Shown one piece after another: positions 1 to 64,000 of a stretch of DNA of 64,000 nt (positions are counted from its first letter, which is position 1; every line of letters begins with the position of its first letter). The position numbers and the translations under genes are program-made. This stretch comes from Camelus ferus (Eukaryota), in contig NC_045696.1 in the NCBI RefSeq assembly GCF_009834535.1, forward strand, positions 81,532,001-81,596,000, in the 5' to 3' direction. The notes beneath the pieces are model-generated. The model worked only from the letters and a program-made list of their open reading frames with translations. It was not told the origin of the DNA and ran no database searches.

Positions 1-510
1 CCGGCGCGTGACGCACCACGCTTTGGTATAAATACGAGCGGCGCGGACGCTGCGTTCTCTCATCGCGCGGCCGGCTTTCCAAGATGGCGCCGGTGAGTGT
101 GCGTGCTCTCCGCTGGACTATTTTACTCCGATATAGATGATTTTTGCAGCTCGCGAGTTGGGGGCGTCTCATTCAGATAAAGGGAGGGTGGGAATGGAGA
201 CTCAGGTCAGGAATACAACCAAAATGTTAACGTTGTAGGCATTTTTGTGGCCCCTGGCAGCTGCCATGCGGTCTGGTGGAGTTCGACCTGGGCCCGGAGT
301 TGGCTTAGGATGGGCGGCCGTGGGAGCGTGGGGAAGAAGGCACGACGGCGAACGGGGCTAGGGGACAGCATTTGGGCCGTTTCTTTTCTCTCGCGCGCGG
401 ATGCTACCCTATTTGCAGCAGAAAGCCAAATGTGTCTAATCGGGCTAGTCTAATGGCCTTGCCAGGGCGGAGGCAGAGCCGAGGCTCTCGGCTCCCGCGA
501 TAGCAGCGGT
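1..510 (+). promoter_or_regulatory. RPL22L1: CpG-island promoter/first exon region of RPL22L1
   Basis: Dense CpG. CRE-like TGACGCA at 9-15, TATAAATA at 27-34, pyrimidine TCT/TOP-like initiator TTCTCTC at 55-61 (~30 nt after TATA), YY1-like CAAGATGGCG at 80-89 overlapping the ATG. This layout is typical of ribosomal protein genes. Confidence 0.88.
84..92 (+). CDS. RPL22L1: RPL22L1 coding exon 1 (MAP)
   Basis: AAG ATG GCG CCG followed by the consensus donor GTGAGT at 93-98. Confidence 0.95.
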
Positions 511-1753
511 TACAGAAGTTTCAGAGAACTTTAAAACTGTGTTGGGGAAGAAGTTTCTTCATTACCTCGTGAAAGATAAAAGTGACGATTCTTAGGCAAA
601 TTGTAAAAGAGTGTTTCAAAGGTTTTTATTAATAAGGGAACCAGTGAGATGTAAAAGCCGGCCCAGAAAACATTTGAAATGTTAGGGTAAAATTGCTGGG
701 ATATATACAGAACTAATGTTCAATGGGACCATAAACACTCTGGGCTTATCTGTTCCACCAGACAAATTATTTGCGTTTCTTATGTTAACTAATGCCCCAA
801 CAGAACTATAAATTGACCACTAAGGCCCAACTCCTAGTAACTAGTTAACCTAGTTTCCAGTCCCAGGTTTTGGATAAATTTTGGGGGCACAAGTTATTCC
901 ACTGCCTAAGAAAGCCTCGGTAGCTGTTTGGGTGGATTTTACTTAAGTATTCTTATTCTATGGTATTGGTCTAAAAGGTTTGGGATTAGAAAACTTTAAG
1001 TTACACATATTTTTCAAATTAAAATTACTGTCAGACCTCTCCTGCCTTTCCCTCACCCATAGCAGCATAAGAAGTGAATTCTGTAGACATAAGTGGGTGA
1101 AATATCCTGTTCTGGCGTGTGATTGAGCTTGGACTAAGTGGTGCACTACCTGTTTCCCGTCTGCAGTGGGGATGGCAGTAGTGAAGCAGTTAAACAGTAC
1201 CTGGTAATTTAAAATTGAATATTCGTGGTATGGAAAATAATAAAAGCCCACAAAACTTTTCTTGATAACTCAAACACAGTGGGCCTGGTTAGAGGTTCAC
1301 ACCATCCCTGGTGGGTATTTTTTAGGTTTAACTTGTAGTAGAAAGTAGGCTGATCCTTTTAATCTTTTCCAGTTGCAAAAATAGGGTTTGGAGAATCTTC
1401 TGATGAAGGAAACTAAGTAGCTCACTATATACGTCGAACTTAATCTTGAGTTTTGTGCTTGTGAGACACTTGTATGACGAACAGGGAAAATTTCCATAGG
1501 AGTTCACGAAACTTGGTTTTTAACCAAGTTGATGAGAGTACTCCCCTTCAGACAGCCTGGTTGAAAAAAAGGGTATATCCAGTAGATACTAAAGCACTTT
1601 TTTTTTTTTAGAACCTTACACTACTTTATATATACAAACACACACACATCGCCTCACAACATGTTGTACATTATTGCACTGATACAGATTTTTTATTTTG
1701 TATGTAAAGTGAATAAATTATTGTAGAGAGTCATAATTATTAACTTTCTGTAG

Positions 1754-1846
1754 AAGAAAGACAAGAAGCCTAAGAAGTCAACCTGGAAGTTTAATTTGGA
1801 CCTTACTCATCCAGTAGAAGATGGAATTTTTGATTCTGGAAATTTT
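1754..1846 (+). CDS. RPL22L1: RPL22L1 coding exon 2 (KKDKKPKKSTWKFNLDLTHPVEDGIFDSGNF)
   Basis: Acceptor ttctgTAG at 1751-1753 and donor GTAAGT at 1847. The 93-nt translation matches the eL22 N-terminal motif F-x-(L/I)-D-x-T-H-P-V-E-D-G-I. Confidence 0.97.
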
Positions 1847-1947
1847 GTAAGTATCACTTCAGTCAGTTTGTTTTTATCATTATAGTAAAGTTCTTAATGA
1901 TGAATTAAGTATGTAATATTTGATTTTAACCTAAGCTCTATTCCTAG

Positions 1948-2014
1948 GGTACCTTCCCTAGTGAATATCTAGGGTTTTCTTCCCTAGTGTGGCACTTTTT
2001 CTTTTTAAAAATAG
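1948..2014 (+). other. RPL22L1: Alternative 67-nt 5' extension of RPL22L1 exon 3 (unproductive 'b'-type isoform)
   Basis: Acceptor ctattccTAG at 1945-1947 with a branch-like TTTTAAC at 1924-1930. Its use shifts the frame to [27 protein letters not shown] and stops at TGA 2029-2031. An upstream alternative 3' splice site of exon 3 is known in human RPL22L1. Confidence 0.75.
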
Positions 2015-2136
2015 GAACAGTTTCTACGTGAGAAGGTTAAAGTGAACGGAAAAACTGGAAATCTTGGGAATGTTGTTCACATTGAACGCTTCAAGAATAA
2101 AATAACAGTTGTTTCTGAGAAACAATTCTCTAAAAG
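2015..2136 (+). CDS. RPL22L1: RPL22L1 coding exon 3 ([40 protein letters not shown] + first 2 nt of R)
   Basis: Acceptor AATAG ending at 2014, donor GTTGGT at 2137, 122 nt. Contains the eL22 motif [10 protein letters not shown]. Confidence 0.97.
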
Positions 2137-2579
2137 GTTGGTATTCGTTTTCCATGATTTTTTTGAAATGAAACTAATTGCGGAATATTTATAGAATATG
2201 TAATGTAGTATTCTCTGTTCACATGCAAAAACAGGTATGTTGTTAATGAGGTCAGTGAGATGTCAGAAGTACTTTGAACTTATTAAAGGCTGTATGAAAG
2301 GAAGATACATTCAGTAACAGTGCCAGTTACTTAGGCTGATTGTCAGTAAGTGATTTATTGCTGGAATATAGGCAAGTTATGTCCAGGGCTCCTGTCCAGT
2401 GAATTAGAGGCCCTGTAATCAAATTGTACGTAAACTTTAACAATGTTGCATGCTTTGATACTAGAATATGTTTCCAGAAACTTGTCTATTGTGTCAGAGG
2501 GGAGTGATGTGCCAGCTTTCTTAGTTTTGGCCATCTAGTACAGATAACCACTAATGTTAGTCTTGCTACCAGTTTCTGT

Positions 2580-3250
2580 TCATGCAATTTGCTTGACAGA
2601 TATTAAATACTTGACACATGGCAGCACTGTTGCAAGACTGAGCAGCCTAGCAGTGAACCAAGCAGACTAAGGACCCACCACCAAGGAGCTTAAATTCTAG
2701 TGGAGAAGAGATGAAATGCAATATTAAATACTTAACAAGTGCATAAAGTGGGCAGAAAATTTCATCTAAATGAAATGCAACAGTGAGCCATGCAAATTAA
2801 AGAATTGATCATTATGGCTGAAAAAGTTTGGTAGTGGAAACTGAAAACTTAGACTGTTGCAGTAAGAGATGATGGTAGCTTGGACTAAGGTGGTAGCAAG
2901 CAGTGCATGTTAGCTGTGGTCGTGAGTTAATCACTAGGGATTTGGAGATGAAGTATCTGTCCTCAAGGATCATATAGACATGTGGATAGTTGTTACACAT
3001 GCAATTCGGTAATTGCTGTATCTTTGTCATAGGGCACAAGGATTTTCAGAGAAGCTGAGGATAAGCTTAGTGTTGCCAGTGGAATGGGGTATTTCTAGCA
3101 GAGGGAGTGGCACTGACAGCAAGAGGCAGGGAGGTTTGAGAGGAATGCTTGGTAGTTCAGATGGGAATGAGGCTAGGGGAGCTGATCATGGTGGAGGGAA
3201 TGTTGACATTTTAGTACAAGATATTTGAAGAATGAGAACTGTATGTTAAT
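2580..3250. mobile_element. Degraded L2 LINE fragments in RPL22L1 intron 3
   Basis: L2-like motifs such as caaggagcttaaattctagtggagaaga and gagatgatggtagcttggactaaggtggtag. Boundaries approximate. Confidence 0.55.
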
Positions 3251-3559
3251 TTTTTTTAATGTAGCAGTAAGACTGAAAAGGAAGGTACTATTACTGCTCT
3301 CCTGCATGGGTCTCCAACATAAAGTTTATTTGGGGGGTGGGAGGTAAAGGGTTTGTGGGGCATAAACTGGTTCTAATTGAGGTTGAGATGCTCCCTTACT
3401 GTATTCCTAGCAACCTTGCACAATGCTTAATACAAATGAAAGAAAATATTGTGGAGGGAACTGGGAACACACAAGATGAATATGACAATGCATGTCTTAA
3501 ATAATAAGCCTTTACATAGTAGATACTATGTTTTATGAAATTCATGTTTTTTTTTAAAG

Positions 3560-3704
3560 GTATTTGAAGTATCTAACCAAGAAATACCTTAAGAAGAACA
3601 ATCTTCGTGATTGGCTTCGTGTGGTTGCATCTGACAAGGAGACTTACGAACTTCGTTATTTCCAGATTAGTCAAGATGAAGATGGATCTGAGTCTGAGGA
3701 TTAG
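3560..3704 (+). CDS. RPL22L1: RPL22L1 coding exon 4 ([48 protein letters not shown])
   Basis: T-tract plus AAAG acceptor ending at 3559 and TAG stop at 3702-3704. The spliced CDS is 122 aa, the length of human RPL22L1, with the [14 protein letters not shown] signature and an acidic tail. Confidence 0.97.
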
Positions 3705-3736
3705 GTGAAGCCACCCATTATAGGGCTTTGCTTGCT

Positions 3737-3742
3737 AATAAA
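3737..3742 (+). terminator. RPL22L1: Polyadenylation signal AATAAA (proximal); a second AATAAA lies at 4007-4012
   Basis: AATAAA 33 nt after the stop codon. Short 3' UTRs are typical of ribosomal protein mRNAs. Which signal is used cannot be read from sequence. Confidence 0.6.
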
Positions 3743-5254
3743 ACAAGTGACATATGTACAAGAGGAAAAGACATCTAGAAATTGACCTTTGGTTTATCAG
3801 TGAATGAAAAGCATTGTACTCTGTTAAGCATTCAATTTAAGTATATACTGTTTACATGGTGCTAGCTTTCCTTTAATATTTTCTATAAGCAATATTTAAA
3901 TAGCTAAGTGGAATTTCCCCCAGGATTTCTGAACTGTATTGCTTTTTAAAATGTACCAGTATAGTATAGGAAAAAATGAAGCACAATTTGGGGCATAACT
4001 TTATATAATAAAATATTTAAAATTCTCGTGACAGTCTCAAATACCTTTGTACAGTTTGTAACTGCAGTCCTGAGTGCCTTGAACAGTTCTTGCACATAGG
4101 TGTTCAGTATTAAATCGCTCCTGCACTTTACTTCATAGGAGCAACTTTTCTAATTAGCATAAAGGTTCTGAGTTGAGCATGGTACTGGTGTAAGCAAGTG
4201 TTTGATTGCCTATTAGAGATCTCCATCCAAATGCCTTGTAGGCACTAGAAACTCAAAACTTACATCTGTACTCTTCCGTGGTTCTTGTGTGAAAAATTGA
4301 AGTTTACTCAGACGGTTCAAATCTTCATGCAACTCCACTGCACTGATCATTATAAAAATGTTGGTCTTCAGTTGCTTAAAACTTAGCAGTGGATAGACTC
4401 TCCCAAATCAAGTGACCTTAGAGAGCTGTTTAACGCTGACGCCCACTGTGGATTGGGTATGTTTCCTGCAGGGCCCAAATGCACGTTTCACCACAGTGTG
4501 AGGCTCTAATCATATATGTGCTCATAGTTAATCTGTCTTTCCCAGTATAATTGGAATTGTTCTAAACAATTTCTTATTTTCAAGACAAGCTAGAAAAAAG
4601 TTTAAAAAGACAGGAACATACTGTCCTAGTTGTCCCAAAACACCACAGCTTTGTATAAATTCTTGGTGAATATCATAAGAAAGCAACATAATCTTACATA
4701 ATTTTGTTAAAAAGAAAATATTTTTGTGTATATACTTATGTTATTATTAAGTGTATTACAAATGAAAACTGTTGCAAATTACTTGTAAAAACCTGCATAA
4801 TTGGATGAAGGAAAGCATCACCCATCTGGGTGACAGGGCCCCTGAGAAAACACCCCAGGTTTGGGTGACGTGGCAATCAACGTGTTAAGCAGAATGGTTT
4901 GTCAAAATCCAAATTGCAGGAGAGGAGAGAATAATGGGAAGGGGTATTAGCCGTATCAGTTTGGTTTTCCAGTGCCAAGTTATGTGCCTTTTTCTACTTT
5001 TAAGGTGAAGGTGGTGTTAGTACCTCAGGTACTTAAATGGGCCCTGGGCCCTGATACCAATGGAATCATTGCCATATAGGTCTTGACTATTACACCCTAA
5101 TACTGATTGATATAATTGGTTTGGGAATGTTTCAGGAATTTTATTTCCCTTATTAAGAGCTTGTTTAAGTACTCCCCAGAATTGATGCACAGCAGGCCTT
5201 ACCTTAACTCTGCGTGCTCTTTGAATTGTTCGTGTTTTCCACCAATAGTTACAA

Positions 5255-6010
5255 ACATCCAACTGTGCTTGTTCTGTTGAGCATTGTGGGTGCAGTGGAA
5301 TAAAAACTGTTTCCTGGTATGGTGAGGGAAACACCAAATAATTACATAAAATCTTAAGTACAACAAAGGAGGGGCTATTTAAAAGGAATTTGATGCAGTC
5401 AAGGAAGGCAACTGAGGAAGTGTTTGAGCTGACCTAGGATAGGTAATCTCTGGGTAAAGAGAACGGTGTTCCAGGCAGAGGGAACAGCATAGATCAAATT
5501 CTCAGAACGTCGGGAATCTGGTTGCTATACACTGCATCTGAAATAAAGTGATTGGTTTATAAGAAGAACCTGGAAAAGCAAGTAGAAACTAGCCCATGCA
5601 GGGCAGAAGTTGATGCTTTTAATCTTGAGAGCAGTGGAAGGCTACTGAATTTCAAGTGCCTTGAGGGTGGTGAGATGCAATGAGGAGTGCATTTTGAAAA
5701 AGATCAGTGGCTGCATTACGACGAATGGTTTCCAGTGGCAGTCACTGGATTCAAGGAGACAGGAGGCCATGGCAGTATCCTGTGGATAGCGGTAGTCAGG
5801 ACTGAGATGGTGGAGATGGAAGAAGTAGGTAGATTTTAGAGATTCTTGTAGAGGATAAAGTTTGTGGGACTTGGTGATGAACATTGGTGGTAAGGGAGAA
5901 GTGTCAAGGGTGACATACAGTGGGCTTAGAAGGTGGCGTTTGCTGAGTTGGGTAACAAGGGAAGAAGGCAAGAGTAGGAGGAAAGTTCAATTTAGGCCAC
6001 GTTAGTTGCT
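5255..6010. mobile_element. Degraded L2 LINE
   Basis: ccaggcagagggaacagcat, ttttgaaaaagatcagtggctgc and gatggtggagatggaagaagtaggtagattttagaga are typical L2 segments. Confidence 0.6.
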
Positions 6011-6439
6011 TCCCCCACCTCTGCCCACTGTGTTTCCTGTGAATTGATAGATCCATAAGCTTGATCAAATATTAGATTGAAATTTAATTTGGTGGGGGCT
6101 AGAATACTTACAGGTGTCACTGTGCACATCTGTTAAGAGGTAGGATGTTTGGTTTTCTCTTTTGTCACATTCGTACCACTGATGACAACTGCCTGGATTC
6201 ACTGTTTCCTTGAAGCTTCCTGAATGATAATACTCTATCATTCTAAAATTTATGGACTGAAATGGCCTAAAAGAGGTGCTGCTCTTAATCAACCCTGACT
6301 GAGGTACAGCTCCTGTAAGAAAGATAAGTGCTTGCTTATTTTCTCTTGTGTATTACTTTTAAAGTTGATTCCCGAGCAGGTATCCTCTAAAGGTGATCAG
6401 TGAGAAGTTCTGTTTCTTTGTTTTTTGGTTTTGTTTTGT

Positions 6440-8270
6440 CTTAGTATCTGAAGCCATGCTGTAAAAGTATTCAGTATGTCCTAATCCATTGCGATTACTT
6501 TTATTGACTCAAATGGTCCCATCTTTGACCAATGAGAGCCTCTTCAGTTTGGCTCCTGAGTTTCTTTGACGTGACCTCGCTAGTGCTTTATTGTTTCCTT
6601 GGTTCCTGATATAAGTTGTTCCAGGCACTTCCAAATTTCCTTCCCCAGATCTGGAATCACCCATTTTTCCAAAGAGCCCTGGATCACCTTCTAGGTGCTA
6701 GACGCGCTCATTGTTACTGGGATGGTCATTGTTTTTAGATCTTTTCAGTGAACAGAGCAAGGAAATACATACATTTTTGTTTTTCAAGGGAAAACACTTA
6801 ATGAGTTTATCAGTATAATTCAATTCAAATTTAGGATGACAGGGTTTTTACATCATCTGTTGTGTAGACATACTTGCTTTTTTCCATGCTGAAAATGTCA
6901 ATGACACCAACATAAATACTCATTTGCTTGCCTCATGGACCACACATAATAGTCTCAAAAAAGCAAAACCAGCATTGCTACCTACAATACAATGACTCTG
7001 CAGATTGTTTCACAGCTCTTTTTGTCCTGATGGTGTATCCTACTAGGAATGAACGAAGTCGTGTGTTTTACAAGTCACTGGAAGTGACTCATCTCTCTAT
7101 GGTTTTGGCACAAACCTGACGCACAGGTTTATTTGTTTCATTTTACTTCTGATTTTTTTTTTTAAGTTTGCTTAAAATCTTTTTGTGTTTTATAATTCTG
7201 TGAAATATTTACAAGGTTCCACAAGTCCAAAACAAGTATGCTTAAAGTCTAGCTCCTGTATTAGTCCCCTCCATTCTGTTTCCTCCCTTCCCCTGCAGTT
7301 AGCCATTTAAAAAGAATATCATGGTTTATCCATCCATTTTTTTTAAAAGATATACACCATTAGTTAAATGATAGTAGCTTACTGGACTCACTTTTCTCCA
7401 CACTACTTTTTTTCACTTAATAATATCCTGGAGCCCTCACTCCCAAGTGGGTGTACTGTACTTTAGTCACCCAGTTCCCTACTGATGGGCACTCGAGTTG
7501 TTTCCAAGCTTTCACTACTATAAATAGTGCTGCAATTAAAAGCCTCATGCACGTGTATTTTCAAGTTTTTGCCGGTAAATCTTTGGAGTAGATTCTCAGA
7601 AGTGAGACTCCTAGGTCAAAAGATAAATCAATGTATAATTTCACTATATATTGTCAAATTTCCCTCCATGAGGGTTCTACCATTTTACCTTCCCATCAGC
7701 ACCATGAAAATGTCCATTTCCCCATGGACTCACCAACAGATTGTACTGTCCAATTTGGGTATTTTTGCTTGATAAAACATTGTTTCAGGATACTTTGCAT
7801 TTCTCTTATGAGTGAGGTTAAGTATCACTAATAAAGACCACTTGCTTTTCCTTTTCTGTGGGCTGCCTGTTTGTATCTCTAGGATATATATGGGATTCCT
7901 GGTCTTTTTATTTTTCATTTTTAGAAGCTCCCTCTATATTAAGGCTATTAAGCTCTTGTCTGTGATGTAAGTTGCAAATTTTCTTTTTAATTTGAATTTG
8001 TCTTTTCCCCATATTTATGGTATTTTTTGTCTTGTTGAAGTATTATTTAATGCAGTTAAATCTATTAATCTTCCTTATTGCTTCAGAATTTTTAGTCATG
8101 GTTAGAAAAGTTTTCCCTATTTCCAGGTTATTGAAGAATTCATTCATGTTTTCTCCTAGTGCTTGTATGGTTTCATTTTTTAAATTTAGGTCTCTATTTA
8201 GAATTTATCCTGGTTTACAATTGGAGAAGTAGATCTAATTTTACCTCTCTTTTTTTCCCATGTGGCTACA
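6440..8270 (-). mobile_element. Ancient L1 (L1M-type) fragments
   Basis: Antisense L1 3'/ORF2 motifs: gatgggcactcgagttgtttccaag, ccattttaccttcccatcagca, tttgcatttctcttatgagtgagg. Confidence 0.65.
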
Positions 8271-9149
8271 TACTTACACCATTACTGCTGATTAGAAAGT
8301 GCTCAGGAATTGATTAGCATTAATTTTCCTACTTGTCTGGAAATCCTTATTTGTGACTATGCTGCCACTCTTTTACAAGCTGGATGATTAAAATGCTAGA
8401 AAGGCCTCTTTAAAATAATGTGTTGCAGTTTAGAAGGGAACTTGTCTTTGGATCCTTCAGCAGCCCTGTGTGGCAGAATGTTATCTTGCCCATTTTGCAC
8501 AGGAGCAAACTGGGTCTCAGACACCTGGCTTTCCCAGGATCACACCATCCTTCTACCTCTCAGTGCTCACCCAGTGCCCCTCCTGCCCTAGGCCTGTGCC
8601 ACTTCTTCGCCACACAGGGCTGTGGTCAGGCTGTGGTGCAGTGGAGGAACACGAATAATCTGGGGGTCACAAGTCCTGCCTCTGCTGCCTGCTAGCTGTG
8701 TGACCTTGACGCACTTTACCTCCTGGGCCTCACTTTCCTCATCTGTATGCAAATAAGTGGTTGGAAATAGGTCAGTGTTTGTCAGACTCCAGTAAGGCCT
8801 GCCTCCCTTTGATAGACACACCTCATGTTTCCCTGCCCCAGTTCTGTTTGCTCTCCCCGTGACACGACTGATGCACAAATATCCTCACCAAGAGAACCAA
8901 GGGCTTTTGGGGTTCCCATCCCAAGATGCAACAGAGTAAGGTTCTTCTTTAACTTTTCCAAATATGAACTTACAATGTTGAATACATTTTTTAAGACACA
9001 CAAGCTCCTTGAGATATGTGCCCCACCCCCCACCTCCACCCCTTAAGGAGGCACTAAAGCTTTTTGCTGCCTCAGAGTTCAGTGAGTCAAAGAACCAGAC
9101 TGGGGATCAGGGATCTGCTATCTCAGTTTTGATTGATGGTCGATAGATA

Positions 9150-9173
9150 GACACAGACACAGACACACACACA

Positions 9174-9210
<37 letters not shown>
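9150..9210. repeat. Compound (ACACAG)n/(AC)n microsatellite
   Basis: Directly visible. Confidence 0.95.
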
Positions 9211-9212
<2 letters not shown>

Positions 9213-10652
9213 ATTTTGTTCTCCCAAGGGAGGGAACCAGTAATACAACTGCTCTTTCCCTACCTCTCTGAGGCAGGATGGTGTGAACTGTGCAGATCCC
9301 ACACATCTCGCACGTGTGCAGCCTTTGATTTCTGTTCTTCCAGGCCCCGCCCTCAGAGCCGTACTCTCAGGAGTACCGTGTCCTCTGTACTCAAGGAGCT
9401 CACAGTTCTAATGGGGAAAGCAAGTTTACAGTTTCAGGTTAGTGTGATTAGTGCCACATAGACACATCACAAGGTGCTTTGGGAGCACCTATACCGTAAC
9501 GCGTGGGAAAGGGAGTCCAGGAGAGCCTTCTGGAAAAGGTGGCTGACTCTGCTGTCTTTAAGGAAGAGTGGGGATTGACGGAGCAAGGAAAGAGGAAGGG
9601 ATTCTAGACTGAGAATTATGGTGATGGTGGCTACTGCCCGTGGAGGGCCTTCTATTTCAGTCTTTACTGAATATTTCATTTGACCTCTACAGCCATCCTT
9701 CACGTTGCTTTTATTTCCCTTTTACAAGTCAGAAAACCAAAGGCTTAGAGTGCTAAACTGTCTCGCTGTGGCCGCACAGCTAATAAAGTCCATGTCTATG
9801 ACTCTGCTCACTCTCTGTAAATGCCCTAGTGTAAAGTGTTTCTCAGCTTCTCTCTGCCAGGCAGCCCTTTGTCACAGTGATGCACGTTCAACTGCCTCCT
9901 TTCAGCTTCTTAGGGAAACCAGTGTTGTGTTTTGTTTTGCCTTGTTTTGTTCTACTGCTTGAGACCCACAAACTGGCTTAATAGGTACATAACTTTGTTG
10001 TAATAAAGTTAATCATGAGAGCTGGCCCACTGCTTTCTAGAAGCAGCATGGAAGTTTCCATACTTCATCACTCCTATACTTTTCATTTAGGCATGAAACA
10101 AGCTTTTACGATGGAACGTTTTCTCTTCCTTTTCAGCTGAGGTCCCAAAAACTGTGAACAAAATTAAAGGTGACAAATTTCCCCACTTTCCAAAGTAAGG
10201 AGTTTACAATCTCTGTGGAGCTTGCAAAGGAGGTGCATAGGTTCCAGTTCTAAGCCTTAGTTTACTACCTGCTTCTAGGACATATGAGGAGTTGAAGACT
10301 TCTGGGTGTTTTTGACTCATCCTCAAGAAATTAAGGCCCAAGGCGGTGGCTGGAGCAGTTTACCTACATCAAGGCAATGAAAGATGCATGTCCACATATG
10401 TAAGGGTGTTTCTCCTGGACCAGATGTGGTCCATGAAGAAGGACCCGGCCAGGATAAGTTTGTGTCCCCTTAAGAGGACTACTTGGGAGAGAGATGGGAC
10501 CCCAAATAAGAGGAATCTGCATAGAATGAACTACCAAGTATGCAGAGGCTACAAGTGGTAAGTGAAAATTCCAAGGCAAGGCACTACCCATGTCACAAGT
10601 GTGGCAGATTAAGATTCTCACTGATAAATCTTTGAGAAGTTCAGATATGTAT

Positions 10653-10985
10653 TGTCGACTGAAAGAGAAACACACAACATGAAAGTTGTGAGTTAAGTTT
10701 TATTCCTGGACCTTACTGGGGAGTATAGCCCAGAAGATAGCCTCTCAAATAGCTCTGAGGAACTGCTCCAAAGAGGTGAGGGAGGAGCCAGGATATATTT
10801 GAGGATTTTTGCTTGGAAAAAAACATGTAGTCGAACGTCAAAAGATCACTGCTGATCACAGAGCAAACGTCTCAAGTTAATGATTTTAATGCTTTTCCAC
10901 GAATGGGAAGATACAAGACTTGGGGTTCATTGAAGTTATTCCTTAGATATGCATCTTAGCTATCTAGGGCCAGAATACCAAAGCA
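10653..10985 (-). mobile_element. Partial ERV1-type LTR, same family as 33163-33622
   Basis: Starts TGTCGACTGAAA, the reverse complement of the LTR end TTTCAGCAGACA at 33611-33622. Shares internal blocks with that copy in antisense (ctctgaggaactgctccaaagagg, tctcaagttaa). Confidence 0.75.
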
Positions 10986-11439
10986 TTATCCTTCAAGATA
11001 AAGAATAAGGCTTGAACTTCCCTGTCCAGAGAGGCATACCACCAAACCGTTGCTCTTAGGTCAGACTTTTCTGCCCTTACCCTTTCTCGGCCAGCCCCTC
11101 CGCTTCCAGCCCTCCTTGGAGGAGCCAGGGCAGCTACTGAAGTTGGAGGAGGGGCACACTTGGAATTTTCTGGCACACAAACTAATGCTACCACCTTTTT
11201 CTTTTTGCTTAAGCTGCACAACAGGCATTCTAACACTTGGATAGAATTTTTGGTTTACTTGTTTTCCTCCCTCACTAGACTGTGACTATCTCGAGGTCAG
11301 ATTTATTTCTGTGTGTCTTTCTGTGTTAACAAAACCATATAACTACAAAAGAATCCAAAGCCAGATAACTGACAGTAACTTTCCTTCATAAATGTGGAAG
11401 GATCAGCCAAGGATGACCCAAAATGAATAAAACATCAAC

Positions 11440-11720
11440 GGGGGTAAAAAAGATTTTGATGAACAAATTGAAACAACTGGGCCAGAGAGAGAAATGCAAG
11501 AAACTGAAGAAAGTTTCCCTCAGCCTAAGGAAACTTGGATCGTCACATTAGAAAGGCTGACTGTAAGGCCTCACAGAATGAAGGGAAAAGCTCATACTTA
11601 GACACATCCTGAAGAAGTTCCAGAACTCCAGAGTATAAAGAGAAATCTTAAATCTTCCAAAGGGAAAACAAAACAAAATAGTTTACCTATCAAAAGGAAA
11701 AAAAAAAAAAAAAGAATCTT
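11440..11720 (+). mobile_element. L1/HAL1 ORF1-like remnant
   Basis: tagacacatcctgaagaagttccagaact...aaatcttaaatcttcc...gtttacctatcaaaagg resembles degraded L1 ORF1 sequence. Confidence 0.5.
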
Positions 11721-12894
11721 GAATGGGACCTACTCAGGGTATTATTAAATTTAGCAGCAGGAACATCTGGGTTTTAGTCCTAAGCTGTGTCCCTCCTTAG
11801 CCAGGCCAGTCCTTTCCTGTTCCTGGGCTTCATGTCCTTTGTAAATGAAGAGCCAAGACCAGATGATTTCTGGGGTCTCTCTCAGCTCTGACTTGCTGCC
11901 AGTTCTTCTTGCTCATCTCCAAAGCTGACCTCACCGCTGGAGCTTACCTCCCGTGAGCCCCACCGGGCCATCCCACTCCACGGCTGCAGTGTACACAGCT
12001 GATTTTTCACTGTCTTTTCCTTTAAATGAGCACGTGTGTTTACTTCCTGGACACCTGCTGATTCATCAACTCAGTCTTATTTCTTGAGAACAGGAATAGT
12101 GTTTTCAGGAATAGTACTCCATAAATAGGAGACGCACAGTAAGTGTCTGCTGGATCAGTCTATCAGCAGATGTTCGTGAGCATCTGCAGCGTGTCGTGGA
12201 TTCTGAGAAGACCAGATCTTCTACTCCAGTGTTTACCAGTGTGTAAAACAGGACTCTCGTTCCACGTGAATGTAACAGGCAGTACAGCAACAGTAATGAA
12301 GCCAAACACGGGGGGAAAGCACAGTTAAGCAAAATTAAACGTTTCCTCACACTGTGACTTTCCAGTTCTTTATTTGTGAATCTCCATGTGTTGATTTGCA
12401 AAAGTATACAGCATTTCCCAAGCATACTGCATCACAGAGCACTTTTATTTACCAACACAAAAAAGCATATGGAGTCTCTCTAGGTCTGTCTGCTGGCTTA
12501 AAAAAAAAGGCCTGTGGATAAAGAGCTTGTTGAACGGAACCAGGAGGATTTCAGCCGGCCATATGCAGGATGTGAGAAATTCTGCAAGATGAACAACCAG
12601 TTTCTTTAACAACAGAGAAGTAGCATTAACCAAAGGGGATGGGACTATTTCAGAATAAAAAGATTTAAGAGAAAAATCAACCAAATATAATATGTGGGCC
12701 TTCTTGTATCATGACTCAAATAAGTCAAGCATCAATAGACATTTCTGAGGTAAGCAAAAAACAAAACAAAAAAACCCATGAACTGGGTATTAAAAAATTT
12801 AAGCATTAAATATTTAAAACTCTAATTATTAATTTTATTGGGTATGAAAATGATATAGCTACGTTTTTATGTTTTTTTAATGCTATTATGGTAT

Positions 12895-13215
12895 ATGTTA
12901 AGAGTGTCCATCTAAATCAAAGAGATAAACTGAGGCAAACTCAAATTATTAGACATTGAGTTTATTTGGTAATAGCAGAGGAATTGCAATCTGGGACACA
13001 CCAAGCTTTAGGAGAGTGCATTGAGGGTTGGGGGCAGGCTGTATTTATGGGAAAAAAGTGAAGAGAGAGGGGAGTTCAGCCTGAGTCCCAGCAGTAAGTC
13101 CGTTGAAACTGGGGAGGGATTCTTGGAGGATGCTCATTGGTCAGGAGAAAAGTTTTGGGAAATCAGTCTTTCGGTTCTTAAGTTTTATTTTCCTGAGGGT
13201 GCATGCCTGAGATTC
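12895..13215 (-). mobile_element. LTR fragment inserted in an old L1
   Basis: TGTTA start, aaactgaggcaa...gagtttattt (antisense polyA signal) and attgg box. Flanked by L1ME-like sequence. Confidence 0.5.
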
Positions 13216-14299
13216 TCCATTTCATATCCTCTGGTACCACCTGAGGTAGAAATCTTTGTGCAGGAGACACACTGAAATATTTACAGGTAGGCATTTTAAG
13301 TGGCTGGGACTTTCTTTTAAATATACACCAGTAGTGCTTTTGTTCTTGATACGAGTTTTTCTTACTTGGTTATATTAACTTTATAAAAGATTATTGTTCT
13401 TAACACTTACGGTTTGTTTACTTTTGGTATATAACTTCTGTTTCAAAAATTTTACAAAACATTGAATTTATTGGATTCTTTATTTACAGATAATATGTAT
13501 AGATGGTTAAAAAAAATCAATTTAAATGAAAAGGGTATACAATGAAAAGTGTGTCTTCCTCCTCCCGTCCCATTTCTTCTGAGAGACAATAATTGTTACC
13601 AGCATTCATCTTGAGGTGTTTTTATACATGTATGTGCAAGCATGTCTTGGAGATAATCCCATGTCAGTATATTTAGATTTCTAACTTTTAATAGTTATAT
13701 ATATTTCATTGTATGCATTACATTAGTCACCTAGCGCTGGACATTTAGGTTGCTGACAGTTTTTGTGACTCCACATGGTGCTTGTGTGACTGTCCTTGCC
13801 TATAGGTTTTAGTACTCGTGGGTCTGAAATGCTAATAGATGTTGTCAAATTGTCCTTCAAGATGTTTGTATTAATCTAACTCCATTTCCACCCACCGGTA
13901 TGTGTCAGAGCACTCGAGTTTAACAGCATAGCTGTGCAAAAATAGTAATGCCCTCAAGAGGGAGGTATTTTCAAAATAAATGGACCTTTAATTATAAGAG
14001 TTCTTATTCAGTTACTTTAAACAAGGAAGAAATGTCTTGTTTGTAACATTAGTACTGCAAAAAGTCAACTGAAGTACTTCCAAAATAAAAGGTTTTCCCT
14101 TCTAAATGGCGTGATAAATAAATATAAATTTAGGAAAAATAAAATCATCACGAAAACTTTTGAACTGTCCTTATTTAACAAGACTAGTGAGATTAAACTC
14201 AAATTTTTTAAAGGATAGATTTGGATGCCCTTTCTCTCTGCCCTTACCCTTGCTGTTGGGTAGATCCTGCTGTTGTTTGCTTAAAAAAAATGCATATGA

Positions 14300-14760
14300 A
14301 CTTCATGGGGCAGGCTAATTATAGGATTGCAGCTTGTATTAGGTGATTTGGGGAGGGTTTAAAGCAGCAGCAGTTTGCTCAGATTTGGGTGCCATCAGGA
14401 CATGGGAGTGATTCTGTGATTGGGTTTTGTTTTTTTTTTTTTAACGAATCTTACCTAGGAGGTGGGAAGAATTAATTAGGGCTAAAGTTGTAAAAGCAAC
14501 AATTCCTTATATTAGCCAGACAGTGGGAATATTTGATCATTTTTGTGGTTTGGACAGTTCTTGTTTTTGTGTTAGCTCAGACATAATTACTAAAACTGCC
14601 TTATTTTTGTCTTGCTCTCTCATGATCACAGAGTGACTTTGTCTGATGTTAACATTTTGTGAAATTTTTTATGTTTAATGTTTTATGTTTATGTTTTATG
14701 TTTAACAGAATATCTTGGTCTGCCTGTGAGGACCAAGCCAGCCCCTGACTGCTTTGATCT
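14300..14760. mobile_element. ERV1 (MER-group) LTR-like fragment
   Basis: tttttgtggtttggaca...catgatcacagagtgactttgtctgatgtt resembles eutherian MER-group LTR elements. Confidence 0.5.
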
Positions 14761-14859
14761 TTTTCAAGAGGTAAGACTCATGAAGTTGCAGAGGACAGAA
14801 AACTCAAACCAAATTGACTTAAGCAAAAAGGTAAATCCAGGGCTATGTTCTGTTTATAT

Positions 14860-14862
<3 letters not shown>

Positions 14863-14924
<62 letters not shown>
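14863..14924. repeat. Perfect (AC)~31 microsatellite
   Basis: Directly visible. Confidence 0.97.
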
Positions 14925-14930
<6 letters not shown>

Positions 14931-15939
14931 ATATATGTAAAATGTTTTTATAGACAAAGTAATTGAGGCTCAGAGTGATTAAGTAGCTGAGCTGGAGTCT
15001 GAACCATTTACTCAGTCTGATTCCACAGCGTCTGTTAATTCCATTACTTCAAGACAATGAAGAATGAATGAGCAGAAGGAAGTGGAGCTGCGACATGTCC
15101 TGACTGGATGGGGAGGGGAAAAGGGAGGGAAGAGATTGGATGGTTAGGGTGGGGTGAGAGCAGGAAGAAAACGAGATGGAGATGTGTTTTTTAGGGCAGG
15201 AGAGTGAAATGATGAAGGCCAGGTTTTAGGAAATTTAGTCTGAAATTAACATGCAGAACATATTAGTTGGGAGAGAATGAAGGCTAGGAAATTAGCAAAA
15301 AAAAAAAAAAAAAAAAAAATCAGCTAAGAGACTGTAATAGTTACCCAGGCAGAAGGAATTGAGGGTTTGGTTTGAGAGTAAGGAGTGGGTGGATCCAAGA
15401 GATCCTGATTTCATTTATTTAGTCCAAATCTAAGGAAAAGAGCAGATCTTGCAAAAACTATGACTAAGTACTTTAGGGTCCTGCTTAGTTTCAAAAAACG
15501 AAAAGGCACAGAAAAGCACGTGTGTGTGTCTATGATCTACACGCACTTTATAGTTTTACTAACACTCGTGGAAATGGTCCTCGCTCCACGAAGGGCTGTA
15601 ATTGGAAGTTTTTTCCATTAGATGGAGCTACATCTTTGTTACAGGAGAATTTTATGACTTATGACAGGAATGTTTTATAGATGATGAACGTTAATGCGGA
15701 ACAGGAAAGAACTGAAAATTAAAATAGTTTTAGAGTAGCCATGTTATTTCTAAGTTTTGAAATACCTTGAGTTGTTTACATGGGTGCCTTTGCATGAGTC
15801 TTATATTTTACACATTCTGTTGATATAAAGCTTATGTAATAAAACTTTGTTTCTTGTGACTCCTTTCAAAAGGCCCAAACCAAACTCTACCCCTAAAAGA
15901 GTAGCTGTTAATAGTGTTTCAATTAGGATATTTCTTGGT

Positions 15940-16425
15940 GCAGGTCCACAATCACTTGTTTGCAATTCTGAAATCCAAAAAGCCAGATTTTGCAAATAAA
16001 AAGCCAGGAAACTCAGTTAAATTTGAATTCTAGGTAAACACTGAATAACTCTTCCAGCACAAGTATGTTCCATGCAGTATTTGGGAAATATACTAAAAAA
16101 TTATTTGTTGTTTATCTGAAACTCAAATTCATTTGGACATTGTGTATTTTAAATTGTAACCCGTTTGGAAAACCATAGATTTTTGATTAGAAAATGTAAC
16201 CTAGGTTGACGCAAGACCATGTACACATTTTACCTCACTTAGTGCAAACATAGATCACTGCAGAGAAACAGATGTATTTAACTATGGATATTACCCCAAC
16301 TGCCCTGGGGGTGTTAACATAATATATGATGTTTGTACCATGTTATTGTTTCAAAATCAGAAAAAGTACTGAATTTTAAACTACAGTTGTCTCCAAGGCT
16401 TTTAGAGAAGAGATTATGAAGCAGT
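15940..16425. mobile_element. Tigger-type DNA element interrupted by a MER53-like palindromic hAT element (~15983-16163)
   Basis: Starts caggtccacaatcac...ctgaaatccaaaa. The inner segment has the self-complementary layout cagttaaatttgaatt...tatctgaaactcaaattc. Confidence 0.5.
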
Positions 16426-18191
16426 GATAAGTTTTTGTTTAGTAAGCAAGAAAAGTACACAAAAGGTTATTTCTGAAGATACTGTAAGAAATTTTTTAAA
16501 AAACCAAAATTGGTTCAACACAGGTAATGTGACTGAAAATAAACCTAACTTCTTTTGAAAAGAGTGTCTTGATTCTCTGCTGCTTCCGGAAAGTCAGAAA
16601 AGTAACATAGAGGACAGGGCACCTACAGTTCAAACCGAAAGAACCACGGAGAAACCATTTTGTCGTCCCCAGCCCAAGCAAGAGGGCCTCGGACTCCGAA
16701 GGAGAGACGCCGTCTTCCCTTCCCTTTACACGGAACAGGCCCTGTGGAGGGAGTCTGCCTAACTTCGCTGACATTACCTTCCAGAATGTTGTCGCTCTGC
16801 TACTTAGGAAATGCTTTCTAATTTGTCTTAAATCTGTCTGCTTTCAGCAGATACTTAATAGAGTCAATGTTATTTATTTTTTAAATAGAGTCAGTGTTAA
16901 TGACCATTAAAGAACTGCTCAACATTTTCACAAATATGCCTTTACCTCTTTGAATAGCTATTGATTTTCTTCTCAGTTTCTATTTCCAGCTTAAATAACC
17001 TCAATTTCCTTCAAAATTTTTTCCACTGTAGCCATTTTAACAAACTTTGTTATTATTATAAAACAACTAGCCTCAATCATGTATGCACTGGTGTATTAAG
17101 GCATAATATACAGGAGGATTGCATTTCTGTAGGCATTTTTTAACATATGTACACATCCCCGAGTGATACTCCAGAGCAGCCTCAGTGTTTATAATGTGTC
17201 TACTAGGTCTTTTCCAGCTAGGTCTTTTTATGCTGCCTCAATTTCTTCTAATCACTTTGAAAATAAATTTTTGCCAAATAAACCCACTAATGTTCTCTTT
17301 TTCATATATATATTTTGCCTCTATCTTCCAGCTTCCTAAGCTCAACTTAAAATCTTATTACATACCCTCATGTTGTCACAAGTTAGTTGTGGTCTGTGTC
17401 ACTCATTAAGAAATAATACTAGTCCTTTAGTTGTGTATTTATAACATGAATCGTATCCAAAGGGAAACAGGTCTTATTTAGGACCATTGTACAAAGTGGT
17501 CTGCTCACAATGAATGTCAAAATATGTACAGAAATATATATGATATAGGTACATTCAAGATACTTCTGATTACACTATATGAAAAATTTTGCATCCCTAT
17601 TCTTTCAGTTAACATTACAAGATAATCACTCCCCACAAACAATTTTTATTGGATACCTCGTATAGATTTACCATTGTTTGCTTACATCATTTGTCTATTA
17701 TTGGACATTTTGGTTATTTTAAATTAATCTACTACTATTAGCAGTGTGGCAGTGAACATAAGGTTTTGTTTTTAAGCATTTGGGATTTTTTAGGATGGAT
17801 TTCCAGCAGTTGAATTGTTACGTAAAAGAATGAGAGGTAATTTTAGGCTCTTGATACGTACTGCCGCATTTCTTTCCAAAAGGATTTTATCAGATTAAAT
17901 TTTAACCAGCAGCATGTGGAAGTGGGTACTAAGGATCTCAAATGCAATGGTCAGCTACCTAAGTAGGACGAGCCCTTTCTTACCACTTTTTGATATGACC
18001 CCACTCAATACTTTTTTAAAGATGACTAAAAGCATTACCTGGAAATGACTAAATTCAGCCTTGGAATGAATGATACGCAGTTTACTAAACCTAATGTTGA
18101 TACGTGGGTTTTAGTCAACGTAGAGTTAGAAGTACAGAGAGTTTCTGATGTGAATTCTAACCCCTCTTCACTGAAGAATAGTGAGGCCAAA

Positions 18192-18330
18192 GAGAGGAGT
18201 GTGTAGCTCAGTGGCAGAGCGCATGCCTGAAATGCAGGAAGGAGGTCCTGGGTTCAACCCCCAGTGCCTCCATTAAAAATAAATAAACCTAATTACCTCC
18301 TCATCCAACAAAATTAAGCAAATTTTAAAA
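18192..18330 (+). mobile_element. Camelid tRNA-derived SINE (vic-1 type), diverged
   Basis: A-box gtagctcagtgg, B-box gggttcaaccc, tail aataaataaacctaattacctcc, imperfect TSD aatagtgaggc/aatagtaagac. Confidence 0.85.
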
Positions 18331-18477
18331 AATAGTAAGACTGATGAGGCTAATCCATCACAGATGATGAACTACATGAGGGCACATGGACAGCCTTAGC
18401 ACCCTTCTTTGGAGGCAGAGAAATTGAGGGAGGACAACCCGCCACCTCTCCCTTATTAAATTAGCACTGAGGTTCCA

Positions 18478-18873
18478 CGTGGTACCCATCAGGCCTGTTC
18501 CCAAACATTCCACTTCTTCTTCTGGACACATGATGAGATTGCACATTCCCAGCTCCCTTTGAGGTTAACTGTGGCCACGACTTACTTGAGCCAATGAAAT
18601 GTGAGAGGAGAGTCACAGGTACCACTTCTGTGCGGCAGCTTTAAGAGTCAATGTATGTTTTGCCACTTGCCCCTTTCGTGCCTTGGTGACTGTGGAAGCT
18701 CATGTTGAAATGGTCTCTCCGTCAGCCTGGGGCCCTGATAGCTCAGTGAGCAGAGCATCTTTGCCATTCTGTGATGGATATGTAAGTGTGACTGGGAAAT
18801 AAACACTATTTAAGCCACTGAGACTTTCAAAGTTTGTTTCTGCAGCAAAATCAAACCCACTCTGACTGATACA
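18478..18873 (+). mobile_element. MaLR LTR (MLT1-type)
   Basis: gccaatgaaatgtgag, gaaataaac...ttaagccactgaga, ends ctgactgataca. Confidence 0.75.
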
Positions 18874-21800
18874 CCCCTTCAACCCAGCTCCGTGTTGGAA
18901 GGCGGCTGTTCCCCCAACTGCACAGGGTCCAAGCCTGTGGGGAGTCTCACTCCTGCGGACAGCTTCCCGGCAGCTTCCACAGCCAAGTCCTGTGTAGCCT
19001 TTTTCTTCTCCGAAGTGTGTAAGCCGTCCTTTCTCGTCACCACATCATACCTAGCTTTTGCTTTGTCAGTGTGCTTCCTCTGTTCAAAGGAAGAAAAAGG
19101 AAGCTCTTTTTGGTTATATGCGAGGCTGCAGAACACGCTGGGGAGTGTGGTGCAGGGGAAGGCACTGTAACTCATTTTTACTAGTATTATCGGGAACTGG
19201 GTCTGATCCTCTCTTTCCCTTACCCAGGTTCATTCATCCTTATCCATCTATCTCCTGTGGTTGCTCACATCTCAGGCAAGTCATGGTTCCCTGACTTTAT
19301 AAGGACTGATGATAACGGTGCAGATTCTTTTAGTCTCTATTTTACAGTTCTCAAGTCCAGATTTTAAAGTGTAGAATCTTCAACAACACTATTTCTACTT
19401 CTGTTGCCCCACCACACAATTCATTTACTACTGTGTGCATCTTTATAAAACTTGGAGGTTAAGAATGTGTGCTTTAATGTATAAAAGCTTGATGCGGGAA
19501 ATGATTTCTTCTTTTTATGTGATTGATAGGTAGGGTGTATAGGCTGTCCAAGCGTTGTTTTTCTTTAAGGGAGACAACCTCAAAGTTGGACTTGACCTTG
19601 AGATGCTTTCCTTCATTATTAGAACAAAGAGACAAACAAACAAAAATATAATTTTGTAGTTACTTCTTGTCTTGCATCTTAAAAGCCATTACTGTATCTG
19701 GAGCTGCATGGACTTTGATGTTTGGGTATTTTATACTCATTGATGTGAGGATTATGGAGACAACTTATGATTATACAAAGAAATAGGCATCGTATAGTAG
19801 TTTAGAATGATGCTCTAGAGGGAGAACTTGGGTTTGGACCCTGGACTTTCCTCTGTGTAAACTGAGTGAGCTGAAACGTATCACGAAGCCTTGTTGTGAG
19901 CATTTAATATGAATGTAGCAGGAGAAAATAAAACTGTTATTCATAATCACCCTTCACTTTATAAAGAAGACTCTTAGCTTGCTGACAACTGAGTATATAA
20001 GTATACAGGTTGGGGGTGAGAGACTGGAGGAAGGAAAGGAAGCTGATGGGGTTGGGGGCTCTCTGAAGGGTGACAAGGAAGACCCCCGCTGGCAGCAGAG
20101 CTGGAGAGAAGGAGAGAAGAGTCAGCACTGATTTGGATGTTTGCGGCAGTTCTCTGAGAACGTATAATGTAAGACCTCTTTTCAGTTTCCCATTTGAAAT
20201 CTGTAGTAAAGTCTATTTTTTCAAAATAGTCATTCCTCAGCGTGCTAGGAATGACTGTCTTTCTTGTGTAAAATGGGGCAAGGGCCTAAGTGCCTACTGG
20301 TGATGGGTGAAGAGAGAGTCAGCCTGTGAGGATGAGTGACAGCCCGTATCTTCATTATAAAGAAAAATACTGCACTGCCTGGCAGGTCCAGGAGTCTAAC
20401 GGGAGCTGTGCACCCATTGTCTGAGCCAGAAGAAGGTGTTCTGTCATGGGAACAATAGTGGACATTTATGACATTTGAACAGAGTCATATCTGCAAAGAT
20501 CTGTGATACAGCAGTGAAGGGCTGCAGTAGCTGGCGACTAGCAACACAATTAAAGAAGACATTGTTTCTGAAAGCCTGCAACTTGAACAATTGGAGACAG
20601 AAAGACTAAGAATTCAAGCACAATGTAAAGAAATGAAATGTCTGAATGAGGAATGAGAATGGCATATGATACGGTCCAGTGAGGGCACAGAGCTGTAGCC
20701 CTGAATGATGCTGAGCTGGGCTTTGAGAAAACAGGAGTCTTGACGGGAGCATGGCTTCTCTAGTAATTTCTCTAATCATTTCTGATTCACAGTTTCTTCT
20801 GTATCCTAAAGAGAACAGTTTGGGGATAATGCAGTTTTATTTGTATACTATCTGTATGGTATTGTTTTTGTTTTGCTTTTTGACTTTGTTTAAATATCTG
20901 TTAACTTTATCTCAAATCATTTTTTAGAGTGGAATTGGTTCTTCTTAATTAAACTTTTTAATAAAGTTCTTAGACAAGACCCTTAGGTTCCTAGCCTCGA
21001 TGGATACAAGGTTATATCTATGGCTATGTTTTTGAATCCCAGAATGTAGAACAGGTCAGTAGCCATCCTTATGAAACTCTCTCAACAAAATTCCTTTCTT
21101 CACCAGTGTGCCATGACTTGTGAACTGCACTGTGTCTGTTTGGCAACCTAGGATTTTTTTTTTCCCTATATCTCTCCCCCAAGTTATGAAAGTGATAAAC
21201 ACTAAAAAACGATATAAAATAGGAAAGCATAAAGAAGAAAGTGAAAATCATGCTTAGTCCCATCATGCAGAAGTAAACATTTTGTTTCCTACAATGTTAC
21301 ATTTGAGTTTTGGAAACAAAGTTGATGAGCTGTATAAAGAATAGCCCTGGAAATCAAAGATTTGCCCTTGGCCAAGATTGAGGTATGTATGTCCTATAAA
21401 AATTCCTAAAATTCCCAGGAGAAATCTTCAGGGTTTTTTTGTTTGTTTGTTTGTTTGTTTTTAATTATTTCTTAAGTACCCTAGGATTTAAGAATTTGGA
21501 ACTGCAGAAATGAATGTTTGATTTATTAAAATAATTGTTATCTAACTACCTCTTGCTGAATTTCCTTAACTACCAAACTAGGAAAGTATTCATTGCTCCA
21601 GGTGTTCTATCACAGCTGCTACGTGTGTGCAGAGACAGGGAGAAGTGTCCGCTTTCTCCCTTACTCTCATGAGAAGAAAGAACTCTTTTCTCTTTAACTA
21701 TTGTATAATTTTATTGTCAGGGCACAGTTTATTATGGTGTTCCTTAACCTCTTTACATGTTGTCTTCATTCTGTGTGTTGCTTTCCTGATTTTACTCTGA

Positions 21801-24800
21801 GAAATAAGATGGAAGTGAGTGAAGAATATAAATTTAAATAACTACAACTTGATGTATTGACCCATCTCACCCTGTAGTCACTTAAAAATTATTAGATTCT
21901 GTGGACAAAGTCACAAAGCACTAAGCCTACGAGGAATCTGCATACATGTCTGCTTTAGGGTGTTTGTGGTAGTGCTTTGGTAAGACAGAGCCCTTGCCTG
22001 GAAAGATAAAGTTCAGTGAGAGCAATGTTTTCTGGATGCGTTTAACCCCCTCTAGTAGAGAGGAAGAAGCGTAGAGAAAATTCCCCAAATATTTTGATCA
22101 GCCTACAGAGTTTATCTAATTAGGTGATTTTGTCTAAGCTCATTAGATGTGCTAATTAATTTTCACTTAGTTAAGCAAGAGAAAGCTGGTCACCATTTAA
22201 AAAAAAAAAAAAACTCATTCCCTACACATTTACAAACTAGATCATCTTTATGGAGATGTTTAGGACTGAACTGAAATGTTATTAGCATATTTCATTTCTT
22301 AGTTGAACCGAACAAGACAGAATCCTGATGCAGAAAACATATCACTTTACCTGGAGCGAAACTAAAAGAGAAAAATCTATCTTTGACCAGATTTCTCCTC
22401 AAACCACTATTTTAGGATCACATAATGTTTTCTAAGAACAGTCATCCACCGATGAGGAAAAACTGTCAGTGATTTTGAAACCACCCTTGCTACTGCTGCG
22501 TTTGAGAAGAATGGGTCTTACAGAGGCCTCTTCAGCTGGCATTTTTCACGTGCAGACGGACATCTGTTCGGCCTGGGCGCCGTGCAGCTCAGAATGCATT
22601 TATTCTCCCCGCATTCTTAAGGGGCTCTGTGCACTTGCTGGATGCCAAAGATAACAACTAGATCAGCAATTTCTCATAAATCATTGGAACACGGAACATG
22701 AAACAAGGAGAAGAAATCAGGAATTCAATAATAAATACGGCAAGGTGCACAAACAGGAGAATTGAAACCAGATGAAAAGGAGCCTTTCAGTACAGAAGGT
22801 CAAGAAATGCGTTTCCCGCTCCCCCAAGCCTTAGAGGAATCCCTGTGATTGTGCATCCCGTCCAGCCATCAGCTTACTGCTCCGAGCTGGTTTTGGAATA
22901 TTTATGTGGTGGATTTAAAGCTTTAACATACAACTGAAAAATTAGTGTAGTTTATTTTAGTTTGCTCAAGACCCCAGGCTATTGTGCAATGAAGAGGAAA
23001 ATAGTGTTTACTGTGCTTTAAGGAGTACTGTGCCCACATGCCTTGAAATAAATTCTAGATATGTGTCTATAAATACAGCTCAATCTACACAATAGGGTTT
23101 TTAAACTTGAAGTTACATATGTGATAATGAAATAATGTGACTAGTTCTGTTTTAACAAAATGTCAGAATTTCTCAGGAGCCATTTTAGGAAAATATACTT
23201 ATCTTAGCATTGTTGACATTACTAAATATGTTATGGGACTATCTCCCTGAGTCTTGAAAAGCTGCCGTCTGTTTTTAAAAATAGCTTCCGCGGTGACAGA
23301 TCATCATCCTTTGTCAGTGGGTTTGAACTTCTGGAAACATAGCCATTAGGTGACAAGTATGGTAAATGACATAGGTGAAATGATTTGTTGAAAACAATGT
23401 AGAATGATAAAGTAATAATAAAAGTGGTTTGAAGGCATTTGCAAAGAAAAGTTACAAAGTATGAGAAATTTCTCCCCATACAATTATTCAATATGTAAGG
23501 TGAACATTAGAATTTTGGGTACTTTGTTTTATAAGAAGGAGCCTCATTTTACTCTTTTATTTTGGATATTTTTATTTAATTTGAAGTGCACGATGAGAGC
23601 ATGCTTGTAAATGGCATCGTAAGCAATCATTATAGACTAAAGAAATTGTCTATTATGTGCAAAAACAAATCACTTTGTAAGTTCAGGTTTATAAACACTT
23701 TTATGTTTTGTTTTTTTTAATCTGAATGCTTTCATGGCATAATTTGTGATTAAATTACCTTTAAGATACTGAGTTGATGCTTTTTGGTCCCCATGAAATT
23801 TATTTGTCTACCCTTGATTTCCGTTCCCCATGTCAGCCTTGTCAGACCTGAACCCTTGCACCACAGCAGACCGGCCTTGGACCCACCTCCCTCAGTGCCT
23901 CCCTTAGCTGCTTCCAGACAATGAGTTCCTTTATGCAGAGATAAATTTTCTCCCCTATGGTTACCATTAAAAAACAGCCTAATTCTGTTTTGTCTCCTAG
24001 GTTTCTTGATACATAGGCAGGCACTGTCACACGTGGCTAAGCGTGTGGGTATAGCCAGGACACTTGGGACCAGTCACCAGCCTTCCACTTGCCAAACAAG
24101 CCATCTCCTCCAAGTTGCTTAACTGCTCTGTACCTCAGTTTTTTCATGGGCAAATCTGAAAAAAATCACAGCACCTAATTTATGGTATCGTAAGGTTTAA
24201 ATGAGTTAACATATTTTAAATGCCACAGAGAGCATCCGGTACATAGTGAGTCTCAGTAAGCATCTGCTATTATCATTACATTAAAATAAACAAACATACA
24301 GAGTGAGCCTTTTTGCTGTTATTATTTTTAATAATTTCAAAGTTATGGAGAACATTTTCTCATGCCTGTAAATATGTTTATAGCTGATAAGATTTAGCTT
24401 ATGGATGTACCATACTTTACTGCATTAATCCCTTATCTTTGATATTTAGGTAGTTTGCATTTTTTGCTGTTTTAAATAATGTGATAACTTTGTTCATCCT
24501 TGTTTTCCTAAAATAATAGGAGTTTGTTAATAGTTCCATAGGGTGTGTGCATTTTTAATGTTTTTGATTTTTTTTTCCCCTAAATTGGCCACTAGGAATA
24601 TATGAACTTGTATTGCCCTCTGTAGAGGCTGCATTGATTTCTCTAGCTCGCTGGGCACGTGTCAGTCTGTGCATCCAGCATAATCCCTCTTCTAATGCTT
24701 TAGTCTATGAGTCACTTCTGCCCACTTACCAGACTCCACACATAGGAAAACAGCTTTTACTGGTCCAGCCATCCAGATCATCATCAGTGATTGATACATT

Positions 24801-26903
24801 GGGGATGTCTTATCCCAAATGCTTGGTTCTTCCACGTTGCCTTCGTCTTTCATCTTGGTTCCATCTCCCATTGTCCCTACTCCTTGCTCCTTACATCTTG
24901 TTGCATATCTGTCTCTCCAGAAAGGTACAAGTTCCCAACCTCAGGGATTTTCTTCGATGTGCTATTTCCAGAGTTCTTCCTTTCAGCCAGATGCAATGTA
25001 AGAGGAGTAGAAAGGAGGGCTTACAATGAAAGAAAGCAGAGACAGAAAAATACCATAATATAAGGGACAAAATAGACACAAATGAGGGCAGTTAGGTTAT
25101 GGGGCATAATTTTAAGGTAGGGATCCTGTATGGGGAAGTTCTTTATATACTGAAATGAAACCATGTTCAAGAGATACTGTTAAGTGTAAAAACAAGGCAT
25201 GGAACAGTGTAATCCAATAGTGTGTTCCTACTTGCTTTAGATACTAGGGTCTAAGAATTTACGTGCATTGCTTGTGCACCACATACCTCTGGCAGAACCC
25301 CGGGAGCCCTGCCCCTGGAGAGGAAAGCTGGGGAGTGGGAAGAGGGGTGTGAAGTCTTTTCACTCTCCAGCCTTTTGTTCCGTCTGAACTGTCAACGACA
25401 TAAATGTGTTGTCTGTTTGAAAGGAGGCAGGTAAAATATATTAAAATTCCTCTCATATGTGAATGCCTTGTTTTACTCCTTGCCTTACATAATGGTGTTT
25501 TTCTTTTTAGAACCTACTTCCTGCCTTTATTCTAATTGTCCTATTAGAATACGTGATAAAGGACCCCTGAGACTAAAAGGCTTTCTTCTGACAAAATTGC
25601 TAACTGTAAATTTCAATTATCCACAGGCTGAATGTGACAAATCTCTGTCATATAAAATCTTTGCTAAAACATCATGAAAATGAAGGTTATCTTCATTTTC
25701 GTGTGATGTTCGGTGAAAGCTAAGGGTTTGAGGGGTAAGAGGACAGCAGTTGTTTCCAGGCTTCACAGAATTAGTGGCAGGGCTGGGGAAAAAAACTAAG
25801 CTTTTCTATTTTTCTTTTCTTTGTTTTTTTCCAAAAGAAGCAGCTCATTGTATCTGGGCTCCCACAGCTATATAGCTAAAATCATTTTGGCTTTTTTTTT
25901 TTTTTTTTTTTTTGCTGTACTTTAATGAAACTCAGAATGATTCACTTGGAAGAGTGGTCTTAACGGCAAGGAAAACAAACACTTTATGAATACAACATCT
26001 ATAAGCCTGAGCCTCCCATCTTTCATCTTGGCTGTTTTCTCTGAGTCTGGCATGAAGCAGACACACACCAGTCTCCACAGGGGTTAAACAGAGAACCATC
26101 CAAACATCACAGAGCGCTGTCCAGAAGCTTGATGACGTCCGCTCCCCGATTCTGGTGCACGAGGCCTGGCTCGCGATGCAGAGACCACGGTGTCCTGGCC
26201 GGGACGGGCCCTCGCAGTGTGTGCCAGGATCAGCAGCCCTCCTCAGCTCCGGCACAAGGCGCACACGTCTCAGCACAAGCCTCCGTCCTTTGTCTAGGGA
26301 ACCGAACACAAGCAGCTTGTTCCGCATGTGGCTCAAGGTCCATGTCTGCTCAGTCTTAGAGCAGGGTCTTTGCTCCCATTCTGTTTTAGGTCAACGTTCA
26401 GCACCTACTTTAGCTCACTTGTTTAACTCTCTAAGCTCTTACTTCTGTGTATTACCGAAGGTAGGGACGGGGTGGGGGAGAACCAAAGGATCAGGACGAA
26501 GCTGGGGACTCAGGCATGAGTTCCTGGGTCTTCAGATCTCAGTGACAGGAACCCTCCCTGGAAACTGAACTCTAAATCCAAAGCGGTTGTACGCCGGTGA
26601 AAAAAATACTATACAGGGGTGCACTGAACACTAATAGTAGTTTGTTTTGAGTGGGGTTGTGGGTAGTGTCTGTATTATTATTCTTTATAGCTTTTTGTAC
26701 TGTTCACATTTCCTACTGTGAACCCACCACTTAGTAGGTCTGTAAGCTTGAGTAGTTATTTTGTGGAATCTCTCTTTTAAGGAATCCTTAGAGTGGAGAC
26801 AAGAGTAGAAACGCTTAGGGCTGATGGAAGGGCGACGTGAGCGCGTACAGTGTCTGCCTGACTTGCAGTTGTCTCTCCGTGAACACGGGCCTCCTCACCG
26901 CGG

Positions 26904-26948
26904 TGCTCTTCTCCGCGCTGCTCTTCTCCGCGCTGCTCTTCTCTGCGC
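26904..26948. repeat. 15-bp tandem repeat (TGCTCTTCTCCGCGC) x3
   Basis: Units at 26904-26918, 26919-26933 and 26934-26948 (one mismatch in the third). Confidence 0.92.
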
Positions 26949-27029
26949 TCTCCTTTCCTTACCGGCCCGCAGTTTGATTTAGGACCAGCTGGGAGGGTTA
27001 CCTCTGTGTCAGCAGATCTGCGCTTGTCA

Positions 27030-27203
27030 GGTTTCAGTGTGCATCAGAATCACCTTGAGGGCTTGTTGAAAGCAGACTGCTGGGGCCCACCCCTAGCGTT
27101 TCTGATTCAGCAGACCTGAGGTGGGCTCTGAGGATTTGCCCTTTTAACACGTTTCCGGTGATGCTGATGCCGCTGGTCCAGGGAGCACACGTTGAGAACT
27201 GTG
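27030..27203. mobile_element. MER5A-type hAT DNA element (similar copies at ~29525-29695, ~35850-36000, ~37970-38130)
   Basis: gcatcagaatcacc...tttctgattcag...ggtgatgctgatgccgctggtcc...ttgagaac. Confidence 0.8.
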
Positions 27204-28484
27204 GATCTACAAGCTGCACAAGAATTAATTTCAAATTATTCTAAACATAAATATCTGATCTCTGTCCTTCCTCCCTCTGTTTCTCCTTTCCTCCTCACTC
27301 CCACTTTCCCCCGCCCCCATATTTGGAGGTATAGAAACCACCAAATTCTGTATGTCTCACCTCCATATGTTTTGTCAATAGCTCAAGTCTCCTCTTATGT
27401 CAAAAAAACAAAACAAAACAAAACAAAAACAAAAAAACAGAAGGGAGCAATAATGTTGTTTTGCTCTAAGTATCTTGTTTCATTCAGATACCAATAGAAA
27501 GAGAAACAAGCATTCTCTGGACAGTCCCAAATCTGAACTGAGATTGTCTACTAATAATAGAAAGACAGTCTCTTTGATGACTTGATGCTTAAAAAAAGTT
27601 GGAAGCTCTATGGGCATCCTGGTGCCAGGGAATATTTTTTATATTTAGTGTTTGTTTAATCTTTTATCAATATAAATATTTGAAAAATAAAATGGTCAGG
27701 AAAATGGCTTAGGAAAATATTTCAGGTCAGCACTTGGAATAGCAGCCATGTTCAGCTTGAAGCCTGAAAAGGCCCTCTTTGTCCTCCTAAACTGTGTAGG
27801 AGGGAATGTGTTTGCTTGAGATTCCCAAACCCCCGAAGCTGAACGCAAGATGGTGTGTTTGCTTATGTGCCTTATGTGCGTTTTTGGGGGAGGTTTCTGT
27901 GGCCTTCAATGGATAATCAAAGGGATTGTGACTCAGAAGAGATCAATACTACCATGGGGACTTGCTTGATCACAAGCTACTTGTTAGTTTCTTGATGAAG
28001 AGAGCAAAGTCCTAGTATGGGAGAGGGAGCTGGAAGCATGAGCTGGTGAGTGGCCAACTGAAAGATGAGTGAGGACCAGTGAGCTCTGTCAAGGAGCCAT
28101 AACCACTGTATGTCCCTTCTTTGTAATATATAGTTAATAAAGATACTCACCTAGCTGAGTTGTCAAGGTTAACGGGATGTTTGCAAAGCCCTTAGTAGAG
28201 TACCGGGTATATGGTAGATGCTAAATACATGGCAGCCAGCAGCAGTGGAAGCTGTGGTTGCTGGAAGGCTGGCGTGCCTTCTGGTGTTGGAAGCAAAGAT
28301 CTTCAGCACGTCTTTGGTTCCAGCTGAAGGATCAGAGGTCTCCCTCTGTGAGGTAAGGTTATTACCTGCATTTTACAAATCAAACTGAAGCTCATTTTCA
28401 AAAGGACTTAGGGCGACTTGTTATTTTATGCTGTGTTCACTTATTAGAGCCATATTTTCTGCCAGTACAATTGTATCATATCCT

Positions 28485-29030
28485 TATAATGCAGGAAAAC
28501 AGATGTGGGGCATGAGGAGGGCTGTGTCCCAGGTCTCGGTTGAGCCCCTGGGACGTGCCCCGCCAAGTGTGGGTCCTTGGCTTCGAGCAGGAAAGAATTC
28601 AAGAGCGAGCCATAGTTGAGTAAAGGTAGATTTATTCAGCTACATTGAAAGGCAAGAGAAAGGCCACAAGGTGTGGGGGTTGGGTGCTCAGATTAAAAGT
28701 AGGTACACATTCCATAGACAGAATGCGGGCCGTCTCTTGGGAGGGAGAGAGAGAGAGAGAGAGAGAAATAAGGGGAAGGGGCTGGGGTTCCCAGGAAGTT
28801 GGCCATTTCCCACTCTGTGGCCTTTTGTGGCTAGCCTTGGGACTGCCCTGGTGCCTGTGGGCGTGTTATTCACCATGTTAACATATTACAATGGGCGTGT
28901 AATGAAGCTCAAGAACTACTAGAATTGAAATCTCTCATCAAGGCCTACTGGGGGTTGAATCTTTCACCATTTAGATGTTAATTGCTGTAGCATTCCTTGA
29001 ATGGCTGTGCCCTGCCCTCTTCCTGTCTCA
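28485..29030 (-). mobile_element. ERV1-type solo LTR
   Basis: ggtccttggcttcgagcaggaaagaattcaagagcgagcca, antisense polyA signal tttatt, ends cctgtctCA. Left edge uncertain. Confidence 0.75.
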
Positions 29031-30043
29031 ATTATGTAAAATTATAAACATTTCATCCACTGTGCTTTGTAGGAAGCACTGTGATTTCCAAGCACTCAAC
29101 CTCTCCAACAAGTTTGAAAAGCACTGGCCAAGGTGGTGATTTGGAAATAGCTGGGCAGCAGCCGAGAACCTTAATTGTTTGGTTCTAAACTCTGTGCTCT
29201 ACCCAGTGAACCGCAGCCCTGGCTGGGAGTAACTCTTGTCTCCCCGTATTGTGGGCTCTGGAATTAGTTTTGCATTTAAGCAAAAACTTAGCTAAGAAAA
29301 TGGAAATATAATACACACCAACACACACAAAACAGCAGAATACACATGCTACTTAAAAGGTTTTTTCCTTAAAAAAGTAAAAACAGACTCTGAATAAGGT
29401 AATATTTTAACTTATGCCATGGAGGCTGATGGTAACACTCAGCAGGAATGCTTTCTGTTACTCCCAGCTAATGAATCTCATGCATTTTCTCAGTTCCTTC
29501 TCTTAGCCATGGACCTCACAAACCAGCAGTTCTTGCTACTCAGCCTGTGGGCTGTGCACATTATTGTCAGCATCCCCAGGGAGCTTGTTAGAAATGCCGA
29601 ATCTCAGGCCCACCCCCACTGCTGAATCAAAATGTGCATTTTAATAAGATCCTCAGGTGATTCATATGCATGTTAACATTTGAGAAGCATTTGTTTAGGT
29701 AACCAAAACATTCTTCTGGGGAGTGTGAGGGCAGCTCGAGGGCATGGAGATGGCTTGCAGTTTCCTGCCTTTCTTCCTCAAGTGTGCGAGTCAGTGCTGG
29801 GTGTATCTCTCTCGGCTCTCTGGAACTGTACCCTGGTCCTCCCTCTGTGGCTCCTGGCTCATTGCTGCATCTGAGGATGAGCCCCCACTTTGACCAGGGT
29901 TAATTGCTCCCTTCTTCTGAAAAGCCCAGAGCCTAGAGAATCAGAAACTAGGCAGAAGCAATCCTTTGTTTCACCAAAATCTTTCTGGTTGGGCACTACT
30001 GGGCAGAGTGTTCAGGCCGCACGGCCTGTGGCAGAGCTGCTGG

Positions 30044-30100
30044 AGGAAGCTGGAAAGGACTCGAGGAAGGAAGCTGGAAAGGACTCGAGGAAGGAAGCTG
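30044..30100. repeat. 24-bp tandem duplication (AGGAAGCTGGAAAGGACTCGAGGA) x2.4
   Basis: Identical units at 30044-30067 and 30068-30091. Confidence 0.92.
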
Positions 30101-30431
30101 CAACTGAGGACTCTCACCCGTTATTAGGAGCTTGCTGGAGGAAAGGAGAGTTTAGGAAGTGATGAGTGAAGGGAGAGAGACTAACGTTGGAACTGTGTTT
30201 CAACTTCTTGTTTTAACCCCTTGCTGGGGTCCTGTTCTAGTTTTAGGTGAGCCATTTATCTCATAGAACTGCGTTTGGTCAAAGTGCTTTATCCCAGTTT
30301 CAGGGGTGCTGATTTTCAGGAAGCATACTTGCACTGCAGAAGCCAATTTGATTCCATTATTGGCCAAGAACAAGTTGACCATGTGGATTCTGGGACTATC
30401 ATTTCAACGTCACTATTACAAAGAGTTTGGA

Positions 30432-30433
<2 letters not shown>

Positions 30434-30495
<62 letters not shown>
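30434..30495. repeat. (TTA)~21 microsatellite
   Basis: Directly visible. It explains the poly-I/L/Y/N ORFs in the track. Confidence 0.97.
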
Positions 30496-30873
30496 GAAAT
30501 GGCCCCCAAACTTGGGTGTGAGACACCCCAAGGGACAGAGATGATGATGGCAGCTCCCCAAAGAAACGACGAAAGAAGGCATGTTGAGGCCCTGTGGATG
30601 GACGCCAAGGAAGCCAATCCCAGGGGGTCCTTTGACATAAGGAGCCCTGTGACTCTAGCAAAAAGTCCACGATGGTCTCCTCCCAGGCTTGGGGAGGCTG
30701 AGTGACTTGGTGGAGGTCATGGACCTAAAAAGAGGCAGAGCTGGGACTGGAACCAAGTTAGGTGGGTTCCTTGGCTTGGGAACGTCCAGGCCAGGAAAAA
30801 AGTTTGCTTCTCAAACTTTAGCTGCCTCACAGTCACCTCATAGGCATTACCATGTTTTTAATTTCCCAAGGTA

Positions 30874-31450
30874 TAAAGAAGGATTAACAAAATGGCCACA
30901 TTTAGACTAAAAGATTGCTTATTCTTATGCTTGGCCTTAAAACGGTCAACTGACCTGACTGACCCATTGCTAAAACTAAAGCTATTGATCCTACTATTTC
31001 TACTTTATTCCAGAAATCAAAAGCTATGATCATGCTTGGTCTCTGAGCTGATCTCCAGGGAAAAAGTCACAGAACTGTAACCTTACAAAGTAAGCTAAAT
31101 ACCAAAGAGACCATGCCTTGAGTGCTTAGGAGATAAAGAGATCAAAAAAGTGACCACGGCTGGCCTGTATAGAACTGGTCGCCTGGAGGCATCATGAGGC
31201 CATTCTGAGTCTTCTGATGAGAAAATGGTTCTGTTGATTGTTATCAATGCTTTATTGTTTGAGCTATGGCTATATAACCACCTCACCCCATCCCCAAGGG
31301 GGGTTCACAGTGTTGAAGGCACTAGCCTGCTGTGAGTCCCCTTTGCCAGCAAAGTAATACAGCTGCCTCTTCTCTTCTACGGGTCCCAGTCGCTGAGTTA
31401 TTTGGCTCTTCAGGGACGGGGTGGGGGTGGGGGCCGATCTTTCGGCAACA
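30874..31450 (+). mobile_element. ERV1-type solo LTR with 4-bp TSD GGTA
   Basis: GGTA at 30870-30873 and 31451-31454. TATATAA-like box near 31271, variant polyA signal aagtaataca, ends tttcggcaaCA. Confidence 0.8.
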
Positions 31451-33162
31451 GGTAGGCTTGAACTACAGCAGAGAACAATATTGACACATAATAGACATAG
31501 GAATGGTCAATGTATTCGTTCTCAGATTTCTCCTCCCTTCCTAGCTTCTCAGTGGGGGTGACTCTGGCTTGATGGTCAACTCCCAGGTTTTTTTCTATAG
31601 CACTGAATACTGGAACCAGGCAAACGGACAAACTAAAGGAAGCCAGGGAGGCTAAATTGATGTACACAATGAAATGTTAAAAGGAGATATATTAAAAAAT
31701 TCACTTTGGCTGGGCATTGGAAAAAGTCATAGAGGAGACTTGGGAGTAAGGCACCTTAGAGAGTGAGAGGCTCTGGAATAACCACGGGAGGTGAAGAGGA
31801 GGAGAGGAGAAAGGTTCCGTGAGCTATGGACCAGATGCCTGTCATATCCTTCAACAGATGCAGTTAGAGATTCAAGTGTCCTGTTGCTCCTGAACTGTTT
31901 GTTTGAGTGTAATATCACCTGAGTCTGGGCCACGTGGGTCCCAGGACTGACTGGAGACAGAGAACTGGTCTTGCAGTAGTGATGATGGCTTTATTCTGAC
32001 TCGTCCACATCTTATGGTCCAGTTCTTGTTATAACAGGTAGCAAGACAGCGAGCTGGGAAAGCTATATCAGGATAGCAAGGAAATTCAAGGACACTGGTG
32101 TTGCATATCTAACTCTGCATCATTTCTTAATCCTGCACTGTGATTCTTTGTTACCTTCAAACATGCAGTGAAGTCTGTTACATGAAACGGCATTGCCTTG
32201 GAGAATGAAGAAAAGGGTAGAGTGCCCATACTGGGGACAAAGTGATCATAAAAAGGACAGCAGCTCGTAAGAGTATTGATGAGGAAGGCAGAGGAGACGG
32301 AATGAGACCAGGAGTAGAGGTTTGGAGTGGAGAGGTGACAGGTGAGCTCCAGGATATTGCGAGTTCTCCCAGAAAATTTCTGGAGAGCACAGATTTCTTA
32401 AAGTTATAGTTATTTTTTTGGCTACTAAAAGCAAAGATCCCAAAGGCTGGAGACTAGTGGTGCCTCTTAACAGGGGAGAAGAGCGTTGGAAGCTTCATGC
32501 AATTTTTACAAACTCTTGTAACTAATTCAAATGTACATACGATCTGCCTTGAAACAAGAGGGCCCTTATGCTAAGAGACAAGTCACTGGGAGGGCTCAGG
32601 TTTAATGGGAACCAGAAAGTAGTGAAGAAAGAAAAAAGCCTCATAGAAAAGCTGCATTTTGATATGTTCCCAGGTGGATTCACCCCAATCAAAGAGTTTT
32701 GGACAAGGAGCTAAACATCTGGATTACAAGAGAGCCTTAAAGAATGCTGGTATTCACAAAGGACTTCAAAGCCTGATTTAATGTAACCAGTTAGTTTTTA
32801 GACTGAAAAATCATCTGCCTGGCTCTGAAATATCTGAAGAGCAATTTTACATTCAAATGTGCAGCAACCAGACACAAGATCAAATCCCCCTATTTTCTTG
32901 AGGCTTCAGTTTTGCTGGATCCTATCTTTAGAATGGAAAGAAGTAGCCTATTTTTTTTTTTACAATATATCACAATTATATTCTTTATTATGTAATGTCA
33001 TATATATTGTTATTATATGATATATCATAATATCATAAAAATAGCCTGGATCAGCAGCCCAGGCAGGATGCCTGAAGTGACCAGGCCCAGAAGACAGATG
33101 CCCACACCTGCAGTGTGATTTGCAAAATAGTTCTGCTAAGGTGCCCAAATTCCCGTTCATTA

Positions 33163-33622
33163 GGTGAATGAAAATACTGCAACCATATCAGTAAACAAAG
33201 AGTGCTGAAACTAAGTCACCAGCGGCTGCCGCCACCCCCCCAGTGAGGACAGACCTGCAGCCCAGCCTCTGTAGCCACTCACAGTGGTGCACTCTGAGCG
33301 GACTCAGAATAAGAAAGGACAGGATAGGTGCTTGTCAAAGGAATGAATTCAATGAGCCCAAACGTTTGCTTCCTCCCATACATAGAAGAGCACTAAATTC
33401 TTTAACTTGAGATGCCTGTTTTTCTTGGTAGATAACAAGCAATCTTTTAATGTTCCAACTACCCGGTCTTTGTTGTAAAGCTCCTATACATCCCAGCTCC
33501 TCCCCTACCCCTTTGGAGCAGTCCCTCAGGGCGATCTGAGGGGCTGTCATCCCGGCTCGCGTCCTCCCACCAAGTAAAACATAACTCTCCACTTTTAGTC
33601 TGTGCGTTTATTTCAGCAGACA
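33163..33622 (+). mobile_element. ERV1-type solo LTR with 4-bp TSD ATTA
   Basis: ATTA at 33159-33162 and 33623-33626. Ends tttcagcagaCA. Homologous to the antisense copy at 10653. Confidence 0.8.
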
Positions 33623-33771
33623 ATTATAAAGGTCATCTTACCCAGGAGGGTGGTACCTTAGTTCAGGTAGGTTGCAGGTGAAAGGGCTCTGGAGTCACAC
33701 AATCCCACCTCCAGCATTTACTAGTTTAACTTCTCCGCCCTCAGTCTCCCCAACTTAAGAGTAACACCACA

Positions 33772-33902
33772 GGGGGAGGGTATAGCTCAAATGGTAGAGC
33801 GCATGCTTAGTGTGCATGAGGTCCTGGGTTCAATCCCCAGTACCTCCTCTAAGAATAAATAAACCAAATTAACTACCCCCACCACCCACAAAAGAAAAAA
33901 AA
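33772..33902 (+). mobile_element. Camelid tRNA-derived SINE (vic-1 type)
   Basis: ggggagggtatagctcaaatggtagagcgcatgcttag...gggttcaatcccc, A-rich tail, TSD AAGAGTAACA at 33757-33766 and 33903-33912. Confidence 0.92.
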
Positions 33903-36900
33903 AAGAGTAACAGGGCACAGTGCCTGGAACTCAGCACAGTTACAGTAAACGCTCGTTTCCTGCTCCCGTGGGTGGTAAGGGCGGGAGAGTTACTCACTAG
34001 CTCACTGAGAGGGAGCAAAGGGGTGAATCTCACGTACAGGCCTTGAGGGAACGGGACAGATGGAGGCCAAGGTGCTGAGGAAGACGGTCCTGAGTCTGGG
34101 CCTGTCTCTGAAACCTCTTGGGTGTCAAGCCTGGTCTGTAAGCTGCATAAACAAAATGCGTCACACGTTCCATTTTTCAAAAGTATGTGGATGCTCTGAT
34201 GGCTCTTAAAAATTCACAAAAAGTCAGTTTTGAATTTCTGGTAGCTTTGGTCGTTCCAGATGTTCTCCAGCAACCGGTGATGAAAGCACAGCTTCTCAAC
34301 AGAGGGCGCGCCTCCTCCCCCCCCCCCCCAGTTTTGTTTTGTTGTTTCTTTAAATAAAAAAGCAGCCTCAGATTGGAAAAAGCTGGCACTGTCAGATCTG
34401 GGACTGGAGTCTTGTCCTAAACTGAGGAGGCAGGAAGGCTTTGAGTGCCTGGGTGTGGGGACTTAGGAGGGAGAAGGAAGCTGACAGCAGGAGAACATGG
34501 TTCTGAAAAATGTAGCAGGGTCGGGTCTGTCAGGCCATCCCCAGAGAAGATGCAAAACGGCAGAAAATGGCGAGATCCTCAAGGCAACCCTGGCTGTGTG
34601 TGGAGTAAGCAGATTCTGCAGGGAACCGGGAGACCTGAAATTCCTTCAGCAAGAGACGCAGTTCTGCTTGCTTTCCCCCTCACAGGCTCCGTTTCCTTTG
34701 TTTTCTTCTCTGCAAATCTTCCCTTCTTTCTCAGTTCCTCTTCTTTTCACACCCACAGAGAACCAGATTCTAGTAGTGAGAAAAACTTGTGAAACAAATA
34801 TTTGGGTTGTATTATAAATCAGTTGTCATTTGTTTTCTGTTTCCTCTGACTGTTGACATCAGCCTGGCTTTATTTGGAGAGGGGGCTACACACTCAGGAC
34901 TCAGTGCAAGAACCAAAACAGAGATGACTCCACAACATGCTCAAAGTGTTTGCTGTTAAAAGGTTCTCGCTTTGACAGTATACTTTTTAACCATTTGAAG
35001 CTTGCTCTCTGAAGGAGATAAGGGTACAAATGGGGTCTGGCCAATCCCAACCAACTTTGTCGTGTAACAAATTTTATAATTATTTGCCATTCTTGGAACT
35101 TTGAATCACACCGTAGATACAATTTTAAATCTTACTTTGTTGTACAATGAATATTTTATAACATAAAATTCTCCTCCTGGTAAAATTATTCATAGAGGAA
35201 AACATCTTCAATGGTTGCACCATCCTCCAGTGTACAATGTAGCAACATTGATGCAATCACCATCCCTTTGTTGGGGATTTATGTTACTCCCAGTTTCTTA
35301 CTGATATCAACCCTGCTGCAGGGAACATATTTATGAACAAAAGCACCATCTGCATTTGTGACATTTTCTGCAGGATTGTCACTTTGAAGTGGAGTCTTTA
35401 GCCAAAGAATGTGAATGTTTTGAGGATTCCTGGCACATATTGCCAAGCTGTTTTCCAGAAAAGCTGCACTCTCTTATTACTCCACACTCACTACCCCTAC
35501 CCTTGTCTGCAGCCTCCACACCAGCACTGCAAGAATAAAATGTGAAATGCTTGGCATACGGTACTTGGCACCTAGTAGTGACTCAGTAAAAGGTAACTGA
35601 TGATGTTAAGGATGAGCCAGGTTATTCTCATGTTGCCTCTCTGTAGAGGTGCAGGGTTTCCAGGCTCTTCTGAGTTGTCCATCATCTGGACGTCCAGGAT
35701 CACCTGCTTATGTCCCTTCCCGAGGTGCACTGCTGAAGGACTGACTAGCTGTGACAAATTTCTGTGGCTGGGGTCACTGAAAGGAAAATTACTTAGTTTT
35801 ACAGGCTCTGGATTTTTCAGTAGGTGTCCTAAGACTGTAACTCAGCGAGCAGTTCTGAGCTCAGGCTGTTCAATGGAATCAGCAGGGAGCTCTGTAAACA
35901 ATACCAGAACATGGCTTTAGTTGGTCGAGGGTGGGGCCTGGACATTGGCATTTAAAAAATTCTTCCCAGGTAATTCTAACATAAGCAAAGGATGAGCAAC
36001 TTAACCCCAAAGATGAGTCGTTTGGAAATTCCAGGCACCACGTGGCACCTACTGAGGAACTTACCTGGAAGCTTTCTGGTGTCCCTCAAAGATTAGACTT
36101 AAGAATACGAGATGAAACCCTCAGGGACCTCAATCTTCAATATGTTGGCAAGTTATTTGCTAACATCCTGCCTGCTTGAAAGGCCAGATAGATCGATTCC
36201 TTCTAGAAAAGTATTTTTCTCTGCATTTATAATAACTTGTAGAGTGCTTTGTGAGGAAGAAACTGGAACTCAAAGTAGTTAATTAACTTGCTCTCATTCT
36301 CTGCTAGCAAGAGGCTCATTTGGGAATCAAACCCAAGATCCTGAATTCCATGATTTTTCTTCCACACCATGTTGCCCTTAAAAAAAAATTGCATTCATCT
36401 TTTTGTGCTCATGTGACTGAGTATGATTTTTTTTCTTTCCAATATGAGGCTGACTTGGTTCCTCATTTTCAAAGAAGCTTGCCTATAAAAGTGACCCCCC
36501 CACCACCACCAAACAAACAGCAATTGTATTTTGATCAGGTGTTCTGGGTGAGTTCTAGACATGGCCCAAGAGGAATGCAGCTATATCTAGTCATCACTTC
36601 ATAAATATTGATGAAGAATGGTACAAATGTTTAAAGGGAAACTTTATCTGAAGGAGTGTCTTGGAATTCAGCTGTTTCTTTTCATGTTTTTCAGACCTCC
36701 TACCCTGGCACTGAGATCCAAACAGCCAAGGCTGGGCCAGATCCCAGTGTTTGCTCATTACTGTGGCACCAGCGATTCGGTATCTGGTAGGATTCAGGGT
36801 GGGGTGACCCCAGGGCTTGCCGTCCGCACACCCAGTCATTGTTTCTGAGCCATGATGAATATTCATAACACGGTGGCTCTGCAGAAGGAAGTACTGAGTT

Positions 36901-36992
36901 GCAGATTAGTTTGTGAACTCCTTTTATTCTAAATATGAGAAAAGAAAAAGCCCGTCCTATAGCAGAGAAAACTGAGGCAAAAAACCATTGCT

Positions 36993-37587
36993 CTTTATCC
37001 AGTCATCTCCATGTATGTACATGTATAACTGAATCACTTTGTTACGGAAACGACAGGCCAGCCAAGAAACAAGCACCACTCGGAGGGTTGGAGTGCTCAG
37101 ATGTATTACGCCGGCGGGCTCAGAGGGGCTTCTGCTCCGAAGCTCTGAGCACCTCCAAGACATGCGCATGAGGTTTTGTAGCGTAAAGTACAAGCTTGGG
37201 GGATTCGGCCAATAGGCATGGAATGGCTTTAGCAGCATCATTATCACAAAAGTGGAGGCGGGGAGGCAGCAAACCAACATTCCAAAGCCAGATAGTATCT
37301 TTGAAAATCCAGCTGGCTAGCAAAAAACATGAACAGCAAACCAACACTAATTAACTTAGATTTACAAGTTAGTCCAGCAGAACTCAGATCAATATTCCGA
37401 TACTTAGATGTGTGAGTTATCTTGTTAGACCAGCCCAGCCTCTCCTTCACATTCCTAGACTTGTGAGTTATCTTGTTAGATCAGCCCGGCTTTTCCTTCA
37501 CAACTTTGCTGTACACCTGAAACTAACATTGTGAATCAACTACATTTCAATAAAAACCAAAATTTTAAAAATTAAAAAAAACCCCCC
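36993..37587 (+). mobile_element. Short L1 3' tail split by an LTR
   Basis: atgtataactgaatcACTT (to 37039) continues as ACTTtgctgtacacctgaaactaac...caactacatttcaataaaa (from 37503). The same motif is uninterrupted at ~44821-44890. Confidence 0.82.
37040..37502 (-). mobile_element. Young ERV1-type solo LTR (463 bp) with TSD ACTT
   Basis: TG...CA termini, ACTT at 37036-37039 and 37503-37506, retained CpGs, ~51-bp internal tandem duplication at 37405-37502. Confidence 0.85.
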
Positions 37588-39619
37588 AAAAACCCACTGC
37601 TTGACTTGCCTGAGGGCACATGGTCAGAGTGACCATGCTGGACGGGAACTTGTGCCCTGGGTGGTTGTGCTACACTGCGCCCCCTTCACCACCTTCATCT
37701 CTTTCGTCTGTTAGTTGCTCATTTGAAAGTTGGCGACAAAGAAGTATGCACAAAGACGTTCCTTGCTGCATTGATTATAATAAAAAACCCTGAAAACAGT
37801 GAAATTGACAAATAATAAGGAAATGGTCAAGGAAAAAATATGGCCTGTTCATTTTAAGGAATATATAAATATTGAAAATAACAGTTCAAAAATAATTTGT
37901 AATAACTTGAGAAAATGATTAAATTATAAATAATTTTTCTTATTCTTCCTCATCTTCTTGACCTCTAAGCCGGTGGTACTCAGTGTGGTCCACTGACCAG
38001 AGTGGACCACATGTCAGCTTGTGAGAAATGCAGAATCTCAGGCCTCACCCAAGCCCTGCTGAATCAGAATCTGCATTTTAACAACATCTCCAGGTGACTC
38101 ACACCACATTCACGTTTGAAAAGCACTGATCTAAGTCAGGTGTTTTCAAAGACTCAGTCCTTAGACATCTTCTCTACTCCCTTGTGCCTTGAGTTAGTGA
38201 TTCCAGCACCTGATAGCATATTATGTCTCTGATTCCACTGGCCTGGGACAGTGGCCTTGGGCACTAGCACGTGTGTATGCACCTCAGGTATTCAAAACTG
38301 CAGACAAGGTTGTGATCCACTTTCTATATGATGCCCCCTGTGATACAATTTTAAGTAGAAAATGCATGATACCAAAGAGCATATATCTTGTGTATTAATT
38401 ATGGAAAACTACAGAGAAAATACTGAAAGAAAATATACCAAAATATTAACCATGATACAAATAGAGGTGAGTTTTTCTGGGGGAGTGGGTTTGTTTACAT
38501 GGTTCTCTACTAAAAATGGTCACAAACATCAGGCTGCAGATTCAGGTGTGCAAGTGATACAACTTTATTTTTATGTACTAAAAATTAATTTTGACTTTGA
38601 ATCCCAATCTTCTTGCAGTGAAAACTTTTCAGTTAATTCAGAGGGATCTCTGCAAATCAAGATTGGCTCAGTCAAGCTGCCAGTGGCCCATGACTTATTG
38701 TGCAAATTGGAAAAAGTACCCCTCTGGGCGGGTGCAGCCCCCACCAGTACACATGGTGTGATGGCAAAGCACAAACTAGATTGTGGTCTCCACCTGCTCC
38801 CTGCGGTGTCGCTGTGCAGTGAGCAACCTGCACCCCTGTGTGTGGTGTCCTGGGCTCAGTGGACCCCACTTCTTCATCTCACATTTTAGGTAAATTCCAC
38901 AAAGCTTTCATGGTGGCACTGGATTAGGAGGGGGACAAGGAAGGCATGGAGTCCCCACAGTCTTCGTCACTGACACTGTCCTTGCCATGATGCCCTGATT
39001 CCTGTCTGGCCTCTGAGGAAGATGGTTGACCAGACTGATGCTGGAGCCTCCTTACTAATTCAAAGCTTCTCCCGACTGGGTCCTCTCTCAGGACTTCTAA
39101 GCTCTTCCTGGAAATGTTCAGCTGCTCCTTGAACCTCACTGGGAACAGGGAACATCATGAGGCCATCTCAGCCCAGCAGCCTGGATATGCCTCCCGCCAG
39201 CCCCCATGTTATGTTTCGGGGTTGCTGCGTAAACTTGCGGCCCTCCTGAGCTCCACCCAGTGCCCCAAGCCCTCCTGGGGGTTTCGCCATCTCCCTGTCC
39301 CTGGGACTGGGGGGGGCCAGGCCAGGAGTGGGTGGAACCCGGAGCCCCATCTCAGTGCTGTTCTTTGTGTTTCTACCCAGGGAATCTTTTGTTCCTCTGG
39401 GACAGACAAACTGCCTCTTTTATCACCTTGCAGCCTTCCAAATCTATTGTTTATTCGTCTCCTTGCCATCCTGGTCTAGGATTTACAAATCAAAACATTG
39501 CCGTTAGTCACCAAAGGCCTTTCTTCTTCTTTTCTTGGTTTTTGCCCTTCCGTGGCTCAGTGAGAGCCTCCCACTGAATAGGGAAAGGGAGGGGTTCTTT
39601 TAAGGAAACACAGGAAAAG

Positions 39620-39822
39620 TGTTTTTTTTTGTTTTCTGTATTGAGGTATAGTTGATTTATAATGTGTTAGTTTCAGGTGTACAGCTAAGTGGCTTAGTTA
39701 TACATACGTGTATGTACTCTTTTTTCGATTCTTTTCCATTATAGGCTATTATTACACGATATTGTGCTACACAGTAGGACCTTGTTGTTTACCTATTTTA
39801 TACATAGTAGTGTGTTTCTGTT
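39620..39822 (-). mobile_element. 5'-truncated L1 3' end
   Basis: ttgaggtatagttgatttataatgtgttagtttcaggtgtacagc. Imperfect TSD taaggaaacacaggaaaa/taagggaacacgggaaaa. Confidence 0.82.
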
Positions 39823-40799
39823 AAGGGAACACGGGAAAAAATGTTGATTAATAACCTTAAAATACTATTCTGCTACACGTACTTTCCATATAAATATATT
39901 TAACAATAAACCAACAAAAGAAGCTGCAGGAAAACATCCTGCAGGAATTCTGAGCGCTGAGACATGAAGAGGCTGAGGGACTCGCTCAAGGCCCCACGTT
40001 AGCGGCTGGGGAGCCGCGCTCAGGGTCGCAGCCGGCAGCTCCCGAGGGCCCTGAGCCGGACAGGCGGCGGCGCTGCTTTCTCACCCGCGAGCCTCGCGTC
40101 CTCCACCAAGATGAAAAGACCCTGCTGGCCCCCTTGACGTTCAGAGACAACAGCCTTTCCTCCTTCACAAATCTGTGGTGAATATTTATTTTTTGAAAAG
40201 TCGCTGGTAATTGTGAATATGTTTTTGCAGGTGGTCTAATGTCTGTTATTGAAGGGAAAGACAAGGTTCATGAGGACAACCTAACGCTGGTTTTGGCTCA
40301 TTCCTCACAGGAAGTCCAGTTTTCTCACTACATTTTGTTGATCAAAATGGAACGAAGGCCATAAAATCCAAAGCAGCGTGAAAAGCACCGCATTGACTCC
40401 TGGGTGCTTGCAGATGTCCGCGGGGACAGTGAGGAGCAGTACTCGGTCGGGGGCGGGGCAGGAGACCCTTGGGCTGCCTAATTTCATCTCACCTGGTGAG
40501 AAGTGGATTCCGAGCTCACACACCCATGAAATCACAGCCAGCAGCTGGGGGAAAGTTCTAGGGGGTGAAAGACAACACGGGAGCTGGGGGGGGTGCTTCC
40601 CCATCGGGTGTGGGGTGGATGCACACAAGTTTCTGCAGGACAGGAAGACAACTGGCGAATTGCTTTGAGAAGCAGCAGCACGAAGCTGCCACTCACCTCG
40701 GCTCTCAGTACATGGGAGTTGCTGTCCTCCCTCCTTCTCTGGAATTTAGAATCGTGTTATGGTCTGGTTGTAGGAGTTCTATTAAAGAGTTATCCTTTC

Positions 40800-41173
40800 T
40801 GTATTAGTCTTCTCAGGCTGCCGTAACAATCACAGACTGGGCGGATTAAACAACAGGAATTAATTTTCTCACCGTTCTGGAGGCTGGAAGTCCAAGGACA
40901 AGGTGCTGGAAAGGTTGATAGTGAGGCCTCTTTTCCTGACTTGTAGGTCCACCCTCACTCTGTGTCCTCCCATGGCCTTCCCTCTGTGTACATCGCGGGG
41001 TGGGGGGCTGTTTGATGTCTCCTCTTCTTATAAGAACCTCAGTTCTGTTGGATAGAGTCCCACCCTTATGACATCCTTAATTATCTCCTTAAAAGCCTAT
41101 CTCCAAGTACAGTCACATTGGTGGGTAGGGCTTCAACATACGGATTCGAGATGACACAATTCAGTCTATAACA
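40800..41173 (-). mobile_element. MaLR LTR (MLT1A-like)
   Basis: TGtattagt...ggctgccgtaaca...gttctggaggctggaagtccaag...gacacaattcagtctataaCA. Confidence 0.85.
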
Positions 41174-41925
41174 TGTGTTGGGCCCTGGGCTGGGTGCTGA
41201 GAATAAGAATTTCTGAAGACTTTCAGCCCCTGTCTTCAGGAGTTCGTAGTTAGGGACTGGCACTGTAGCTGTCAGAGTAGTGGGGTATTCAGTGAGCTGT
41301 GGGGGCCACGGGAAACACACCTCTGCTTTAAGTGGCACTTCCTAGGTGGCCTTTACTATGGTTGTATCTTGAGCTAGCAAATTCCACAAATATTCTAGAT
41401 GAGCAGTGGAGGAGCTATTTTCCTGGTGTGGCAAAATTGTACATCGAGGCCCTTAAAGATTTCGATGAGGTGAAGTTCTGGCAAAACCAAAGCAAGAGCT
41501 GCGACTGAACTTTGGCAATTTGACTAAATTAAACACAGGATTTTCTTGGGGTTCCAAGGTTTTCACCCACACTACACCATTTCCTTCACCATAGCTACAG
41601 GTTAGAGTGGACACGACACTTGGCAGAGAGGACGGAGCAAAGTCTTTGGGGCGGGAAAATTGGGGATGGGAGTTGTCGCGAGAGGAGTCCACCAGCCCCT
41701 CTTGCATAACCAGCTACGTGGGAAAAGAGGAACTCCAAGGAAGATACACCAGACACAGGAAGCTGACTGTTCCACTTACCCAAAGCCTTTTAACCTCTTC
41801 ACTAGCTGCAACTAAACCTCTACACTGCAGCCCAATTCAATGTCCTTGAATTCGACGCTTGAGATCGGCCACAGCGCTGCTGCTCATACTGTTTAGTAAA
41901 CAGGCCAAGAACAAAGGTCCGGGGA

Positions 41926-41960
41926 TGCAATTTTGCTTGTGAGCCACTAGGGGGCGCACA
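41926..41960 (+). promoter_or_regulatory. CTCF binding site (core plus putative upstream module)
   Basis: CCACTAGGGGGCGC at 41944-41957 matches the CTCF core consensus. TGCAAT at 41926-41931 sits at the spacing expected for the upstream zinc-finger 9-11 module. Confidence 0.75.
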
Positions 41961-42879
41961 CGACTTCCCTCTCTTCGGAAAAGGAGGAAGGGAAAGATCC
42001 GCAATATAGAGAATGGCGTTAGGGTGCGGCGTTCGGTGTGGTATTCGGGCTGGGGTTAGAAGCTGCTGTGAGGTTTTTGCTTTTTTCTGTGTGTGGTGAG
42101 GGTAGGTGATGCGTCAAAGACCTAATTATTTAAGTAGTAATATAGTGTGTATTGATCTTACACTATACTAGCTGGTGAAAATCTCTGGGGTGTTATTATG
42201 CCAAACAACAGTTTGTTTTAAAATAACTAAGTGACATGTGTGAGTGTGTTGTGCACCATACGGGAGAGTGCTCTACACACACACACACACACACACGCTT
42301 ACTGACTTAAATACGTTAACACACTGTGTAAATATTGCTTCAGGTTAGAAAATACGTTGTGTCCAAATTGTGTCATCTTTTCAAAATACACCTGGAGAGA
42401 AAGGGCTGCCTATATTTCAGAAAGCTTTTAAATTTCATTGAATAGTGGCATATCAGCCTCGCCTGCCAAAAGCCAGAAGGATATGAGTCACCAAGTTGGG
42501 GTTGTTGATCACAGGTAAAAGCGGATCCCAGCCATCCCCTGTCCTCTCCTGGCCCCCACACAGATCTGCGGCTCACAGCCAGAATTTGCTGCTATTCCTC
42601 ATTCTCCTGGGGACTGCCTTCCCCAGGTCTCCCTGCTACGGTCACTGCTTTCCTCTCACAGACTTTCTCGTTTACTAAGTAGAGAACCTCCGAGACCCTA
42701 CTTTATATTTGGGATTATGGGGTAAAAAGATCAGAATCAGGAAACCAGGTTCCCCCAGAGCATCCTCGACTGCGGTTTGCCACCCTCCCCTCATTGCAGG
42801 AGGTGATAAGCAGGGGTAGGACCAAGGGCAAGAGCCTAACAGCCGTAGGGAAAGGGAGGGAAAGGTTGCTCCCGTGGGC

Positions 42880-43430
42880 CAGGTGCTGGGCTCGGTCCTG
42901 TCAGTGGCATTATCTCATTTAATCTTCACCCCAATCTGCAAGTTTTCTGTTATCATCTCCATTCTACAGATAAGGAAACTGAGGAACAGAGAAGCTAAGT
43001 ACTGTCTAATGTTCATACAGATCTGGGATTTGAACTGGCATATTTTCCAGTCCTGGCCACAGTGCCACTGTCTACTTTACCAGAACCACCTGAGGGCTTC
43101 CTCTCTGGTCTCTAGCTTGTAACTGAGGATCTTGTATTGGCAATGGCTGTGTGACTGATGATGATGATGATGGCAATGATGATAGTAGGTGATTTTTATT
43201 GATCACTTACATGAGCCAAGCAAGGTACTAAGCACCAAGCCTTCATTATCTTTAATTCTTACAATGACTCTACACTGAAATTAGTATTATGATCATCATT
43301 TCAGAGGTGAGGGATCTGATGCTTAGGAATGTTAAGAAACTTGCACAAGGTCACACAAATAGTAAGGGACAGAGCACGTATTTGATCCAAGGTCTGTCTC
43401 TAAGCTCAAATATTTAAATCACTATGCTTA
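42880..43430. mobile_element. MIR SINE fragments (others near 8640-8760, 24030-24280, 45980-46200, 50720-50990)
   Basis: Core motif cattctacagataaggaaactgagg and aagaaacttgcacaaggtcacaca. Confidence 0.75.
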
Positions 43431-44183
43431 ACTGTGCATCTTGAGAGTATTAAGTTTACGGAGATGTACTCAGGGCTACAGGATGAATCAGAAGATCCCT
43501 TAGAAATCTAAAATAATACTAAGCAAAAAGGGGAAGAGTCATAACTTTATGTGTCATGGTATAATAATGCAGCCGGGAAAAATGCTTACATGCTAAAACA
43601 GGAAACTTTCTAACTCTTTGCTTAGAAAAATAATCACCTGTGTGATTATTTTCATTTATTCTTTTCTTGAATTGGAAATTCCTGGAGTCTGGTTTTAATT
43701 ACATAGAAAGTTAACCTGGATTGTTACTGTTTGTCAGGATCCCCTTTCATCATTTCTATAACCCGCTGATGGACTTACTAGGGTCTGGAGGACCTAGTTC
43801 ATTGGTGATTTTGGTTCAGTGAAGGCTGCCAAGTAACCAAGAATGAAGGAATGAATGACTATTTTGTTGTCAACCACCAGCATCTGGCTATAAAACAGTG
43901 AAATAGGGAGTGATCAGGAGAAAGTGGAAGTATGGTCAACAACGACCTTGAGTTTATAGGTCTTGATGCATTGAACCCAAGTCAGCTGGTCTGCTGTTTT
44001 CCTACATGCAACCGTGGGGATGAAATAGATGTGTCCCTTCTTACCATCACCTTGAAAAGAATCAGATATTAAACCAGACCTCAGGAATTAGTCAATACTA
44101 CTCTCAGCAATATTTTTTAAACCATAGGGTTTGAATATTTCCCTAACAATATTTCAAAGAACAAACAAGAGGATGGGTTCCTC

Positions 44184-44939
44184 TCCTACATCGTTGGTGG
44201 GAATGTAGTTTGGTGCAGCCATTATGGAAAACAATGTGGAGAGTCCTCAAAAGACTAAAAGTAGACTTACCATATGATCCAGCAAGCCCACTCCTGGGCA
44301 TATATCTGGTGGAAACTCTAATTTGAAAAGATTCATGCACCCCAATGTTCATAGCAGCACTATATACAATAGCCAAGATATGGAAGCAACCTAAACATCC
44401 CTGACAGATGACTGGATACAGAAGCTTATATTTATACAATGGAATAGTACTCAGCTATAAAAAATAAAATAATGCAATTTACAGCAACATGGATGGACCT
44501 GGAGATCATCATTCTAAGTGCAGTAAGTCATAAAGAGAAAGAAAAATAACCTATGAGATCACTTATATGTGGAATCTTCAAAAAATTGCACAAATGAACT
44601 TATTTACAAAACAGAAACAAACTCACATAGAAAACAAACTTATGGTTACCAGGAGGAAAGGCAAGGGAGAGGTAAATTGGGAGTCTGAGATTTGCAGATA
44701 CTAACTACTATATATAAAATAGATAAACAACAAGGTCCTATTGTATAGCACAGGGAACTATATTCAATGCTTTGTAATAGCCTATAATGAAAATAAATAT
44801 GAAAAGGAATACATATGTAAATGTATAACTGAATCATTCTGCTGTACACTAGAGATTAACACAACATTGTAAATCAACTATACCTCAGTAAAAAAAAATG
44901 CATATAAGCACCAAAAAAAAACCCCCCAAAAAACCAGAG
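44184..44939 (+). mobile_element. 5'-truncated lineage-type L1 (ORF2 C-terminus plus 3' UTR) with a perfect 16-bp TSD
   Basis: TSD AGAGGATGGGTTCCTC at 44168-44183 and 44940-44955. ccatatgatccagcaagcccactcctgggcatatatc and atgttcatagcagcacta are L1 ORF2-end motifs. A-rich tail. Confidence 0.93.
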
Positions 44940-47900
44940 AGAGGATGGGTTCCTCAACAAGGGTCAAGTGCGCATTATCTGAATATCTGGAATATTCAGA
45001 TATCTGGAGTAGTTCTGCTATTTGGTGAGGGAGCTTTGAGGATGATTCAATCAGGAGACAGGCATGGAACAGGGTGGAGGTGCACGGCCACTGCCTCAAG
45101 GCAACTGCCAAGGAAGAGGAGTCACTTTCACTACCTATGTGACAGCAGCCAACAAGGAGTTAGAAGTCCCCAAAGATGTGGCATCTCAGGAATTCCAGAG
45201 GTGCAGAGAAAGGCTGGATTAATATTGGATTTAAGATTCTGAGGTGGGTAATGAAGAGTGCAGGAGTGGGAGGCAATGCAGCAGAGCGAGGAGTTAGAAT
45301 CTGGACGCCTGCCTCTAAGTCCAGCTCTGCCACTAGCTGGCCAGGGGGCCTGGGGCAACTCTCTTGTAAACAGTACCACCCCATCCGTCATCTTGCTGAG
45401 CCTCACCCTCATCCAGTAAGTGGAGTTGGACAAAGCCATCTCTAAGTACATTTAGGTACCATGTGACTCACACATTGAGGATGCCCCGGGCATTTTCATC
45501 GCATTCTTTGCAATGAAATAACCTGATTACTCTGGAGGGCGCTGTGGAGGGAGTGGTTGTGTGTGTGTGTTCTAGGGAGACGCATTATGCCCCTGTCTTC
45601 TTCGCAGTGTTCTGTGTCCAGAGAACATGCTGACTTTCACGAACTGAGACGCTGTTGTCATCCCACCATTGGTGAAGGCGGTTTTTCTGCAGTCGTTGAC
45701 ATACTGTAGCCAACCTGCTGCTCCCTCTCAGCCAAACCTTCCTGCTGTCAATCCAGCAGTTGTGCCCATGAGGGATGGAGATTTTTTAGTACTGTCTTCC
45801 AGCCAACTGAGCTGTGGCTATGCCACAACAGTTAGAATTTCTTTGTTCTTTTACGATGTGCCAGGCAGTGTGCTCAGCCCTTAGTATAGCTCACATGCAC
45901 GTATCTCTTTTACTCTACCTTCAGGTAGCTTTTAGTTACCCCTGCTGAAACAAACCAGCATCTTAAGCCAAGTTCACCTTAATAATAGCTAATACGTGCA
46001 GTGCTTACTATGTCTCAGGCACTGCTCTAAGTGCTTTACATATGTTATTTACCTCAAGATAACTCTGTGGATTAATACTAGTGCTTAACACTATCTATAG
46101 ATGAAAATCGGGGCACAGAGAGGTTAAACAACTTGCCCAGTGTGACAGGACTGATTCATAGCAGAACCCAGGCATCCTGGCTCTAGGATTCCCCAAGATA
46201 CCACACCTAGAAGATGGCTAAAGATCTATGTATGCTGCTTCTGGTTTTTTTCCCACTAAATTAAAAGCAGAGTTTTGGGGTTTTTTTTTCCAACTTGGTA
46301 ACTTACTACAGAGACATTCTGTTTTAACTTTGTTCTTTTCCTAGGATTTATGATTTGACAATGTAGTCACAATAACAAATCCTACCACCACCCGGCCAAG
46401 ACAGTGTGACTCTCCCTGGAGTTTATTTATTTCTCTGTCTGTGTGTGTGAGTGTGTGTGTGTGTGTGGTTGGAAAGGATGTAATTGTTAGAAGACGGAGA
46501 AACGCCATTAGGAGAAAAGAGGCATGTGCTTTTGGCTGAAGGATTGTTTGAAGGGGGAAGTTATAAGGGTTCAAGAAAAGATATCCGTGGGTTGCATGAG
46601 TCCTTTACATCAGGGAGCAGAGATGAGAAACGTGAAACACTGTGTCTGAAGTGACAGGAACATCAGCTGTGGAGGCAAAGGTAACCTCAGTTGCTCTTGA
46701 AGGAATGCAGCTGGAGTCCAAGGTCCCACTGGGGCAGCCTCGTCGATGTTCCCTGTCAAAGGGGCTGAGGACCCTCTGACTATGATTCTAAGGCTTTTAA
46801 TCCTGACTGCAGGAGGATTGGTCCCCTTTATAGATGTCTCTTACTCACTGTTCTCTGGAGGGATTCCAAACTAGTGTCTCAATTTTTGAGGAGACACGAG
46901 CTTTGGAGTGGTTAAGGTGCTGGCGTGCAGCTCACCACAGCCCTATATAGCCAGGAAAATAGCTCCATGTTCCCGTCAAGTTGCCTCTCCTCCCCATCCT
47001 GTTTCTTTTACCTAAGAGCAGGCTCAAGTGTTTATGTGATGTCTGCCTGGGGCCAAGGTGATCACAGAATATGTCTCCTGCATATTTTGTTCAATATTTT
47101 TGCATCTCGGAGGTGCTCCAAATCCAATCAGAGCCAGATTGGAAAACTTTGGTTTCCCCAGAGGGAGGACTTGCTGAGCAGCCAAAGGTTTTTATTCCTG
47201 AAGAATTTAAATCACAATCGATCTCTGTCCCTCAGGAAGAAACAAGCCAAGACCAATCTCACAACTGTGAGGGTTCATTACTTACATGATACTGTTTGGA
47301 ATACGCTATCTTAACAATGATTCTTGGCAAGTCAACAAAGTTTTCCCGCAGCAACAAACTGTTTGGGTTTCAATTATATTAAGACTGAAGACTCATGTTA
47401 TGTGCTTCCTACCCAGAGCCTCTTCCAGAGCTGTTCCTTGGAGGATGCTGGTAAGAGGACATATTAATCATGGGAGCACCTGTAATGCCAGAGCGGAAGA
47501 GAGTTGAGAATACGTACCATTTGAGATCCATCCTTGACTTCCCTCATGTCTTGTCAATATGCTGAACCTTTTGCTTGGGAGGGAGATATTGAAAGGTTTC
47601 TGCTGATTTATTTTCTCCTAAGTTCCTGAGGGAAAACTCTTGAACCCTGGGGACAACTGACCTACCTTCTTCCCAATAGGAGACGTCGCCTGACTTTGAC
47701 CCTAGATAAGACATCTTGATTTATTCGGGGTGTTTTGGAAGGCTTGGCAAAGAAACCTGACTCTTTTCTCACTAATTATTCTGAAGTTATTGGGCTATTC
47801 CCTTCCAGAAATAGACACTTCACTGGCATTATTTTAATAGGTAATAACAAGAAACACTGCTGACGCTTCTGCAATATTTCCAAGTACTAGAACTCCTCCG

Positions 47901-48225
47901 AACACACATTTTCTAGGAGTTTCACAACAGCCCTATAGATGTTGGTTATGAGAATTTCTAATTTGTTACCTGGAAGATAAAGATTGGGGAAGTTAAATGA
48001 CATGTCTAAAGCCACATAGGTGATAAGCAACAGGTGTTCTGACCCCAAGTCCTAAACGTTCTACTCTGTATAGTGCTGCTAATCACCAACCCAGGTTAAA
48101 CACACAGATTAAAGCTTTCTTTAAACCTTTCCTTCAATTACCTTCTTCTATTCAGGTCACAATCACCCCCAAGTTCCTGACTGTCCCTGAAAGCTAACTT
48201 TCAGAGTTGCCTTCAACCCCATCTT

Positions 48226-48353
48226 TTTTGGGGGGAGGGGAATTAGTTTTATTTATTTATTCATTCATTTATTTCAATGGAGGTACTGGGGATTGAACCC
48301 AGGACCTTGTGCATGCTGAGCATTTGCTCTGCCACTGAGCTATACCCTCCCCT
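48226..48353 (-). mobile_element. Camelid tRNA-derived SINE (vic-1 type)
   Basis: ggaggtactggggattgaacccaggacc...ccactgagctataccctcccc. TSD cttcaaccccatctt (48211-48225)/cttcagctccatctt (48354-48368). Confidence 0.92.
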
Positions 48354-51300
48354 CTTCAGCTCCATCTTGATCCATTTATCTTACACATCTGGTTTGAAGC
48401 CAAGTGGTTGGATGGGTCTGTAACATTTTCCTTCAGGTCACATTTGAGACCTCTGACAAATCATTTCTCTTGTTTCATGGGGACAATGAGGAGGGTGGCC
48501 CAGAGGACTGCAGAGGTTTCATCCAGCTCAGAGGTGTCGGATGTGCTGCAGGCGTGGGGCTACACGCGGCCTGGGACGCAGCACCTCTCCCTGGTGGCCG
48601 CTGCCGTCACCTCCTCCCTGGGCCCCTCGGTTTCCGCTCCAGTCTGCTCAGGACCACTAGAAGGGCTAGTTTAGCATTCAGTCCAGTTCTACTCCTTTGC
48701 TGGTTCTTAAAATGGGCTGTAGACGACAGGGCTTCTTCGCACAAGCAACGGGACTGTAGTGAGAGGTTCCAGAGTGAGAAGGACTCCGTGTAGGTGGGAC
48801 AAGTCCAAATGAGGCATTTGTTTGATGACTCCTGGAGCAACGGGCATAGGCTTCAGGGGTTGTAGGACTAGCCCCTGAGAGCACGTGGGCAAGAAGAGCT
48901 GGTCCTGAGGCACAAGCTCGGAAACTGGAATTATTACTTTGGGTCCACGAACCCTTTGACTAAATGCAAAGTTGTGTGTGTGTGTGCGCATTCATGTGAG
49001 TGTTAGGGAGAGTGTCCGTAGCTTTTATCAGACCCTCAGAGAGATCTGTGACTCTAAAAAGATTAAGAATAGTTATAAACGCGAATAATATGATCCAATT
49101 TTGAAAGATGGGAGGGAAAATTGCATAGCAAACTAGTATCATCAGCTAAGTCCGTGGGATGGGATTGATTAGAAGGTGAGGAGACTATGAACTTTTGAAG
49201 AACTGCTTCTCTGTATTGTTTGACTTATAAAAATGAGAATTATCTCTTTCATAATTTAGAAAAGTTTAAAAAAGGAGAAAAATCTCCAGCTGAAACAAAT
49301 AAGAGCTTTCACACTCAAAGATGTAACCGTCCTGAGTGGCTGGTTCCAGATAAAACAGGTAGAGAAGGATCCAGCTAGGGAAGAGGTGGGAGCCTGAAAC
49401 AGAGGGGGAGGAGAACCTGTGCTAGGAGGGGGCAAACCTTCCTGAAACCAGGGACTATTTCCTTGGGGGCCACAGGGGAAAGGACTTTGCTCATGTAGAG
49501 AAACTAGAGCCACTGATCTGAGAAGTGGACAAGGGGTTGGCACTGGGACGTGGGGACGAGTGATCCTCAGAGCCAAAGCTAGGAAGTAGCTCACAGGGCC
49601 CGAGTCTTTACAGGGCTGGCCTGGGGTGTGTGATCCAGTGTGACATGCGCTGTCTTCTGGGAGTGATGCTCTCTGGGGAGGTTGCCTGGCATTTGGGAAG
49701 CAGGCAAGACGTAATATGAGCATTTAAGATCTATTGCTACCCACTGGCTGCTTCTCCTAACTGGTTGGTGTTAAAATCCTCAAAATGAAAGAGGCCTAAA
49801 TGTTTATTCTGAGGATCAGTAAGGTGAGGGAGGCTGGGGCGACTGTGTCCCCTGTCACAGCATATCTTAACAGAAGAGGAAGCTCAAAGACAGGGTAGGA
49901 GACAGAATAGGCAACCCTGAAATGGAAAGAAAAGCAGGTTGAATCCCTGGGACCTCTGGGAAAGAGGAACAGGGAACAGAGGGGAAGGTGGAGAATGCCT
50001 GCTGGAGGCCCTCTGACTCTAAACAGCCAGCTCACAGGCTCCACCTGGATGAGTCTGACAGTCAGAGAGGAGCTGCCCACCCAGGAAGCTGGGCCAAGAC
50101 AAGTGTTGGATGTTTCTGTGTTTTTTCACTTAGACTCTTCTGGCTCCTGTCTGAGATGCTGAATGAGTCCCACCCATCGCGGTGGTCTCTGGGTCCTGCC
50201 CAAGTCCTTCCAGTGCTTATGGCTCTGTGACGATTTGAAGGAAGTGACCGAGAAGCCATTTTGTCACTTACTTTGGTTCAGGCAAAGTACTGTTGTTTTA
50301 GGCCCTTGGGGGGATTCACTGCCCCTAAATGCATCATTTCTCTCTGCTGTTGGCCCTCACCTCTCCTCCCTGCACATCAGCCTCAAAAAAGAAATTGAAG
50401 CCTGTATTTTTAAAGTTAGAACTATACTTTTTAGCTTGTGACTTTAAGCTTGGTTAGTGAAACTGCCACTTGAAGGTGTTATCTACCAAAGATGGATTCA
50501 TTGCGACTGTTTGCTTAAGGCTCTAAGGTTTACAAAATGCTTTTCCATGCTATTATCTAGTTAAAACCTTGCCACCAGCCGATGTCTTGCTGATAAATAG
50601 CTGAGGTTGTGAGAGAGTAAGTCAGAGGTAGCAGAACTAGAATGTGGTGAACTCCGGATTTCAATGCAATTAGACTCCAAATATTAGACACTTCCCACTG
50701 CCCCAGTCTGCTTATTTATAGGTGGAAAGTGGTTACCATAGTCAGTTACTACCTGGGGTCTGGAACCACATCTCGGGTTCAAGTTCCATGCCACCATTGA
50801 CAGTGGAAGGCGCGTGGATAAGTCACTTAGAATCAGTTACATCGGCTCCCTGATCTGTAAGCTGGTGATGCAATACTATTGCCCACCTAGGAGGGTTGTG
50901 GTGAGAATTATATCAGTTGATCCATATAAAACTCTTAGAACAGCTTCTGGCACATAGGGGATGCTATGTAAGTACTTGATGTTATTAAGAAATCTTACTT
51001 CTAAGACACTTTGTGGTAAAATAACCTTGTTCTGCATGTCCCTCATTCTGCCTCTATCTCTCCTGGAGAGTAACAGGGAAGAAAAATAGCTGCTTCCCTG
51101 ACAGACACACTAGAGTGAACCTCTGGAACTTTCCATACATTTCCTCCAGGATGAAGAGATTAACTTGTGGAATTATAGACCTTCTGGGCTGGAAGTGACC
51201 TCCGACAAGTCTCCTGCTCTGAGGGGGAGGCTGGAGTCCAGAGGGGCCCACATCAAACTGGTGTCTGAGCTGTTTCCTGACTCCTAATCTAGTGCCCTGG

Positions 51301-54300
51301 CTTTGAGCTACAGACCATGGAAATGCCACCTTTTTTTCAGCTCAAAGGATAAAACAACCTTCCAGTTCCTTGGGAAATAGTCATATTTGCACTGCAAAGC
51401 CTGCTTGAAATCAAGTGGGCAATTGCCATAACAACACATTTTTTTTAAAGAAATAATTACTGAGTAGAAACTACAGTTAGATTTTTGAGAAAAAAGGCCA
51501 TTTTACGTGCTTTTTAAAGGAAAAATGTTCTGTGAATTAAAGCTCTAAGCAGAAAAAGAAAATTTAAATGCATTGTTTTATTTCATTTATTTACCTTCAA
51601 GGTGATCAGAGGAAGAAAATAGAAATGAAAGCTTTAACCAAACATAAAGGAAAAAATTGCTCCGAGATTGAAACTGAATTGAAATTGACATTTCTGGTCA
51701 TCAGACAAGTTCTTAAGGGAAGGAAAAAAAAATGTTTCCCAACCTTTCCTCTAATAGAAATGTTAGGAAGCTTTGGATTATTCATCTGAGAAATTTTTCT
51801 TAATGCCATTAAAAGGCAAGTCAGTGATTAGACTTCCAATCCGCGCACTTTAATGTACGGGTGATTAAAGGAACCACGTTAGTCATGCAGCTGTTTCATT
51901 AGAAATAAGGGAACGTGTAGTTCGTTTGTGAACAAAGACTCTAGTTTTCACAAATTGGGATAAGAGGCAGAAACTTAAAAGGCAGAGGCATAGATGGCTC
52001 CCAAGGAGCCCCTGAAAACATAGAAACCTTCAAAAAACTAGAAGTACCCCTGTCTGAATCTGAGGGCATCTGCTCTATGATCTGGAGAAGAGATCCTTTC
52101 TACAGTCTTCTTTGAGGGAATAGAATTTCAATTGTAGATAAATCACATGAGTTAAGGGCAGTGGTTATTTTTCTGAGTCTTATGATGGGCTTTATTTTTT
52201 TTTAAGTTACACCCAGACTAGCCACCTGGGGCGTGAGCTGCCCAACCCTTAACTTATGCAGGACCCGGGCAGCCGTGCAAATGGAGGCCCGCATACCAGG
52301 AGTCTCAACATTTACAAGCAATCAATTCAGCTAACAAACTGCTGAAGAAAATATGTTCTATCTTCTTACCTTGACAAATATATCTTCTTGTTTCTTGTCC
52401 TGGGATAAGGGTGTTCCTGGAAGGGAGTTTGTTGTCTTTTATGACAGAGGCCAAATTACAAGGCTTGGGACCGGTTTGTAGCTAAATCAGCATATGTAAG
52501 AATTTTCTGGAATAACCATGCTGTTCTGTTGTCTGACCATGGATCAGGCGTTGTGCTGTCTGTCCGTGCGCCAGGCTATCGCTTGTCGTTTTTAGTTTGG
52601 TCATCACAAGCATATGTGTGCAGGTCTAGTGCTTCTTAAAGGTGACAGCATTTGCATTTTTACCAGGACAATTCTTCACTGTATAGGACTGTCATGAACA
52701 TTGCATGGATTTTAGCATTCCTGACCCTTTCCCATTAAATGCCAAGAGAAGACCCCACTCACTGACAAGTAAAAATGTTCCAACTTGATTTCAGATGCCC
52801 CCAAGTAGGTGGTCTCACCCCTGATTTATAACCTCTGGGACATTATATCATCAATACTTTCTGTCGACTGCAGTGGTTAACATTTACTGAACACTTCCTA
52901 TATATAGAATTGGGTTCTGGTTTGAAAACAGAGGCTTGATCTGGTGCCATCGTCTTGTCAGTGGTCTCACTAGGAGAGCTAAAGAAAAGGTGTAAAAACA
53001 ATCGCTTCTTAAATCTGTACTGTCTTAAAACTGTATTGTCACAGTGACAGAATTGATAAACCAAACTTTTAAGAGCGTTGACGTTTTCCTCATCCTATAT
53101 TTGGTTTGTGAAGAATATACTTATGGTTTTTATGACAACCGTGGAGTGAGTTAGTCTTTTGGGTAGCAAGAAATAGGCACTTACTCAATTCACTTCAAAT
53201 AGTAGGAGATTTCTTGTGAAGAAACTCTTGGGCATAAGCAGATTATGCCGTCAGCCTTGTGGCCAGTCCTCATGGGGACCCAGGAGGAGTTGCTCAATCA
53301 GGCCTCAGACGGAGAGAAGGGAGCAGGGTCTGTGAATTAGGAAGTCATTGGGTACAGTTCTAGGGCCTGGGCCACCTGGACATCCCCTTGGCAGCTGGAG
53401 TTGTCAGTCCCATGTGAGCTGCTCTGTAACTGGGGGGACTCAGCTCCTGGACTCTGTTATTCATCCTCCAGCCAACCACCTTCCTCTCCAGTGTATCTGT
53501 CCTTTAACTTCCGCTTGCTCAAGGCTCCTTCTTGCTCTTGTTCTTGTTCCCCTCGCCCTCTTCCCTTCTTCTCCTTCCTCCTCCCCGCCCTTCCTCTTTT
53601 TCCTTCTTTAGTGGATTCTGCAGTCTAATATCTTCTGGTTCCTCTATGGCTTTTACTTACTCATGTCTTCTATCAAATTGTGACCTCCGCTGCTGCTTGG
53701 CCTTTGCTCCTGTCTTCTCTCTGCATGTCTCTCTGCTTCTGCTTCCCATGCCTCACATTCAGATTCTTAAGACAAAGAATCAGATTGGTCCCGATAGTCA
53801 CTATCGTTTGTTAGGGGCAGATCGCTCATGCAAAGTTTGAGCTGTTCTTTGGTTCAAGCAGGGGTACACAACGTGGCCCTCAGGGGCCTCCCTGGGCGCT
53901 GCCCTCTTCTGTGAGGGGGGTGTGCGTCTAACAGCCCTGTGTGGCGGACAGCCCTCCGGTGTGTGAAGTGGTATCCCATGAGAAGGTGCTTTGCAATGTA
54001 GGTGGGAGAACTACTGTGGACGAAGTGTGGAATGGTAATTTCATTGCCCATACAAGGGCTGAGCGTCACGGAGCGCCAAGGCAGGTTCCCGGCGGACTTC
54101 AGCAGTGAGAGGGCTTTGTGTGTGCTACTGCTGCAAATGCCTCTTACTGTTTTTCTACTTTAAAAATGTGTGTAGAAGCAGCACACATTATTCAGTAAGA
54201 TGTCCAGAGTCTTTCAAAATCCCCTCCCCCCGGTGCTCTGTCTCTCCTATTGGTGTCCCTTTGTGCTTCCACCAGGCAATTTTACACAGGTTGCACGTAT

Positions 54301-54974
54301 GCCTTTTGGGGTGACAATCATCTGGGTGCTGGAATCTCACCCACAGGAGCTTCTCGAGAAGGTGGAATTCAGTAGGAGGGTCTCCTGGACACTGTCCAGG
54401 GGGCTTCTCCAGGGGGCTTCCTCTATGGTGGTTTCACCCTCTGTGACCCTGAGCACAAGGCCTGAACACAGCCTCCTGGACTGGCCTCAGGAGGACCACA
54501 GTCATCCTGCGCCTGGGGCACGGTGGCCTGGCCTTAACCAGGAGGGAAACAAACACAAGCACAGAAGGACACCCCATCCCCTGACAGATGCTCCTCTGAA
54601 AAGAAAAAGACAAGGTGAGAAAGAGTCACTGCCAAAGGATCTGCAACACCAGCTCTGCTGCAAAATCCAGTCTCATGTTTGTGATTTATAACCCTCCTGC
54701 TGTGAGGGACTCAGACTTTAGTGCCTGGAAGGGACAAGGATTCTTTAGCCTGAGACATTACTGTGCGCAGTGCTAGAGAGACAAGGAGGGAAACTAGAGA
54801 GCGAAGCTTGCGGATACCCTACTGTGCGCCAGGGCTGGCTCTGCCGCTGTGATTCTCAGCGTTCCATTTCTAGCTGGTGACTCTCAAACTGGGAATAGCA
54901 AGCTGTGGTTTGGGGTGCTTTGTTTAACATATGTCTCTGGTCATAATCTGAATATACTGGGCTATGAGATGCGG

Positions 54975-55475
54975 GAACCTCCACAAATTTGGCCATGCAT
55001 TCTCTGACACGTCCCCCAGTGAGAGGCAGGGGCTATTCTCTTTCTCCTTGAATCCAAAGCTGGCCTGTGGTTGCTCGGAGCAATAGAATATGGCAGGAGT
55101 GATGCTGTCTCGGCCCCAGGCTGGGCCTGTAAAGGACTGGTAGCTTCTCTCGTGGTTTCCTGGAGCCTTGGCTCTCGTGTGGGAAATATGACCAAGCTGC
55201 CGGAGGAACCACACGGAGAGGCCCTGAGACCACGTGGAAGTGGAGAGGAGACCCACTGAGCCAGGCTTCCAGACTCCTGGACCCTCTGAGCCGGCCCCGC
55301 TGCTAGTTGAATACCACCACGTTGCCTTAGATGACATGACGTGGAGGAGACTGGTCCAGCCAAACGCTGCCCAAATTCCCGACCTACACAAGCATGAGGT
55401 ACCATAAAATGGTTGATGATTTAAGCCTCTAAATTTAACGCAGTTTTTAAATGGAACAGTAGACAGCCAAAGTAT
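54975..55475 (+). mobile_element. MaLR LTR (MLT1-type)
   Basis: caatagaatatggcaggagtgatgctgt, ccaaattcccgacctacacaagcatgag, tttaagcctctaaattt. Confidence 0.7.
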
Positions 55476-56012
55476 TCACAATGGCAGGAAAGGAAGCTGG
55501 GATGGGCTTGGACCTGAGGGAAGTGGGTAAAAAAGCCGGAGCCTAGTGGGTAAGGCATAAGGGGACTGTCCCAGTTGGCTGGTGGGCATCATGGTTGGGG
55601 GTGGGGGGGGCATGAAAATGCCTAAAGGTTCAGTTAACCACGCATCTACTGCGGCTTTGAAAACTCAAGGTCCATTTAGGCAGTGACAGGGTCAAGAGAT
55701 TTTAAAAAGGGCCAAGTTGAAAGTCAGATGGTGGGGATGGTGGGGTTCCTTGTCTTCTGGCTGAACTGCAAAGGGCCTAGCCCCAGTACAAGAGATGTTA
55801 AGTGGTAGGGAGTGTTTGAGAGTCTCAGATGAACAGCCTGGGAGTCAGGAACAGAATCCATCCCCAGAGGGGACCCAGGGGACAAATGCAGAGAGATGCT
55901 CAATCATGTGACTGTGAAGATGGGGAGTATTCACAGCGAAGCCGTGCCTCAGTGGCCCAGGGGTACTTTGGGTGCCCTCATGTCCTGGTGGGTCTCAGAT
56001 CGGGGAAATTCT

Positions 56013-56122
56013 TTTTTTTTTTTTAATTTTTAAATTGAATTATAGTCATTTTACAATGTTGTGTCAAATTCCAGTGTAGAGCACAATTTTTCAGTTATAC
56101 ATGAACATACATACATTCATTA
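56013..56122 (-). mobile_element. Short L1 3' end
   Basis: Poly-T followed by aattgaattatagtcattttacaatgttgtgtc. Imperfect TSD tcagatcggggaaattct/tcagactagggaaattct. Confidence 0.75.
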
Positions 56123-56334
56123 TCAGACTAGGGAAATTCTGAAGTAAAACTGCGGAGAAAAGTCGTGAGTTTGCAGAAGTGACGGCCCATCAATTTATAC
56201 ATGTGTATGAACAGATACATAGACAGACAGATATAGATACTGTTTTGTAGTTATTAGGTTTCCAGGAGAAAACAGATGGCATATTTGAAAGAATTTGATT
56301 GAAAAGTCTTGAACGAAGAAATTATTTGCAGAAC

Positions 56335-56875
56335 GTATACTGAAAATAGTTAAGAGTAGATTGCTATCCTTAGGAAGGCCGACTTGCAAAGTTGGTCCTT
56401 GGTGGGCATCTGGGAACTTGGGTTTGGAGAGGGTCCCTACTGTCCCCTGATAAGAATGGTTCACTGTGCCTACGTTGTTTTGTAAACAATACGGTTTATG
56501 CCGAACACCTACTTTCCTTCTAAGACTCTGGCATTTTGGTATGTGCTAGACAGAGGAGGGGGGCCAATGTGAACAGCCCCCAATAAAAATCTTGAGCACT
56601 GAGTCTCTAATGCGCTCTCCTGGTAGATAATATTGCACACTGCTGTCACACTCATTGTGGGAAGAATTAAGCACGTCTTGTGTGATTCCACTGGGACAGC
56701 ACTCTTGGACCTCGTGTCTGGTTTCTTCCAGACTTTACTCCATGTACCTTTCACCTTTTCTGATTTTGCTTTGTGTCCTTTTGCTGTAATAAATCTAAGC
56801 CATGAGTATGACTATATGTTGAGCCATATGGTGAGCCTCTTAGTGACTCATCTAAACTGAGGGTGGCCTTACATA
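56335..56875 (+). mobile_element. MER21-like LTR nested in an older ERVL (LTR33-like) LTR spanning ~56245-57240
   Basis: cagccccaataaaaatcttgagcactgagtctctaatg and tgtaataaatctaagccatgagtatgactatatg are MER21-like. The flanks caggagaaaacagatggca and gccctgaaggggcaggag are LTR33-like. Confidence 0.65.
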
Positions 56876-59800
56876 ACCTTCCCCTTGCCTAGGTTTACCT
56901 TTACATCAAGGTAAAGAGAAAGTTTTAGGGATGATGAGGCATCCAGGACTGGCAACAGCTGGAATTGTTACCACCCGTAGCCCTGAAGGGGCAGGAGAAG
57001 GAAGCAGTAACCAGAACTCGGTGAGAGCTGCAGCTGTAGAAAGGGGACACTTTACAAGAGCTGAGGCCTTGGTGGAGGAACACTGACCAGACACATGCCT
57101 ACCTCTCTCTCCTTCCATTGGCCACGTCCTGCTGGAAGGCAGAGGGCAAGGGAGCCTGGTGAAGTCCGCCTCCTGGGGCACAGCGCAGGAAAGGGAAGAG
57201 GAAGAAGGGAGCTAAGGGTCACAAGGAGGATCACTAGGACAAGTTTAAAAGCAAATAATTTTTAACTGTTACTGAGCCAAGTTGCTTCGTAAGCTTCTTA
57301 CTGAAAGGTAGTATTTTACGACGTTGCATTCCTCAACAACCCTGGATGGAGCCTCACTGCGCATATGGAATAAAGTCCAAATTGCACAGCATGGCATTTC
57401 AAGGCCCCTCTGAATCTGGCCCAGGACCCCGTGCCACGCTGTCTCCTCACCCCACAGCGGAACACATTCCCCACTCCTGGCCCACCGTTTCTATCTAGCC
57501 TTTGCTTTACCACAGCAGCGTTCTCCAGCCTTCATATTTTGTTTTCCTCTTCTTTGTACTTTGTGTGCCCATTTCGTGAACTTCAACTTAGTGAAGTCCC
57601 ACCCGTTCTTTAGGGCCCAGCTTAACTATCACGCTGCTTGCAAAGCCTTCTTGAACCTCAGCTAGTCTCTCGTCAGATAGGGTTGTCCCCACCCCATGGT
57701 ATTAACAAGTCAGAGTTAGGTCGTGTCCGCCTTTACCAGCCCCACTCAGCGTCCGGGGCGGAGGCCACAGGCGCCATGTAGGAGTGCCTGACGAGCCCTG
57801 CCCTGTGAATTTTTTCACCCATTAGCTTGCCTTGTGTGGCCACCAGCTTCGAGCAGTTGCTCTGTGGTGCTCTAGTGCCCTGACGATGCTGCGTACTTAA
57901 CTACCCCTTTGGATCACTCCCAACCAACGCAGTCTCCCCACCTGTGTTTCTGCAGACCCAGAGCAGGTGCCGGGACTCTACCCGCTGCGCCTGGACTGAC
58001 TCAGTCCCCTGCTCCCCTGGGACTGACACTGACATGGTGCCCTTGCCCATTTCTTCACTAGTTTATGACCATCTGGAAGACAGTGACTGCTGCCAATTCA
58101 CCGCTACACCGTCCACATTGGTTAGTACCGTGACTTGTGCATAGAGGGTATTCGGCACACCATCACTGAACTGAATTAATTGGAATAAAAAAATAGAGTA
58201 ATACCAGTTTTTTTTTTAACCTTCTAATCTCTGTCACTTTTAGAAGTCAAGAAAATAGATTGTTCCAGTTTGTAGTTTTGAACCTGGAAGCCCTAAAAAA
58301 TAAGAAGAAAATGAGTCTTCTCTGAAAGAGGATTTTTTTCTATACCCTGGAGGTTTCATCTTTGAGAGACAAAATTAGCCAGCCATTTTAGAAGGAAAGG
58401 ATTCTGTGATATGACCTCCCCCTCCACTGATGGACAAACTACTAACACAAGGCTAAAACTTGCAATTTAAATGATAAAATCAGGTTTTTCAATTTTTAAA
58501 TAAAAAATGAGTTTAGAATTATTACCAGAGGTTTAAATTCATTCTGGAAGCTGTTTTATGTGTGCATCAGACCTTGTTTTCTTCTTTTCCTGAAGCCATG
58601 TAAAATAAAAACTTGATTAGAAATAAATTTTTAATATTCCAATAGGTCATCAAGAAGTGGTGTCCTAGCAACGAGAAGTGAGACAGTGGGATGAGTAAAT
58701 GCAAGCGGTGGCTGGACAGCCTACCTGGGAATTTCCAGAGGCAACTGATAAGGTGATCAGCTCATGAACACTGCTGATCAGGCATTAAATTCTGTTCTTG
58801 AATAAAAGATCCGGGAGGGAGGAGTTTTTCACTTAATTTGGCTGTGACTTATGCCTTTATATTTTTAAGAGAGTTTTTGAGTGAGCTCTTCTAAAATTTG
58901 GCCATTTAAATTTTCCATGGGATTTTAGGGGATAAATCAGAATTTAATTCTTCTGCACTCTTTTAGCTCTATAGTGTCCATCTAAAGGACCACTTCAGTC
59001 AAGAAAATGGAGTGAGTTTTGGCAAACAACAAATGAAGCTATACTCTTTGTGGTGTAGTGAGAGAACTTGGCTGTAGACTTTCAATTTGTTTTAAAACAC
59101 AAATCAAGCATTTACCCAGTTTATTTTAACTTGACTATATATATTAGAAATGGCAAGTTTGCTTGTAATCCTCTGAAGTCTCTGGGATAGTTTAATAAAA
59201 CATCACCACACTCTAGCTATTGAGTTTTTTGCCAACCCAGTCAATTATTTTTACAGCAGCTTTACTGAGACATAAGTCATGTATCATAAGATTCACCCTT
59301 TTAAGGTATACAATTCAGTGCTATGTAGTGTATGCACAGGGTTGTGCAGCCTTCAACACTAATTTCAAAACATTTTCATCTCCATACAAAGAAACTCCAT
59401 ATACGTTAGCAGTCATTCCCCACTCTCCCCTCCAGCCACCTCCTTATAACCCCAATCTTTCATTGCTGTGGATTTGCCCATTCAGGACATTTCATATGAA
59501 TGGAATCATACATGATGTGGCCTTTGTGTATGGTTCTTCCACTTAGTACAACGTTTTCAATGTTCGTCCATGTAGCATGTATTAATATTTCATTTCTTTT
59601 TATTGCCAAATAATTTTCCATTCTATGGATATACCACATTTTGTTTTTCCATTCATCAGTTGATAGACATTTGGCTTGTTTCCACCTTTTGCTATTGTGA
59701 ACAGTGTTTCCGAACTTTATTGGACAAGTTTTTGTTTGGGCACCTGTTTTAAATTATATTGGGTATACACTCAGATGTGGAATTTCTAGGTCATACGGTC

Positions 59801-61408
59801 ATTCTCTGTTTAACATTTGAAGAGCTGCTGAACTATTTTCCAAAACAGCTGCACCATTTTACCATCCCCAGAGCCATGCATGAGGTTCCAATTTCTCCAC
59901 ATTCTCACAAACACTGTCTTTTTTTACTATAGCCATCCTAGTGAGTGTGGAGTGGTGTCTTCATTGGTGCAGTGTTGATTTGCATTTCCATAATGGCTAA
60001 TGATGATGAGCATAATTTCACATACTTACTGGCTACCTGTAGCTCTTCTTTGGAAAAATGTCCATTAAAGTCTTATGATCATTTTTAACCAGATTATTTG
60101 CCTTTATTATTGGGTTGTAAGAGTTCTTTATATATTCTGGAAGCAAATCTATTATCAGGTATACTATTTGCAAATATTTTCACTCATTCTATGGGTTGAC
60201 CAAAAAATAGACTATTTTTCAGAGAAATTTTAAATTCACAGCAAAATTGAGCATAAGTACAGAGAGTTCTCATGTACACCCTGTCCCCATACATGCACAG
60301 CCTCCTCTACTATCAACATCCCTCTGTACCAGAATGGTACATTTGTTATAACTGATGACCTATAGTGACACTTCACTGTCACTCAGAGTCGGTAGTTTAC
60401 ATAAAGGTTCACTCTTGGTTTTGCGAATTACATGGTTTTTGAGAAATATATGACATGAACCCACCACTACGGTATCATATAGGGTAGTTTCACTACCCTA
60501 AACACACCCTGCGCTCCAGCTATTCCTCCCTCCCTCCCCTCTCCTTTCCCCGGGAACCATGGAACTTTTTACTGTCCTTATAGTTTGCCTTTTCCAGAAT
60601 GTCATATAGTTGGAATCATTCACTCTATAGCCTTTTCAGAGTGACTTATTTAACTTAATCAGATGAGTTTAAGTTTCCTCTATGTCTTTTCATGGCTTGA
60701 GAGCTCATTTCTTTTCAGTGCTGAAATACATACATTCTGTTGTCTGGATGTACCACAGTTACTTACCAATTCATCTGTTGAAGGATATCTTGGTTGCTTC
60801 CAAGTTTTGGTGATTATGATTAAAGCTGCTATAAACCTCTGTGTGCAGGCTTTTGTGTTGACATAAGTTTTCATTTCCTTTGGCTAAATACCAAGGAGCA
60901 TGATTGCTGGATCATATGGTAAGAGTATGCTTAGTTTTGTAAGAAAATCTCTTCCAAAGTGGCTGTACCATTGAAAATTTCCACAAGCACTGGATGAACA
61001 TTCCTGTGGTTCCACATTCTCACTAACATTTGGTGTTGTTATTGTTTTGAATCTTTGCCTCGGTTGACTTTTCACTCTCTTAACAGTGTCCCTTAAAGCA
61101 CAAAAATTTTTGATTTTGAGAAAGTCCAATTTATCTATTTTTATTGTTGTTGTTGCTGCACTTTTGTGTCATGTGTAAGAAACTATTGCCTAACCTAAGG
61201 TCATGAACATTTACTCCTATGTTTTCCTCTAAGAGTTTGATTGTTTTAGCTCTTACTTTTAGGTCTATAATCCATTTTGAGTTTTTTTTATTATTATTTG
61301 TGTGAGGTAGTAGTCTGACTTCATTGTTTTGCATGTGGATATCCAGTTGTCCCAACACCATTTGTTGAAAATATTATTCATTCCTAATTGAATGATCTAG
61401 GCATTCTT

Positions 61409-61559
61409 CTTCTTCTTTTTTTTTTTTTTCTTGGTTGGGGGTAGGTAATTAGGTTTATTTATTTATTTAGATTTATTTTGATGGGGTCCTGGGGATTAAA
61501 CCCAGGACCTCGTGCATGCTAAACATACACTCTGCTACTGAGATATACCCTCCCTCCTG
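61409..61559 (-). mobile_element. Camelid tRNA-derived SINE (vic-1 type) inside L1
   Basis: TSD TCTAGGCATTCTT at 61396-61408 and 61560-61572. Body ggggattaaacccaggacctcgtgcatgcta. Confidence 0.9.
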
Positions 61560-61757
61560 TCTAGGCATTCTTATTGAAAATTAATTGATCGTAAGTGCAA
61601 GGTTTATTTCTGGACTCTCAGTTCTATCGTTCTGCCCATCCAACACTGACTTGATTAGCATATCTTTGTATTAAGTTTTGAAACCATGAAGTGTAAGTAC
61701 TCCAATAGTTTTTTTCAAGATTGTTTTGAATATTCTAGTCCTTGAAATTTCCATATA

Positions 61758-62563
61758 CAGATGACCCATGACTTATGATGGTTCAACTTAGGATTTTTCA
61801 GTTCTACAATGGTGCAAAAGTGATACGCATTCAGTAGAAACCATACTTCAAATTATGTCTTCTTAAAATTGAAGTATAGCCTCATGATTCATTTGTATAT
61901 ACAATTTATCCCTCCCTACCCCCTTTCCCCCGGTGACCACAAGTTTGTTTTCTATGTCTGTGAGTCTGTCTCTGTTTTGTAAACAAGTTGATTTGTGTTT
62001 TGTTTTTTTTTTCCAGATTCCACACGTAAGTGATATAAGGTATTTTTCTTTTTCTTTCTGGCTTACTTCATTTAGTGTGATGATCTACAGGTCCATTCAT
62101 GTTGCTGCAAATGGCATTATTTTATTCTTGTTTATGGTTGAGTCATACTTTGAATTTCGAATTTTGGTCTTTTCCCAAGCTAGCAACATGCAGCACAATA
62201 CCCTCATGGTGCCGGGCCGTGGGCAGTGAGCTGCAGCTCCGAGTCGGCCACGGGATGGGGAGGGTGAAGGGCTGACACACCCGCCACCATTCTGCACTGA
62301 TACTACCACTCTGTTGTTCACTTTCAGTATAGTATTCAGTAAATTACATTAGATATTCAGCACTTTATTATAAAATAGGCTTTGTGCTACATGATTTTGT
62401 CCAACTGTAAGCTAATGTAAGTGTTCTGAGCATATTTAAGGTGAGCTAGGCTAGGCTATATGATGTTCAGTAGGTTGTACTAAATGCATTTTTGACTTAC
62501 GATATTTTCAACTTACAATGGGTTTATCGGGATGTAACCCCATTGTAAGTCAAGGAAGATCTG
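61758..62563. mobile_element. MER47/Tigger5-like Tc1-mariner element with TA TSD, interrupted by an L1 fragment (61855-62143)
   Basis: TIRs CAGATGACCCATGACTTA... and ...TAAGTCAAGGAAGATCTG, TA at 61756-61757 and 62564-62565. The inner L1 is flanked by catacttcaaatt/catactttgaatt. Confidence 0.8.
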
Positions 62564-62796
62564 TAAATTTTAGAATAAGCATGTCACTACAGAAAACTGT
62601 GCTGGGATTTTGATGAGGAATGCATTGAATCTATAGATCAGTTTGGGGAGAAGCTGACATACTAACAATGTATTCTCTGATCCATGAAGATGATATATCT
62701 CTCCATTTATTTAGATTATCTCCAGAATGTTTGGTAGCTTTCAATGTATAAGTTGTAGACATATTTAAAAAAAACTTATTTCTAAGTATCTCAGTT

Positions 62797-64000
62797 TTAG
62801 CATGGTATTAGGAAAATAATAGACACATAGATCATTGGAACAGAATAGAGAGCCCAGAAATAAACCCACACAACAAGAGTCAACTGATCTTTGACAAAGG
62901 AGCAAAAGTAATCCAATGGACAAATGATGTTAGCACAACTGAACTTCCGTATGCAAAAAAAAAAAAAACTTAAACAGGGACCTACACTTTTCACAAGAAT
63001 TAACTCAAAATTGATTACAAGCTTAAATGTAAAATGCAAAAGTAGGGAATTTCTTGAAAAGGTAGGAGAAAAATTATAGTCTTGGGTCTGGTCGTAAGTT
63101 TTTAGATATAACGCCAATAGAAATGAGTTAAAAATTATGTTTAAACTTTCTTAAAAATAAAAACTTCTGCTCTGCAAAAGACACTGTTAAGAGAACGAAA
63201 AGACAAGTCACAGATTGGGAGAAAATATTTGCAAAACATATACCTGATAATAGGCTTGCATATAAAATATACAAAAGACTGTTAGACTCAACAATAAGAA
63301 AACAATCCAGTTTAAAAATTGGAAAAGACGTGAACAGACACTTCATCAGAGAAGATATACAAATGGCAAATGAGCATACAAAAAGATGCTCAGTATCATT
63401 TGTCATTAGGGAATTTCAAATTAAACAATTTTAAGAAAACACTACCCATCTATTAGAATGGTAAACCCCCAAGTCTGACAATACCAGTTGCTGGTGAGGA
63501 GAAGGAACAACAGGAACTCTCATTCGTTGCTCACTGGAATGCAAAGTGATACAGTAACACTGGAAAGCAGTTTGCCTGTTTCCTTCAAAAATAAAAATAG
63601 TTTTTCAGGATCACCAGTAATCACTCTGTGAGGTATTTGCTCGGTAGATTAGAAAACTTATGTCCACACAAAAACTTGCACGTGAATGTTTATAGCAGCT
63701 TTATTCATAATATCCAAAAAAAAATGGAAACAGTGACAATGTCTTTCAATTGATGAACAGATAAACTGTGGTATATCCACTTATTGGAATATTATTTAGT
63801 GATAAAAAGGAATGAGCTATCGAGCCATGTAAAGACATAGGTGAATCTTCAGTACGTATTACTAAGTGAAAGAAGCCAGCCTGGAAAAGCTGCATACTGT
63901 ATAATTCCAATGATTTGACATTTCTTGAAAAGACAAGACTACAGTGATGGTAAAAATCAGTAGTTGCTAGAGGTTTGGCAGGGGGCTGGGGGAGGTGGGG
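62797..64000 (+). mobile_element. Old L1 ORF2 end and 3' UTR (sense), running off the window
   Basis: agacacatagatcattggaacagaatagagagcccagaaataaac, caactgatctttgacaaagg, gaatgtttatagcagctttattcataat. Confidence 0.88.

Follow-up and report, generated by a model that had tools for sequence, protein, structure and literature searches.

The locus described here raises two questions: how the choice between two 3' splice sites is made for exon 3 of RPL22L1, and whether an array of complementary hexamers in the preceding intron acts in that choice as a conformational switch. The window (the whole 64,000-nucleotide stretch of Camelus ferus DNA that was analysed) contains RPL22L1, a spliced model of which translates to a 122-aa product. 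Within intron 2, the hexamers CTAGGG (1944-1949 and 1969-1974) and CCCTAG (1956-1961 and 1982-1987) alternate so that all four helices possible among them are perfect 6-bp stems. A preliminary description of this DNA placed the hexamers, the two AGs and a branch-like TTTTAAC correctly, and its view that eL22 regulates a structure at the alternative acceptor of exon 3 agrees with published work; it went on to propose a switch in which eL22 bound to a hairpin of hexamers 2 and 3 would favour the upstream AG. We conclude that the element is real, deeply conserved and already described, and that the best explanation of it, to which we give a probability of roughly 55%, is a tandem pair of eL22 hairpins combined with a shared branch point and blocking of the distal AG. 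The switch as first proposed is very unlikely.

All features of the gene given below lie on the forward (+) strand. In the spliced model the ATG exon occupies 84-92, exon 2, which ends in phase 0, 1754..1846, exon 3 2015..2136 and the last listed exon 3560 onward, and intron 2 up to the productive acceptor (1847..2014) has GT..AG ends. Sequence and translation place a pyrimidine tract at 1995-2006 and the productive AG at 2013-14 (together 1995..2014), while the alternative, poison AG lies 67 nt upstream at 1946..1947, within the 5' arm of the first of the two hairpins described below. Splicing to the poison AG adds 67 nt and opens an out-of-frame exon 3A extension (1948..2031) that ends at a TGA (2029-31) and gives a 61-aa product; the stop lies 105 nt upstream of the last junction, well beyond the 50 nt that a PTC must exceed for AS-NMD. 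On translation, splicing to the AGs of the remaining three hexamers leads to early stops too. Human RPL22L1 has the same 67-nt acceptor spacing in the part of the account covered (PMC10325915), and a rise in rpl22l1 NMD transcripts is described for upf1 zebrafish in excerpts of another (PMC7354994). Use of the upstream AG, as the preliminary description had it, is directly evident in a spliced record from another mammal (L003), in which exon 2 is joined exactly to the AG equivalent to 1946-47. Separately, the water vole RPL22L1 model P0046 carries a 9-residue insert before exon 3 that matches use of the hexamer 4 AG, 27 nt upstream, in what is a gene model only.

The genome itself holds a single RPL22L1 retrocopy, a decayed processed copy of the productive isoform that contains stops (L006, G000:C9:80370256-80370375), and no second copy of RPL22L1 intron 2 was found in it. 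The three remaining matches belong to RPL22: L008 and L009 are processed copies of it, and L007 resembles an intron-bearing RPL22 gene.

The array reads best as a duplicated hairpin, and the alternation of a hexamer with its complement is the appearance that such a duplication takes. Hairpin 1 (1939..1967), seen in both the MFE and the ensemble and with its pairs kept in a bird, pairs hexamers 1 and 2 (1:2) in an upper stem (1944-49/1956-61) closed by the neck pair G1949-C1956 over a U...UU loop (1950-55), and continues below a bulged U1962 into a 5-bp lower stem (1939-43/1963-67). Hairpin 2 (1969..1987), which rests on folding, the direct repeat and a human primer, pairs hexamers 3 and 4 (3:4; 1969-74/1982-87) under the neck G1974-C1982 with a U...UU loop (1975-81). 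An 11-nt direct repeat with a spacing of 26 is common to the two hairpins, and both units read stem, U...UU loop, stem, U. Both also present the eL22 consensus, a G-C neck with G on the 5' side and a 3' loop U; these features of 1:2 and 3:4, like the lower stem of hairpin 1, had been missed in the preliminary description. The 7-nt linker between them (1962..1968), of fixed length and variable sequence, had there been taken for the loop of a 2:3 hairpin and is instead a paired strand of the hairpin 1 lower stem. From A1929 to the AG at 2013 every AG except one at +5 falls within a stem. The four-hexamer pattern has one match in the 2,087,093,976-base genome, against 0 for a reversed control and about 1e-4 expected by chance; a single-hairpin pattern gave 3 further genome matches and its control 4, and these we take as chance. 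Rfam curated models gave nothing over the element and one chance match elsewhere in 1-4500. A 13-nt inverted repeat (85%) between 1920-1932 and 2034-2046 joins the branch-like site with exon 3 and could sequester that site after exon 3 transcription; no equivalent was among the repeats listed for the bird locus.

The four hexamers can fold in two registers, tandem (1:2 + 3:4) and nested (1:4 enclosing 2:3), and the outcome of folding depends on the flanks. For the bare 44 nt the nested register is the MFE structure, with a probability of 0.82, yet this is uninformative because any duplicated hairpin gives near-equal registers; among 5000 random duplicated 6-bp hairpins, the registers were at most 1.5 kcal/mol apart in 94.5%. 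With flanks included, P(1:2) was 0.82-1.0 in 9/9 contexts for the window, where the nested fold had 0.001-0.18, and 0.91-1.0 in 9/9 for the bird locus, where nested was again minor in 9/9. Hairpin 3:4 fell to a probability of 0.02 in 1/9 bird contexts. The nested fold was predicted to lie above the tandem by 0.9-4.3 kcal/mol in the flanked window and by 1.5-3.4 in the bird. Hairpin 1:2 dominates with flanks because the 5-bp lower stem, which uses the supposed 2:3 loop, is then gained. On these predictions the working fold is tandem, and the modelling does not favour a flip between two folds.

Conservation of the element was examined in DNA from one bird locus and one spliced mammalian record that is without most of hexamer 1. 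A scan for the exon 3 motif gave two loci in metagenome contigs, 0 in prokaryote genomes and 0 in viral contigs; the exon 3 of the genomic locus L002 is 100% identical to named bird proteins. Between this bird locus and the window, all 24 hexamer bases are identical, against 8/13 in the loops and 4/7 in the linker, with a spacing of 6/7/7 and the same G-C necks in both hairpins. Hexamers 1 and 4, whose conservation had been put forward as a test of the proposed switch, are thus both conserved. The upper stems show no variation in the DNA compared. In the lower stem of hairpin 1, 5/5 pairs are kept in the bird through two two-sided changes and a one-sided one; this covariation, in two sequences only, is not significant (119/500 shuffles; P about 0.066), and we regard the retained pairing as suggestive support for the lower stem. 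Loop 1 starts with U and ends with UU in the window, L003, the bird, a frog and two polypterids (isoform-forced in the frog and the polypterids), and loop 2 ends in UU in the window, L003 and the bird and is forced to do so in a shark isoform. In the polypterids loop 2 starts with C, as read from the isoforms. The linker is 7 nt in the window, L003 and the bird, and also in the frog and bichir isoforms.

Exon 3A peptides extend the comparison. In nine named mammals the codons over hexamers 2-4 are unchanged in 9/9, synonymous positions being invisible to such a reading; the count left out 10 of 19 proteins, one an unrelated repeat protein and nine unnamed, and three of those left out (P0003, P0006 and P0014), which look like decayed retrocopies, have changes over hexamer 2. 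The narwhal exon 3A isoform P0015 has D rather than G as its first extension residue, which would imply A at 1949 and a broken hairpin 1 neck unless compensated. In mouse the codons over the linker differ at 1965-66. Non-mammalian isoforms were taken from 120 listed of 143 matches and their cluster mates, and their readings are drawn from gene-model proteins rather than DNA. In database isoforms of frog, reedfish and bichir, exon 2 is read in a frame shifted by one base and joined to an upstream acceptor that gives a 70-nt extension, with the same module at 7/7/7; the frame test applied to them was passed by 0/3000 random pairs. The polypterids show an A to G change in hexamer 2, a U-G wobble compatible with both registers. 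A sawshark isoform, in which only hexamers 3-4 are readable, fits hairpin 3:4 at 28 nt before exon 3. Searches seeded with the shark and reedfish isoforms returned no further intron-reading isoforms. On DNA or protein evidence, the module and its frameshifting acceptor appear to reach birds, frogs, bichirs and, in part, sharks.

The position of the branch-point-like site suggests how two hairpins might govern acceptor choice. TTTTAAC (1924..1930), with the candidate branch point A1929, lies 18 nt from the poison AG and 85 nt from the productive AG; within 100 nt of AG 2013-14 there is just one further yUnAy-like word, at a distance of 91 nt. The bird has a matching branch-like word 17 nt before its upstream AG, and neither the window nor the bird has a consensus yUnAy-like word 18-40 nt before the productive AG. 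One shared branch point is favoured because a branch-like word precedes the poison AG and none is near the productive AG. Our working model is accordingly worded as a proposal: a duplicated eL22-binding hairpin would separate the productive acceptor from its single, distal branch point A1929. In RNA free of eL22, the four AGs in between would be hidden in the two stems and about 45 nt looped out, so that AG 2013-14 would be used and RPL22L1 made. Free nucleoplasmic eL22 would bind the G-C/U loops of both hairpins, and the loaded hairpins would keep the branch point from being joined to the distal tract and AG. Hairpin 1, the branch-proximal one, might then be melted by the spliceosome and AG 1946-47 used at BP+18, with frameshift, PTC and decay as the result. 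The dependence of acceptor choice on eL22 and the CLIP peak at this site were shown by others; the fold prediction, the conservation, the acceptor use in other species and the PTC come from the present analysis; which hairpins eL22 occupies, that the branch point is shared and how blocking occurs are our inferences. The melting of hairpin 1 is assumed, and a point against this explanation is that every predicted state pairs AG 1946-47 (unpaired probability 0.000), so that eL22 that stabilises hairpin 1 should hide it. Helicases pull on the RNA 3' of the branch point. In the preliminary description, pairing was supposed to conceal AGs and to make the way from A1929 to AG 2013-14 shorter, an idea that fits the predicted anatomy.

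The alternative that survives best, and that we consider possible at well under half the weight of the shared branch point, keeps the same tandem eL22 hairpins and gives the productive AG its own non-consensus branch point in or just after hairpin 2, so that eL22 on hairpin 2 would block U2/U2AF and the upstream acceptor would win via A1929. From the end of hairpin 2 to exon 3 there are 25-28 nt in the window, the bird and the shark, a distance within the usual branch zone (human average 29 nt), and the human upstream site was scored stronger than the downstream one. Against this, besides the want of a yUnAy-like word noted above, the As in that zone are paired or are poor fits.

A less probable alternative reverses the switch: the nested fold would be the eL22-free, productive state, and eL22 on two loops would pull the RNA into the tandem, poison state, each hexamer serving two partners. 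Several of the findings given above are as such a device would have them, namely hexamers that are invariant between window and bird while the loops differ, codons over hexamers 2-4 that are unchanged in the named mammals, compatible in the frog and, for hexamers 3-4, readable in the shark, a single clear change (in polypterid hexamer 2) that suits both registers, and a linker that is always 7 nt. The nested fold also rises to 0.17-0.18 in some contexts. There is, moreover, a precedent in the yeast RPL22A/B introns, in which an Rpl22-family protein likewise controls the splicing of a paralog through intron structure and which toggle between two folds under Rpl22, according to the passages covered (PMC13630204). 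The yeast stems, however, are mutually exclusive and have different outputs, with a stall before step 1, whereas in RPL22L1 the same AGs are hidden in either register and what is decided is the 3' splice site. A protein-gated switch should expose a functional signal differently in its two states, yet the same four AGs are paired in both folds and the effective branch-to-AG distance is 41 nt in the tandem against 43 nt in the nested fold (85 nt linearly), so that the reversed switch has no obvious output. Tandem is also predicted to dominate in the RNA without protein, hairpin 1:2 is fully formed prior to hexamer 3 transcription, refolding by a direct path, without branch migration, meets a barrier of 17-21 kcal/mol, which is an upper bound, and one of the four pairs of the nested flank stem is broken in the bird.

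What remains in favour of the reversed switch is the identity of the stems, for which MDM4 offers another cause. Just downstream of MDM4 exon 6 in the same genome lie three G-C/U hairpins built on one stem, CAGAG/CUCUG (G000:C23:15062790-15062960; L021 about 5090-5260), and a protein preference can explain such identity since MDM4 too repeats one stem, in its case three times. Jansen et al. (10.1101/2023.12.29.573614, in part) describe three L22 motifs of MDM4 intron 6, which share the G-C neck, the 3' loop U and the repeated stem with RPL22L1 and differ in lying downstream of a 5' splice site, in causing exon skipping and in having been tested by deletion, point mutation and RIP. The pattern YAGRG-U..U-CYCUR, which was derived from the RPL22L1 and MDM4 hairpins themselves, finds only 1:2 and 3:4 in the 64 kb and only the three post-exon-6 hairpins in 30 kb at MDM4, with 0 antisense matches in each; the 2:3 stem falls outside it. 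It failed in its one independent test, in which 30 kb at UBAP2L gave 0 sense matches and one antisense. The likeness of the MDM4 stems suggests that eL22 prefers more than three bases, and a sequence preference of eL22 is a reasonable, if unproven, cause of stem identity; the alternative cause is a need for cross-pairing, and the hexamer 2 change seen in polypterids is compatible with either. On account of the near-invariance of four identical stems, we leave the reversed switch a small but real chance. On a related point, a pair of neighbouring G-C/U hairpins that both have UCUUG/CAAGG as upper stem (L028-L030, minus strand, G000:C21) lies about 19,490-19,545 nt downstream of the UBAP2L Lig-domain exon and begins about 20-30 nt after AATAAA; they may be eL22 sites at a poly(A) site.

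That the hairpins set a baseline acceptor strength and eL22 acts indirectly or elsewhere (an exon 2 hairpin, SRSF4 or other factors) seems improbable to us. Such an arrangement would accord with the excerpts of Weinstein et al. (PMC12035866), which report eL22-dependent exon 3A use and predicted hairpins, with no RPL22 CLIP peak in RPL22L1 and with SRSF4 cited as a regulator of the acceptor, and with the zebrafish eL22 hairpin of O'Leary et al. (PMC3750023), which lies in exon 2, acts on spliced mRNA and was necessary and sufficient in mRNA reporters. The part of Fan et al. covered (10.1101/2024.08.15.608201), however, places an RPL22 GoldCLIP peak and two stem-loops over the site and finds cDNA-expressed RPL22L1 not repressed; the consensus bases are conserved, and homologous motifs are required in MDM4 in the portion of Jansen et al. 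cited above.

Least probable of all is the mechanism of the preliminary description, in which eL22 on hairpin 2:3 frees AG 1946-47: the G-C neck and 3' U that it relied upon are indeed present in the window and the nested fold is indeed preferred by the bare 44 nt, but nested is minor in all flanked contexts, forcing 2:3 brings 1:4 to 0.999 and leaves the AG paired, the stem is not of the kind shared with MDM4, the loop is already engaged in hairpin 1, and its 3' base, a U in L003 as in the window, is a C in the bird and by inference (forced) in the sawshark isoform.

The two tandem stem-loops at the acceptor are already known for human. Jansen et al., in the passages covered, report juxtaposed L22 consensus sites in RPL22L1 intron 2 from RNAfold, and the human gene and the window share the 67-nt alternative acceptor and the juxtaposed consensus stem-loops over it; the equivalent stretch of the window folds as 1:2 + 3:4, and the human primer of Fan et al. 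covers hairpin 2. The human papers differ from the present account in that the passages covered contain no hairpin mutagenesis, branch point, lower stem, conservation beyond human or second register. A literature search likewise gave, among the texts that it covered, no paper on a second register, a branch point or vertebrate conservation for the RPL22L1 hairpins. According to Howard et al., transcripts from the distal acceptor are lost, and proximal ones unchanged, when the WDR5 WIN site is inhibited and ribosome subunits are thereby depleted. Structures between a branch point and a distant 3' splice site in yeast (PMC9508853 and its refs 76-78, in part) resemble the arrangement proposed here in that stems shorten the effective distance and hide AGs, and differ in not being known there, in the parts covered, as ribosomal-protein-gated.

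Were the unlikely reversed switch to hold after all, RPL22L1 would carry a device common to jawed vertebrates, in which four interchangeable hexamers, flanked by the one branch point and the true acceptor, pass by branch migration between a nested, eL22-free and a tandem, two-eL22 fold, and free eL22 is read cooperatively as 3' splice site choice. Such a device, a vertebrate equivalent of the switch in the yeast RPL22 introns, would account for stems that appear constant between sharks and mammals next to loops that have drifted. To the tandem eL22 hairpins that we prefer, this study adds the lower stem, evidence on how far back the conservation goes and the hypothesis of a shared branch point; should a fuller eL22 stem consensus hold, it would aid the search for other targets. 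RPL22 is often lost in MSI cancers, and these then rely on RPL22L1 (PMC12035866, in part); the element that gates its expression is therefore of practical interest.
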